Assembly: GCA_964603325.1 (NCBI GenBank)
Contig: CAZRUH010000001.1
Span: 5,452 to 52,053 of the forward strand
Length of the DNA: 46,602 nt
Reading direction: 5' to 3'
From: an uncultured Bdellovibrionales bacterium
Lineage (GTDB): Bacteria > Patescibacteriota > Minisyncoccia > Moranbacterales > UBA9337
In this document: one piece after another, positions 1-46,602 of the stretch
How the letters are laid out: every line of letters begins with the position of its first letter
Numbering within the stretch: position 1 is the first letter of the stretch
The notes under the pieces: generated by a model
The model's database searches: none
Told to the model about the DNA's origin: nothing
What the model saw: only the letters and a program-made list of their open reading frames with translations
Translations under genes and position numbers: made by a program

Positions 1-318
1 CGACAGGAACATTCCCAGGGATGGCATCGGAAAAAGTGAAAAGTCTACCATTTGTCGCCAAGGAAATTATTTTTTAATTATAAGAACACAATCAAGTCTG
101 GACAGTTTTAAAAGATATTTGAGTAGATTTATAATTTTAAATAAAAAAGTTTTCGGAACACTTACGGTTTTCCACTTAAAGCCAAAACCTGCTATAATAA
201 ATTGTGAAAAACCGAATATAAAAACTTTCCGCACTTATAAAGGAGAGGGAGGCGCTGTGGCTAAGAGGTATAAGTGGAAAGAAATTTTTTAAATTTTAAT
301 TTTTTTATAAATAAAAAT

Positions 319-1716
319 ATGAAGAAAAACAAATATAAAATAGGAATAATTCTGGGAGTCTTTATGATGGTAGTTCTTGCTTATATCTTAACCGGTACCG
401 TATTTGGTGAGGATGATGAAAACAAAACGGGAGACCATGCTTCAGAAATAAGGCGGGAAACGGAAGATTATGAGCAAGAAGCCGGTTTGGAAGAAAAAAA
501 TACTGATGATGATATTAAAGATGAAAAGAATGATGTTGAGAGCAGAATAGAGAATGAAAAGAATAAAATGGAGAAAAGGATAAAAGAGAAAAAAAGAAAG
601 ACTAAAGAGCGCGCGGAAAAATTGCAAGAGAAGGCAGGAGAATATGAAAACAAGAAAAAAGATAATGACAATGTTTCTGATGTTGAAGTGGAAATTGAAC
701 CAAAAAATGTTATTGATGATAAAGTAAGAGAAGTTGGACTTCGTGTTAAAACAAAAAAAAGCGTAAAAAAAGTTGAATATTACATTGATGACAATGAAGA
801 GGATATTTATTTGGGACGGGCCAAGGAAGAATATCTAAAAAATGATGATGAAAATAATAATGAAAGCGGTGTTGATGAAAAAAACAAAGAAGAAAAAGAA
901 TGGAAATTAAACATTGATCAGGAAAACAGATTACCGAACGGTGAATATGATGTCTATGCAAAAATACATACGGATAATGGAGAAAAAGAAAGCAAAAGGG
1001 TAAAAATAAGAGTTGAAAAAAAATATATTGATCTTGAGAAACAACAGGAAAAATTGAAAGAAAAATTTGGAGAACTTAGTCCGAATGTTGATTCTGACAA
1101 TGATGGTGTTTCTGATGCTGATGAAAAAAGATTGGGGACAAATCCGTATTTGGCAGATACCGATAATGATGGATATATAGATGGTGATGAAATTAATAAT
1201 GGCTTTGATCCACTAAAGGCATCGGAAGGAAATAAAAGTGATAAGGTTGTTTTTGAGAGTCCGAAGGATAAAGGGGTTGTTCGCAATGAGTACAAGGTGG
1301 AGGACGTTAAAATGGAAAAAGACGGCGATGAAAATAAAATTTTGTTAAAAGGAAAAGCTTTGCCAAATACATTTGTAAGAGTATATATTTATAGCAATAA
1401 TCCGATTATTGTTACCGTAAGAACGGACAATGACGGCAATTGGTCTTATAAGCTTGACAAGGAATTGAAAAATGGTGAACATGAGGTTTATGTAGCTATA
1501 ACTGATAATACCGGAAAGATTACTTCAAAGAGTAAGCCATTGGCATTTGTTAAAACCGCTAAAGCTGTGAGCGTTATCCCGGTTGCGAATGCAAAAACGA
1601 CTGAATCTCCGGTGGAAACTATGACCCAATATAATATAGTGTATGGTATCATCATAGTAATAGCTGTATTTTCTGTGGCTTTGATTATTATAAAACTTTT
1701 ATTAACACATAAATAA
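319..1716 (+). CDS. Secreted or membrane-anchored surface protein: E/K-rich low-complexity region, thrombospondin-type-3-like Ca-binding repeats, Ig-like region, C-terminal TM helix
   Basis: The ORF track gives 274..1716 from a GTG. I prefer ATG 319, which gives MKKNKYKIGIILGVFMMVVLAYIL, a hydrophobic signal/anchor. Contains DSDNDGVSDADEKRLGTNPYLADTDNDGYIDGDEINNGFDP (DxDxDG repeats) and a beta-rich segment TFVRVYIYS..DNDGNWSY..GEHEVYVAITD. The C-terminal hydrophobic helix is IVYGIIIVIAVFSVALIIIKLLL. Confidence 0.6.
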   Translation: MKKNKYKIGIILGVFMMVVLAYILTGTVFGEDDENKTGDHASEIRRETEDYEQEAGLEEKNTDDDIKDEKNDVESRIENEKNKMEKRIKEKKRKTKERAEKLQEKAGEYENKKKDNDNVSDVEVEIEPKNVIDDKVREVGLRVKTKKSVKKVEYYIDDNEEDIYLGRAKEEYLKNDDENNNESGVDEKNKEEKEWKLNIDQENRLPNGEYDVYAKIHTDNGEKESKRVKIRVEKKYIDLEKQQEKLKEKFGELSPNVDSDNDGVSDADEKRLGTNPYLADTDNDGYIDGDEINNGFDPLKASEGNKSDKVVFESPKDKGVVRNEYKVEDVKMEKDGDENKILLKGKALPNTFVRVYIYSNNPIIVTVRTDNDGNWSYKLDKELKNGEHEVYVAITDNTGKITSKSKPLAFVKTAKAVSVIPVANAKTTESPVETMTQYNIVYGIIIVIAVFSVALIIIKLLLTHK

Positions 1717-1739
1717 TAGGCACTTAAACCATTGTGTGA

Positions 1740-3092
1740 ATGTTTGAAATAGTTGAAAAACTGAAATTTTTCAAAAGGAACTATATAGTTTGGTATTCGT
1801 TGCTTTTGATTGTTGTTGTGGTCGGGGTTATATTATTTGGAAACTATTATTCCCTTAGCAAGTTTGAATACAATACAGATAGACTTTTGCAAAGCAAGGC
1901 TATTTTAGCGGAGGATATATTTAATGTTTTGGTATCGGATAATGATTTTAGCGACCAAAGTTCCTTAAATGGGAAAATATCTGAAATTTTAAAGAATGAT
2001 TCGGAGATAAAAAAGATAGAAATTTTGTTATCAAATAATAACAAAGACGGATATAAAATTGTTGCTTCCAGCGATAAGCACAATGTTGGAAAAGAAATGG
2101 ATAATGATTTATTAAGAATGGCCTTTGGTAATGATGTTGGGATAGCCTTTCTCAATAATGATAGCAATGGAAAAAGGTATTGGGAAGTTGTAAAGGTGAT
2201 AAAAAATAATGGAAAGAGAATAGGGCTTATTTCTTTTCAAATGTCGTTGGAAGAGCATGATAATTTTATCAAAAAATCAACAAGAGAAGTCTATATAGTT
2301 TTGGCTATTTTGATGTTTTTGGTTTTATTGATTATAGCTAATCACGTTCGTTTTTTTAAGTATGCACTAAAGGCAACCAAGCTTGAGGAGGTTGATAAAA
2401 TGAAAGATGATTTTATTTCTATGGCCAGTCATGAATTAAAAAGTCCTTTGACGGCAATTAGGGGATATATAGAAATATTAAAAGATTCTTTAACGACAAA
2501 AGGAAAAAATATAAAAAATGATAATGTACAGGTGTTGGAGAATATGGAATCTTCCGCTTCCAGGTTGGAAGAGTTGGTATCTGATTTATTGGATGTTTCC
2601 AGATTGCAACAAAATAGAATGCCGATAAATTTATCTAAAGTGGATTTAGATAATGTAATTGAAGGAATTATCAAAGAACTTATGATTAGCGCAAAGAACA
2701 AGGGACTGGATTTAATTTATGTTAAGCCAAAAAATATAGTTGAGGTTTTGGCCGATGCCGGAAGAGTAAAGCAAATTCTGATTAATTTGCTGAGTAACGC
2801 CATAAAATATACTCCGAAGGGCAAAGTTGAAATTACTTTAAGGGAAGATGCAAAAAATATTTTTGTTACCGTTGCGGATACGGGATTGGGTATCTCCGCC
2901 AAAAATTTAAAAAAATTGTTTTCAAAGTTTTATCGCGTTAAGACAGATAAAACGGTGAATATATCGGGAACGGGGCTGGGGCTATGGATTTCCAGAGAAA
3001 TTGCCAGAAAAATGAAAGGAGATTTGACTGTGGAAAGTATAGAGGGTGTCGGATCACATTTTACATTAAAGTTAAAGAAATATAAGAAATAA
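1740..3092 (+). CDS. Sensor histidine kinase (two TM helices flanking an extracytoplasmic sensor domain, HisKA and HATPase_c)
   Basis: H-box is FISMASHELKSPLTAIRGYIEIL. N-box is LINLLSNAIKYTP. G-boxes are DTGLGIS and GTGLGLWISREIA. TM segments are YIVWYSLLLIVVVVGVILF and VYIVLAILMFLVLLIIA. Confidence 0.9.
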   Translation: MFEIVEKLKFFKRNYIVWYSLLLIVVVVGVILFGNYYSLSKFEYNTDRLLQSKAILAEDIFNVLVSDNDFSDQSSLNGKISEILKNDSEIKKIEILLSNNNKDGYKIVASSDKHNVGKEMDNDLLRMAFGNDVGIAFLNNDSNGKRYWEVVKVIKNNGKRIGLISFQMSLEEHDNFIKKSTREVYIVLAILMFLVLLIIANHVRFFKYALKATKLEEVDKMKDDFISMASHELKSPLTAIRGYIEILKDSLTTKGKNIKNDNVQVLENMESSASRLEELVSDLLDVSRLQQNRMPINLSKVDLDNVIEGIIKELMISAKNKGLDLIYVKPKNIVEVLADAGRVKQILINLLSNAIKYTPKGKVEITLREDAKNIFVTVADTGLGISAKNLKKLFSKFYRVKTDKTVNISGTGLGLWISREIARKMKGDLTVESIEGVGSHFTLKLKKYKK

Positions 3093-3102
3093 ATTATAGT
3101 GT

Positions 3103-4263
3103 ATGATTAGAGTGTTGTTTTTTAATTATGAATATCCTCCGCTGGGAGGTGGAGCGGCTAATGCCACCGCTTATTTATTAAGGGAATTTTCAAAAAAACA
3201 TAATTTAAAAATTGATTTAATCACTTCTTCCATTGATGGCGATAATCATATTGAAAAAATTGGCAATAATATTAAAATTTATCGTTTGCCAATAGGAAAA
3301 AATAAAAACAGGTTACACTTTCAAACGCAGAAGGAGCTAGTGGTTTATTCATGGAAGGCCTATTTTTTCGCGCGCAAGCTTGTGCGAAAAAATAAGTATG
3401 ATTTAACCCATTCTTTCTTCGCTGTTCCCTGTGGATTTATTTCACATTTACTATGGAGAGAAAAAAAACTTCCTTATATAATTTCTTTAAGAGGATCAGA
3501 TGTGCCCGGATATAGTGAGCGTTTTTCTCTGATTTATAAAATTCTCATACCATTAATCAGAGTTATTTGGAAATATGCTGAATTTGTGGTTGCCAACAGT
3601 TTGGAATTTAAAAAATTGGCTCAAAAAGTTAATCCAAATCAAAAAATAAAAGTAATTACCAACGGAATAGATGTTAAGGAATTTTATTGCAGAAATTTAT
3701 TAAATGAAGGTAATGCAGAAGATAGTTTTAGGGTGATTTGTGGTTCAAGGATAACACCGAGAAAAGGAATTCGTTTTATTATTAAAGCGACGCAAATTCT
3801 AAAATCAAAAGGTATAAAAATTGAATTGGATATTATTGGTGAGGGTAATGAAAAGAGAGATTTGGAAAAAATGGTTGATAATATGAACTTAAACAAAGAA
3901 ATTAATTTTTTGGGAGTGATAAAACATAGTGAATTGCCGAAATATTATCAGAGATCAAATGTTTATGTCTCCGCTTCGTTTAATGAAGGTATGAGCAATA
4001 CCATGTTGGAAGCTTTGGCTTGCGGTTTACCGATTATAGCGACAAAAACCGGAGGAACAAATGAAATGGTTTTTTCAGGAGAAAACGGTTTTGTTGTTGA
4101 AATGAAGTCGGCAGAAGATATTGCCAAAAAGATAGAGATTATTTTCAATAATTTTGAATTGGAAAAAAAGATGTCGGAAAAAAGTCGTCAAATTGCTGAA
4201 AAGATGAGTTGGGAAAATATAGCGAATGATTACGAGGCGCTGTATAAAAAAATAAAACAATAA
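3103..4263 (+). CDS. Glycosyltransferase, family 4 (GT-B fold)
   Basis: N-terminal YPPLGGGAANA motif. C-terminal EGMSNTMLEALACGLPIIATKTGG..E motif, typical of the Glycos_transf_1 EX7E region. Confidence 0.85.
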   Translation: MIRVLFFNYEYPPLGGGAANATAYLLREFSKKHNLKIDLITSSIDGDNHIEKIGNNIKIYRLPIGKNKNRLHFQTQKELVVYSWKAYFFARKLVRKNKYDLTHSFFAVPCGFISHLLWREKKLPYIISLRGSDVPGYSERFSLIYKILIPLIRVIWKYAEFVVANSLEFKKLAQKVNPNQKIKVITNGIDVKEFYCRNLLNEGNAEDSFRVICGSRITPRKGIRFIIKATQILKSKGIKIELDIIGEGNEKRDLEKMVDNMNLNKEINFLGVIKHSELPKYYQRSNVYVSASFNEGMSNTMLEALACGLPIIATKTGGTNEMVFSGENGFVVEMKSAEDIAKKIEIIFNNFELEKKMSEKSRQIAEKMSWENIANDYEALYKKIKQ

Positions 4264-4312
4264 GAATATTATGAGATTTGATGGTTAATTTGTAAAATTT
4301 TTTTTAAAGTCA

Positions 4313-5206
4313 TTGGGAAGTCTGTTTTTTGTATGGTGGATTTTATTTGCGGTTAATTGGCTGGAAATTTGGTCGTTTTTGCAAAAAATAACCCGGTGGC
4401 AAATAGTTATGTATATGGTATTATATGTTATGGGAATGATTTTCTCTTCCTATAAGTGGAAATTTCTAGCTAAACATAAAGGAATAAGTCTACCTTTTAA
4501 ATATTTTTTTAAATCATATTTTACAGCTACTTTTATAAACAATTTTTTCCCTTCATTTGTTGGCGGAGATGGGTTTAAAATTTATTACATTGGCAAAAAA
4601 ACAGGAAAATTGAAAGAATCCGCGTCAAGTGTCTTTATGGACAGGTTAACAGGTTTGTGGGGGGCGATGTTTTTAGCTGTTATTTTCTTTGTTCTTAATT
4701 TATCAATACTTGTGCATAGCCAAATTTTAATAATAATAAATATTTTGATTATAGCGGGTTTAATTATATGGTTTTTTATTTTAGAATTATTTAAAAAAAG
4801 AATAATTTCTGTTCCCAATAAAAAAATCGGCAAAACGCTAAATATTTTTATTAATGAAATTAATCATTATAATGGAAAAACAAGAGAAATTTGGAAAGCG
4901 ATTTTATTATCTTTTCCTTTTAATTTCATTGGTCTGGCGGGAGCCAATTATATTCTTTTCTTGTCCATGGGAATTGATATAAATTTATTAAATTATTTAT
5001 CGGTTATTTTTTTAATTAGCATTGTATCGTCCGTTCCAATAACAATAAACAATATTGGTATAAAAGAATGGGCGTATATTACCTTTTTCGGTTTTTTCGG
5101 TTTAAATTCTTCTGCGGTAATCAGTGTGGCAATTTTGAGCCGTTTTATTCAAATGATAATCAGTTTTTTTGCATTACCTATTTATTTAATAGAAAAAAAG
5201 AAGTAA
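4313..5206 (+). CDS. Polytopic membrane protein, flippase-like / lysylphosphatidylglycerol-synthase TM-region (UPF0104) family
   Basis: 297-aa ORF with a TTG start in the track. About 8 hydrophobic helices. Contains KWKFLAKHKGISLPF..FINNFFPSFVGGDGFKIYY, which resembles the UPF0104 signature. Lies directly downstream of the GT4 gene. Confidence 0.5.
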   Translation: MGSLFFVWWILFAVNWLEIWSFLQKITRWQIVMYMVLYVMGMIFSSYKWKFLAKHKGISLPFKYFFKSYFTATFINNFFPSFVGGDGFKIYYIGKKTGKLKESASSVFMDRLTGLWGAMFLAVIFFVLNLSILVHSQILIIINILIIAGLIIWFFILELFKKRIISVPNKKIGKTLNIFINEINHYNGKTREIWKAILLSFPFNFIGLAGANYILFLSMGIDINLLNYLSVIFLISIVSSVPITINNIGIKEWAYITFFGFFGLNSSAVISVAILSRFIQMIISFFALPIYLIEKKK

Positions 5207-5209
5207 TTT

Positions 5210-5296
5210 GGTGGAATGGCTGAGTGGTTTAAAGCGCTGCTCTCGAAAAGCAGTGGACGAGAAATCGTCTCAGAGGTTCAAATCCTCTTTCCACCG
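5210..5296 (+). tRNA. tRNA-Ser (anticodon CGA), class II tRNA with a long variable arm; no encoded CCA
   Basis: Manual fold: acceptor GGTGGAA/TTCCACC plus discriminator G; anticodon stem CTGCT/AGCAG with loop CT-CGA-AA; variable arm GACGA-GAAA-TCGTC; T arm AGAGG-TTCAAAT-CCTCT. Confidence 0.85.
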
Positions 5297-5415
5297 CAAA
5301 TTAAAGTATATCGTTTTCATTTTGTTTAGATGTAAAGGTGCTTACATTATCAGCGAATAGAAATTATTGCAAAAATATAAAGAGGCATTATTTTTTAAAA
5401 TATTGTAAATAAAAT

Positions 5416-5443
5416 TTGACAAAAAAAATATATCTGTTAATAT
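5416..5443 (+). promoter_or_regulatory. Candidate sigma70-type promoter for the infA/ribosomal-protein operon
   Basis: TTGACA at 5416-5421, a 16-nt spacer, then TAATAT at 5438-5443 preceded by TGT (extended -10-like). Confidence 0.4.
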
Positions 5444-5473
5444 TATTACAGTAAAATTTTATATGGTTTAAGC

Positions 5474-5543
5474 AATAGAGGTATTCTATTCCGCTACTCA
5501 AGAATTAGGAATGTAATGTTATTGAGTTTACTCCTCTATTTTT
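5474..5543 (+). promoter_or_regulatory. Long imperfect hairpin plus T-run in the infA 5' leader (attenuator or protein-binding leader candidate)
   Basis: AATAGAGG (5474-5481) pairs with CCTCTATT (5533-5540). Inner stem ACTCAA (5496-5501) pairs with TTGAGT (5522-5527). Followed by TTTGTG, then the infA ATG at 5556. Confidence 0.3.
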
Positions 5544-5555
5544 GTGTTGGTATAT

Positions 5556-5774
5556 ATGAGTCAAAAAAAAGAATTAATAGTTGTTGAAGGTGTAATTAAA
5601 GAATCTCTTCCGAGTACCACATTTAGAGTGTTGTTAGATAATGGTCATGAAATTTTAGCTCATATTTCCGGAAAAATGAGAGTTCACTATATAAAGCTTT
5701 TGCCCGGGGATCGTGTGACTGTGGAAATGAGCCCCTATGATTTATCAAGAGGCAGAATAACAAAAAGATTATAA
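5556..5774 (+). CDS. infA: Translation initiation factor IF-1
   Basis: Contains [62 protein letters not shown], the canonical S1-like IF-1 sequence. ATG 5556 is preferred over the track's 5544 start. Confidence 0.9.
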
Positions 5775-5796
5775 TTTTTTTTAATTTATTTTTATT

Positions 5797-5910
5797 ATGA
5801 AAGTTAGAGCATCTGTGAAAAAAATGTGCGCTCATTGTAAAGTCGTTCGCAGGAGAGGAAAGCTTTTTGTTCTTTGTTCTAATCCGAAACATAAGCAACG
5901 GCAGGGTTAA
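5797..5910 (+). CDS. rpmJ: 50S ribosomal protein L36
   Basis: Not in the ORF track because it is under 60 aa. Hand translation of ATG 5797 to TAA 5908-5910 gives [37 protein letters not shown], the canonical 37-aa Zn-ribbon L36. Confidence 0.9.
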
Positions 5911-5933
5911 TTTTATAATGTTATTTTTTAAAT

Positions 5934-6473
5934 ATGACTGAGGAAAAGAAAAAAAATAGTGATAATAAAGTTGTTGATTCCTTAAATGTAAAGGGGGAAA
6001 AAGAAAGAGCAGTAATTAAAAAAGCTGACAACGGGAAAGATAAGGAAGTAGGAAATATTGAAGATAGCGCCAATAAAGAGGTTGCAAATTCATCATCGGT
6101 AACGAAAAAGAAAAAGGGCAAAAAAATGGTTTATAAAGGTCAAGCGCATATTAAATGCACTTATAATAATACGGTAATTACCATTACCGATACCAACGGA
6201 GCAACGCTGGGATGGTCTAGCGCGGGGCTACTTGGTTTTAAAGGGGCAAAGAAATCTACGCCTTTTGCGGCCACTAAAGTTGCTGCGGATGTTTCTGAAA
6301 AAGTAAAAAAATTTGGCTTAAAAGAGTTGATGGTTTTTATTAAAGGTGTTGGTGGTGGCAGAGAGTCAACGGTTAGAGGTTTGGCTGGAGCGGGATTTGA
6401 TATTTTGTTAATTAAAGATGTTACTCCAATTCCTCATAATGGTTGTCGCAGGAGAAGACCTAGAAGAGTTTAA
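5934..6473 (+). CDS. rpsK: 30S ribosomal protein S11 with a K/E-rich N-terminal extension of about 55-60 aa
   Basis: Core is GQAHIKCTYNNTVITITDTNGATLGWSSAGLLGFKGAKKSTPFAA..IKDVTPIPHNGCRRRRPRRV. The N-terminal extension is MTEEKKKNSDNKVV..KKKKGKK. Confidence 0.9.
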   Translation: MTEEKKKNSDNKVVDSLNVKGEKERAVIKKADNGKDKEVGNIEDSANKEVANSSSVTKKKKGKKMVYKGQAHIKCTYNNTVITITDTNGATLGWSSAGLLGFKGAKKSTPFAATKVAADVSEKVKKFGLKELMVFIKGVGGGRESTVRGLAGAGFDILLIKDVTPIPHNGCRRRRPRRV

Positions 6474-6509
6474 AAATTAGAGAATAAAAATTAATTTTTT
6501 GTAATAATT

Positions 6510-6896
6510 ATGGCTAGAATAGTTGGTGTAAATATACCGGACAACAAAAGAATAGAGATTGCTTTAACTTATATTTTTGGTATAGGTAGATCTACAAGCA
6601 ATGTTATTTTAGATAAGTTGGATATAGATAAAAATATCCGCGCCAAAGATTTGACCAAAGAAAATATAAACGCTCTAAAAAATGAAATTGAAACTAATTA
6701 TAAAATAGAAGGTGAGTTAAAGCACGAAATTAGAATGAATATTAAGAGATTAAAGGAGATAGGTTGTTATCGTGGAATTAGGCATCAAAAAAGTTTGCCG
6801 GTTAGAGGGCAAAGAACCAAGACTAACACAAGAACAGTTAGGGGAAATGTTAGACATACTGCGGGAAGTGGACGAAGAACGGTTGAAAAAACTTAA
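6510..6896 (+). CDS. rpsM: 30S ribosomal protein S13
   Basis: Contains MARIVGVNIPDNKRIEIALTYIFGIGRSTS..CYRGIRHQKSLPVRGQRTKTNTRT. Confidence 0.95.
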   Translation: MARIVGVNIPDNKRIEIALTYIFGIGRSTSNVILDKLDIDKNIRAKDLTKENINALKNEIETNYKIEGELKHEIRMNIKRLKEIGCYRGIRHQKSLPVRGQRTKTNTRTVRGNVRHTAGSGRRTVEKT

Positions 6897-6972
6897 CAAG
6901 TATTTGATCAATAATATGTTTTTTTATGGATAAATTATTAGTTGTATACTAATGATTTACCGGTTATAAGTA

Positions 6973-7605
6973 ATGGCAAGAGATTTAAATCCAAAATGCA
7001 AACAATGTAGAAGAGCAAAAGAAAAACTTTTTCTAAAAGGTGATCGTTGTGGTTCTCCAAAGTGCGCGATGGTAAAAAAAGCTTATGCTCCGGGAATGCA
7101 TGGGCAAAAAATGGTTAGAGGTCTTAGCGAATACGGAAAACAATTGGCAATGAAGCAAAGAATTAAAAGGATTTATGGTGTTTTGGAAAAACAATTCAGA
7201 AAACATTTCCAAGAAATAAAAAACAAACAAGGTGTGACGGGAGATTTGTTAATGATAAGATTGGAGCTCAGGTTAGATAATGTTGTTTATCGTATGGGAC
7301 TTGGATCATCCAGAAGTGTCGCCAGGCAATTGGTTAACCATGGCTGGATTAGAGTTAATGGGAAAAAGTTAACAATTCCTTCAGCAAAGGTCAATGTTGG
7401 CGATGTTATTACTGTTAATGATACCAAAAAGGAAAAAGGTTATTATAAAAACAGATTGAAAGTTTTAAAAAATAAAGATACTTCCCCGTCATGGTTAAGT
7501 GTCAACCTTTCCAATATGGAAACTAAAATTTTAGCGGAGCCGGATACTTCCAGCATTGGAGTTAATGTTGATCCGCAGATGGTGGTGGAATATTATTCCA
7601 GATAG
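6973..7605 (+). CDS. rpsD: 30S ribosomal protein S4
   Basis: Begins MARDLNPKCKQCRRAKEKLFLKGDRC. Includes an S4 RNA-binding domain: LDNVVYRMGLGSSRSVARQLVNHGWIRVNGKK. Confidence 0.95.
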   Translation: MARDLNPKCKQCRRAKEKLFLKGDRCGSPKCAMVKKAYAPGMHGQKMVRGLSEYGKQLAMKQRIKRIYGVLEKQFRKHFQEIKNKQGVTGDLLMIRLELRLDNVVYRMGLGSSRSVARQLVNHGWIRVNGKKLTIPSAKVNVGDVITVNDTKKEKGYYKNRLKVLKNKDTSPSWLSVNLSNMETKILAEPDTSSIGVNVDPQMVVEYYSR

Positions 7606-7652
7606 TTGTTTTTGGATATTAAATATATTAATAATTTTCTTATAATAAAAAT

Positions 7653-8222
7653 ATGCAATCAATAACCCTTCCCAAAAAAAGTAAATTTATTGAAACCGGA
7701 GAAAATTCCGGAAAGTTTATAATAGAAGAATGTTACCCGGGATATGGAACAACATTGGGAAATTCTTTAAGAAGAGTTTTGTTGTCTTCTTTGGATGGAG
7801 CAGCTGTTACGGCTGTAAAAATTAAGGGTGTTTCTCACGAATTCTCCACCATTGAAGGAGTTTTGGAAGATGTTGTTCAAATAATTTTAAATGTGAAAAA
7901 AATTCGTTTTAAATTTTTCGGAGACAATCCAATTAGAGTGGAGTTGAAGCATAAAGGAAAAGGGGAGATTACCGCTAAAAACATTAAATGTCCTTCTGAC
8001 GCGGAAGTTGTTAATGGTGAGCAAATTATTGCTACAGCCACTTCAAGCAAAGCCAATTTGGAGATGGAATTAGAAATTTCAAAAGGAATCGGGTATGTTC
8101 CCGTTGATCAACAAACAAAGATGGGCGAATTAAATTGGATTGCAGTTGATGCCATTTACACTCCGATTAAGAGGGTGAATTATCAAGTTGAAAATATGCG
8201 TGTTGGAAAGAGAACAGATTAA
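7653..8222 (+). CDS. rpoA: DNA-directed RNA polymerase alpha subunit, N-terminal fragment, ending at an in-frame TAA (8220-8222)
   Basis: Contains GKFIIEECYPGYGTTLGNSLRRVLLSSLDGAAVTAVKI and NYQVENMRVGKRTD. The stop falls inside the conserved NTD segment. See the finding. Confidence 0.9.
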   Translation: MQSITLPKKSKFIETGENSGKFIIEECYPGYGTTLGNSLRRVLLSSLDGAAVTAVKIKGVSHEFSTIEGVLEDVVQIILNVKKIRFKFFGDNPIRVELKHKGKGEITAKNIKCPSDAEVVNGEQIIATATSSKANLEMELEISKGIGYVPVDQQTKMGELNWIAVDAIYTPIKRVNYQVENMRVGKRTD

Positions 8223-8234
8223 GATAAGATAATT

Positions 8235-8654
8235 TTGGAAATTTTTACAGATGGAAGCATTACTCCCGTAGACGCATTTAATAAAGCGGTGGAGATATTG
8301 GTAAAACAGTTTAGCGCTCTATCGGAAGGAGTAAACAAAACTACACAAACTCAAAAAGAAAAGATTGAAGCGGAAGATAAGCCTCAGGAGTATGAAGCTA
8401 TTTTTGACGACAAGAAAGAAGATGTTTCTGAAGAAGTTGGCAATGAGAAAGAGGCCGGCAATATTAAAATTGAAGAATTAAAGGGATTGTCTACCAGAAC
8501 ACTCAATGCTCTTAAGGATAATAAGATAAGCAAAGTGAAAAAAATTATTTCTTTAAGCGCTGATGATTTGTTGCAATTGGAAGGAATGGGAGAAAAAGGC
8601 GTTAAGGAAATTAAAAAAGCAATTGGTAGTTTGGGATTAATATTGAAAAACTAA
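8235..8654 (+). CDS. rpoA: RNA polymerase alpha subunit, remainder (end of NTD, acidic linker, CTD), same frame as 7653..8222
   Basis: The frame is open from 8223 (DKIILEIFTDGSITPVDAFNKAVEILVKQF). The track's M at 8235 is a TTG codon. The CTD helix-hairpin-helix is LSTRTLNALKDNKISKVKKIISLSADDLLQLEGMGEKGVKEIKKAI. Confidence 0.85.
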   Translation: MEIFTDGSITPVDAFNKAVEILVKQFSALSEGVNKTTQTQKEKIEAEDKPQEYEAIFDDKKEDVSEEVGNEKEAGNIKIEELKGLSTRTLNALKDNKISKVKKIISLSADDLLQLEGMGEKGVKEIKKAIGSLGLILKN

Positions 8655-8667
8655 TCTTAAAAACATT

Positions 8668-9033
8668 ATGAGGAATAGAAAAAAAGGAAGAAAATTGGGC
8701 AGAGTGAGGAACCAGCGAAAAGCGCTTATTGCCGGTTTGGTTTCCAATCTAATAATAAATGAAAAAATTACCACGACTGAAGCCAAAGCTAAAGAAATTA
8801 AACCGGTAATTGATAAAGTCATCACTAAAGCCAAAAAATCAGAAAGTGATGCCATAAAAAAAGTGGCTGTCATAAGGGATTTGCGTAAGAATTTAAACAA
8901 AGAAGCGGTAAAAAAAATTACCGGAGATTTTTTGCAAAAATTTTCTAAAAGAAATAGTGGCTACACCAGAATAATTAAATTACCCAACAGAAAAAGTGAT
9001 GATGCGAGAATGGCGGTAATTGAGTTTGTTTAA
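8668..9033 (+). CDS. rplQ: 50S ribosomal protein L17
   Basis: Contains RKLGRVRNQRKALIAGLVSNLIINEKITTTEAKAKE and GYTRIIKLPNRKSDDARMAVIEFV. Confidence 0.9.
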   Translation: MRNRKKGRKLGRVRNQRKALIAGLVSNLIINEKITTTEAKAKEIKPVIDKVITKAKKSESDAIKKVAVIRDLRKNLNKEAVKKITGDFLQKFSKRNSGYTRIIKLPNRKSDDARMAVIEFV

Positions 9034-9054
9034 TTTTAAATTTTTGAGAAAAAT

Positions 9055-9447
9055 ATGAAGCAGAAATATTATGAGTTTAATGCCCAAGGGAAAGTTTTAG
9101 GAAGATTGGCAACAAAAATTGCTGAAGTTTTGAGTGGAAAAAGAAAAGTTGATTATGTTCCCAACATAGACAATGGAGATTATGTTGTTGTAATAAATTC
9201 TGACGGAGTAGTTGTTACCGGCAACAAAAATAAGGATAAAAAATATTTTAGACATAGTGGGTATCCCGGTGGGATTAAGGAGATTTCTTTTAATGAACAA
9301 TTAAAAAAAGATTCTCGTAAAATAATAGAAAAGGCTGTTTATGGGATGTTGCCAAAAAATAAATTAAGAGCAAAAATGATGAAAAGATTATTGATTTATA
9401 AAAATGATCAACACAAGCACAAGATTGATATAAGTGATAAAAAATAG
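9055..9447 (+). CDS. rplM: 50S ribosomal protein L13
   Basis: Contains GKVLGRLATKIAEVLSGKRKVDYVPNIDNGDYVVVIN and YFRHSGYPGGIKE. Confidence 0.95.
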   Translation: MKQKYYEFNAQGKVLGRLATKIAEVLSGKRKVDYVPNIDNGDYVVVINSDGVVVTGNKNKDKKYFRHSGYPGGIKEISFNEQLKKDSRKIIEKAVYGMLPKNKLRAKMMKRLLIYKNDQHKHKIDISDKK

Positions 9448-9458
9448 GATTTAATTTT

Positions 9459-9929
9459 ATGGTTAAAGAAAAAATTGCAAAAAAGGGCACTAAAAAAAAG
9501 GAGACTAAAAAAGGAAAAAACAATGATTCGGAAAAATATTTTTACGCGGTCGGCAGAAGAAAAACAGCAGTGGCTCAGGTGCGATTATTTCCCGGTGACG
9601 ATGTCAAAGAAAGTGATTTGCTAGTGAACAATAAAAAGATGAGCGACTACTTTTTTCGTGATGATTTACGTTTAACGTTTATGGAACCGTTAAAAATTAT
9701 AGGGGGAGAAGGTAAATTTAGAGTTAGTGCTTTAGTAAAGGGTGGTGGAATTACGGGCCAAGCTGAAGCTATAAGACTTGGAATTGCCAGAGCCTTAATT
9801 AAATTTGATGAGGAATTAAGAGCGGTTTTGAAAGCGGAAGGATTTCTGAAAAGAGATGCAAGAAAAGTGGAAAGAAAGAAGCCGGGACTAAAGAAGGCTC
9901 GTCGCGCGCCACAATGGTCAAAGCGATAA
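9459..9929 (+). CDS. rpsI: 30S ribosomal protein S9 with a Lys-rich N-terminal extension of about 25 aa
   Basis: Contains YAVGRRKTAVAQVRL, GGGITGQAEAIRLGIARAL, LKRDARKVERKKPGLKKARRAPQWSKR. Confidence 0.95.
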   Translation: MVKEKIAKKGTKKKETKKGKNNDSEKYFYAVGRRKTAVAQVRLFPGDDVKESDLLVNNKKMSDYFFRDDLRLTFMEPLKIIGGEGKFRVSALVKGGGITGQAEAIRLGIARALIKFDEELRAVLKAEGFLKRDARKVERKKPGLKKARRAPQWSKR

Positions 9930-9961
9930 TACTTTTGTTTAACTTGAAAAATAACTTCAAA

Positions 9962-9990
9962 AACGCAATTACTTTTAATTGCGTTTTTTG
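9962..9990 (+). terminator. Rho-independent terminator of the ribosomal-protein operon
   Basis: AACGCAATT (9962-9970) pairs with AATTGCGTT (9977-9985), followed by a T-run. Confidence 0.7.
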
Positions 9991-10066
9991 ATTTTTATAA
10001 AATAGTGTGGTATTATTTTATTGCTATGGGATAAAAGTTATTCTTGTATATTGGATTAAAAAAAGA

Positions 10067-10118
10067 ACCTAGCGATTACCAAAGGTCAGCTCTTATTCGC
10101 TAGGTGGGGCTGACCTTT
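10067..10118 (+). promoter_or_regulatory. Two interleaved perfect stems (H-type pseudoknot or bistable switch) in the lysS upstream region
   Basis: S1: ACCTAGCGA (10067-10075) pairs with TCGCTAGGT (10097-10105), 9 bp. S2: AAAGGTCAGC (10081-10090) pairs with GCTGACCTTT (10109-10118), 10 bp. The order is S1a-S2a-S1b-S2b. Confidence 0.3.
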
Positions 10119-10232
10119 AGTAATTTAAACAAATTTATCAATATATGTGTGGAGCATTTTGATTAGACTTGGAAAATATAATTATTCTGTTAAATAAATT
10201 ATATTTTGTGGGTTTGGTTAGTTTATTGGGCA

Positions 10233-11693
10233 ATGAAAAATATGGAAAATGATATTAGAAAAATTAAATTGGAAAAAATAAAAAACCTAAGAGATGCGGG
10301 GATGGAAGTATATCCTTCCAAAAGCAAAAGAGATTTTACAAATTCAGAGGCGCTGAATAAATTTGATGAATTGGCAAATAAGGAAATTTATTTGGTCGGC
10401 AGAGTTCGTTCTTTGCGTCCAATGGGAGGATCAGCTTTTTGTCATATTGAAGATGGAAGCGGGAAGATACAATTGTTTTTAAATAAAAACAATATAGATG
10501 AAAAAAAATATAAACTATTTGTTAAGAATATAGAATTGGGAGATTTTATTCAAGTTAAAGGAGTTTTGTTTAAAACCAAAACCGGAGAAAAGTCACTTCG
10601 GGTTATTGATTGGAAAATTTTAAGTAAAACATTAAAACCTTTCCCAACTGAGCATTTTGGATTTAAAAATGAGGAAGAAAGATTTAGAAAGAGATATTTG
10701 GATTTATTTTTTAATAAAGAAGAAAGAGAAATTTTTGTGCGACGGGCAAAATTCTGGCAAGCCATACAGAGATTTATGATTGAACATAATTTTTTGCAAA
10801 TAGAAACTCCATACATTGAAACGACTACCGGTGGAGCGGAAGCTCGTCCTTTTGCAACTCATCACAATGACTTTGATTTATCTGTATATATGAGAATTTG
10901 TGTTGGTGAGCTTTGGCAGAAAAGATTGATGGCGGCGGGAATGGAGAAAACTTTTGAAATTGGGAGAGTCTTTCGCAATGAAGGAACCAGTCCAAATCAC
11001 TTGCAAGAATTTACCAATATGGAGTTTTATTGGGCATATGCTGACTACAGAGACGGTATGGAATTTGTAAAAAAGATGTATCGTCAAATCGCTAAAGAAG
11101 TTTATGGAAAAACAAAGTTTGAAGTTCGCGAACATAAATTTGATTTAGCTGATGAGTGGAAAGAGATTGATTATGTTGATGAGGTGAAGAAGCAAACAGG
11201 TGTTAATATTTTGAAAGCTAGTGATGATGATTTAAAAAATAAACTCAAAGAATTGAATGTGAAATATGATGGAAATAATCGAGAAAGATTTGTTGATTCG
11301 CTTTGGAAGTACTGTCGGGCTAATATTCCCGGACCGGCATTTTTAGTTAATCATCCAACTTTTATATCACCATTAGCGAAGAGGAAAGCTGATAATCCAA
11401 AGCAGGCAGAAAGATTTCAAGTTTTATTGGGTGGAGCAGAAGTGGGTAGTGGATATTCAGAATTAAATGATCCTATTGATCAAAAAAAACGATTTGAGGA
11501 GCAACAAAAACTTCTAGAAGCTGGTGATGATGAGGCTATGATGCCAGACTGGGAATTTGTGGAGATGTTAGAATATGGAATGCCTCCGACTTGCGGATTC
11601 GGAGTGGGCGAGAGATTGTTTGCTTTTTTTGAAAACAAAACTCTTCGTGAAGTAACACTCTTTCCTTTGGTTAAACCAAAGAAAAATCAGTAG
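10233..11693 (+). CDS. lysS: Lysyl-tRNA synthetase, class II
   Basis: Has an OB-fold N-domain (GRVRSLRPMGGSAFCHIEDGSGKIQLF). Class II motifs are FRNEGTSPNHLQEFTNMEFY, GSGYSELNDP and PPTCGFGVGERL. ATG 10233 is preferred over TTG 10206. Confidence 0.9.
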   Translation: MKNMENDIRKIKLEKIKNLRDAGMEVYPSKSKRDFTNSEALNKFDELANKEIYLVGRVRSLRPMGGSAFCHIEDGSGKIQLFLNKNNIDEKKYKLFVKNIELGDFIQVKGVLFKTKTGEKSLRVIDWKILSKTLKPFPTEHFGFKNEEERFRKRYLDLFFNKEEREIFVRRAKFWQAIQRFMIEHNFLQIETPYIETTTGGAEARPFATHHNDFDLSVYMRICVGELWQKRLMAAGMEKTFEIGRVFRNEGTSPNHLQEFTNMEFYWAYADYRDGMEFVKKMYRQIAKEVYGKTKFEVREHKFDLADEWKEIDYVDEVKKQTGVNILKASDDDLKNKLKELNVKYDGNNRERFVDSLWKYCRANIPGPAFLVNHPTFISPLAKRKADNPKQAERFQVLLGGAEVGSGYSELNDPIDQKKRFEEQQKLLEAGDDEAMMPDWEFVEMLEYGMPPTCGFGVGERLFAFFENKTLREVTLFPLVKPKKNQ

Positions 11694-11721
11694 TCTTTGA
11701 TATTTTATTTTTGATTTTGAA

Positions 11722-12138
11722 ATGAACATTAAGAAATCGTTTTTAAAAAGTCTAAACAATTTAAAAAGAATGTTGCCAATATTGGTTGGAGTTTTGTTGT
11801 TGGTAAATTTGGTGACGCATGCCATTGATAATTTCTATTTAAATATTTTTACGGGAAATTTGGTTAAAGATTCTTTTGTTGGAGCTTTGGCGGGAAGTTT
11901 CTCTTTCGGTATGCCCATAACCAGTTATATCATTGGAGGAGAACTTTTAAAAAAGGGAATCAGTTTGATAGCCATTACGGCATTTATTTTAACATGGTCA
12001 ACGGTTGGATTGGTTATGATACCGTTGGAAATCTCTTTTTTGGGAAAAAGATTTGCCATAGCAAGAAATATTTTAAATTTTATTTTCGCCATAGTCATAT
12101 CTATCCTAACCGTTCTAATTTTAAATTTTGTAAAATAA
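11722..12138 (+). CDS. Small polytopic membrane protein, putative permease subunit (first half of a split pair)
   Basis: 138 aa with about 4 hydrophobic helices. Separated by 4 nt from the next membrane ORF. The family assignment (two-component permease/DUF318-like) is only a resemblance. Confidence 0.45.
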   Translation: MNIKKSFLKSLNNLKRMLPILVGVLLLVNLVTHAIDNFYLNIFTGNLVKDSFVGALAGSFSFGMPITSYIIGGELLKKGISLIAITAFILTWSTVGLVMIPLEISFLGKRFAIARNILNFIFAIVISILTVLILNFVK

Positions 12139-12142
12139 GAAT

Positions 12143-12664
12143 ATGTTGTCTTTTTTTAAAAAAACAAAAATTTCCGGTAAAAATAAATTTTTGATATTTG
12201 TCGGATTGGTTTATTTTTTATTATTTATTAAAGACTCATCATCGGCCATTATGGCTATAAAAAATACAGCCATAATGCTTGTAAAGATTTTTCCATTGTT
12301 GGTAATAGTATTATTTTTTATGAGTGTTGTAAATTTATACATTGAATCCGGAAAAATCAAAGAGCATATGGGAAAGGAGTCCGGAATAAAAGGAATAATG
12401 TATGCGATAATTGCCGGAATTTTAGTGTCCGGTCCACCATATGTTTTATTTCCAATGTTAAGAGACCTTAAAAAAGGAGGAGCGAGAAGCGGTTTATTGG
12501 CCATATTTCTCTATAATAGAAATATAAAAATACCATATATACCGGTTATGATATATTATTTTGGCTTAAATTTTACAATAATAATTTCAACATTAATTGT
12601 GTTGTTCTCTATATTAAATGGAATGTTGGTGGAATTCTTTGCAGAAAGAAGGTTTGAAAAGTAA
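12143..12664 (+). CDS. Small polytopic membrane protein, putative permease subunit (second half)
   Basis: 173 aa and hydrophobic throughout. Contains GILVSGPPYVLFPMLRDLKKGGA. Tightly coupled to 11722..12138. Confidence 0.45.
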   Translation: MLSFFKKTKISGKNKFLIFVGLVYFLLFIKDSSSAIMAIKNTAIMLVKIFPLLVIVLFFMSVVNLYIESGKIKEHMGKESGIKGIMYAIIAGILVSGPPYVLFPMLRDLKKGGARSGLLAIFLYNRNIKIPYIPVMIYYFGLNFTIIISTLIVLFSILNGMLVEFFAERRFEK

Positions 12665-12675
12665 AAACAACAAAA

Positions 12676-12704
12676 AACCGCCGAGTATTACTCGGCGGTT
12701 TTTG
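12676..12704. terminator. Bidirectional rho-independent terminator between convergent genes
   Basis: CCGCCGAGT (12678-12686) pairs with ACTCGGCGG (12690-12698). Flanked by an A-run upstream and a T-run downstream. Confidence 0.75.
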
Positions 12705-12707
12705 TGT

Positions 12708-12908
12708 TTACGCTAAGCTGACATTTACGGCATTTAGTCCCTTGGGACCATCATTTACCTCAAATGTCACGCTGTCGCCTTCTTTAAGATCATTGAATTC
12801 TACACCCTGTAGTTCGGAAGCGTGAAAGAATATATCTTTCTCTTTTCCTTCTTCAGATATAAAACCAAATCCTCTATCAGTAAGACGAGCAATTTTTCCA
12901 TTGTTCAT
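12708..12908 (-). CDS. Cold-shock domain protein (CspA family)
   Basis: Translates to MNNGKIARLTDRGFGFISEEGKEKDIFFHASELQGVEFNDLKEGDSVTFEVNDGPKGLNAVNV, with RNP1-like GFGFI and RNP2-like FFH. The track ORF extends to a GTG at 12974 (88 aa). The 66-aa ATG form matches normal Csp length. Confidence 0.75.
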   Translation of the reverse strand: MNNGKIARLTDRGFGFISEEGKEKDIFFHASELQGVEFNDLKEGDSVTFEVNDGPKGLNAVNVSLA

Positions 12909-12995
12909 CGTTATTATAGGATAAGATTTATTAAACTCAAACTCAGGGCGCTCTTCAAATATAAATTTGTTCACAACTCTGATTTGATTACTTTC

Positions 12996-13024
12996 AGTGT
13001 ATCATAGTTAATGTTTTTTGTCAA
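12996..13024 (-). promoter_or_regulatory. Candidate promoter for csp (minus strand)
   Basis: On the minus strand: TTGACA (13024-13019), a 17-nt spacer, then TACACT (13001-12996). This would give a long 5' UTR of about 85 nt if translation starts at 12908. Confidence 0.3.
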
Positions 13025-13054
13025 AGAAAGCAATGTTAATTTTTTATTGGCAAC

Positions 13055-14899
13055 TTATTTTTGATTTCCTCTAAGAACTTTCGTTTTTTCGAAAATTTTT
13101 ACAAAATTATTTTTCCTGTTTCCAAGATTTATAATGTAATTATAGTTATTTTGTAAATATAATTTATCAATTCTTGGAACAGTTTTGTTTCCATGTGATA
13201 GACTATAGTTTATTTTTCTGGTAACTAAATTTTTTCTTCCTGAAGATACAATATAATAATCAAAATCAAATTCTCTTAATTTTTTTTCTTTGAAGCGAGA
13301 ATAACAATTTCCGACAAAAAATACGCAAACCCCCTTTTTGTCTGACCAAATATTTAAATATTTCGCATCCGGTAAAGAGTTTAAATATTGCGCCGCTTCA
13401 TAAGAGCCCGAACCCATGTCCTTATGATCCAGAAAATATTTTTCCGGCAATAAATTTGATACATAACTCATATAGTATGGTTTAATTTTGTATAGGGGGG
13501 CAATAAGAGCGATTAATAAAAATACAAAAACCAAATATTTTTTTACACTTCCTTCAAGCATTTTTAGTATGTTTGATAAAGAAACTCCCGCCATAATCAA
13601 GATTAGGGGATAGAGAATTATTTGATAGCGTATGGTTCCTGATACTTTAGAAAACAATGATGCAAAAAAATAAAGAAGAATAAATATGGAAAAGTAGATG
13701 AATATTTTTTGATTTTGAGAAATTTTTAATTTTCTTGTAAATATAATTTTGAGAAAGTTCCATATTATCAGCAGTAGCGCCAAGGGAGAAATTCCAAAAA
13801 GCAACGGATAAAAATTTGTCAAATAGAAAAAGAACGCGTTTTTTAGTTGCCCATATGATGATTTTGGTGATGCTAAAACATTTCCAAAATCAAAAAGTGG
13901 ATTTCTTAGAAAGATATTTATAAAAGCAAAAACAATAAAAAATACAAAAATAGTACTTATCATTTTTGCAATCAGTACTTTGTATTTTTTTAGAAAAATT
14001 AATATTTTGTCAAAAATATATCCTTTTAAAACAAAATTATCAAAGAATAAAAAAATAATGAGTCCTACGAAATATTGCCAAGTTGAAGAAAATGCTTGTG
14101 AGAATATGGTGGCTTTAAATATCCGACTTGTTTTCACCCAAACAGCGGGATATATCAAAGAAAAAGTTGCTATTGATATTATCACAAACTTTAAATAAGA
14201 TATTAACTCTTTTTGTAAATATTCTTTGGTTTTTTTAGAAATTTCTTTTTTTGAGAATATATAATTTAAAAAAGGTAAAAGTAGGATAAATATGTATAAT
14301 ATATTTGAAACATATTTTGTTGCTATAGCCAGTCCCATAAACATTCCAGACAAATAGAGAAATTTGTTATCTTGATGCTTAAAGTAGGTGAGGTAACTTA
14401 AAATGGTTGCTGTAGAAAATATCCAAAGAAGAGAATCGGGATTTATGAGGCGACTTATTCCAAGTAAAATCGGGGACAGTGATACAAATATTGTTGCAAA
14501 AATGGCGGTATTTTTTCCAAGTATTTTCTTGAGAAAGAAAAATAATAATGGTGTAAACAATATGGCACAGAATAAAATTGTGGTTCTAAATCCCAGAAGC
14601 ATATTTTCCAATTTTTGGGTGTCGGCACAATTATTTTTACAATTGATAAGATTGTTGGTATTAAGGAGACCGACTCCCGTTATCCACATTACCGTTACGC
14701 CCGGTTTATCGCTTCGTCTTGTCCCATTCCAATCCCTTTCTCCGATATTTTGCCAAAATTTCGGGATACGGTTATAAAGCCAAAGCGCTTCGTCCACATA
14801 AGACTCTTTTTGTATTTTATATATTCCAAAAAAAAGTTGTAAAAACATTAGAAATAAAATAATAATGGTTGTGGATTTAATTCTGATAAATTTTTCCAT
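13055..14899 (-). CDS. GT-C fold membrane glycosyltransferase, family 39 (ArnT / dolichyl-phosphate-mannose protein mannosyltransferase-like)
   Basis: 614 aa with more than 10 TM helices. Has an early loop YVDEALW (DE-type motif) and a C-terminal soluble domain. This architecture is typical of PMT_2/ArnT enzymes. Confidence 0.7.
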   Translation of the reverse strand: MEKFIRIKSTTIIILFLMFLQLFFGIYKIQKESYVDEALWLYNRIPKFWQNIGERDWNGTRRSDKPGVTVMWITGVGLLNTNNLINCKNNCADTQKLENMLLGFRTTILFCAILFTPLLFFFLKKILGKNTAIFATIFVSLSPILLGISRLINPDSLLWIFSTATILSYLTYFKHQDNKFLYLSGMFMGLAIATKYVSNILYIFILLLPFLNYIFSKKEISKKTKEYLQKELISYLKFVIISIATFSLIYPAVWVKTSRIFKATIFSQAFSSTWQYFVGLIIFLFFDNFVLKGYIFDKILIFLKKYKVLIAKMISTIFVFFIVFAFINIFLRNPLFDFGNVLASPKSSYGQLKNAFFFYLTNFYPLLFGISPLALLLIIWNFLKIIFTRKLKISQNQKIFIYFSIFILLYFFASLFSKVSGTIRYQIILYPLILIMAGVSLSNILKMLEGSVKKYLVFVFLLIALIAPLYKIKPYYMSYVSNLLPEKYFLDHKDMGSGSYEAAQYLNSLPDAKYLNIWSDKKGVCVFFVGNCYSRFKEKKLREFDFDYYIVSSGRKNLVTRKINYSLSHGNKTVPRIDKLYLQNNYNYIINLGNRKNNFVKIFEKTKVLRGNQK

Positions 14900-14940
14900 A
14901 TTTTTGCGTTAATTGTGAATACTATAGATATAAATTTAGA

Positions 14941-16410
14941 TTATTTTTTCAATAAAAGCAAATCTTTTGCGGTCAATTCTTTAAGTATGTATAAAACAAA
15001 GAAATATATCATTGTTAAAGCAAAAGACCAAAAGATAAACGAAAAAGAACTAACCGGCAAAAATTTTGCCAAAAAATATATAAAGGCGGTAGTTATTGTT
15101 ATTTTTAAAATTGATTTTATTTTTGGAATAACATTAAATTCTTTTTTTGTAAGATAAATAATAATTATCATTACAAAAAGAGAGCTTGCAGTGGTAGCGA
15201 TAGAGGCTCCAAGTAATTGGTATTTTGGAATTAAAAGATAATTAAGTGTGGCATTTAACATCATTCCAAAAAAAGCAATCCACATCGGCAGTTTAACTTT
15301 TCCCAATCCGGAAAAAGCAAAACTGAGAACATAAAAGACGGTCAAGAAACCGATACCGACAACTAAAATTTTCATTGGTGTAGCGGATAAAGAATATTTG
15401 TTTCCATAAAATATGTCAATGATAAAAGGACTGAAAACATTCATCAATACTATCATTAGCGGTAAAATGGTGAACATCAATTTAAATGCTTGGAGTATGG
15501 TTTTTTTTATCGCTTTTTTGTTTTTTTGGGCGTTTAATTTGGATATGCTTGGCAAGAGAACAATGGTTAACGCATAAAACAAATAATAGGGTATGCGTCC
15601 GACAGTTAATGCTCCGTTATAAATTCCGGTAAGAAAATTGTCTTGTAAAAGGGCTTTAACCATATACAAATCTATGGAAATCATTATTTCATAAAAAAGA
15701 AGAAATAAAGTGAATGGCCAAGCATAGTTGAATAATTTCTTTGCCGGAAAATGGACGGAAATATTTTCGGTGGAATTTTTGGGATATTTTTTAGAAATCC
15801 AAAAAATGTCTAGTATCCAAGCGATAATAAAGACAGAGAATGGCGCCAGCACATATCCGATAATGGATCCTTTTAATTTGAAAAACCAGGCTAAGGATAA
15901 AATGAAAATAACTTTGGCTATGGAGCGGATAGTTTTTAAAATGGCTTGTAAATTGAACTTGTGGATGCCTGTAAAATAGTAAAAATAAAAAGACGCCATC
16001 GCAAAAGCGGGAATAATCAGAGTAGATATTCTAAATAAATGAGTTAAAGACGGGTCCTTCAGGATATTGGAAATTATCGGCGCCAAAAGGAAGAATAATA
16101 AGGTAACGATTCCAATTAAAAATGTTTGCAGAAAAACGGTTTTTCGCTTGATAACACTTACCATAGCGGGATTACTTTCAAAAACTTCACTTAAAAATTT
16201 GCTCATTGCCGTAGGTATTCCATTTCCTATGAGCACAATAATCATTGTTGTTAAAGTAATGACAAGTCCGTATTTTCCATAATCTGTCGGCTCCAAAATT
16301 CTTCCAACTCCGGAGTGAATGATATATCCCGAAATATTGAATATTATCTCCGATATTGTCAACCAAAAAGCTGACTTGACTATGTGTTGAGTATGTTCAT
16401 TTTTAGACAT
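14941..16410 (-). CDS. Oligosaccharide/polysaccharide flippase (MOP superfamily, Wzx-like)
   Basis: 489 aa with about 14 TM helices. The N-terminus SAFWLTISEIIFNISGYIIHSGVGRILEPTDYGKYGL resembles the Polysacc_synt family. Confidence 0.75.
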   Translation of the reverse strand: MSKNEHTQHIVKSAFWLTISEIIFNISGYIIHSGVGRILEPTDYGKYGLVITLTTMIIVLIGNGIPTAMSKFLSEVFESNPAMVSVIKRKTVFLQTFLIGIVTLLFFLLAPIISNILKDPSLTHLFRISTLIIPAFAMASFYFYYFTGIHKFNLQAILKTIRSIAKVIFILSLAWFFKLKGSIIGYVLAPFSVFIIAWILDIFWISKKYPKNSTENISVHFPAKKLFNYAWPFTLFLLFYEIMISIDLYMVKALLQDNFLTGIYNGALTVGRIPYYLFYALTIVLLPSISKLNAQKNKKAIKKTILQAFKLMFTILPLMIVLMNVFSPFIIDIFYGNKYSLSATPMKILVVGIGFLTVFYVLSFAFSGLGKVKLPMWIAFFGMMLNATLNYLLIPKYQLLGASIATTASSLFVMIIIIYLTKKEFNVIPKIKSILKITITTAFIYFLAKFLPVSSFSFIFWSFALTMIYFFVLYILKELTAKDLLLLKK

Positions 16411-16416
16411 ATAAAT

Positions 16417-17001
16417 TTACAAGCTTTTTCTTATTTTTTCAAAAACTTTTTCTATGGAATCATTTCCGTCTATAATTTTCCAGTGCCAAACATGACGCTT
16501 ATTATTAAAAATTGTATTTTTGATTTTCAAATACTTCAATCCTTGTTTGGGACGGCGACTTCTTTTAATTATTTCTTGCGGATTTGTTTTTATGTAAAAA
16601 GAAATTAAATCGTATTTCCTCAAAATGTGATCAATCGGCAAATTAAAATTTTTTCCACTTAAATATTCAATGTTTACGATTATATCATAAAAAAAACGAT
16701 CCGATAAAATAAAATCAAATTTTTTTTTGGCTAATTTTTCGGTTAGTTTCCTAAATCGCAAAATATCAACATAGAGAGCGATTTTTCTTAATTGAATGGT
16801 TAATTGATTTGCTTTCGTAATTCCGGTGTCGGTTTTTTTATTTTTTTTGTGCTTCCAAAAAAAAACCTTATTGCCTATAGAAAAGTCAATAGCATGAAAA
16901 TAAAATATTTTTTTGTTTTTTTTGGATAAATATTCTTTTAAGATATTTAATTGCGTTGATTTTCCCGATCCGTCCAATCCTGATATGGTAATGATTTTCA
17001 T
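16417..17001 (-). CDS. P-loop kinase, thymidylate-kinase-like but non-canonical
   Basis: Walker A is ISGLDGSGKSTQ. DR-type motif is LSDRFFYD. I could not find the canonical Tmk REPGGT nucleotide-binding motif. Only 3 nt separate it from rtcB. Confidence 0.55.
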   Translation of the reverse strand: MKIITISGLDGSGKSTQLNILKEYLSKKNKKIFYFHAIDFSIGNKVFFWKHKKNKKTDTGITKANQLTIQLRKIALYVDILRFRKLTEKLAKKKFDFILSDRFFYDIIVNIEYLSGKNFNLPIDHILRKYDLISFYIKTNPQEIIKRSRRPKQGLKYLKIKNTIFNNKRHVWHWKIIDGNDSIEKVFEKIRKSL

Positions 17002-17004
17002 AAT

Positions 17005-18486
17005 TTAATACATTAAAACTGCTACCGGTTGCATCTTTGCAACAGTGTTCACAATATTATTTGCTTCCATGCCGGAAATTACCTCTTCCACATCTTTGTA
17101 ATAAGCGCTGTCTTGCAATATAACTCCTTTGGATCGGGCATTGTATAATCTGACATTTGATTTTCTTGCATTATTAAAGAGTTGTTTTTTATTTTCTGGT
17201 ATATTATTTCCGGTATTTGCTTTTCTGCCTGTTCCATGAGAAGCGGAGAAAAAAGAACTCTCATTTTTATTTGTGCCAATTCCAATGTATGCGGGCGTAG
17301 TCATTGAAGAGGGAACAAAAACGGGTTCGCCGGTTTTTTCAAAAAGCTTATGTTTGCCACGCATTCTTTCCGGTCCGTTGGCACGAACAGTTCCATTGCG
17401 ATGAACCCAAATATATTTTCCGTAATGTTTTTCTTTCCTTATCATTATATGAGGCATATCATATAGTAGGTCTAATTCTGCCGATTCCCCGAAAACTTTT
17501 TCAATAGCTTGGTCTAAATGATGGTTTAATAACAGCCGATTGGCAAATCCAAAATTTGCAGAAACTTGATGTGCGGTTAAAAACATTTTTCCGACAGTGC
17601 TGTTTTCATCATAACCAAAAAAATCTGGCTTGTTTTGGTATTCTTTTATTCTTTTGGCAATTTCAAAATATTCTTCTTTGTATTTACTTCGCCAGGTTTT
17701 CAATCCCAATTCCAGAATTATTTTTTGACTGAGGTGTTCTTTAGCTTTGGGAGTGTACATATAAGAGGCGTATTGGCCGAGTAATCCGGAGCCGGTGTGC
17801 ATTAGAAAAATATATTGACCCTTTTTTAAATTAAATTTTTCAGCAATTTCGGAGTTTTTAATTTCGGTTATTTTCATTAAATCTAAAAAGTGATTACCGG
17901 CGGCACCAAGAATGCCGGAGCGATACTTGGCAATATGTAAAAACAATTTTGGGATAGCATCAAAAATATCTTGATCAGAAATATTTTCTTTCGTAATCAT
18001 ATTGCCACCATCAAAAGTATTTTCAATTTCATTTTTAGTGCGAGTTTGGAACTTTTCTTGCAGAGGAGCAGAGCCGTATTTGGCAACATTCATTACATCT
18101 TTAAAGCTCAGCTTTGTTCCAATGTATTTTTTTGTGGGAATTACTTTAACTAATTCTTGAAAAAGTTCATCAATTTTTTCAGTGGTTAAATTTTCTTCAT
18201 CAAAATTGGTGCGAATAAAACGCATTCCGCAATTTGGAGCCGTGTCATTTATTTGCGGCAATAGATATTTTTTCGTGGCAACAATTGTTCCGGTTGGATT
18301 TTTGCGACCTTTTTTTGGATGAACATCACTCATTGCGGCAATATGTGAAAACAACCTTTCATCTTTAGCGAGATTTTCTAATTGATTATAGGTTTCTTTG
18401 TTTGGTAATAATTTCTTTGAAGCATGAAAAATTACCGGCACTTTCATTTGCTTCGTTTGGAATTTAATTTTTTGTATAGTTGACAT
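17005..18486 (-). CDS. rtcB: RNA 3'-phosphate/2',3'-cyclic-phosphate ligase RtcB
   Basis: RtcB metal and GMP-site motifs are present: MSDVHPKKG, APNCGMR, NHFLDL, HTGSGLLGQ, ANFGFANR, VHRNG, PSSMTTPAY, SASHGTGR. Confidence 0.85.
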   Translation of the reverse strand: MSTIQKIKFQTKQMKVPVIFHASKKLLPNKETYNQLENLAKDERLFSHIAAMSDVHPKKGRKNPTGTIVATKKYLLPQINDTAPNCGMRFIRTNFDEENLTTEKIDELFQELVKVIPTKKYIGTKLSFKDVMNVAKYGSAPLQEKFQTRTKNEIENTFDGGNMITKENISDQDIFDAIPKLFLHIAKYRSGILGAAGNHFLDLMKITEIKNSEIAEKFNLKKGQYIFLMHTGSGLLGQYASYMYTPKAKEHLSQKIILELGLKTWRSKYKEEYFEIAKRIKEYQNKPDFFGYDENSTVGKMFLTAHQVSANFGFANRLLLNHHLDQAIEKVFGESAELDLLYDMPHIMIRKEKHYGKYIWVHRNGTVRANGPERMRGKHKLFEKTGEPVFVPSSMTTPAYIGIGTNKNESSFFSASHGTGRKANTGNNIPENKKQLFNNARKSNVRLYNARSKGVILQDSAYYKDVEEVISGMEANNIVNTVAKMQPVAVLMY

Positions 18487-18928
18487 ATGTTTGAAATAAT
18501 GTTAACTTTCATCGTCATGGTTATTTAACAATTAAATTTTAACACATCAAAGGCGGTGTGTTAAGAGCAAGGATACATTGTGGGAAATAAAAATGAAAAT
18601 TTTTAAAAAAATTCTCCAAAATATTTTTAATTTGGGATTGTATATGAATATTGTGGCATTATTATTGTAACCAATTCATATTTTTTAAGTAAAAGTACGG
18701 ATGTAGATTATTTTTTTTTATTTTTCAGTCGGCTATTAGTCTACATGGAAAACTCAACTTGGAATCAACTCCAATGTTTCTTGACATGGGAGGTAGCGCA
18801 GTAATTTCGCTAATTGCCGTGATTCTATACTATATTTATCAATAATTTTTTGAAATAGATACAGGATTTGTGAAATATTACAAATTTTTTATTAATTGAT
18901 TTTGTAAAAAATAATAATTTTTCATTTT

Positions 18929-20065
18929 TTACAAAGATTTATAAAGTTTTGTATATTCTTTGTCAGCCCTTTTAATACTGAAATTTTCTAAAACATATTG
19001 GCGAGCTTGCTTACCAATCGCTAATCTTTTTTCTTTATTATCGTGAAGTTCTAAAATTGCTTGAGTTAATTCATCAACATTCCCGGCTTCAACGGTTAGA
19101 GAGTTTTTTTTATTAGCGAACTCTTTTAAAATTGGAATATTGGAAAGAATAACCGGCTTTTCGCAAGCCATCGCTTCAATAACTGCTAGAGGAACATCAA
19201 ATTTTCCTCTCATATTTTCAACAGGAAAAAGACTGATATCGCAAAGATTGTAAATATCGGACATTTTGTAGTTGCCATCGTCATGAAAAGAAACATTTTT
19301 TAGCAAATTGTACTTTTTTAATTTGGCAATAACTTTATTTTTTTTATGAGCGTCTTTTTTATTTTTCACCCTAACCGCTAGTGATAATTTGAGTTTGGGA
19401 ATTTTTTTAGAGGCACCTATAAAGGCATCTATAACGCTATCCATTGCTCCCAGTCGTACATATTCACCGGAAAAATTAATAATAAAATCGGAATCACTAA
19501 ACTTAAATTTATCTAATAATTTTTTATTTTTAGTTCTTAATTTGTAATTTTTTAAATCAATTCCGGGATAAACCTTGTAAACATTATTGAGATTTAGTGC
19601 TTCTAATTTTCTTTTAGCATACTCTGAATAAGTAGTGATAACATCACCAAACATCATTTTCTTGATTTTTTTATCGGAAAAAATATCTTCACGGATAGTG
19701 GCAACAGTCTGAATTGATTTTGATTTTTTCCCGAAAATTTTTTTAACTAAAAAAGAACTCAATGGCGTCGGTGTAAAAAAATAATGAACAATATCAAATT
19801 TCTTTTTATTTTTAAATTGAAAATTTAAGGCTTTTAATTTTTGAGAAAAACTAAAATCATTCTGTGAGGAAGTATAAATTGGATGCTGAATAATATTTTT
19901 CGGTAAATTTGGCAAGATGCCTTTGGTCATTAAATGAATTTCCAAATCGGAATTGTTTTTAGCAACTTCTTTTGCCAAATTATAAGCAAAGTTTTTACTG
20001 GCCTCATCCCATGGAGGAGCGATTGGACGAGAAACAAATAATATTTTTACTTTATCTTTTGTCAT
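18929..20065 (-). CDS. Glycosyltransferase, GT-B fold (family 4/1-like)
   Basis: The N-terminus ILFVSRPIAPPWDEASKNFAYNLA and the C-terminal segment DISLFPVENMRGKFDVPLAVIEAMACEKPVILSN resemble Glycos_transf_1. Confidence 0.7.
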   Translation of the reverse strand: MTKDKVKILFVSRPIAPPWDEASKNFAYNLAKEVAKNNSDLEIHLMTKGILPNLPKNIIQHPIYTSSQNDFSFSQKLKALNFQFKNKKKFDIVHYFFTPTPLSSFLVKKIFGKKSKSIQTVATIREDIFSDKKIKKMMFGDVITTYSEYAKRKLEALNLNNVYKVYPGIDLKNYKLRTKNKKLLDKFKFSDSDFIINFSGEYVRLGAMDSVIDAFIGASKKIPKLKLSLAVRVKNKKDAHKKNKVIAKLKKYNLLKNVSFHDDGNYKMSDIYNLCDISLFPVENMRGKFDVPLAVIEAMACEKPVILSNIPILKEFANKKNSLTVEAGNVDELTQAILELHDNKEKRLAIGKQARQYVLENFSIKRADKEYTKLYKSL

Positions 20066-20075
20066 TTTATTGTTG

Positions 20076-22070
20076 TTAAATCGTATTAATCGGTTCTATA
20101 TCTATTATCCAACCGGATTTTAATGATTTAATAATTGTTATCAATTTTTTAGGAATTTTAGGATAATTTTTAGTTTTGATGAGTATTTGCCGGCGATAAC
20201 GGCCACGAATTTTCGGGTTTAAAGGTTCTTGTGGTGGATAAATTTGCAAATTGGAGTTTTGTTTAATGCTGGATATCCTTTCGTAAACAGCTTGAGTTTC
20301 TTTGATACTCAAAGTCTTATCATAGTTTTGAAAGACTAATTTAATAATATGCATAAATGGAGGATAATTCAAGGCGCGTCGTTGCTTGATTTCATATTGG
20401 TAAAAACTCGTGTATTTTTTTTCACTTGCCCATTGAATTATTTTATTTTCCGGGTGATAGGTTTGGATGATCGCTGTTCCTGAGAAAATAGAATTGGTGC
20501 GATTAATTCTACCGACAGCTTGCGAGATCAGAGAAAAGGCAATCTCATCAGTATAAAAATCAGGAAAGCCAAATAGGCTGTCGGCATCAACTATTCCCAC
20601 CAAGCCAACATTTGGCAAATCCCATGCCTTAGTTATCATTTGAGTTCCGACAAGAATATCTATTTTTTTTTGAGAAAAATCTTGCCAAAGTTTTTCTTGC
20701 GCGTGAGTGGTTTTTAAAGAGGAAGAGTCAGCTCGTGCAATCTTTGCGCTTGGAAAAAGTTTATTAATTTCCACTTCAATTTTTTCAGTTCCCAGTCCGA
20801 TATTTTTAAAAATCATTTCTTGGCAATTGGGACAAACCGGAAAATCTCCGGCTTCAAATTTGCAATGCAAACATTCGTAATTCCCTTTATTCCTATAAGT
20901 AAGCGCTCGTTCACAATCGGGGCATTTTAGAACTTCTTTGCAATTAGCGCAAATCGTAAAAGAACTCATTCCTTGTTTATTGATAAAGAGAATAATTTGT
21001 CGTTTGTGTTTCAAATTATAGCGCACTTCGTTTTTCAATTCTTTGGAAAGCGGTGAGACAGTTTTAATTTTCTTCCAATTATCCCAATGTTCTTTTCTCA
21101 AATCAACAATTATGTTTCTTTCGGAAGTATCGTTTTTAGAAATCTTGTCTAAAGTTAAAAGTTTTATTTTTCTTTTCTTAGCTTGATAATAAGTTTCTAT
21201 TCGCGGAGTGGCTGAGCCAAAAACCAACTTGCAATTAAAAACTTTTGCAAGTTCAACAGACACTGTTCTGGAATCATAGCGAGGATTCATATCCCATTGT
21301 TTGTGCGAAATGTCGTGCTCTTCGTCAATTATGATGAGTTTTAAATTTTTAAAAGGAGCGAAAACCGCTTGACGAGTTCCAATAACTATCTTTGCTTTTC
21401 CTGATTTAACTCTATTCCAATTTTTGTAAAACTGTCCTTTTGTAATTTTACTGTGAAGAACGACTACCTCTTTCCCGAATTCTTTTCCATAGCGTTCTAT
21501 TTCTTGAGCGATGCCGGTTAATTCTGGCAATAAAATCAATGCTTGGGAATTTCTGGATTTTATCATTTTCTTTATAATTTCAAAGTATACTTGTGTCTTT
21601 CCGGAAGAAGATTCGCCGAACAATAAAAATTTAGAATATTTTTTACTGGTGGTAATAATAGAAATAGCCAATTTTTGTTGAGAGGTTAGAATAACTTTTT
21701 CTTGGGAGGCACTATTTTTTGAATTGGTTTTTTTGCGACTACCGACTATGTTTGGAACAAATTTTTTTAAAGCAATTCCCAAAGAACAAACATAATATTC
21801 AGAAATAAAAGAGGCTAAGGATATTTGTTTCTTGGTTAAAAAATTTTTTTCAACAATTTGTTTAATTTTTTTCAATTGAATGTTTCCTTCTCGGAGGAAA
21901 TCGTTTTTATTATTTATAACAATTCCTTTAATTTTTCTTTTTCCAAAAGGAATTTCAACTAAGGTTCCAAAAGGAATTTTTTCAAAATAGAGATAATGAA
22001 AAAAAGCATTCCGAGACGGAGGAATTTTTATTAGTGGTACAATGGTAATAATATGTTTGTATTTTTTCAT
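20076..22070 (-). CDS. priA: Primosomal protein N' (replication restart helicase PriA)
   Basis: Walker A is GESSSGKTQVY. DExH box is IIDEEHD. Zn-binding Cys cluster is CANCKEVLKCPDCERALTYRNKGNYECLHCKFEAGDFPVCPNC. Contains the QVGRINR-like SQAVGRINR. Confidence 0.9.
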   Translation of the reverse strand: MKKYKHIITIVPLIKIPPSRNAFFHYLYFEKIPFGTLVEIPFGKRKIKGIVINNKNDFLREGNIQLKKIKQIVEKNFLTKKQISLASFISEYYVCSLGIALKKFVPNIVGSRKKTNSKNSASQEKVILTSQQKLAISIITTSKKYSKFLLFGESSSGKTQVYFEIIKKMIKSRNSQALILLPELTGIAQEIERYGKEFGKEVVVLHSKITKGQFYKNWNRVKSGKAKIVIGTRQAVFAPFKNLKLIIIDEEHDISHKQWDMNPRYDSRTVSVELAKVFNCKLVFGSATPRIETYYQAKKRKIKLLTLDKISKNDTSERNIIVDLRKEHWDNWKKIKTVSPLSKELKNEVRYNLKHKRQIILFINKQGMSSFTICANCKEVLKCPDCERALTYRNKGNYECLHCKFEAGDFPVCPNCQEMIFKNIGLGTEKIEVEINKLFPSAKIARADSSSLKTTHAQEKLWQDFSQKKIDILVGTQMITKAWDLPNVGLVGIVDADSLFGFPDFYTDEIAFSLISQAVGRINRTNSIFSGTAIIQTYHPENKIIQWASEKKYTSFYQYEIKQRRALNYPPFMHIIKLVFQNYDKTLSIKETQAVYERISSIKQNSNLQIYPPQEPLNPKIRGRYRRQILIKTKNYPKIPKKLITIIKSLKSGWIIDIEPINTI

Positions 22071-22234
22071 ATCAATATATTAACATATGAAAAGTATAAT
22101 TAATATATTTTTTAAAAGTTTAATCTGATGGGAATATATATTTAGACTAGTGAAACAGTAGATGGTAAAACTTCTCTGGGAAACATTGAAAGTTTGGCGG
22201 AGTTGTCTGTGAAGTGGTTATTTTGTATATTTTC

Positions 22235-22263
22235 TTGACAAATTTTTAAAAATATGCTACTTT
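22235..22263 (+). promoter_or_regulatory. Candidate promoter for the surface-protein/sortase operon
   Basis: TTGACA at 22235-22240, a 17-nt spacer, then TACTTT at 22258-22263. The -10 element is weak. Confidence 0.3.
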
Positions 22264-22315
22264 TCAGAGTTAAAATTATTAAATATTAAATTCGGGTGAA
22301 TGTTCTTGTTTTTTA

Positions 22316-24364
22316 ATGGGAACATTGGCGCTGGTCAAAAGTATGGTGAAATTTAGTAAGATATTTTTATTAATGTCGCTTGTCTTGTTGGGCAATGTTT
22401 CTGCGGTCAAGTTTGCAAAAGCGGCTACAACCTACAATTTCAATGAACTATATCTTTGCACAATAAACAAGGATCTTTGTTCTCCGCAAAAAACAAGAAC
22501 CGTAAACGTTTCTCAAGAAGGAGATTATTCTTTGCGTGTAACCGTGGAAAGAGGAAATGATCTTTCAAGGCATGAGTGTCAAGATCAAGAATCGTTTTAT
22601 ATGGTGATTAATGGGCAAAGGACTTCCACCGTTAATGATCCTGATAGGTGTGAATGGCAAGGAACGGTAAAGACGCAATCCGTTTCCGGAAGGTATCATT
22701 TTAACAGAGGGAATAATACAATAGTTTTTCATCATGCTTATAATTTGGCGCAAGCTGAAAGCGTAGAAAGTTTAACGGTGAAAAGTTTGGAAATTACCAG
22801 AATCCCAAATCCAATAGATGGTCAATGCGGAACGGCAAATGGAAAAACTTATAACTCAAGACCAAACGATAATCTTTGTTCGGTTGGAACTCCTTCGGAT
22901 GTTTTTGGTTTTGGTCCGTGGACATGGCAATGTTCCGGGTATGATGGTGGTAGAACTGTTAATTGTTCTGCTGATATAGTGAATCCTTCTTGCGGAACGG
23001 CAAACGGAAGAACATTTTCATCAGCACCAAATAGCAATCTTTGTTCTGTAGGATCACATACCTCAGTAAGAGAAAGTGATGATACATGGGACTGGCAATG
23101 TGTAAAGGGAACAAAAAGAGTTTCTTGTCAGGCAAACAAGTATGTTCCGGTTTGTGGAAATGATATAGTTGATAGTGGTGAACAATGCGATGATGGAAAC
23201 AATCAAGATGGTGATGGTTGCAGTTCTTCTTGCAGAACAGAAGGAACTTCTATAAGGATAGATAAAAATGATAATGACAATGGAGATGATCAACAAAATA
23301 TAGAAAGAAACGGGGTGGCGGAATTTAAAATAGAGATTACCAATGTGGGAGAAAGGTCATTAGAGAATGTTGTTGTTAGAGATGAAAGAACTCCCTCTTG
23401 CAGTAAAACTGCGAATGAAACCAGAGCATTATATAGTGGTGATTATTTATCTCCGGGAGAAAGTTTTTCTTATACTTGCTCCAACAACAATGTTCTTTCC
23501 GGATATACAAATGTGGCAAGAGTTATTGCTGACGGAATAAACGGTGGCAACAGCGTTACTGATAGTGATACAAGCAATGTTTCTGTTTTTATTCCGGAAT
23601 CTTGTGGTGATGGCGCAATAAATCAGCCATCGGAACAGTGTGACAACGGTTCTGATAATGGGAATGTTTGCTTGCCTGAATATGGGGGAAGTTGTCAGTA
23701 TTGTTCTTCAACTTGTGAATTGATTACATTGAATGGAGGAAATTGTGGTAATGGGGAGATTGATGGAAATGAACAATGCGATGATGGAAACAATCAAGAT
23801 GGTGATGGTTGCAGTTCTTCTTGCAGAATAGAAGAAACTCCGGAGCCAACTCCGGAACCAACTCCGGAACCAACCCCGGAGAAAACTAAAAAATGTAAGG
23901 GAACCATCGGAAATTACATTTGGCTAGATATTAATGGTGACGGAAAACAAGATGCCAATGAAAAGGGAATTAAGAATATCAGGTTAAAATTAAAATGGGC
24001 CGGTAAAGATGGAAAATGGGGAAACTCAGATGATAAAACGTGGAAAACTCACACCAATAAAAAGGGTCGTTACGTTTTTGAAAATCTTTGTAAAGGAAAA
24101 TACAAATTATATGTAAATGATTTAGATACCAAAAAATATTCTAAAACCTATGACCCGGATGGAAAGAAGGATAATAAAACCAAGATTAAGCTAAAAACCA
24201 GAAAAGATGAGTATACTAAGGCTGATTTTGGTTATAATAAAAAGAAAACCACTCCGGCTACCGGAGCGGGAGAAATAGCATTATATCTTTCAGGATTGCT
24301 TTCTTTTGTAGGATTTCTTTCTTATAAACAATATCAGAGCAAGGCAATTCAAATTAAAAAATAA
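22316..24364 (+). CDS. Large Cys-rich multidomain cell-surface protein with a C-terminal sortase sorting signal
   Basis: Signal peptide is MVKFSKIFLLMSLVLLGNVSAVKFAKA. Has 2 copies of a ~48-aa repeat: CGTANG[KR]T[YF].S.PN.NLCSVG...W.WQC..V.C.A. Has 2 copies of EQCDDGNNQDGDGCSSSCR, which is Myxococcus-type Cys-rich-repeat-like. A DUF11/CARDB-like segment is ITNVGERSLENVVVRDE. The TPEP linker precedes an SdrD-B-like domain (GNYIWLDINGDGKQDANEKGIKNIRLKL..GRYVFENL). The C-terminus is TPATG, then a hydrophobic helix, then KQYQSKAIQIKK. Confidence 0.8.
   Translation: MGTLALVKSMVKFSKIFLLMSLVLLGNVSAVKFAKAATTYNFNELYLCTINKDLCSPQKTRTVNVSQEGDYSLRVTVERGNDLSRHECQDQESFYMVINGQRTSTVNDPDRCEWQGTVKTQSVSGRYHFNRGNNTIVFHHAYNLAQAESVESLTVKSLEITRIPNPIDGQCGTANGKTYNSRPNDNLCSVGTPSDVFGFGPWTWQCSGYDGGRTVNCSADIVNPSCGTANGRTFSSAPNSNLCSVGSHTSVRESDDTWDWQCVKGTKRVSCQANKYVPVCGNDIVDSGEQCDDGNNQDGDGCSSSCRTEGTSIRIDKNDNDNGDDQQNIERNGVAEFKIEITNVGERSLENVVVRDERTPSCSKTANETRALYSGDYLSPGESFSYTCSNNNVLSGYTNVARVIADGINGGNSVTDSDTSNVSVFIPESCGDGAINQPSEQCDNGSDNGNVCLPEYGGSCQYCSSTCELITLNGGNCGNGEIDGNEQCDDGNNQDGDGCSSSCRIEETPEPTPEPTPEPTPEKTKKCKGTIGNYIWLDINGDGKQDANEKGIKNIRLKLKWAGKDGKWGNSDDKTWKTHTNKKGRYVFENLCKGKYKLYVNDLDTKKYSKTYDPDGKKDNKTKIKLKTRKDEYTKADFGYNKKKTTPATGAGEIALYLSGLLSFVGFLSYKQYQSKAIQIKK
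23179..23237 (+). repeat. Copy 1 of a 59-nt perfect direct repeat inside the surface-protein gene
   Basis: TGAACAATGCGATGATGGAAACAATCAAGATGGTGATGGTTGCAGTTCTTCTTGCAGAA is identical to 23770..23828. Confidence 0.9.
23770..23828 (+). repeat. Copy 2 of the 59-nt perfect direct repeat
   Basis: Base-for-base identical to 23179..23237 by manual comparison. The copies are offset by 591 nt, which keeps them in frame. Confidence 0.9.
23837..23881 (+). repeat. Tandem 12-nt repeat encoding the (TPEP)n linker
   Basis: ACTCCGGAGCCA ACTCCGGAACCA ACTCCGGAACCA ACCCCGGAG encodes TPEPTPEPTPEPTPE. Confidence 0.85.
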
Positions 24365-24422
24365 ATGGTTTTATAAAAAACAATGATCTCGCTTTGGGAC
24401 TGTTGTTTGGAGAGAGAAATAT

Positions 24423-25436
24423 ATGAACACTTTCAGAAAAAAAGTAAAGTGGATGACGCTGTTTGGCATCTTGACATTTATCATTTTTTATTTGATTAAT
24501 TCTGATGTCAACTCACTTAAAAAGACATTTTGCGATTCTTATTGCGATGAATACAATTATGTAAAAAACAAAGAAATTCCTCAGTATTGGTTGGATAAAT
24601 ATGGAATTGAAATTAAAGATGAAAGCGATTTAACGGCGGATATTGATAATGATGGATTAATCTTAAGACAAGAGTATAAATATTTTACCAATCCGCTTAA
24701 TCCGGACACGGACGGCGATGGGTATAAAGACGGGAAAGAGGTTCGTGATGGGTACAATCCTTTGGGGGAGGGTAGATTGGATATTGATGGTGATAGATTG
24801 CCCGATAATTGGGAAGAAAAATATGGCTTGAGTTTAAGTGATAACGATTATAATTTAGATCCGGATAACGATGGCTTGTTGAATTATTTGGAATATAAGT
24901 ACGGGACAAATCCACTGGAGGCGGATACGGACGGAGATGGCTACAATGATTTACATGAGATAAGAAATGGCTATGATCCGGATGCTCCCGGAAGTTTAAG
25001 ACCGGAATATACTTTAATTATCAAAAAAATAAAGGTGTCTGTTCCCATTATTTGGTCAAAGAGTTTTTTGGAGGATGATATGTTGGAAGAATTAAAGAGT
25101 GGTGTTGTTTTGTATCCAAAAACCGGAGTTCCCGGACAAAATGGAAATGCGGTAATTTCCGGACATAGTAGTAATTATATCTGGGTAAAAGGAAAATACA
25201 ATTATGTTTTTCGCAAATTAAATAATTTAAAAATTGGAGATAAGATAAACATTAAGGTCAAACAAAAGAACGGAAAAGAATTTAATTATAATTATATAGT
25301 TTCAATGAAGAAGGTTGTTGTTGCTGATGATGGCAAAATTTTTGCTGAGACTAAAAAGCCGGCAATAACATTGGTTACTTGTTGGCCTCTTGGAACTAAT
25401 TGGAAAAGATTGATGGTTAGAGCATATATTGAATAA
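24423..25436 (+). CDS. Sortase (transpeptidase) with an N-terminal TM anchor and thrombospondin-type-3-like Ca-binding repeats
   Basis: Catalytic Cys motif is PAITLVTCWP. His motif is NAVISGHSS. C-terminal Arg is KRLMVRAY. The N-terminal half carries DIDNDGL..NPLNPDTDGDGYKDGKE and DPDNDGLLNYLEYKYGTNPLEADTDGDGYNDLHE. GGAGAGAG lies upstream of the ATG. Confidence 0.85.
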   Translation: MNTFRKKVKWMTLFGILTFIIFYLINSDVNSLKKTFCDSYCDEYNYVKNKEIPQYWLDKYGIEIKDESDLTADIDNDGLILRQEYKYFTNPLNPDTDGDGYKDGKEVRDGYNPLGEGRLDIDGDRLPDNWEEKYGLSLSDNDYNLDPDNDGLLNYLEYKYGTNPLEADTDGDGYNDLHEIRNGYDPDAPGSLRPEYTLIIKKIKVSVPIIWSKSFLEDDMLEELKSGVVLYPKTGVPGQNGNAVISGHSSNYIWVKGKYNYVFRKLNNLKIGDKINIKVKQKNGKEFNYNYIVSMKKVVVADDGKIFAETKKPAITLVTCWPLGTNWKRLMVRAYIE

Positions 25437-25464
25437 TAATTTTTTTGAATTACAGTGAAACAAT

Positions 25465-25493
25465 AAAAAACACCGCTATAGCGGTGTTTTTTA
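25465..25493 (+). terminator. Rho-independent terminator after the sortase gene
   Basis: AAAAAACACCGC-TATA-GCGGTGTTTTTT is a perfect hairpin with a T-run. Confidence 0.8.
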
Positions 25494-25557
25494 TTGTTAT
25501 TTTTTTATAAAAATAGTAATATTAGAAATGAAATTATTTTTTGTAGTTGCCAAAATT

Positions 25558-26265
25558 ATGTATAATGTTAAATTGGAAAATTTTGAGGGTCCATTAGATT
25601 TATTGCTTGAACTTATAAACAAAAATAAACTTGATATAAATGATATTAGTTTGGCTCAAATAGCAAATCAATATTTGGAGTATTTGGAAGATAAAAGCAA
25701 TATAGATTTAAATAATTTGGCTGACTTTTTGACAATAGCTTCAAACTTAATTTTAATAAAGTCAAAATCGTTGTTGCCTTTATTAAAATTTACCGAAGAA
25801 GAGGAAGAAGAAATTGCCGACTTAAAACAACAAATTAAAGAATATAAAAAATTTAAAGAAATATCGGTTGTACTTAAAAAAATATATGAAGATGATAAAA
25901 ATGCTTATTCTCGGGAATTGTTCTATTCTGAAAAAATTATTTTCAGACCTCCAAAAAACATATCATTAAAAAAATTGGAAAATATTTATGGCAATGTTTT
26001 AAAAGAAATACCAGTTATGAAGAAACTCAAGAAAGATAAAATAAAAAAAATAATTTCTTTAAAGAAAAAAATAATCAATTTGCAGGAAGTAATAAGAAAA
26101 AAAATAAAAGTATCTTTTGATGAATTGATTAAAGATAGGGCCTCCGATCGTACAGAAGTAGTGGTTTCTTTTTTGGCAATTCTAGAAATGATTAAACAAA
26201 ATATCATAATTGTTGAGCAAGCAAATTCCTTTGATGAAATAATTCTTAAAAAGAATAGTTTATAA
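25558..26265 (+). CDS. scpA: Segregation and condensation protein A (kleisin)
   Basis: Begins MYNVKLENFEGPLDLLLELINKNKLDINDISLAQIANQYLEYL and contains VVVSFLAILEMIK. ATG 25558 is preferred over 25528. Confidence 0.85.
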   Translation: MYNVKLENFEGPLDLLLELINKNKLDINDISLAQIANQYLEYLEDKSNIDLNNLADFLTIASNLILIKSKSLLPLLKFTEEEEEEIADLKQQIKEYKKFKEISVVLKKIYEDDKNAYSRELFYSEKIIFRPPKNISLKKLENIYGNVLKEIPVMKKLKKDKIKKIISLKKKIINLQEVIRKKIKVSFDELIKDRASDRTEVVVSFLAILEMIKQNIIIVEQANSFDEIILKKNSL

Positions 26266-26282
26266 TTACCCCACATAAATAT

Positions 26283-26858
26283 ATGAAAGATGATAAAATA
26301 AAGTCAATAATAGAAAGCCTATTGTTTGCCAAAGGAAAATCAATTTCTATTATTCAATTGGCGAAGAATATCGGTGTTTCTAAAAAGAAAACGGCAGAGG
26401 TGGTTGGAAATATCGTGGATGAATATATTAAAAGAGATGGTGGCTTAACTATTATTCAAAAAGATGATAGAATACAGATGGTAAGCGCTCCCAAAAATGC
26501 AAGTTATGTAAACAAAATGTTGGGAGAATATACAAAAGCAAAATTGAGCAGAGTGGCTTTGGAAACATTATCAATTATTGCCTATAGGGGACCGATAACT
26601 AAACTTGAAATAGAAGCTATTCGGGGAGTTAATTGCAGTTTTGTTTTAAGAAATCTTCTATTGCGTGGGCTTATTGTTAAAAAAAGAACTGGAGATAAGA
26701 ATTGTTTATATGAAATTTCATTTAATTTTCTAAAAGAAATGGGTATAAGGAGTATAAAAGAACTACCTAATTATGAAAAACTTTCAAAAGACAACAGGGT
26801 TGAAACAATTATCAAAATACACACGGAAAAAAACCGGCAAGAGAAGGACAATGTTTAG
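26283..26858 (+). CDS. scpB: Segregation and condensation protein B
   Basis: Contains IIESLLFAKGKSISI, LSRVALETLSIIAYRGPITKLEIEAIRGVNCSFVLRNLLLRGLI. Confidence 0.85.
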   Translation: MKDDKIKSIIESLLFAKGKSISIIQLAKNIGVSKKKTAEVVGNIVDEYIKRDGGLTIIQKDDRIQMVSAPKNASYVNKMLGEYTKAKLSRVALETLSIIAYRGPITKLEIEAIRGVNCSFVLRNLLLRGLIVKKRTGDKNCLYEISFNFLKEMGIRSIKELPNYEKLSKDNRVETIIKIHTEKNRQEKDNV

Positions 26859-27864
26859 ATTGAGTATAGTTTCTTTTTTTGTCATAATACTTGCCTTCAT
26901 TTTTTATGGAGATAAGTTTTCCATAGGGAAAGATAATGATAAAATATTTTCCAAAAATTCGGTTGTGGAGGGAGTTTTTGATGAAAGTAACAACAAAAAA
27001 AGCATAGTATCAAAATATAGTTTTCCTGTAGCAATATATAAACCAACAAAAAAACCGGAAGCAACAAAATTATCTGTTTCAAACGCGCATGCTTCGGTAA
27101 TCTTGGATGTTGATTCGGGGACATTGCTTCATTATGAAAATGGGGAACAAAAGAGACAAATAGCTTCATTAACCAAATTGATGACAGCTGTTTTGGTTGT
27201 TGAGAAAATAAAAAATTTGGATAAGGAAGTGGTAACAATAGATGCGGACGCTGTTTATCAGGAAGGAACAAAGATAGGGTGTCCTCGCTCCGGTTATTGT
27301 ATCAGCAATAGGTTGAAAATAGGCGAAAAAATTTCAGCAAAGTCATTATTGATGGCAATGCTAATGAATAGCGCCAACGATTCTGCTGTGGCATTGGCAA
27401 AACATATTGCCGGTTCGGAAAAAGATTTTGTAAAAATGATGAATGAAAAGGCTAAAGAAATGGGACTTAAAAACACTAACTTCTGCACTCCGTCCGGATT
27501 GGAAATTGATGGTCATGAAGAAGAGTGTTATTCGTCAGCTTATGATGTGGCAAGAATAGCGGTGTATTCAATGAGATATAAAATCATTTGGGATATTTTT
27601 AAAACTCCGGGAACAAAGATATATTCAATTGATGGGAAATATTCACACAAAATATTTAATACCGATCGTTTATTGGATGAAATGCCGAATTGTTTAGGTA
27701 CGAAAACGGGTTTCACTCCTTTGGCTGGAAAATCACTGATGTTGGCGGCTATTGATAAATCCGGGAAACATCGGGTGGTGGCAGTGGTTTTGGATGATCC
27801 TTATCGTTGGCGAGATGCAAAAAATATGATAGAGTGGGCATTTGAATCTTATCTATGGAAATAA
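26851..27864 (+). CDS. D-alanyl-D-alanine carboxypeptidase (S11 peptidase, PBP5/6-like)
   Basis: SxxK is ASLTKLMT. SxN is NSANDSA. KTG is GTKTGFT. ATG 26851 (MFRLSIVSFFVIILAF, a TM anchor) overlaps the scpB stop by 8 nt. The track's 26773 start would overlap scpB by 86 nt. Confidence 0.85.
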   Translation: MFRLSIVSFFVIILAFIFYGDKFSIGKDNDKIFSKNSVVEGVFDESNNKKSIVSKYSFPVAIYKPTKKPEATKLSVSNAHASVILDVDSGTLLHYENGEQKRQIASLTKLMTAVLVVEKIKNLDKEVVTIDADAVYQEGTKIGCPRSGYCISNRLKIGEKISAKSLLMAMLMNSANDSAVALAKHIAGSEKDFVKMMNEKAKEMGLKNTNFCTPSGLEIDGHEEECYSSAYDVARIAVYSMRYKIIWDIFKTPGTKIYSIDGKYSHKIFNTDRLLDEMPNCLGTKTGFTPLAGKSLMLAAIDKSGKHRVVAVVLDDPYRWRDAKNMIEWAFESYLWK

Positions 27865-27882
27865 TTAATAATTTTTTGTTAT

Positions 27883-28992
27883 ATGCGTATAGTTTTAACC
27901 GGTGGCGGTACCGGGGGGCACTTATATCCGCTGGTTACCGTAGCAAAGAAAATTAAGGAAAAAAGAGAAGGTGTGGAGTTTTTGTACCTTGGTTCAAAAA
28001 AAGAATTGGAAAAAAAAATTATGAATGAAAACTCCATTGAAATGAAATATGTAATGAGTGGAAAGTTTAGAAGATATGCTTCACTAATGAATTTCATTGA
28101 TATATTTAAAATCCCCATTGGAATTATTCAAGCTCTTTGGCATTTGCTTTGGTATATGCCGGACGCGATATTTTCCAAGGGAGGGTATGCTTCAATTCCC
28201 GTAGTGTTTGCCGGTTGGCTTTACAGAATTCCAATTTTGACGCACGAATCTGATTCTATACCGGGAGTGGCTAATAGGATTATAGGAAAATTTTCCAACA
28301 GAATTGCCATATCTTATCCTAGAGCGGAAAGATATTTTTTAAAAACAAAAGTTTATTTGACCGGAAATCCTGTGCGAGAGCAAATTTTAAATGGCGACAG
28401 AGATGCTTGTTATCACAAATTTAGTTTAACGGAATCAAGACCGGTGATTTTGGTTTTGGGTGGTAGTCAAGGCGCCAGGGCTATAAACGAATCAATAGTG
28501 AATGCTTTAAATGACATTGTTAAAGTGGCTCAAGTCATTCACCAAACGGGAGAAAATAATTATAAAGAAGTGATTCATAAAATCAGATCGGTTGGAATCA
28601 AAGAATTTCGTGATAATTATTATCCGGTTCCTTTTTTGGAGGTTGACGATTTGAGCAATGCTTTTGCGACCGCAAATATTGTAATTAGTAGAGCGGGAGC
28701 AAACTCAATAGCGGAAATCGCTGCCAATAAAAAACCGGCGATTCTTATTCCATTGTCTACTTCGGCAAATAATCATCAGAAAATGAATGCTTATTCTTTG
28801 GCGGAAGAGGGCGGAGCGATTGTTTTGGAGGAAAGTAATCTTGGTAAACATATTTTATTGCAAAAAATAAAAAAGATTATTGAAAATGAAGACTTTAGAA
28901 AAAAACTCTCTGAAAATATTGCCAAATTCTATCATAAGGATGCCGGTGATAAAATTGCTGTAGGAATAATAGATTTGATTGAAGGGGTTTAA
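27883..28992 (+). CDS. murG: Undecaprenyl-PP-MurNAc-pentapeptide-UDP-GlcNAc GlcNAc transferase
   Basis: Contains MRIVLTGGGTGGHLYPLV, HESDSIPGVANR, GGSQGA, SRAGANSIAEI and HQKMNA. Confidence 0.9.
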   Translation: MRIVLTGGGTGGHLYPLVTVAKKIKEKREGVEFLYLGSKKELEKKIMNENSIEMKYVMSGKFRRYASLMNFIDIFKIPIGIIQALWHLLWYMPDAIFSKGGYASIPVVFAGWLYRIPILTHESDSIPGVANRIIGKFSNRIAISYPRAERYFLKTKVYLTGNPVREQILNGDRDACYHKFSLTESRPVILVLGGSQGARAINESIVNALNDIVKVAQVIHQTGENNYKEVIHKIRSVGIKEFRDNYYPVPFLEVDDLSNAFATANIVISRAGANSIAEIAANKKPAILIPLSTSANNHQKMNAYSLAEEGGAIVLEESNLGKHILLQKIKKIIENEDFRKKLSENIAKFYHKDAGDKIAVGIIDLIEGV

Positions 28993-29033
28993 ATAAAAAA
29001 AGTGATTTGTAAAAAATTACCAAGAATAAAAAA

Positions 29034-30422
29034 ATGAATAGAAACAAGAAGGTGATTTATGTGATAGGAATAGAGGGTGCAGGAACATCTGCGTTAGCTT
29101 TGATGTATAAAAAAAAGAATTATATCGTTCTTGGCTCTGATAACGGAGATCATTTTTACGGAGACATTTTAGAAAAAGAAAACATAAAAGTATTTGATAA
29201 ATATAACTCGGGAAATATTCCCGGAATTGTAGATAAGGTGATTTACTCAACCAGTATTAAAAAAGATAATCCCGAGTTTCTAGAAGCAAAAAAAAGAAAT
29301 TTTAAAATATATTCTTATCCTGAAGCGGTGGCGGAGTTATTCAATGAAAAAATGGGAATTGCCATTTGTGGAACTCATGGAAAAACTACGACCAGTGCCA
29401 TGTTGGCGTATGTATTAAGAGAAATGAACTTAGATCCTAATGCAATTATTGGAAGCAAGGTTAAAAACTGGGGAAGTAATGCCTTAGTGGGGGGTGGAGA
29501 TTATTTTATTATAGAGGCGGATGAATACCAAAACAAATTAAAATTTTATAATCCTTGGTCGGTTATTTTGACCAGCATTGATTACGATCATCCTGATTTT
29601 TATAAAAATTTTAAAGAGTATAAAAACGCTTTTGTTGACTTCGTCAGAAAAATACCAAAACATGGTTTTCTTATTTATTGTAATGACGATAGAGACGTTT
29701 TAAATGTTGTTGAGTATGGAAATTGTCAGAAAATAAGTTATGGTTTTTCGGAAGATTCGGATTATAAAATATCTGATTTAGAGGTAAATAATATTCAAAA
29801 TGGTAATTTTGGGCAAAAATTCAGTGTTTATCATAAAAATGATTTTATCGGAGAATTTGAAACCGGTTTGGTGGGAGAACATAATGCATTAAACGCTTCT
29901 TCAGTAATAGCTTTTTGTCATAAGATTAAATTAGATATAAGTGAAATAAAGAAAATTATTAAAAAATTTTCCGGAACCGTCAGAAGATTTGAATATATTG
30001 GCGAAAGAAAGGGAGCAATTTTAATTGATGATTATGCTCATCACCCGAAAGAAATAAAAGAGGTTTTAAAAACGATTAAAAAAATTTATTCAAACAAAGA
30101 GATTGTGGTTATTTTTCACCCTCATTCTTTTTCGCGAACAGAACTGTTAATGGATGAATTTTCTCAAAGTTTTTCAGATGCTTCAAAAGTTATAGTTTTA
30201 GATATTTATGGAAGTGTTCGCGAACAGATGGGAAAAGTAAATTCTTCGGATTTGGTAAGAGAAATAAACAAACATTCTCTTGGTGAAAAGGCGCAATATA
30301 TACCAACGATAAAAAATGCGCTATCTTTCATTCAAGATAATTTAAACAAAAATCAAGTCATTATTTCGCTTGGAGCCGGAGATGTGTGGAAATTGACACA
30401 TAGTTTGGTTAAAAATAATTAA
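29034..30422 (+). CDS. murC: UDP-N-acetylmuramate--L-alanine ligase
   Basis: Contains VIGIEGAGTSALALM, ICGTHGKTTTSAML, IIEADEYQNK, DDYAHHP. Confidence 0.9.
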   Translation: MNRNKKVIYVIGIEGAGTSALALMYKKKNYIVLGSDNGDHFYGDILEKENIKVFDKYNSGNIPGIVDKVIYSTSIKKDNPEFLEAKKRNFKIYSYPEAVAELFNEKMGIAICGTHGKTTTSAMLAYVLREMNLDPNAIIGSKVKNWGSNALVGGGDYFIIEADEYQNKLKFYNPWSVILTSIDYDHPDFYKNFKEYKNAFVDFVRKIPKHGFLIYCNDDRDVLNVVEYGNCQKISYGFSEDSDYKISDLEVNNIQNGNFGQKFSVYHKNDFIGEFETGLVGEHNALNASSVIAFCHKIKLDISEIKKIIKKFSGTVRRFEYIGERKGAILIDDYAHHPKEIKEVLKTIKKIYSNKEIVVIFHPHSFSRTELLMDEFSQSFSDASKVIVLDIYGSVREQMGKVNSSDLVREINKHSLGEKAQYIPTIKNALSFIQDNLNKNQVIISLGAGDVWKLTHSLVKNN

Positions 30423-31906
30423 TCTTTTTCTTTTTCTTTAGCTCGTTTTAGTTGCCTTTTTATGTGACTTCTGGCATTAGATGTTTTTACAAAATCTAAC
30501 CATTTTGCGTTCGGAAGTTTTGGATCTTTAGATTTTAAAATTTCTATCATTTGTCCGTTTTTTATTTTATAATCCAGGGAAACCATTTTCCCATCCGCTT
30601 TAGCTCCCACAATGGAATCTCCAACCTCGCTATGAATAGCATAAGCAAAGTCAACAGGCGTGGCTTCCTCCGGAAGATCAATCGCATCTCCATTCGGAGT
30701 AACGGCAAAAATTCTGTTTTTAAAGAAGTCTATTTTTAATCCTTCCATAAATTCTTTATTGTTTTTTCCAACTTCATTTTGCCATTCTCGCAATTGTCGT
30801 AGCCAAGTTAATTCTTTTTCCGTAAAGGTTTCTTGTTGGCGAAAATAATTTTTCCAACTTCGTTTTTTATTTTCATTGTAAATCCAATGGGATGCGATAC
30901 CAAATTCCGCTTCGTTATGCATTTTTTGAGTGCGTATTTGAACTTCCATTATTTTTCCTCTGGGACCGAAAATTGTGGTATGGATTGATTGATACCCGTT
31001 TGGTTTGGGCAGAGATATATAATCCTTAATTCTTCCCACCATTGGACGATACTTTCTGTGAACAATTCCCAATGTTTCATAACAATCAGCAATACTTGGA
31101 ACAATAATTCGTATGGCTATTAAGTCATAAATTCTTCCGATATCCATCTCATGCTTTTCCAGTTTCAAAAACAAACTGTGCAAATGTTTATCACGACCAT
31201 AAATATCAATTACCTTTATCTTTTTTTTCTTGAGAGCATGAGTCAGTTCTTTTATAGCTTCCCTCACAAACAACTCTCCTTCTTTATAGTATTTATCTCG
31301 TATTTTCTTAAGTTTTTGATAATTTTCGGAATCCAAAAATTTAAAAGACAAATCTTCCAGTTCCGCCTTAATTTCTCCAATTCCCAATCTGTCAGCCAGG
31401 GGAACATAAATTTCCATAGTTTCATTGGCAATTCTTTGTTGTTTGTCCGGAGGATTAAATTCCAGTGTCCGCATATTATGCAGACGATCCGCCAATTTGA
31501 TAATGACAACCCTTACATCTTCCGCCATCGCCAAAAACATATTTCGTAAATTTTCCAAAAGATATTCTTCCTTTGTTTCTCTTAATTTTATTTTTCCCAA
31601 TTTGGTAATTCCTTTTACCAGATCATATATATCTTTTCCAAACTCTTTTTTTATTTCTGTTAATGTAATTTCCGTATCTTCCGGAACATCATGAAGTAGG
31701 CCGGCAGAAATGGTTTTTGATCCCATACCGATTTCCGCTAAAATTTTTGCGGTTGCAACACAATGCTGGAAATAATCCTCCCCGGATCTTCTTTTTTGTC
31801 CTTGATGCGCTTTTTGAGCGAACTCAAAAGCTTTGCCGATTAATTTTTTTCGTTCGGCGGTGGCATCTATTTTTAACGATTTGAAAATATCTTTTAGTGT
31901 AAGCAT
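30419..31906 (-). CDS. Bifunctional (p)ppGpp synthetase/hydrolase, RelA/SpoT homologue (HD, synthetase and TGS domains; no ACT/RRM domain)
   Basis: HD domain is YFQHCVATA..LLHDVPEDT. Synthetase is DLIAIRIIV..GYQSIHTTI. TGS is IFAVTPNGDAIDLPEEATPVDFAYAIHSEVG. At 495 aa it ends right after the TGS region. Confidence 0.9.
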   Translation of the reverse strand: MLTLKDIFKSLKIDATAERKKLIGKAFEFAQKAHQGQKRRSGEDYFQHCVATAKILAEIGMGSKTISAGLLHDVPEDTEITLTEIKKEFGKDIYDLVKGITKLGKIKLRETKEEYLLENLRNMFLAMAEDVRVVIIKLADRLHNMRTLEFNPPDKQQRIANETMEIYVPLADRLGIGEIKAELEDLSFKFLDSENYQKLKKIRDKYYKEGELFVREAIKELTHALKKKKIKVIDIYGRDKHLHSLFLKLEKHEMDIGRIYDLIAIRIIVPSIADCYETLGIVHRKYRPMVGRIKDYISLPKPNGYQSIHTTIFGPRGKIMEVQIRTQKMHNEAEFGIASHWIYNENKKRSWKNYFRQQETFTEKELTWLRQLREWQNEVGKNNKEFMEGLKIDFFKNRIFAVTPNGDAIDLPEEATPVDFAYAIHSEVGDSIVGAKADGKMVSLDYKIKNGQMIEILKSKDPKLPNAKWLDFVKTSNARSHIKRQLKRAKEKEKD

Positions 31907-31961
31907 ATTTTGTTTAATTCTAATACAAATAATTCAAATAATCAATTTTGGTTATACTCAA

Positions 31962-32001
31962 GAAAACAAAAAATCTCAATTGATGATAAATTGAGATTTT
32001 T
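31962..32001 (-). terminator. Rho-independent terminator downstream of topA (minus strand)
   Basis: AAAATCTCAAT (31970-31980) pairs with ATTGAGATTTT (31990-32000). On the minus strand the hairpin is followed by TTTTTTGTTTT. Confidence 0.65.
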
Positions 32002-32009
32002 AAGATTAT

Positions 32010-34199
32010 TTATTTTTTTAATCTATCCGGTCGGTTGTTGGGACAAGTTTTGTCGGAACAACGTTCCGGGATGGTCTTTGTTCCTTCCATCATTAGAGAT
32101 CCACATTCTTTGTCGTCTTTGTCTTTTCTTCTGTAGTGGCATATTCTGCCTGTTGGTTTGGCATTGATGGCATATTTGCAGTCGGGATAATTGGAACAGG
32201 CATAAAAAATGCCAAAGCGACCGTTACGTTCCATCATTTCTCCATTCTTGCATTTTGGGCATTTAACTCCGGTTTTTTTCTTCGCCACTTCTTTGGGATC
32301 TTCTTTAACAAATTTGCACTTGGGATAATTGCTACAGGAAATAAATTTTCCGAAACGACCCTCGCGCAAAACCAAGAAATTATCGCATTTAGGACATTTT
32401 TCTTTTAGCTTTTTTGGACCCTCAATAATCTTTCCTTCCAGCGTTCTTGCTCCCGAGCAATCGGGAAAATTTTTGCAACTTAAAAACTTTCCATTTTTGC
32501 CCAATTTTATAATCATTGAATCTTGGCAAAGAGGGCACTTAAATTTTTTATCGGCATTCCCAAGATTGGTAAGTTTCGGAATATTTTCTTTTGATTCTAT
32601 ATCCTTGTGAAAAGGGTTGTAGAATTCTTTTAAAGTTGTAATATAACTATTTTTTCCTTCAGCGATTTTATCCAAATCATTTTCCATTTCGGCGGTAAAC
32701 TCATCACTGACATATTTGGTGAAATATTTTTCCAAAAAACTACTGACAACATCTCCCATATCGGTTGGTTTTAATTGGGAGCCGATTTTTTCCACATAAC
32801 CTCTGTCTTTGAGGGTACGAATAATCGGAGCATAAGTTGATGGGCGACCGATGCCTCTTTTTTCCAATTCTTTAACCAATCCGGCCTCACTGTATCGCGG
32901 AGGGGGAGTGGTTTCTTTCTCTTCATCTTCAATTTTAACAAGTTTTAATTTTTCGCCGATTTTTACCTTTGGCAATTCTATGTCATCGCTTCTGGAAATG
33001 GGACTGGCTTTTAGCCAGCCGTCAAACAAAATTCTTGAACCATTGATAGAAAATGGTTTTGTGTTTTTATTATCTAAATTGACACTAATTTTGGTACGAA
33101 GAATTTCAGCGGAAGACATTTGCGATGATATAGCTCTGCGCCAAATTAAATCGTATAATTTTTTTTGATCACCGTTATTTCCCGCAGTGAACTTATTTAA
33201 ATTGCTCGGTCTAATGGCTTCATGAGCCTCTTGAGCTCCTTTGCTTTGTTTTCCGTAATTTCTCGGTTGATAGTATTTTTCACCATATTGTTTTTTTATG
33301 ACTTCTGATGCCTGTTTTTGAGCTTGCGCGCTTAGAGTGGTACTATCGGTTCTCATATAAGTAATTAATCCGGCTTCGTATAGTCTTTGGGCGATCATCA
33401 TCGTTTTGGAGGGAGAAAACCCTAAACGAGAACTGGCGACTTGTTGCAAGGTGGATGTTCTGAATGGCGCCTGAGGATTTCTTTTTACTTTCGTTTCTTT
33501 TATGTCGGAAACTGTCCAATTTTCTTTTTTTCCCGCTTGAATTATTTTTTTAACCTCTTTATAATTTCGTGGCTCATCGGTATATACCAAGATAAATTCT
33601 TTTTTCTTTTTGTTGCTGACTGTGGCGGTAATAATCCAATATTTTTCCGGAATAAAAGATCTTATTAGTCTTTCTCTTTCCATTAAAATTCGCAATGCCG
33701 GAGATTGAACTCTTCCGGCAGATAATCCATAGCGAACCTTTTTCCAAATCAATCCCGATAATTCATATCCAAACAACCTATCCAAAACACGACGAGCTTC
33801 TTGAGCCGTTTTTAAGTTTAAATCTATTGAACGAGGATTTTGAAGAGCTTTTTTAACGGCTTCCCGTGTAATTTCGTTAAAGGTTACTCTTTTGGGATTT
33901 TTTAGATTAATTGCTTCCGAAATATGCCATGCAATTGCCTCTCCTTCACGATCGGGGTCGGTAGCCAAAAGAACCTCATTAACTTTTTTAGAAATCTCTT
34001 TTATTTTGCTGACTATCTTTCGTTTGTCAGGTGAAATAACATAGTTTGGCTTGAATCCGTTTTTGATGTCAATAGCATCCTTGTTGCTTTTTGGCAAATC
34101 TCTAATATGTCCCACAGAAGCTTCAATGATATATTCTGAACCGAAATATTTGGAAAGAGTTTTAATTTTTGCCGGCGATTCAACGATGACTAATTTCAT
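32010..34199 (-). CDS. topA: DNA topoisomerase I with C-terminal zinc-ribbon repeats
   Basis: Toprim domain is MKLVIVESPAKIKT..ATDPDREGEAI. Active-site region is LITYMRTDS. C-terminal C4 ribbons are CPLCQ..CKNFPDC, CPKCD..CSNYPKC and CPKCK..CSNYPDC. Confidence 0.95.
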   Translation of the reverse strand: MKLVIVESPAKIKTLSKYFGSEYIIEASVGHIRDLPKSNKDAIDIKNGFKPNYVISPDKRKIVSKIKEISKKVNEVLLATDPDREGEAIAWHISEAINLKNPKRVTFNEITREAVKKALQNPRSIDLNLKTAQEARRVLDRLFGYELSGLIWKKVRYGLSAGRVQSPALRILMERERLIRSFIPEKYWIITATVSNKKKKEFILVYTDEPRNYKEVKKIIQAGKKENWTVSDIKETKVKRNPQAPFRTSTLQQVASSRLGFSPSKTMMIAQRLYEAGLITYMRTDSTTLSAQAQKQASEVIKKQYGEKYYQPRNYGKQSKGAQEAHEAIRPSNLNKFTAGNNGDQKKLYDLIWRRAISSQMSSAEILRTKISVNLDNKNTKPFSINGSRILFDGWLKASPISRSDDIELPKVKIGEKLKLVKIEDEEKETTPPPRYSEAGLVKELEKRGIGRPSTYAPIIRTLKDRGYVEKIGSQLKPTDMGDVVSSFLEKYFTKYVSDEFTAEMENDLDKIAEGKNSYITTLKEFYNPFHKDIESKENIPKLTNLGNADKKFKCPLCQDSMIIKLGKNGKFLSCKNFPDCSGARTLEGKIIEGPKKLKEKCPKCDNFLVLREGRFGKFISCSNYPKCKFVKEDPKEVAKKKTGVKCPKCKNGEMMERNGRFGIFYACSNYPDCKYAINAKPTGRICHYRRKDKDDKECGSLMMEGTKTIPERCSDKTCPNNRPDRLKK

Positions 34200-34214
34200 A
34201 ATGGTTTCTAAGAT

Positions 34215-35285
34215 TTACAAAATTATATATTTTTGCCCTCCAATATCCTTAATGATTTTTTTTATTTCCAAAATTGATAAAATTGATAAAACAACACTAG
34301 GTTTAAGTTTAGTGGCTTTTATTATTCTGTCAATGCGCATTGGTTCTTGAGACAATTTTTTAACAACCAATTTCTCCTTTGAGGAAAGATTGGTTTCAAT
34401 CTGTTTATTATTTGGGTGAATTTGCATATTTAGTTCTTCCAATATATCTTGTATCCCGTTTATTAACTTAGCGCCCTTTTTAATTAGATTATTGGCGCCC
34501 TGGGATGATTTGGAGAAAATTGATCCGGGAACGGCAAAAACTTCTCTATTGTATTCAAGCGCTAAATTGGCGGTGATAAGTGTGCCACTTTTTTCTTCAG
34601 CTTCCACCACTATGGTTCCCATAGTTAATCCCGCCATTAGACGATTGCGAGCCGGGAAAGTAAAATTTGATGCTTTGGTTCCGTAGGGATAATCACTTAC
34701 CAAGGCGCCATACTCAATTATTTTTTTGGATAAATTAAAGTTTTGTTTTGGTCCTATGTTTCTATTATCAAGTCCACTTCCCAAAACAGCTATGGTTTTT
34801 CCTCCCGCCATTAAAGTCCCATAGTGTGAAAAGGTATCAATGCCCATAGCCATCCCGGAAACTATCGTAATTCCTGCGGAAGATAAATCTTTTGCCAAAG
34901 AAAGCGCAACTTGTTTTCCGTAAGAAGTAAATTTACGAGAGCCGACCATTGCCATCATCGGAGTGTTAAGAATTTTCGCGTCGCCCTTTAGGTAAAGCAA
35001 ATATGGAAAAGAGGGAATCTCTTTTAGCAATTTAGGAAAATTCTTGTTATTGAAGCCAATGATTTGAATATTTTCTTTTTTAAGTAATTGCATTTCATAG
35101 TCAGGATCTATTTTTGAGCGTGAAATATCTATCCGTTTGGCAAGATTTTCAGATAGATTAGATTGAAGAAGTTCTTTAAAAGATGCTTGCCAAATTTTTT
35201 TACCACTGCCAAAAAAATCTATCAAAAGTTTTAATTTTTGTGAGCCGATGCCGTCTATTTTATATAGCGCATTTAAATATTTCAT
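34215..35285 (-). CDS. dprA: DNA processing protein DprA (Smf), with a C-terminal winged-helix domain
   Basis: Contains AMVGSRKFTSYGK, IVSGMAMGIDTFSH, FPARNRLMAGL, VVEAEEKSGTLITA and VFAVPG. ATG 35285 (MKYLNALYKIDGIGS) is preferred over the track start at 35384. Confidence 0.85.
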   Translation of the reverse strand: MKYLNALYKIDGIGSQKLKLLIDFFGSGKKIWQASFKELLQSNLSENLAKRIDISRSKIDPDYEMQLLKKENIQIIGFNNKNFPKLLKEIPSFPYLLYLKGDAKILNTPMMAMVGSRKFTSYGKQVALSLAKDLSSAGITIVSGMAMGIDTFSHYGTLMAGGKTIAVLGSGLDNRNIGPKQNFNLSKKIIEYGALVSDYPYGTKASNFTFPARNRLMAGLTMGTIVVEAEEKSGTLITANLALEYNREVFAVPGSIFSKSSQGANNLIKKGAKLINGIQDILEELNMQIHPNNKQIETNLSSKEKLVVKKLSQEPMRIDRIIKATKLKPSVVLSILSILEIKKIIKDIGGQKYIIL

Positions 35286-35419
35286 TGAGTGTCTTTGATG
35301 TAAATAAAAAACGATAGAGTGAATGTAAAAAGATAAAACTCTAGACTGATTTTTAGTATAACATAACAATTTATCGCTTTCCAAATCAAAGTAATAATGT
35401 TAAGATACAATTAAATATT

Positions 35420-35869
35420 ATGAAAAATTGCAAAATTACAATTTATACTGACGGAGGTTCTCGCGGAAATCCCGGACCGGCCGGTATTGGAGTCTGGATT
35501 TTTTCCGATGACAAAACCTTAAATAAGAAATTTGGGGAGTATATTGGTGAAAAAACCAATAATGATGCCGAATATGAAGCGTTAATTTTTGCCTTAAAAA
35601 AAACCAAAAGTCTTTTGGGAAAAACAAAAAGCAAGCAGTGCGAGTTGAATTGTTTTTTAGATAGTGAATTGGTCGTTAAGCAGTTGAATCATAAATATAA
35701 ATTAAAAAATGAAAAAATTCAACGGTATTTTATAGAAGTGTGGAATTTGTCGCTGGATTTTAAGAAAGTTAATTTTGCGCATATTCCCAGAGAAAAAAAT
35801 AAAATAGCCGATAATATGGTGAATCGGGCTTTGGATGAAAAAATGAAACAAAGAATGTTTTTCAACTGA
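35420..35869 (+). CDS. rnhA: Ribonuclease HI
   Basis: Contains ITIYTDGGSRGNPGPAGIG, NNDAEYEALIFAL, DSELVVKQL, NKIADNMVNRAL (DEDD-type catalytic residues). Confidence 0.85.
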   Translation: MKNCKITIYTDGGSRGNPGPAGIGVWIFSDDKTLNKKFGEYIGEKTNNDAEYEALIFALKKTKSLLGKTKSKQCELNCFLDSELVVKQLNHKYKLKNEKIQRYFIEVWNLSLDFKKVNFAHIPREKNKIADNMVNRALDEKMKQRMFFN

Positions 35870-35874
35870 ATTTC

Positions 35875-36456
35875 TTATATTTTTTTTCTATTGGCAATAG
35901 CGGAACTTAAAGTTAATTCGTCAGCATATTCAATATCTCCACCGGTAGACATACCTCTTCCAAGACGAGTTATTTTTAAATTTTTAAAATCTTGCAATTT
36001 TCTTTTTAGATATAAAGCTGTTAAATCGCCCTCGGAAGTCGGGTTGGTGGCGATAATAATTTCTTTCGGTTTTTCTGTGGAAATCTTTTTTAACAATTGT
36101 GTTATTTTCAAATTTTTTTTATTAGAATCTATTGTTCCTCCAAGAACAAAATACATTCCTTTGTAAATATTGGTTTTTTCAATGGAAATAATGTCTAGGG
36201 GATCTTCAACAACGCAAATTACCGATGATTCTCTTTGTTTATTTTCACAAATTGAACAGTGATCATTTTCTGAAATATTAAAACATCGCTTGCAATGTTT
36301 AAGATTTTTTAATTCTTGCAAGTTTTTGGAAAATTCAATAAGTTTCTCTCTGTTTTGTTTAAATAAAAAAAGTACCAATCTTTCAGCCATTTTTGGTCCA
36401 ACAGATGGGAGAGATGAAAAATTATCAATTAATTTTTGAAATATTTTTGGATACAT
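35875..36456 (-). CDS. recR: Recombination protein RecR
   Basis: Contains LPSVGPKMAERL. C4 Zn finger is CKRCFNISENDHCSIC. Toprim is ICVVEDPLDIISIE and ATNPTSEGDLTALY. Confidence 0.9.
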   Translation of the reverse strand: MYPKIFQKLIDNFSSLPSVGPKMAERLVLFLFKQNREKLIEFSKNLQELKNLKHCKRCFNISENDHCSICENKQRESSVICVVEDPLDIISIEKTNIYKGMYFVLGGTIDSNKKNLKITQLLKKISTEKPKEIIIATNPTSEGDLTALYLKRKLQDFKNLKITRLGRGMSTGGDIEYADELTLSSAIANRKKI

Positions 36457-36461
36457 AATGT

Positions 36462-37862
36462 TTAATTATTTTCCGGAATGGAATTTTCATCGGTATGAAT
36501 TTTTTCCAAGGATTTAAAGGTTGTTGATTCTTCTTGGAAATATAGACTTGCTTTCCCAAGTGGCCCGTTTCTATGTTTGGCTATGATAACTTCAACAATG
36601 TTTTTGTTTGGAGTATCAGGTTTTTCGCGATCTTCACGATATAACATCATTACCACATCAGCATCTTGTTCAATTGAACCTGATTCTCGGAGATCGGAAA
36701 GCTTTGGAATTTGGGGAGATCTGGACTCTACTTGTCTGGATAACTGTGAGAGCGCCAAAATCGGTATATTGAGTTCACGCGCCAATTGTTTTAATGCTCT
36801 TGAAATTTCAGATATTTCTTGAACGCGGTTTTCTCCGGAAGAGTTGCGACCCTCCATCAATTGAAGATAATCAATAATTATTAGTCCGAGATTATGCTCC
36901 GATTGCAAGCGACGAGCCATTGTCCGCATTTCCATAATGTTTGCGGAAGCGGTATCGTCAATATATATGGGAGCTTCACTTAAAATTCCCATAGCTTCAT
37001 TTATTTTTTCAAAATCGTTTTCCGGTCCTTTGTCGCGAAGCTTGCCGGTGCGGAGTCGCCAAAGATCAATGCCTGCTTGCGCAGCTAACATTCTGTCAAT
37101 TAATTGATCTGATGACATTTCAAGAGAAAATATACCCACGGGTACTTTTGCTTGAACGCCAATTTGTCTGGCTATATCCAAAGCGATAGTGGTTTTACCT
37201 ATGGATGGACGAGCGGCTAAAATAATCAAATCTGATTTTTGAAAGCCGGCCAAAACCTTATCTATATCCGGAAATCCGGTTGGAACTCCGCGAACGCTGG
37301 CATCATCTTTATGTAGTTCATCTATTCTATCAAAGGCGCTTTCCAATATTGATTTTATTGGTATAAAATCTTGTTTTAAATATTTTTGGGAAACTTTAAA
37401 TATTCCTTGCTCAGCTTCATCAAGGAGTTTATCAACATCTTCTGTCCCCGAATAACTCATTTCAACTATTTTATTGGCGGTAGTTATCAATCTTCTTAGC
37501 ATTGCTTTTTTCTGGATAACTTTGGCGTAGTGGACAACATGGGAAGCGGAAGGGACAATGTTGACAAGAGATGCTATGTATCCGGATCCGCCAACTTCTT
37601 CCAGTTTTCCTTTCTCTTCAAGTTTATTGGAAATACTTAAAACATCTATGGGATCTCGCTCTTCATAAAGTTCCAGCATTGTTTCAAAAAGAGTTTTGTG
37701 TTTGTTCTTGTAAAAATCATTAGGTTGCAAAAAATCGGCTATTTTAACAATAGCGTCTTTATCAAGCATAAGTGAACCTAAAACGGATTGTTCCGCCTCA
37801 ATATTGCTTGGTGGCGTTTTTATGATTTCTTTGTTTATTATGGGTTTTTTAGGCATATACAA
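36462..37862 (-). CDS. dnaB: Replicative DNA helicase DnaB
   Basis: Contains PPSNIEAEQSVLGSLMLD, Walker A ARPSIGKTT, IIIDYLQLM, ISRALKQLARELNIPILALSQLSR and AKHRNGP. No intein-sized insertion is present. The start could be the second ATG at 37856. Confidence 0.95.
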   Translation of the reverse strand: MYMPKKPIINKEIIKTPPSNIEAEQSVLGSLMLDKDAIVKIADFLQPNDFYKNKHKTLFETMLELYEERDPIDVLSISNKLEEKGKLEEVGGSGYIASLVNIVPSASHVVHYAKVIQKKAMLRRLITTANKIVEMSYSGTEDVDKLLDEAEQGIFKVSQKYLKQDFIPIKSILESAFDRIDELHKDDASVRGVPTGFPDIDKVLAGFQKSDLIILAARPSIGKTTIALDIARQIGVQAKVPVGIFSLEMSSDQLIDRMLAAQAGIDLWRLRTGKLRDKGPENDFEKINEAMGILSEAPIYIDDTASANIMEMRTMARRLQSEHNLGLIIIDYLQLMEGRNSSGENRVQEISEISRALKQLARELNIPILALSQLSRQVESRSPQIPKLSDLRESGSIEQDADVVMMLYREDREKPDTPNKNIVEVIIAKHRNGPLGKASLYFQEESTTFKSLEKIHTDENSIPENN

Positions 37863-37895
37863 CAGTATATATCAATTAAAAACACAAATCAACGC

Positions 37896-37923
37896 TTGAC
37901 ATATTTGTTAAATGTGTGATAAT
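37896..37923 (+). promoter_or_regulatory. Candidate promoter for the HTH/membrane/ATPase gene string
   Basis: TTGACA at 37896-37901, a 16-nt spacer, then GATAAT at 37918-37923 preceded by TGTGT. It overlaps the track's ATG 37912, which argues for the ATG 37960 start. Confidence 0.4.
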
Positions 37924-37959
37924 CTACAAAATTCATTATTGAAATATAAATTGTATACT

Positions 37960-39003
37960 ATGAAAAATAATTATAAAAATAATAATGCGGACACCGATTT
38001 TCTTTTGGAAGTGGTAAATTCTATTACTGAGGGAATAAATAGTAGATCAAAAAAAATGTTAATTGATCGTTTTGGTCTTGGCAAAAAGAGCTCCTTATCA
38101 CTTAATCAAATTGGCGAAAAGCACAATATTACCAGAGAAAGAGTTAGACAGATAATCAATGAGACAATAAACAAAATCAAGCAAAAAATAAAAACGAGCA
38201 ATTCTTTCAAAAAAATGGAAGAAAAAATTGTTTTTGCCGTAAAATCTAAATATGGTATAATTTCAATGGAGGAGTTGTTGGCTATTTTTGCAAGAAACAA
38301 GAATGAATACGGTTATTTTAAATTTATTTTGTTTTGTTCTGAAAAAGTGGAGACAATCAATAGTAATAACTTGGTGGAGTCGGTTTATTTTTCCGATTTT
38401 GATTTTAAAAAATTAAATAAAGTTTATAATATTGTTGAGAATTTGCTTAAAAAAGACGGTAAGGTTGTTAAGCTAAAGGAACTTTTCAATAGATTTACAG
38501 AGTGTAGTCATATAAGCATCAATTATGATAATTTTGTTAATTTTTTAAAAATTTCCAAAACGATAAAGAAAAATGTTTTTGGTGAATGGGGTTTATCCGA
38601 ATGGAAGGAAGTTACTCCCAAAAATATTAGGGATAAGGCATATTTGGTTGCTAAGAAAGAAAATACTCCGCTTCACTTTAGAAAATTGGCTTCTTTAATT
38701 GATGAATATGGATTAAGTAACAGAAAAAGTCATCCACAAACGGTACATAATGAATTGATTAAAGATAAAAAATTTGTTTTAGTTGGTAGAGGAACATATG
38801 CATTGAGTGAGTGGGGTTATAAAAAAGGGACAGTTAAAGATGTGATTGAATATGTTCTAAAAAAAGAAAAAAAATCATTATCCAAAAGAGAAATAATAAA
38901 GAGAGTTTTATCTGTCAGAAATGTTAAAGATACGACAGTGCTGATAAATTTAAATACCTACTTTAAGAAAATAGAGAATGATAGATATTTTTTAAAAAAA
39001 TAA
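37960..39003 (+). CDS. DNA-binding protein with an N-terminal sigma-70 region-4-like HTH and a C-terminal HARE-HTH-like domain
   Basis: Region-4-like sequence is MLIDRFGLGKKSSLSLNQIGEKHNITRERVRQIINETINKIK. C-terminal sequence is PLHFRKLASLIDEYGL..HPQTVHNELIKDKKFVLVGRGTYALSEWGY (RpoE-delta/HARE-HTH pattern). No sigma regions 2 or 3 are recognisable. Confidence 0.6.
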   Translation: MKNNYKNNNADTDFLLEVVNSITEGINSRSKKMLIDRFGLGKKSSLSLNQIGEKHNITRERVRQIINETINKIKQKIKTSNSFKKMEEKIVFAVKSKYGIISMEELLAIFARNKNEYGYFKFILFCSEKVETINSNNLVESVYFSDFDFKKLNKVYNIVENLLKKDGKVVKLKELFNRFTECSHISINYDNFVNFLKISKTIKKNVFGEWGLSEWKEVTPKNIRDKAYLVAKKENTPLHFRKLASLIDEYGLSNRKSHPQTVHNELIKDKKFVLVGRGTYALSEWGYKKGTVKDVIEYVLKKEKKSLSKREIIKRVLSVRNVKDTTVLINLNTYFKKIENDRYFLKK

Positions 39004-39056
39004 CACCCATTCAAATTCAAACTTAAAATAAAAATAAATAATAATTTAAAAAATAA

Positions 39057-40352
39057 ATGGATATTTTATCAACAAACACCATAGTGGTATTTTTGGATAT
39101 TATTGGGCAAGCGTTTGCAACAACTTGGTTTATTGTTTTGCCGTTTTTATTTTATTTTATTTTTAAAATAGTTTGGTTGGATTATGTTAAAGATGATTAT
39201 TGGAGTAAAATTGAGTGGGATGTTTTAGAGATAATACCACCGAATGACATAGAAGAAACTCCGCAGGCAATGGAAATGGTTTTTGCTGGACTGCTTGGTT
39301 CAATGAAAGGAATTAATGTCATTGAAGAAAATGTTAAAGGAGAAACTCCCATGTATTTCAGTCTTGAACTTGTAAGTATAGAGGGTGTGGTTCATTTTTA
39401 TATAAGAACACCAAAGTCTTTTAAAGCGTTAATAGAATCGCATATTCATTCTCAATATCCCACCGCTATCGTTGAGACTGTTTCTGATTATGTTGATGAT
39501 ATTCCGAAAATTATTCCCAATAAAAACTGGGATTTGTGGGGGACAGATTTCAGACTGGATAAGCCGGATCCTTACCCAATTAAAACATATCGTTGGTTTG
39601 AAGAAGATGTAACCGGAAAAGTATTAGATCCACTGGCTTCGTTAATTGAAAGTATCGGAAAAATAGGTCCGCAACAATATTTTTGGTTGCAACTGGTTAT
39701 TACGCCAAAAGATGCCAAAGAGTATGATACCGGAAAAAAATTGGCGGAAGAACTTGCCGGACGAGAAGTAAAAAAAACACAGAATTTTATAGAAAAATAT
39801 TTATTTGGATGGTTAACTGTCATAAATGATTTTATTGCCAATTTAATAGGAATGCCGGTAGAAAGTGGAAACGGTGACGATGGGGGTGTAGATGTCCCCT
39901 TGGAATTTAAGATGACTCCGGGAGAAAAAGAGGTCTTGAAGCAAATAGAAGAAGGGATTGGAAAAAGCGCTTTTAATGTTAAAATGAGAATAATATATAC
40001 CGGAAGAAGAGAGAATTTTAATAAGGTTGTTGTCGGTTCGTTTATGGGGGGGATTAAGCAATTTTCAGATGCCAATTTAAATGGCTTTGCTCCGGACAAT
40101 AACAGTAAAACATATGCTTTGCATCTTTTTACGGAAACAAGAATGAAATATCGGCAAAGAAAAATTTTACGAAGATATAGAGATAGAGATAGAGATGGCG
40201 TAACATTTCATTTGAATACGGAAGAATTGGCGACGGTTTTTCATTTACCAACTATAAATGTTGCTACGCCGGTGTTGCAGAAAGTTAATGTTAAAACCGG
40301 TAGTGCTCCTGCAAATTTACCGATAGAGCCAATAGAGGAATCAAATAAATAA
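39057..40352 (+). CDS. Membrane-anchored protein of unknown function, partner of the downstream ATPase
   Basis: 431 aa. N-terminal hydrophobic region is TIVVFLDIIGQAFATTWFIVLPFLFYFIFKIVWL, followed by a large soluble domain. The C-terminal segment is HLNTEELATVFHLPT. Its stop lies 13 nt before the ATPase start. I recognise no catalytic motif. Confidence 0.6.
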   Translation: MDILSTNTIVVFLDIIGQAFATTWFIVLPFLFYFIFKIVWLDYVKDDYWSKIEWDVLEIIPPNDIEETPQAMEMVFAGLLGSMKGINVIEENVKGETPMYFSLELVSIEGVVHFYIRTPKSFKALIESHIHSQYPTAIVETVSDYVDDIPKIIPNKNWDLWGTDFRLDKPDPYPIKTYRWFEEDVTGKVLDPLASLIESIGKIGPQQYFWLQLVITPKDAKEYDTGKKLAEELAGREVKKTQNFIEKYLFGWLTVINDFIANLIGMPVESGNGDDGGVDVPLEFKMTPGEKEVLKQIEEGIGKSAFNVKMRIIYTGRRENFNKVVVGSFMGGIKQFSDANLNGFAPDNNSKTYALHLFTETRMKYRQRKILRRYRDRDRDGVTFHLNTEELATVFHLPTINVATPVLQKVNVKTGSAPANLPIEPIEESNK

Positions 40353-40365
40353 TTATTTTTATATT

Positions 40366-42132
40366 ATGCAACAAGAAATAACTTTTTTTGCAAAAACAAA
40401 TTTTAGAAATCAAAATGTCAAATTTGGAATAAAAGAAAACGATCGTCAAAGACATATGTATGTTATTGGTAAGACGGGAATGGGAAAAACAACATTGCTT
40501 GAAAATATTGTTATGCAGGATATTTCCAACGGACATGCTGTTGCCTACATTGATCCTCATGGAGATACTGCTGAAAAACTTATCCAAGCCATTCCGTCAA
40601 ACAGAATAAATGATGTTGTTTATTTTAATCCCGCCGATACGGAAAATCCAATCGCTTTTAATATTTTGGAAGCGGTAGATGAGGACAAGAAACATCTTGT
40701 CGCTTCCGGAATGATGGGTGTTTTTAAAAAGATTTGGCCTGATGTTTGGAGCGCTAGGATGGAGTATATTTTAAACAATACAATTTTGGCATTATTGGAT
40801 TATCCCGGTTCAACCATGATGGGTATCAATCGTATGATGTCTGACAAAGTATATAGAAAGAGAGTTTATAAAAAAATAAAAGATCCGATAGTTAAGGGAT
40901 TTTGGTTGGATGAATTTGAGTCTTGGGATGATAGATTTAGAAAAGAAGCGGTGGCGGCTATTCAAAACAAAGTTGGTCAGTTTCTTTCTTCTTCCTTAAT
41001 CAGAAATATTGTCGGACAGACAAAATCAACTATCAATATGAGAGATATTATGGATAATAACAAGATATTGATAGTCAATTTATCCAAGGGAAAGATAGGT
41101 GAGGATGCCATGAGACTTTTGGGAGGTATGATTGTGACAAAAATACAGTTGGCATCAATGGAGCGTGTTGATATTCCGGAGGAAGATAGAAAAAATTTTT
41201 ATTTAACTGTAGATGAATTTCAAAACTTTGTGACAGAATCTTTCGCAAATATTTTATCGGAAGCAAGAAAGTATAAATTGAATTTGTTGGTAGCGCATCA
41301 ATACATTAGCCAACTTGTTTTTGACGGCAATACTACGGTAAGAGATGCTATTTTTGGTAATGTTGGAACGATAATATCTTTCAGGGTTGGCGCAGATGAT
41401 GCGGAATTTTTGGAAAAAGAATTTGAGCCGGTCTTTACTATGAATGATATTATAAATTTGCCGAAATATAATATTTATTTAAAACTGATGATAGATGGTA
41501 TTGCCGGAGATGCGTTTTCCGCAACAGCTCTTCCTCCAATAGATTTGCAGAATACATACGAAAATGCTGAAAAAGTTATTAGAGTGTCTAGAGAAAGATA
41601 TTCCAACAAAAGGGGAGATATTGAAGATAAAATTGCAAGATGGACGGGAATGATTGACGAAACAAAAATCAAGAAAGAGAGCAATCAGAAACCAAAAGAA
41701 ACAATCCCTAATCCATTAAAAGAAAAACAATCGGATAATTTTAAAAAATCGGCAAAAAATAATAAGCAAAGCAATAAAAAAGATAATAAGAAAAAAATGC
41801 ATAAATCGGTTTGTGATACTTGTGGCATTGAGATAGAAATTCCTTTTAAGCCCGATGGAGAAAGACCGACTTTTTGTATTGAATGCTTAAAAGATTATCA
41901 ACGTGCTTTAGCTCGCTTAAAAAACAGAGAAAAGCAATTGAACGATAATAAAGAGAGTGGAAATCGGAGTTTAAACGAGAAAGAAGAAGTTTATGTTTCA
42001 AGAGAAAAACCGCTAAGTTTAAATCAACTTCAATACATTTCTCCTAAAAAAATTAAAAATTTGGATAATCTTAAAAAAGGCGTGAAAATAAAAGAGCTTA
42101 TAAAAAAAATAAAGAAAAACAAACAAGAGTAA
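40366..42132 (+). CDS. VirD4/TraD-like (type IV coupling protein / HerA-FtsK clade) P-loop ATPase with a Lys-rich tail and a C-terminal CxxC..CxxC zinc ribbon
   Basis: Walker A is VIGKTGMGKTTL. Walker B is FYLTVDEFQNF. The coupling-protein-type motif is SEARKYKLNLLVAHQYISQL. The tail is KKSAKNNKQSNKKDNKKK, followed by CDTCGIEIEIPFKPDGERPTFCIEC at 41812..41886. Confidence 0.75.
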   Translation: MQQEITFFAKTNFRNQNVKFGIKENDRQRHMYVIGKTGMGKTTLLENIVMQDISNGHAVAYIDPHGDTAEKLIQAIPSNRINDVVYFNPADTENPIAFNILEAVDEDKKHLVASGMMGVFKKIWPDVWSARMEYILNNTILALLDYPGSTMMGINRMMSDKVYRKRVYKKIKDPIVKGFWLDEFESWDDRFRKEAVAAIQNKVGQFLSSSLIRNIVGQTKSTINMRDIMDNNKILIVNLSKGKIGEDAMRLLGGMIVTKIQLASMERVDIPEEDRKNFYLTVDEFQNFVTESFANILSEARKYKLNLLVAHQYISQLVFDGNTTVRDAIFGNVGTIISFRVGADDAEFLEKEFEPVFTMNDIINLPKYNIYLKLMIDGIAGDAFSATALPPIDLQNTYENAEKVIRVSRERYSNKRGDIEDKIARWTGMIDETKIKKESNQKPKETIPNPLKEKQSDNFKKSAKNNKQSNKKDNKKKMHKSVCDTCGIEIEIPFKPDGERPTFCIECLKDYQRALARLKNREKQLNDNKESGNRSLNEKEEVYVSREKPLSLNQLQYISPKKIKNLDNLKKGVKIKELIKKIKKNKQE

Positions 42133-42216
42133 CTTTTTTGTAGAATGTTGGTTTGGGAGATATATTTTTTTGTGATATTATTTGGTTAGGCTTATTGGTT
42201 TAAGAGTTTACTTTTT

Positions 42217-43158
42217 ATGACTTGGCTTACAATTTCTTTGATAGGGTATTTCTTGTTGGCATTTTCTTACATTTTGGACAAAGCTTTATTGAAAAGGCGT
42301 ATTCCTCGTCCGGCAGTATATGCTTTTTATGTTGCTTTGCTGAGTTTTTTGTCAATGTTTTTATTTCCATTTGGCGGGCAGTGGATTGATTGGTATTTTT
42401 TTTGCATTTCAATATTTTCCGGAGGAATATTTATTTGGGGGCTTTTGTTTTATTATTATGCGGTTAAAAAGAATGAGATTTCCAGAGTAGCTCCATTGGT
42501 TGGTTCAGTGGTGCAAATAACAACTTTTTTATTGGCAATTATTTTTTTAAATAAACAGCTTGCGACAAGCGGTGTTTTTGGGATAATACTTTTGATAATA
42601 GGTGGGTTTTTAATTTCTTTTGATTTACCTCTTAAATATAAAAAACTCATCAAAGGTGTTAAATTTTCTTTTTTAAGTGGTATAATGCTGGGATTGAGTT
42701 TTTCCTTTTTTGATTATATATACAATTATCTTGGAAATAATATTGGGGGAGATTACATTTTTATAAATGGGTTTATGTGGACAAGATTTGGATTGTTTAT
42801 TGGAGGTTTAAGTTTGTTATTAATCAAGAAATATAGAAAAAATATTTTAAATTCCTTTTTAAAAAAAGATGAAACAAATAAAAAGCAAAGAAGCGCAAAA
42901 ACCATATTTTATTTTTCTTTAAATAAAATATTTGGGGGAATTTCTTCGGTTTTAATAAATTATGCCATTTTGCTCGGAGGGGCGAGTATGGTTCAAGCGG
43001 TAAGTAGCGTGCAGTTTGTGTTTGTTTTGTTGTTGGCAAGTTTGATGATGAAGAAATACCCAACCATATTTGATGAAAAATTATATTTTTGGGATTGGGT
43101 TCAGAAAATAGGGGCAATTTTTTTGATAATAATTGGAGTTTTTTTAATCAACAAATAA
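42217..43158 (+). CDS. Polytopic membrane protein, DMT/EamA-like transporter
   Basis: 313 aa with about 10 TM helices arranged as two similar halves. The assignment rests on architecture only. Confidence 0.45.
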   Translation: MTWLTISLIGYFLLAFSYILDKALLKRRIPRPAVYAFYVALLSFLSMFLFPFGGQWIDWYFFCISIFSGGIFIWGLLFYYYAVKKNEISRVAPLVGSVVQITTFLLAIIFLNKQLATSGVFGIILLIIGGFLISFDLPLKYKKLIKGVKFSFLSGIMLGLSFSFFDYIYNYLGNNIGGDYIFINGFMWTRFGLFIGGLSLLLIKKYRKNILNSFLKKDETNKKQRSAKTIFYFSLNKIFGGISSVLINYAILLGGASMVQAVSSVQFVFVLLLASLMMKKYPTIFDEKLYFWDWVQKIGAIFLIIIGVFLINK

Positions 43159-43170
43159 TAAAACAATGAA

Positions 43171-44175
43171 ATGCTTAAAAGAATATTAAAAATTATCATT
43201 GGATTATTTTTAATATTGATTACTTTATCTTTATTTGTTTTAATGTGGCTTAATTTCCCGGTGGAAAATAAAAATAAGGGAGCGGATTTGGGCGTAACTT
43301 TTTCTGCCAGATATTCCCGGGATATTGGTTTAAATTGGAAAGAAAATTACATAGCTTTATTAGATGATTTAAAGGTTAAAAAAATAAGAATACCCGTTTA
43401 TTGGGATTTGGTGGAAAAGCAAAAAAATATTTATGATTTTTCTGATATTGATTGGCAATTAGCGGAAGCGGAAAGGATGGGCGCTGATGTTGTTCTTGTA
43501 TTGGGGCAAAAAGTTCCTCGTTGGCCGGAATGTTTTATTCCAAAATGGATTAACAATGATCAGGAACGAAAAAAAGAATTAGTTGAGTTTTTGAAAATAG
43601 TTGTGAATAAATATAAGAACAATAAGACAGTGAAGTATTGGCAAGTGGAAAACGAACCTTTTTTAAATTTCGGAATTTGCCCCCCGCTAGACATTGATTT
43701 ACTTGATCAAGAAATAAAGACGGTTAAGCAAATTGATGGCTCTAGAAAAATAATAATAACCGATAGTGGTGAATTAAGTATGTGGATTCCCGCTGCGAAA
43801 AGAGGAGATATTTTTGGAACAACAATGTATCGCAATGTTTACAAGGAGGGATTTGGTTATTATGTGTATCCTGTCGGACCGAGATTCTTCTTGCTAAAAA
43901 AATGGTTGATTTCCAAGTTTGCCAATCAAGAAAATGCTGTTGTTATTGAATTGCAAGGAGAGCCGTGGGTTAAAGGATGGACAACCAATCAACCTTTGCA
44001 AGAACAATTTAAGTCTATGAATGAAAAAAAATTGGTGAAAAATATTGAATATGCTGAAAAATCAGGATTTTCTGAAATTTATGTTTGGGGGGTGGAGTGG
44101 TGGTATTGGTTAAAAGAAAAGCAAAATTATCCGGCTCTTTGGAATACATTTAAAGATATGAGAAATGGGCGGTGA
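43171..44175 (+). CDS. Membrane-anchored TIM-barrel glycoside hydrolase-like protein (clan GH-A-like)
   Basis: N-terminal TM is IIIGLFLILITLSLFVLMWL. Contains YWQVENEPF, a clan GH-A acid/base NEP motif. Later acidic candidates are ITDSGE and IELQGEPW. The GH family is not assignable by eye. Confidence 0.45.
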   Translation: MLKRILKIIIGLFLILITLSLFVLMWLNFPVENKNKGADLGVTFSARYSRDIGLNWKENYIALLDDLKVKKIRIPVYWDLVEKQKNIYDFSDIDWQLAEAERMGADVVLVLGQKVPRWPECFIPKWINNDQERKKELVEFLKIVVNKYKNNKTVKYWQVENEPFLNFGICPPLDIDLLDQEIKTVKQIDGSRKIIITDSGELSMWIPAAKRGDIFGTTMYRNVYKEGFGYYVYPVGPRFFLLKKWLISKFANQENAVVIELQGEPWVKGWTTNQPLQEQFKSMNEKKLVKNIEYAEKSGFSEIYVWGVEWWYWLKEKQNYPALWNTFKDMRNGR

Positions 44176-44218
44176 AATTAAGTTAAATATTTAAAAAAAT
44201 GAAAGGGGGTGAGGAGCT

Positions 44219-44422
44219 ATGAAGTTTTTTGTAAATTGCAAATGCCAAAAAATCACAAGATTGTTGATGGTTTTTTCCGTAGTTGCTTTAGTTGCGACAG
44301 TTATGGTGTCTGTTTTTTCTTGGGATTTGTGGTTAGCGGGAACGCAATGGATATTGGTTTCAATTTTGTTTGCCGTTTATGCATTACACATTGAAAATTG
44401 TCATAAACAAGATGATGCTTAA
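44219..44422 (+). CDS. Small two-TM membrane protein, unknown function
   Basis: ATG 44219 is preceded by AAAGGGGGTGAGGAGCT, the strongest SD-like element I noticed in the window. Contains the hydrophobic segments LLMVFSVVALVATVMVSVF and WILVSILFAVYAL. Confidence 0.45.
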   Translation: MKFFVNCKCQKITRLLMVFSVVALVATVMVSVFSWDLWLAGTQWILVSILFAVYALHIENCHKQDDA

Positions 44423-44444
44423 ATAACATTTCAATCGTATTTTG

Positions 44445-44492
44445 AAAACAACTCACTTTATAAAATGAGAAAGGAGTTGTTTTTGTTTTTTT
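44445..44492 (+). terminator. Rho-independent terminator
   Basis: AACAACTC (44447-44454) pairs with GAGTTGTT (44474-44481), followed by TTTGTTTTTTT. Confidence 0.65.
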
Positions 44493-44503
44493 GGCGTAAA
44501 TTC

Positions 44504-44531
44504 TTGATATTTTATTTTTTTGATGTAGAAT
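44504..44531 (+). promoter_or_regulatory. Candidate promoter for aspS
   Basis: TTGATA at 44504-44509, a 16-nt spacer, then TAGAAT at 44526-44531. Confidence 0.35.
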
Positions 44532-44577
44532 AGATAATATGGCAGAGAGGATTTTTATAATCAATAATTAAAAAAAT

Positions 44578-45891
44578 ATGCAAAGAACTCTAATATCGGA
44601 AACAACAAGAAAAATAGGCGAAAAAATAAGACTTGCGGGAAGAGTTTATAGTCGTCGTGATCATGGAAAATTAGTGTTTATTGATTTGCAAGATCGTAGC
44701 GGTTTAATACAAGTAGTTGTCATTCCGGACAACAAAAAAACCCATCAAATTGCAAAAGATTTGCGGAATGAATACATTGTGGAAATTGAAGGAGTTGTCA
44801 AAGAAAAACCGGGAAATACTAACAGGGATGATTTGTCCAACATTGAAATTGAAGCGAGCAAAATAAATGTTTTATCGGAAGTGATTGGTGATTTGCCTGT
44901 TGACATCTCGGAAAAAGATTTGAACGTCAATCTAGAAACGCTTTTGGGACACAGAACATTAACTTTGCGAAATAATAAAGTTAAGGCAATTTTTAGGGTA
45001 TATGCGGAAATTATAAAGTTTTATGCGGAAATTTTACGCAAATTTGATTTTTTGGAAATAAAAACACCAAAAATTTTAAGTTCGGCAACTGAAGGGGGTG
45101 CAAATTTTTTTAAGATAAAGTATTTTGATCAAGATGCCTTTTTAGCTCAAAGTCCGCAGTTTTATAAACAAGCGGGTGTTGGTATATTTGAAAGAGTTTT
45201 TGAAATTGGCACGGTTTTTCGCGCGGAACCTCATTTTACCAGCAGACATATAAATGAGTATACGAGTTTAGATGCGGAGATGGGTTTTATAAATGGTTTT
45301 GAAGATATAATGAATCAACTTGAAAAAGTTCTAACCTTTGTATTTGATGAAGTGGGAAAGAATTGTGAAAGAGAAATAAATATTTATGATGTTAATGTTC
45401 CAAAAATAAAGACCATTCCAAGAATGAAATTGACAGAAGCACTTAATATATTGGAAAAAGAGTATAAAAAGAAAAGCGAGGGAGTTGATATTGATCCCGA
45501 GGGAGAAAGATTGATTGGGGAATGGGCAAAAAAGAAATATGATAGTGATTTTATTTTCTTAACTCATTATCCGACAAAAATTCGTCCATTTTATACTATG
45601 CCAAGTAAAGATCCTCAGTATACGGAGAGTTTTGATTTAATTTTTAGAGGCATAGAAATTGCTACCGGAGGTCAGAGAATACACAAGTATGATGAATTAC
45701 TTGAAAGCATAAAAAGACATAAAATGAATCCTAAAGATTTTAAGCACTATTTGGATATTTTTCGTTATGGAATGCCTCCGCATGGAGGGTGGGGAATGGG
45801 AAGCGAAAGAATTGTTCAAAAACTTTTGGGATTAAGTAATATCAAGGAAGCGGTCTTATTTCCCAGAGATGTTAAGCGATTAACTCCCTAA
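44578..45891 (+). CDS. aspS: Aspartyl-tRNA synthetase, archaeal/eukaryotic type (short form without the bacterial GAD insertion)
   Basis: 437 aa. OB domain is GRVYSRRDHGKLVFIDLQDRSGLIQVV. Class II motifs are FLAQSPQFYKQ, FRAEPHFTSRHINEYTSLDAEM, GIEIATGGQRIH and PPHGGWGMGSERI. QSPQ.YKQ indicates AspRS rather than AsnRS. Confidence 0.85.
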   Translation: MQRTLISETTRKIGEKIRLAGRVYSRRDHGKLVFIDLQDRSGLIQVVVIPDNKKTHQIAKDLRNEYIVEIEGVVKEKPGNTNRDDLSNIEIEASKINVLSEVIGDLPVDISEKDLNVNLETLLGHRTLTLRNNKVKAIFRVYAEIIKFYAEILRKFDFLEIKTPKILSSATEGGANFFKIKYFDQDAFLAQSPQFYKQAGVGIFERVFEIGTVFRAEPHFTSRHINEYTSLDAEMGFINGFEDIMNQLEKVLTFVFDEVGKNCEREINIYDVNVPKIKTIPRMKLTEALNILEKEYKKKSEGVDIDPEGERLIGEWAKKKYDSDFIFLTHYPTKIRPFYTMPSKDPQYTESFDLIFRGIEIATGGQRIHKYDELLESIKRHKMNPKDFKHYLDIFRYGMPPHGGWGMGSERIVQKLLGLSNIKEAVLFPRDVKRLTP

Positions 45892-45912
45892 TTTTTTGAC
45901 TTAAAAATAAAA

Positions 45913-46602
45913 ATGAAAACAGAAATAAATAATTTTAATCACAAAGAGAAAATAAATAATAAAAAATTGCATATAATCAGTCTGATATCTTTTTTGATGG
46001 GGTTTGCTTCGGCGCTGTTGTCATATGCTATTTCCAGTTATTTAAAAGAAGCTTTGGGAACCGATAATGTCGGTATCGTTTATATTGCTACTTACTTGAT
46101 AGTGCTGTTATTATTGCTTAATTTGCATAAAATTGTTCGTATTACGGGAAAATCATTTACATTGCACTTATCGTTTATATTTAAAATTATTTCAATAGTG
46201 GGATTATTACTTTCCCCGGTGTCTTTTATCGGTATTGGTTTTTTGATTATGTATGCGGTTTCCGGAATTTTGGCTTGGGCAAGTTTGGATGGTATTTTGG
46301 AATCTTTTTCCGAGGATAAACGATCGGGGAGAATAAGAGGGGCTCATCTTGCCATTATAAACGCCGGATTTCTTATGGGTCCTCTTTTATCATCTCAAAT
46401 TTTGGAAAAATATGGTTTTCCGGGATTGTTTTTGTCATCACTTTTGGTTTATATTTGTATATTTATTATTGCAATTATCAATATCAGGCATACAAACCAC
46501 AAATTTAAAAAAGATATAAATGTTGTTGGGTTGCTAAAAAAAGTTTATCAGAGAAAAAACATAATGAAAGTTTATTATATTTCATTTGTTTTGGAATTTT
46601 TC
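45913..46602 (+). CDS. MFS transporter, 5' partial (runs off the window end)
   Basis: Hand translation from ATG 45913 gives 230 codons with no stop before the window end. It has multiple TM helices. The MFS loop 2-3 signature-like sequence is DKRSGRIRGAHLAIINAGFLMGPLLS. It is absent from the ORF track, presumably because no stop lies within the window. Confidence 0.7.
   Translation, partial: MKTEINNFNHKEKINNKKLHIISLISFLMGFASALLSYAISSYLKEALGTDNVGIVYIATYLIVLLLLLNLHKIVRITGKSFTLHLSFIFKIISIVGLLLSPVSFIGIGFLIMYAVSGILAWASLDGILESFSEDKRSGRIRGAHLAIINAGFLMGPLLSSQILEKYGFPGLFLSSLLVYICIFIIAIINIRHTNHKFKKDINVVGLLKKVYQRKNIMKVYYISFVLEFF

Follow-up and report, generated by a model that had tools for sequence, protein, structure and literature searches.

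Naturally split RNA polymerase genes are known from cyanobacteria, in which the beta-prime subunit is encoded by rpoC1 and rpoC2, and from archaea, with their A'/A'' and B'/B'' genes. These natural splits are conserved across whole lineages and are positioned between structural modules. The rpoA gene (RNA polymerase alpha subunit) described here, with a stop at codon 190, would likewise yield one subunit as two polypeptides, but its break is private to one contig and passes through the dimerisation domain. In classical bacterial genetics, ochre (UAA) nonsense mutations in essential genes need a suppressor tRNA, and UAA, which is decoded by both release factors, is the least leaky of the stops. 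The rpoA case resembles the classical ochre mutants in that a Tyr codon is turned into UAA by one transversion and the downstream frame is intact, but it differs from them in that no suppressor tRNA is evident in the window (here and below, the whole 46.6-kb stretch of DNA that was analysed) and in that it is doubtful whether living cells carry the allele. Hopping of a tRNA over a stop between matching codons, or translational bypass, is known from stop-hopping in E. coli and from phage T4 gene 60, and within the Patescibacteria UGA has been reassigned in Gracilibacteria and Absconditabacteria.

The locus can also be compared with the 'internal stop' pseudogene calls in MAGs. As in these, a single-base change in a conserved, single-copy, essential gene is present in one assembly and contradicted by others; unlike in these, the stop in rpoA comes together with two adjacent private synonymous changes, which is unusual for a lone base-call error. 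No report of an in-frame stop in rpoA of Patescibacteria, and no mention of the sample or run identifiers, was found in the literature. A real stop that the cell tolerates would imply that a bacterium naturally decodes UAA with good efficiency, or that its alpha subunit is built from two pieces divided within the dimerisation domain, and to our knowledge neither has been described. It is most likely, however, that the TAA is not a real feature of the organism and that these more interesting interpretations are unsupported. On present evidence the finding is mainly a quality flag, as an essential marker gene of the deposited contig has an anomaly of three private bases; the rpoA of this record should be read as Tyr190 or be left out of phylogenies and of surveys of genetic codes or pseudogenes.

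The rpoA locus and the position of the stop

The window is 32% G+C and densely coding, and its nearest relatives are MAGs labelled Candidatus Moraniibacteriota / Parcubacteria (Patescibacteria). According to the ORF map and to the Pfam labels of the neighbours in three other contigs (L001-L003, listed below), rpoA stands in the operon context rpsK/rpsM-rpsD-rpoA-rplQ-rplM-rpsI. The features of the locus are as follows, in window coordinates:

6973..7605, + strand: rpsD (S4), a flanking gene for finding independent assemblies
7653..8654, + strand: rpoA (RNA polymerase alpha subunit), 333 codons plus stop, broken at codon 190
7653..8219, + strand: N-terminal fragment as deposited, 189 aa, with the insert domain and the first part of the dimerisation domain (PF01000 at residues 55-170)
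8220-8222, + strand: in-frame TAA (ochre) at codon 190, which is Tyr (TAC/TAT) in conspecific assemblies
8235..8654, + strand: C-terminal fragment as deposited, 139 aa from TTG, with the remainder of the dimerisation domain, followed by linker and CTD
8652..8654, + strand: normal rpoA terminator, also TAA, giving the same C-terminus as in the relatives (alignment end ...LGLILKN)
8668..9033, + strand: rplQ (L17), a flanking gene for finding independent assemblies

In the initial annotation, two ORFs (7653..8222 and 8235..8654) were described as lying in one frame and being separated by the TAA at 8220-8222, and both the sequence (GGA AAG AGA ACA GAT TAA GAT AAG ATA ATT TTG GAA around the stop) and the ORF map confirm this. 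The frame is open from 8223, which makes the single TAA the sole interruption, and the normal terminator of the gene follows 144 codons beyond it. Against the RpoA equivalog NF003519, the read-through product reaches 333.4 bits (cut-off 277), and against TIGR02027 it reaches 305.6 bits (cut-off 227.8). All three RpoA domains (PF01193, the PF01000 insert and the PF03118 CTD) are present across the two pieces, PF03118 and profile positions 45-74 of PF01193 being found from 8223 onward. The locus is a bona fide RpoA by every test but that of the open frame, which in the window is interrupted by the TAA at codon 190. Among the other ribosomal operon genes of the window, the one for protein S11 (5934..6473) encodes 179 aa, with a Lys/Glu-rich N-terminal extension of about 60 residues ahead of the conserved core.

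The stop had been placed inside the NTD fold and not in the linker between NTD and CTD, and three lines of evidence agree with this. Pfam RNA_pol_L (PF01193) is cut by the stop, profile positions 5-41 being encoded ahead of it and 45-74 behind it; in an alignment to solved alpha subunits, the counterpart of codon 190 is Leu192 of Thermus alpha, which belongs to the RTD-L-DK segment; and the column is one of Tyr or Phe in 27 relatives, as described below. The stop is inside the dimerisation domain of the NTD. In the alpha NTD fold, the region of codon 190 is what we take to be the return from the insert domain to the dimerisation domain, ahead of the second dimerisation helix, and because the stop precedes this helix the product 1-189 alone is unlikely to dimerise. 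The linker itself (8325..8470, rpoA codons about 225-272) is long and Glu/Lys-rich, and no other part of the protein varies as much among the relatives.

It could be thought that translation terminates at the TAA and restarts at the TTG at 8235, and that the pieces 1-189 and 195-333 then assemble non-covalently into a split alpha subunit. The in-frame TTG is 13 nt past the stop and has an A/T-rich context similar to that of the real leaders in the window, and other RNA polymerase subunits are, as described above, naturally split in some lineages. The missing Shine-Dalgarno motif is uninformative here, as such a motif is rare in this organism (3/33 genes) and initiation in it appears to be largely independent of Shine-Dalgarno pairing. 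However, ATG starts 32 of the 33 genes in the window, whereas after the stop there is no ATG and only this TTG, which is the plain codon of Leu195, at a column where 27 of 28 aligned sequences have Leu. The break, falling within PF01193 between profile positions 41 and 45, is at no domain boundary, and four conserved residues (D-K-I-I) would be lost by the restart. Furthermore, neither the conspecific assemblies nor any relative has the split, and truncations that are in use recur, as does that of a CTD-less alpha (P0197, on at least 24 contigs), whereas this stop is on one contig. We therefore give a split alpha subunit only a very remote chance.

Codon 190 in relatives and independent assemblies

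A search for protein homologues, covering 5.8 billion protein clusters, listed full-length homologues of 316-344 aa from 80% identity downward, and among the matches listed the sole truncated entry was one of 189 aa and 100% identity (P0042). This entry, the N-terminal piece, has one member on one contig of 52,053 bp, from NCBI only, and is the deposited contig itself. The C-terminal piece (P0121) likewise has one member, from NCBI only, and exact look-ups of both deposited fragments found no other contig that carries either of them. Short rpoA products in the protein database run straight through KRTD-Y/F, and none begins or ends at the site. At the column of the stop, each of the 27 aligned relatives has Tyr or Phe, preceded by an invariant M-R-V-G-K-R-T-D, and the codon at the site is TAT, TAC, TTT or TTC in 20 related loci. 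A degenerate DNA scan of one genome per species (185,579 species) for ENMRVGKRTD followed by TAA, TAG, TGA or TGG had no matches, and neither had two DNA scans of JGI metagenome contigs for the site with either haplotype allowed. Downstream of the stop, every residue that is invariant among the relatives has been kept, and given this lack of decay the change, if it is real at all, would have to be very recent.

Other assemblies of the same organism were recovered through exact-protein look-ups of the flanking ribosomal proteins. The look-up of rpsD led to L002 (ENA) and L003 (JGI), and that of rplQ to L001, with a cluster-mate (P0123) leading to L032; the look-up of S13 gave L035 only, which ends short of rpoA, and those of L13 and S9 gave no further contig across the site. 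The contigs are the following, with the part of the window that each covers:

3511..8251: L002 / L034, ENA ERZ27262668 (k141_213245), 99.7-99.8% identity, TAC at codon 190
8013..9845: L032, ENA ERZ27262649, 95% identity over 1.8 kb (97.5% within rpoA), TAT at codon 190
5370..7898: L003, JGI 3300028398, 2 mismatches in 2,529 bp, ends before the site
8549..10328: L001, ENA ERZ27262668, 100% identity but for a 102-bp insertion, starts beyond the site
4765..7546: L035, Logan assembly of SRR8439172, 100% identity, short of the site
8707..10318: L033, Logan assembly of SRR8439172, 100% identity, beyond the site

L002 is 99.74% identical to the window over 4,279 bp, and its translation across the site reads ...GKRTDYDKIILEIFT, after which the contig ends; its rpoA is open from codon 1 to codon 199. 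L032 begins at codon 121 of rpoA, and from there its frame has no interruption before the normal stop. A comparison of rpoA in sister genomes, which the initial annotation had proposed as a check, shows TAC or TAT in the two conspecific assemblies and Tyr or Phe in the relatives, and the TAC of L002 and the TAT of L032 bear out the earlier remark that the TAA is one substitution away from TAT/TAC. The stop is absent from every other assembly spanning the site and from all relatives examined, and TAA is the normal terminator here. Of the four explanations that had been offered for the stop, an error and a nonsense allele are favoured because the conspecific assemblies encode Tyr and the relatives Tyr or Phe, while read-through or suppression and a genuinely split alpha are argued against by the sister assemblies. 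By looking up the exact sequences of flanking ribosomal proteins, one can in this way obtain independent assemblies of an uncultured organism and answer questions of this kind without reads.

Every independent assembly breaks in or beside rpoA, with contig ends at 7546, 8013, 8251, 8549 and 8707: L002 ends at 8251, L032 starts at 8013, L001 starts at 8549, and the two Logan contigs of SRR8439172 leave the gap between 7546 and 8707. The concentration of breaks in 7546..8707 suggests strain heterogeneity or low coverage concentrated in rpoA. The 102-bp insertion of L001 (1478..1579 of that contig) is located at window 10025/10026, in the spacer between rpsI and lysS; neither the window nor the Logan contig L033 has it, and its flanks are 100% identical to the window, which makes it a strain-level indel.

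The private three-base cluster

The stop is not the only base in which the window contig stands apart from the other assemblies at this site:

8210..8222, + strand: private substitution cluster, with G at 8210, A at 8216 and A at 8222, where the other assemblies have A, G and C/T

In the three-way comparison, these three bases are unique to the window contig, they are six bases apart and all of them are at third codon positions. Codons 186-190 read AAG AGA ACA GAT TAA in the window, AAA AGA ACG GAT TAC in L002 and AAA AGA ACG GAT TAT in L032. The background divergence between the window and L002 is about 0.2%: outside the cluster, about 4.2 kb contain 7 substitutions (4 synonymous, 2 intergenic and 1 Val/Ile) and 1 homopolymer-length difference. 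When 10 substitutions were placed in 4278 nt by simulation, some three of them came to lie within 13 nt with a probability of 0.0027. The cluster marks the rpoA site as a local anomaly, and it fits a poor-quality or mis-threaded stretch. The changes AAA->AAG and ACG->ACA are synonymous third-position transitions, which look more like natural strain divergence than random error, and because the neighbours of the stop are of this kind, the sample may contain a real (minority) haplotype with the TAA. A template-switch or quasi-palindrome origin of the cluster is ruled out within the window, as no direct or inverted match of at least 9 nt covering at least 2 of the changed bases was found anywhere in it. 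The homopolymer at about 5413..5420, in the intergenic region between tRNA-Ser and infA, is A8 in the window and A9 in L002, and it is the only indel in the approximately 4.7 kb compared.

The TAA haplotype could also come from a second, degenerate copy or fragment of rpoA, in the genome or in the community, that was threaded into the locus by the assembler. Three clustered private differences do resemble a short stretch of a diverged paralogue, and the independent assemblies break at the region as they would at a repeat. Against this, tblastn finds no second rpoA-like sequence in the window, the derived segment is matched by no other sequence of the window, and no such fragment came up in the protein searches. 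On either side of the 13-nt patch the sequence is the same as in L002, which would leave a foreign stretch too short to be plausible, and an origin from a second copy seems to us highly unlikely.

Judging from the sequence comparisons, the TAA is very probably a change private to one assembly, that is, either an error made in consensus calling or assembly or a nonsense allele that is a dead end, and not a part of how alpha gets made. The working gene of this Moraniibacteriota population would be an ordinary, uninterrupted rpoA of 333 codons with Tyr190, and a single-base change from TAC or TAT to TAA at codon 190 would be confined to this deposited contig. A fault of consensus calling or assembly may have produced it locally, in sequence that gave every assembler difficulty. 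Alternatively, the assembler may by chance have taken up a nonsense allele that is rare, non-viable or of very recent origin. What is observed agrees with such a private artefact or allele: the stop is absent elsewhere, it is one substitution away from the sense codon and there is no decay downstream. Counting against an error, the rest of the 46.6-kb window has no frameshifts or other stops, and the assembly is not generally error-prone; in addition, the flanks of the contig match the Logan assembly exactly. We infer that the cause is most likely an artefact or a dead-end allele, and the lack of decay downstream fits either of the two.

Decoding of the TAA and shortened alpha subunits

The 39 long ORFs in the window are terminated by TAA (34/39), TAG (3) or TGA (2), and rpoA alone has an in-frame TAA interruption in the 46.6 kb. 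The earlier view that the event is isolated holds, as no other gene in the window is interrupted: five further cases of adjacent segments in the same frame are separate genes (RtcB / thymidylate kinase / flippase; DD-carboxypeptidase / MurG; DprA / TopA). RtcB, the thymidylate-kinase-like gene and the MurJ/Wzx-type flippase (14941..18486, - strand) are arranged head to tail in one frame, with the next gene one or two codons past each TAA, a tight packing that mimics interrupted genes.

Patescibacteria include lineages with a reassigned stop, and TAA might in principle have been reassigned to an amino acid in this one as well. But TAA ends most of the long ORFs, at the C-termini of their homologues and with rpoA included, a single in-frame TAA is all that occurs in 46.6 kb of dense coding sequence, the window has no cognate tRNA, and close relatives carry TAY or TTY at the site. 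The probability of such a reassignment is next to nil, and a change of the genetic code is practically ruled out by TAA being the dominant terminator and by no other gene being interrupted.

A further possibility is a real nonsense allele in a viable strain, in which full-length alpha would be made by tRNA-Tyr read-through, by a hop at the Asp codons or by a suppressor tRNA encoded elsewhere. The haplotype of the stop, with its two linked synonymous changes, resembles natural variation, the downstream frame is fully intact and conserved, and the perfect match of the flanking DNA to an independent Logan assembly indicates that the contig is otherwise sound. Decoding of the UAA by the near-cognate tRNA-Tyr would restore the wild-type residue. 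Against such decoding, UAA is the standard terminator here, and alpha is needed at two copies per polymerase, for which read-through or hopping at a per-mille level would probably be insufficient. The only tRNA gene, and the only RNA gene, in the window is tRNA-Ser(CGA), and no suppressor tRNA was found within the 46.6 kb. In a segment of 105 nt that takes in the stop and the sequence behind it there is no stimulatory RNA structure (MFE -11.8 kcal/mol versus a shuffle mean of -14.2 kcal/mol, z = +0.86). Programmed read-through is not what is seen at this locus, as the stop is not conserved in the 2 conspecific assemblies, the 20 relatives or the 185,579 genomes and has no stimulatory structure; it is missing even from a strain that is 99.7% identical (L002).

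A hop of peptidyl-tRNA-Asp is conceivable, as identical GAT codons flank the stop (GAT-TAA-GAT) and offer the same take-off and landing codons as in the known cases of stop-hopping. Unlike in those cases, the GAT codons of rpoA are ancestral: they are present in L002 and L032, where they encode the conserved Asp residues around Tyr, and hence they are no adaptation to the stop. The sequence downstream of the stop is likewise shared with these strains that have Tyr, and nothing close to the site has an adapted look. The stimulatory structure is lacking here as well, and the product of the hop would miss two conserved residues of the invariant RTD-Y/F-D/E segment. Taken with this evidence, a real allele that is served by read-through, hopping or suppression in a viable strain is quite unlikely, and we would put an ochre that is near-fixed in a living strain, with alpha coming from tRNA-Tyr read-through, an Asp-tRNA hop or a reinitiated two-piece alpha, at the same low level.

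Shortened alpha subunits were also seen in another lineage of Patescibacteria. P0197 (2501..3166 in L036-L038; also P0148 and P0154) is an alpha of 221 aa with a complete NTD and no CTD. It occupies the normal slot in rpsM-rpsK-rpsD-rpoA-rplQ, with rplQ beginning about 50 nt past its stop, and its contigs, at least 24 in number, come from several ENA samples. The rpoA of the window is similar to P0197 in having a shortened product in the same operon slot of a candidate-phyla-radiation bacterium, but P0197 ends after a complete NTD and is recurrent, whereas the stop at codon 190 is inside the NTD and unique. P0197 shows what a real, used truncation looks like, and the codon-190 stop is unlike it. 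This reproducible CTD-less bacterial alpha subunit may deserve a study of its own.

Follow-up and report, generated by a model that had tools for sequence, protein, structure and literature searches.

The closest described counterparts of the locus analysed here are long-form actinobacterial coupling proteins (T4CPs) of ~800 amino acids, exemplified by WP_331738717.1 of the Embleya plasmid NZ_CP108778 and by Streptomyces homologues, in which PF26449 (DUF8128), PF10412 (TrwB_AAD_bind) and PF12696 (TraG-D_C) are combined in a single polypeptide. Fusions of DUF8128 with a T4CP-like ATPase are also encoded by phages, as in gp156 of Bacillus phage G and the gp27.4 proteins of SPO1/CP-51/JL type (phrog_5156). 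Canonical T4CPs (TrwB of R388, VirD4, TraD, DotL and Cagbeta) differ in having a short N-terminal transmembrane (TM) domain of their own, in having no module resembling the VirB4 N-terminal domain (NTD), and in their linkage to relaxases or effectors. VirB4 (TrwK of R388 and monoderm VirB4-like proteins) is built from an N-terminal membrane-associated domain and then an ATPase of the FtsK/HerA clade, a general layout that it has in common with the locus. The archaeal Ced import system (CedA/A1/A2 with CedB) joins a membrane component to a HerA/VirB4-clade ATPase; CedA, a polytopic protein, provides the conduit across the membrane.

T4CP homologues are common in Patescibacteria. The accessible part of a recent survey (Quinonero-Coronel et al., 2025; PMC12102498) reports them in 2918 of 3035 genomes (96%), with only 148 of 5713 homologues near virB4; VirB4 itself in 2417 genomes (80%); and a chromosomal T4SS in 80% of genomes, at a locus other than the one considered here. 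The same text states that a t4cp homologue of S. epibionticum (DUF8128-linked or other) is dispensable for epibiotic growth and that the T4SS genes are essential, and it raises exaptation for the T4CP homologues; the Se T4SS has been described without a recognizable coupling protein (Wang et al., PMC10633639). The ATPase reported below evidently belongs to the VirD4-like T4CP homologues counted in PMC12102498, although a DUF8128 partner, a split, a sigma4/HARE-HTH gene and synteny with secDF are not described in the accessible part of that paper, and published work, to the extent of that text, leaves the orphan T4CPs of Patescibacteria unexplained.

The window, that is the whole 46,602-nucleotide stretch of DNA analysed, contains a three-gene unit (the triad) with the following features:

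37896..37923, + strand: promoter-like site TTGACA-16 nt-(TG)GATAAT (11/12 match, extended -10)
37912..39003, + strand: gene 1, sigma-70 region 4 (residues ~43-90) and HARE-HTH (residues ~241-301) protein (Pfam)
39057..40352, + strand: gene 2, DUF8128 (PF26449) protein of 431 aa (ORF call; precomputed database annotation)
39078..39188, + strand: single N-terminal hydrophobic/TM helix of DUF8128, residues ~8-44 (Kyte-Doolittle; AF2 helix 8-51)
40218..40250, + strand: C-terminal motif T-E-E-L-A-T-x-F-H-x-P of DUF8128 (A392, H396 and P398 are invariant columns)
40353..40365, + strand: 13-nt intergenic spacer, the putative split point, where fused homologues have their linker (ORF ends)
40366..42132, + strand: gene 3, TrwB/VirD4-type T4CP NTPase of 588 aa (Pfam; profile; AF2 model)
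40468..40491, + strand: Walker A GKTGMGKT, residues 35-42 (invariant in the 60-homologue alignment)
40681..41055, + strand: all-helical insertion between Walker A and B, residues ~106-230 (AF2 secondary structure)
41209..41229, + strand: Walker B VDEFQNF, residues 282-288 (invariant in the 60-homologue alignment)
41257..41316, + strand: T4CP signature SEARKYKLNLLVAHQYISQL, residues 298-317 (invariant columns, 60 homologues)
41674..41790, + strand: lysine-rich linker, predicted disordered, residues ~437-475 (pLDDT <50 at 440-473)
41791..41895, + strand: CxxC-x17-CxxC treble-clef zinc ribbon, residues 476-510, with C483, C486, C504 and C507 (Pfam, TIGR04272)
41896..42132, + strand: basic, partly helical C-terminal tail (AF2 model; composition)

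Thirty-five ORFs of the window were scanned with Pfam, and the coordinates and motifs of the pair formed by genes 2 and 3 were re-checked. The arrangement given in the first-pass annotation, a 431-aa ORF followed after 13 nt by a 588-aa P-loop ATPase, was borne out. So was its statement that the 46.6 kb holds no conjugation gene, as no relaxase, VirB4, VirB6/8/10, pilin or integrase was found among the 35 ORFs, and its description of the flanks as housekeeping genes: TopA, DprA, RNase H, RecR and DnaB lie upstream of the triad, which is followed by EamA, a GH5-like gene and a class II aaRS. The unit had, however, been drawn as two genes, and both the conserved third gene (sigma region 4 plus HARE-HTH) and the zinc-ribbon tail of the ATPase had been missed.

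The gene 3 product exceeded the Pfam gathering thresholds for TrwB_AAD_bind (42 bits against 20.5; residues 22-342), T4SS-DNA_transf (37.7 against 20.1) and TraG-D_C (25.9 against 22). A search of PDB sequences with its family profile gave DotL and TrwB alone, and its AF2 model retrieved TrwB (1.8e-10), DotL (2.4e-10) and Cagbeta (7.5e-10) from the PDB, with HerA and VirB4 CTD structures ranking lower. Canonical T4CPs are its best structural and sequence matches, sharing the NTPase fold, the TraG-D_C region and an all-alpha domain whose position is occupied by the helical insertion, although they share only ~16% identity with it and the NCBIfam equivalog models score far below their cut-offs. 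By comparison with VirB4 the ATPase is T4CP-like (AAA_10, 19.8 against a cut-off of 27.5). The columns of the signature (S298-EARKYKLNLLVAHQYISQL-317) are invariant across 60 homologues and align with '...KGRKAGLRVVAGLQSTSQL' of TrwB, which upholds the original description of a coupling-protein-like ATPase with a VirD4/TraD/TraG signature, Walker A GKTGMGKTT and Walker B VDEFQNF; Walker A, Walker B and EARK[FY] are intact in all 69 complete ATPase ORFs of other species. No TM segment was found by a hydropathy scan, there being no hydrophobic window. The zinc ribbon (zf_Tbcl_2, 4.7e-11; TIGR04272, 45.6 bits against a cut-off of 36) has four cysteines that are invariant in the 60-homologue alignment; the CxxC-x17-CxxC pattern is present in 47 of 69 homologues and missing in 22, so it is not essential to the core mechanism. 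The 152-aa C-terminal region as a whole is basic (K+R = 40, D+E = 22).

The gene 2 product has no match in local copies of Pfam, NCBIfam or PADLOC; together with all its homologues it is assigned by precomputed annotation to PF26449 (DUF8128), a family that postdates the Pfam copy used. Of the earlier description, the N-terminal anchor stands, as one TM segment, and the unrecognised domain is now accounted for by this family. The hydropathy scan showed no second hydrophobic segment above threshold, and a single N-terminal TM pattern was seen in 56 of 80 DUF8128 homologues by a strict criterion. The AF2 model (pLDDT 90.4, pTM 0.84) was compared with the PDB using Foldseek, and the top 14 matches were all TrwK/VirB4 (E 8e-6 to 3e-3), with TM-scores against TrwK of 0.30-0.37, the Foldseek output not giving which TrwK residues align. 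VirB4 is the sole source of significant PDB fold matches, so that the structural matches of the partner fall in a DNA/protein translocation pathway and not elsewhere. This similarity is at the level of the fold only: sequence-profile comparison with PDB sequences and with monoderm VirB4-like proteins gave no signal, and there is no sequence-level similarity to VirB4 proteins. In BFVD the model matched phage G gp156 (1e-17) and a phage JL fusion (1.5e-15), in each case through the N-terminal half of a phage DUF8128 + ATPase fusion, and the VirB4-like gp155 (3e-8, 392 columns), in which the P-loop domain begins at about residue 330. Judged from the models, the globular domain of DUF8128 is a VirB4-NTD-like module, i.e. 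the N-terminal half of long T4CPs. With a single TM helix and such a domain, the partner is not a novel membrane protein forming a minimal channel.

Several lines of evidence connect the pair with the fused proteins. The phrog_5156 profile aligns the partner at positions 30-369 and the ATPase at 395-823, and a profile of DUF8128 matched the N-terminus of gp156 with 98.3% probability in hhalign; the phage G, SPO1, CP-51 and JL proteins are collinear with the window pair and differ in being phage-encoded and fused. PF26449 and PF10412 occur together in 118 of the 120 best homologues of an 812-aa Embleya T4CP, and ~800-aa Streptomyces/Embleya proteins annotated as 'T4SS conjugative DNA transfer' have the fused DUF8128-ATPase architecture. 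In fused proteins the T-E-E-L-A-T-x-F-H-x-P motif lies ~45 aa ahead of the ATPase Walker A; in L004, where DUF8128 and ATPase are fused in frame, it is in frame with the ATPase, and the Embleya and phage G fusions have it at an aligned position. The actinobacterial proteins share with the pair their module order, the 'ELA..H.P' element before the ATPase, Walker A and B and the T4CP signature, although the N-terminal halves match only weakly in sequence (hhalign E 4e-4). Each fused homologue examined in a defined system adjoins a VirB4-type ATPase: the Embleya neighbourhood reads PrgI, VirB4-like, fusion, Replic_Relax, NlpC/P60, and that of phage G TrbL_4 (the TrbL-like gp153), VirB4-like (gp155), fusion. 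As fused ~800-aa T4CPs lie beside VirB4-like, PrgI and relaxase genes, and as DUF8128 forms the N-terminal half of long T4CPs, 39057-40352 and 40366-42132 are, on this evidence, one long-form T4CP split at its inter-domain linker, a protein cut in two and not an ATPase with a pore. The pair differs from the actinobacterial systems, which are plasmid-borne or ICE-like PrgI/VirB4-like/relaxase/NlpC-P60 clusters, in being core-chromosomal with neither T4SS nor relaxase neighbours; the actinobacterial proteins have no annotated zinc-ribbon tail and no sigma4/HARE-HTH partner.

The conservation of the locus was surveyed in 80 Patescibacteria species loci, gene 1 being assessable in 75. The ATPase directly follows DUF8128 in 78 of 80, with a median gap of 28 nt, and the sigma4/HARE-HTH gene immediately precedes DUF8128 in 72 of 75; a relative is encoded by 592 or more GTDB species genomes, and clustering at 50% identity gives 1806 clusters. 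Identity within the ATPase core is 55-70% where that of the partner is only 32-37%. Flanks vary, often with secDF, other neighbours including EF-P, MnmA, aaRS and similar genes, and inspection of the window and the 80 loci showed no T4SS or mobile-element gene near the triad. The triad is a core chromosomal operon conserved across Patescibacteria and is not mobile, as the first-pass annotation had supposed in treating the two genes as a functional pair outside any integrated conjugative element; the adjacency and the natural fusions both speak for the pairing.

Taken as a whole, we consider it probable, with some reserve, that the triad is a core operon encoding a split long-form T4CP that acts as the motor of a distant T4SS. 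DUF8128 would supply one TM anchor and a cytoplasmic domain of VirB4-NTD fold, and the second polypeptide the TrwB/VirD4-type hexameric NTPase with its all-alpha domain and, here, a lysine-rich zinc-ribbon tail. DUF8128 would tether the ATPase ring to the cytoplasmic membrane face, as the VirB4 NTD does, and the assembly would serve as substrate receptor and motor of the MPF-FATA-like T4SS encoded at a separate locus near the origin in most Patescibacteria; since neither the window nor the 80 relatives have a T4SS gene close to the triad, this link is one that we infer. The basic zinc-ribbon tail may directly engage a nucleic-acid or nucleoprotein substrate, replacing the relaxase/adaptor recognition of conjugation, perhaps with help from the sigma4/HARE-HTH protein. 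Under this proposal the transport could be import or export, and the cargo DNA, RNA or protein.

T4CP homologues are commoner than VirB4 in the genomes covered by the accessible part of PMC12102498 (96% versus 80%), which leaves room for a T4SS-independent role. One such role, conceivable but rather doubtful, is that of an exapted housekeeping motor, a membrane-tethered ring that would work on the chromosome or the transcription apparatus of the cell itself (for example in segregation, in clearing the division site or in RNAP-linked processes) and would have no part in secretion, the sigma4/HARE-HTH protein being its DNA/RNAP-targeting subunit. The very high conservation and near-universal, core-genome distribution of the ATPase are consistent with this, as is its tight and wide linkage to a protein of two RNAP/DNA-binding modules; the flexible linker followed by a C-terminal domain of DNA-binding type might by analogy recall the FtsK gamma domain, and exaptation is raised in the accessible part of PMC12102498. 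Against it, the window ATPase is not hit by the Pfam model FtsK_SpoIIIE; one or more Patescibacteria have an annotated FtsK (TM7x; PMC10768705), so that replacement of FtsK is not required; gene 1 could be a mere operon regulator; and the characterised contexts of the fused form are all T4SS-like.

The first-pass annotation had favoured a stand-alone uptake or export device, in which DUF8128 and the ATPase move DNA or nucleoprotein without a T4SS channel in the manner of the Ced importer. The isolation of the triad from T4SS genes (beside them in 0 of 80 loci), the excess of genomes with T4CP homologues over those with VirB4 (2918 against 2417 in the accessible text of PMC12102498), the basic zinc-ribbon tail and the proximity of DprA, RecR and TopA in the window would all suit such a device, but the DprA/RecR/DnaB neighbourhood is kept only in the closest relatives and Patescibacteria already possess ComEC-type competence (PMC12857230). 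The Ced analogy does not hold: DUF8128 is single-pass and mostly a cytoplasmic VirB4-NTD-like domain, the operon encodes no polytopic, CedA-like pore protein, and the only related match, to NCBIfam CedD, is to the P-loop region of the ATPase and scores 35 bits where 600 are required. Because the fusions adjoin VirB4-type ATPases and, by the same partial source, 80% of Patescibacteria genomes encode a T4SS elsewhere, a stand-alone function of the pair, which has no channel component, is unlikely. That the ATPase is an ICE remnant or a defence-system (MADS mad8-like) component sitting by chance among housekeeping genes is highly improbable: the PADLOC mad8 profile does match it (9e-19), an MzaA model matches gene 1 and homologues occur on plasmids and in phages, but the MzaA match spans generic sigma region 4 only, neither the window nor the 80 loci showed an integrase, a relaxase, a further mad/mza gene or a repeat context, GC content is uniform, and an element in decay or of patchy distribution would not be expected to recur in 592 or more species with its catalytic motifs intact, as this triad does.

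Gene 1 carries Sigma70_r4 (3e-8) and HARE-HTH (9e-11) domains and no sigma regions 2 and 3, and its family profile matched sigma4 of RpoD/SigA among PDB chains (1e-19). Co-transcription of the three genes is predicted from a single strong promoter and the absence of an internal terminator, no + strand terminator having been found inside the unit in the window. Promoter-like sites in the region are in total at shuffle background, so only the 11/12 site is noteworthy; it is the sole near-consensus site upstream of the unit and overlaps the first ATG of the ORF that follows, and the true start of gene 1 is probably Met17 (nt 37960).

Both reading frames named in the first-pass annotation are present as described, separated by a 13-nt spacer, on a chromosome segment of uniformly low GC content (~32%). 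Together with the gene that precedes them they form a triad with the following features:

37896-37923, near-consensus extended -10 promoter, TTGACA-16-(TG)GATAAT, overlapping the first ATG (37912) of the next feature
37912-39003, gene for a protein with sigma-70 region 4 and HARE-HTH domains (sigma4/HARE-HTH gene); same gene in retrieved loci L001 and L002
39057-40352 (+), gene for the 431-aa partner, a DUF8128 protein
40366-42132 (+), gene for the 588-aa ATPase
ATPase residues G35-T42, Walker A, invariant columns
ATPase residues V282-F288, Walker B, invariant columns
ATPase motif SEARKY...HQYISQL, invariant columns, aligning to the TrwB equivalent
ATPase residues 476-509, treble-clef zinc ribbon CxxC-x17-CxxC, with a lysine-rich C-terminal tail

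Annotated housekeeping genes in the window encode ribosomal proteins, RpoA, two class II aminoacyl-tRNA synthetases (aaRS), PriA, RtcB, ScpA/B, MurG, MurC, RelA/SpoT, TopA, DprA, RNase H, RecR and DnaB, of which TopA, DprA, RecR, DnaB and class II aaRS bear out the housekeeping flanks originally proposed. A Pfam scan of 35 window ORFs for relaxase, VirB4, VirB6/8/10, pilin and integrase genes returned none, in agreement with the earlier reading. The ~5.9 kb to the left of the window, taken from a near-identical contig, contained only genes with no Pfam match. Rfam and tRNA scans of the locus and its surroundings gave no matches.

The ATPase is coupling-protein-like, as had been suggested, with Pfam scores above curated thresholds for TrwB_AAD_bind (42.0, cut-off 20.5), T4SS-DNA_transf (37.7, cut-off 20.1) and TraG-D_C (25.9, cut-off 22); the Walker A, Walker B and type IV coupling protein (T4CP) signature reported with it were all recovered. 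Comparison of the family profile with all PDB sequences returned DotL and TrwB only. In the AF2 model (pLDDT 74) an insertion made up entirely of helices (residues ~106-230) separates Walker A from Walker B, at the position of the T4CP all-alpha domain. Its closest structural matches were TrwB, DotL and Cagbeta (E ~1e-10), and HerA and the C-terminal domain of VirB4 ranked lower. When assessed as a VirB4-type protein, the ATPase scored 19.8 bits for AAA_10, below the cut-off of 27.5, and gave no Pfam match to CagE_TrbE_VirB. It has no hydrophobic window or transmembrane (TM) segment and its Walker A begins at residue 35, so the defining N-terminal membrane domain of canonical T4CPs is missing. 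Here the anchor comes from DUF8128, encoded by a gene of its own; in other lineages DUF8128 and the ATPase are fused. An FtsK/SpoIIIE identity was rejected, given the lack of any FtsK_SpoIIIE match at E<=0.01, the single-pass anchor, and a C-terminal domain of zinc-ribbon and not winged-helix type; the idea of an FtsK replacement is also weakened by the annotation of ftsK in TM7x (PMC10768705).

The partner had been described as an unknown protein but belongs to PF26449 (DUF8128), an identity that the first-pass annotation overlooked along with the zinc ribbon of the ATPase. The window protein and all 120 homologues listed carry the PF26449 tag, which is newer than the local Pfam copy and was taken from precomputed annotation. 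A hydropathy scan and AF2 showed a single N-terminal hydrophobic helix, with the remainder of the protein not membrane-like. The AF2 model, built from 74 diverse homologues and separately from that of the ATPase, had a pLDDT of 90.4 and a pTM of 0.84. Against the PDB, a Foldseek comparison of this model gave significant matches only to 14 chains of TrwK, the VirB4 of the R388 type IV secretion system (T4SS), with E values of 8e-6 to 3e-3 and modest TMq values of 0.30-0.37, the aligned TrwK residues not being reported by the tool; the next matches were to unrelated FAD oxidases. Among predicted viral structures, the model matched gp156 of Bacillus phage G (825 aa, 1e-17), a 913-aa protein of phage JL (1.5e-15) and a 551-aa protein of phage Slash (5e-14), and also phage G gp155 (3e-8 over 392 columns), a VirB4-like ATPase with its P-loop domain from ~residue 330. 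The matches to TrwK and gp155 suggest that the DUF8128 fold is common to two unrelated VirB4-type proteins. Neither a single DUF8128 sequence nor its profile matched any PDB sequence, even at E<=10, and hhalign gave no signal between DUF8128 and either gp155 or a VirB4-like protein of Embleya; the VirB4 link is therefore one of fold and not of sequence. As the similarity is structural and the TM-scores are modest, we regard DUF8128 as VirB4-N-terminal-domain-like with moderate confidence.

Fused homologues show how the two window genes relate to one another. They were reached only via ATPase searches and PHROGs; with the partner as tblastn query, neither the phage nor the plasmid collections gave a match. 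In phrog_5156 (824 positions) the partner aligns at 30-369 and the ATPase at 395-823. In a viral contig (L004) the DUF8128 C-terminal motif runs in frame into the ATPase, 'EELATIYHFP...PAQIPTEGLYLGMSTYRG...MYIIGKTGTGKS', and the window sequence 'EELATVFHLP...PANLPIE/.../ITFFAKTNFRN...MYVIGKTGMGKT' is collinear with this fusion. The N-terminus of phage G gp156 is also DUF8128 (hhalign 98.3%), with a weaker hhalign match (64%) for the N-terminus of SPO1 gp27.4. An 812-aa protein on an Embleya plasmid, annotated as 'type IV secretory system conjugative DNA transfer family protein', has >1,600 relatives, and PF26449 and TrwB_AAD_bind occur together in 118 of the 120 best. Its cluster encodes PrgI (VirB3-like), a VirB4-like ATPase (P-loop_TraG/AAA_10/TraC_F_IV domains), the fusion, a Replic_Relax relaxase and NlpC/P60, whereas the window has no T4SS or relaxase neighbours. 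In jumbo phage G, gp153 (TrbL_4-like; TrbL/VirB6-like), VirB4-like gp155 and fusion gp156 adjoin one another (L086, 86999-98114). From these T4SS-type clusters, the fused form holds the second-ATPase (coupling protein) slot of monoderm T4SSs, with DUF8128 as its N-terminal half. We conclude that the window pair is a long-form monoderm T4CP cut into two and chromosomally fixed, with lineage-specific additions; the identity as a split long-form T4CP is held with high confidence. The best plasmid match (Sulfitobacter, 38% identity) was a lone 395-aa ATPase beside transposases that lacks DUF8128 and so is uninformative, and a Microcystis 'phage' protein likewise lacks DUF8128. The phage G trio amounts to a T4SS-like ATPase module carried by lytic phages; the DUF8128-T4CP fusion also occurs in Bacillus myophages of the SPO1, CP-51 and JL types (SPO1 gp27.4 in L088).

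DUF8128 proteins form 1806 clusters at 50% identity in a large library, with relatives in at least 592 GTDB species genomes. All named sources among the matches listed are Patescibacteria, the groups being Moraniibacteriota, Paceibacterota/Parcubacteria, and Portnoy-, Terry-, Nealson-, Lipton-, Buchanan-, Niyogi- and Yanofskybacteria. The adjacency of the pair is conserved in 80 retrieved Patescibacteria loci: in 78 of them the ATPase gene lies 3' of DUF8128 in the same orientation, at a median distance of 28 nt. A sigma-70 region 4 and HARE-HTH gene (~350 aa) lies 5' of DUF8128 in 72 of the 75 loci in which the upstream gene was assessable. The exceptions, with no ATPase downstream (L044, L071) or no sigma4/HARE-HTH gene upstream (L044, L072, L083), could be losses, rearrangements or assembly chimeras. 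Identity is 55-70% for the ATPase core and 32-38% for both DUF8128 and the sigma4/HARE-HTH protein. All 69 complete ATPase ORFs have intact Walker A, Walker B and EARK[F/Y] motifs, and 47 of them also have the zinc ribbon.

Outside the triad the neighbours vary. DnaB and RecR lie upstream in the window's closest relatives only, and the genes found 3' are those for EF-P, MnmA, PGK, DivIC and aaRS. Around half of the 80 loci have secD-secF upstream, directly 5' of the triad and on the same strand within L022-L084 (e.g. L027:4477-6823 and L038:4478-6780); SecD_SecF_C was found in 73 of 122 upstream ORFs. Neither the window nor Moraniibacteriota have secD/secF at this place, and the arrangement may reflect either a functional link or merely shared synteny. 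Within +/-8 kb in the 80 relatives, integrase, relaxase and T4SS genes were absent, and a BLAST-level scan of low sensitivity with monoderm VirB4-like, PrgI, TrbL, relaxase and NlpC sequences matched only the T4CP gene in 1.1 Mb.

The N-terminal domain of the sigma4/HARE-HTH protein matches the sigma4 of primary sigma factors (1e-19), and sigma regions 2 and 3 are absent. The combination with HARE-HTH, as found in RNAP delta, is an unusual architecture, and the protein is possibly an RNAP-flap/-35 binder or a sigma4 mimic. The true start of its ORF is probably Met17 (37960), in agreement with where homologue alignments begin. No + strand terminator was found in the window before the end of the ATPase gene.

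Patescibacteria (CPR) make up a large part of bacterial diversity, and as epibionts they depend on their hosts for nucleotides and further building blocks. Quinonero-Coronel et al. (2025, PMC12102498) report VirB4 in 2,417 of 3,035 Patescibacteria genomes and 5,713 VirD4-like T4CP homologues in 2,918 genomes, just 148 of them near virB4, with relaxases almost absent. Wang et al. (2023, PMC10633639) describe the S. epibionticum T4SS as having no coupling protein or relaxase that can be recognized. The chromosomal T4SS was essential in the sole species tested (PMC10633639, PMC12102498); the authors of the latter raise exaptation of t4cp because the S. epibionticum homologue is non-essential while the T4SS is essential. 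A 2026 preprint proposes that Patescibacteria feed on host RNA, possibly via T4SS-like tubes.

We favour, as somewhat the more probable reading overall, a split T4CP serving a T4SS encoded elsewhere, the functional steps of which we infer as follows. A T4CP-type NTPase ring would be tethered to the cytoplasmic face of the membrane by the DUF8128 TM helix and VirB4-NTD-like domain, and the assembly would act as substrate receptor and motor of a Patescibacterial MPF-FATA-like T4SS. The basic zinc-ribbon tail, where present, may bind nucleic acid or nucleoprotein directly in place of relaxase recognition, and the sigma4/HARE-HTH protein may be a DNA/RNAP-binding adaptor or an operon regulator.

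A housekeeping motor that works without a T4SS and is targeted through a sigma4/HARE-HTH subunit is an unlikely alternative given the T4SS-type clusters of the fused forms, although the triad itself lies among housekeeping genes. It is also unlikely that the triad is a near-universal, Patescibacteria-ancestral machine independent of conjugation and possibly of T4SSs. Such a machine could, for instance, drive the uptake or processing of DNA or RNA from the host at the membrane, or translocate nucleoprotein while tethered there and aimed by an RNAP/DNA-binding adaptor. The stand-alone Ced-like transporter first proposed accommodates the lack of nearby conjugation genes but is disfavoured, and quite improbable, because a channel component is absent; the NF053655 (CedD) score of 35.3 bits, against a cut-off of 600, covers the P-loop region only, and the partner crosses the membrane just once. 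A mobile-element or defence remnant is highly improbable: PADLOC mad8 is the strongest single-profile match of the ATPase in any library (9e-19, positions 18-284 of 314), but the partner and upstream gene have no PADLOC mad matches, and the defence reading (MADS) is rejected on context, with housekeeping neighbours and no further mad genes nearby. The mad8 match suggests that a short T4CP-like ATPase related to this one is part of the MADS defence system.

We consider the split T4CP to be a real and biologically coherent finding, and a variant of a known protein class, not a new type of machine. No prior description was found of the split architecture, the DUF8128 partnership, the VirB4-like fold of DUF8128 or the sigma4/HARE-HTH linkage, and no mention of DUF8128 in the literature searched. 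The thousands of orphan T4CP homologues counted in PMC12102498 gain an anatomy, with DUF8128 as the missing membrane and N-terminal half, a conserved sigma4/HARE-HTH partner and often a zinc-ribbon tail. A vague annotation thus becomes a testable three-protein module, which gives structure to an acknowledged gap in Patescibacteria biology, and DUF8128, common to Streptomyces conjugation-type clusters and large Bacillus phages, gains a fold and a proposed role. This fold also bears on the evolution of the two T4SS ATPase lineages: in one reading, which we hold to be unlikely, the VirB4-NTD-like fold implies that coupling proteins first had a full VirB4 architecture, with the N-terminal domain later lost from canonical T4CPs.

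Elsewhere in the window, rpoA (7653-8654) has a single in-frame TAA at 8220-8222, at the conserved Tyr of 'RVGKRTD-Y-DKIILE', giving two ORFs in the same frame (7653-8222 and 8235-8654). As the near-identical contig L091 has Tyr at this codon, the TAA probably reflects an error in sequencing or assembly, or else a nonsense mutation or readthrough site specific to this strain. A large surface protein (SdrD_B, DUF4215) followed by a sortase with TSP3 and PA14-like Ca-binding repeats is encoded at 22316-25436, and a further Big_13/TSP3 protein at 274-1716; these are candidates for surface adhesion of a kind typical of epibionts.
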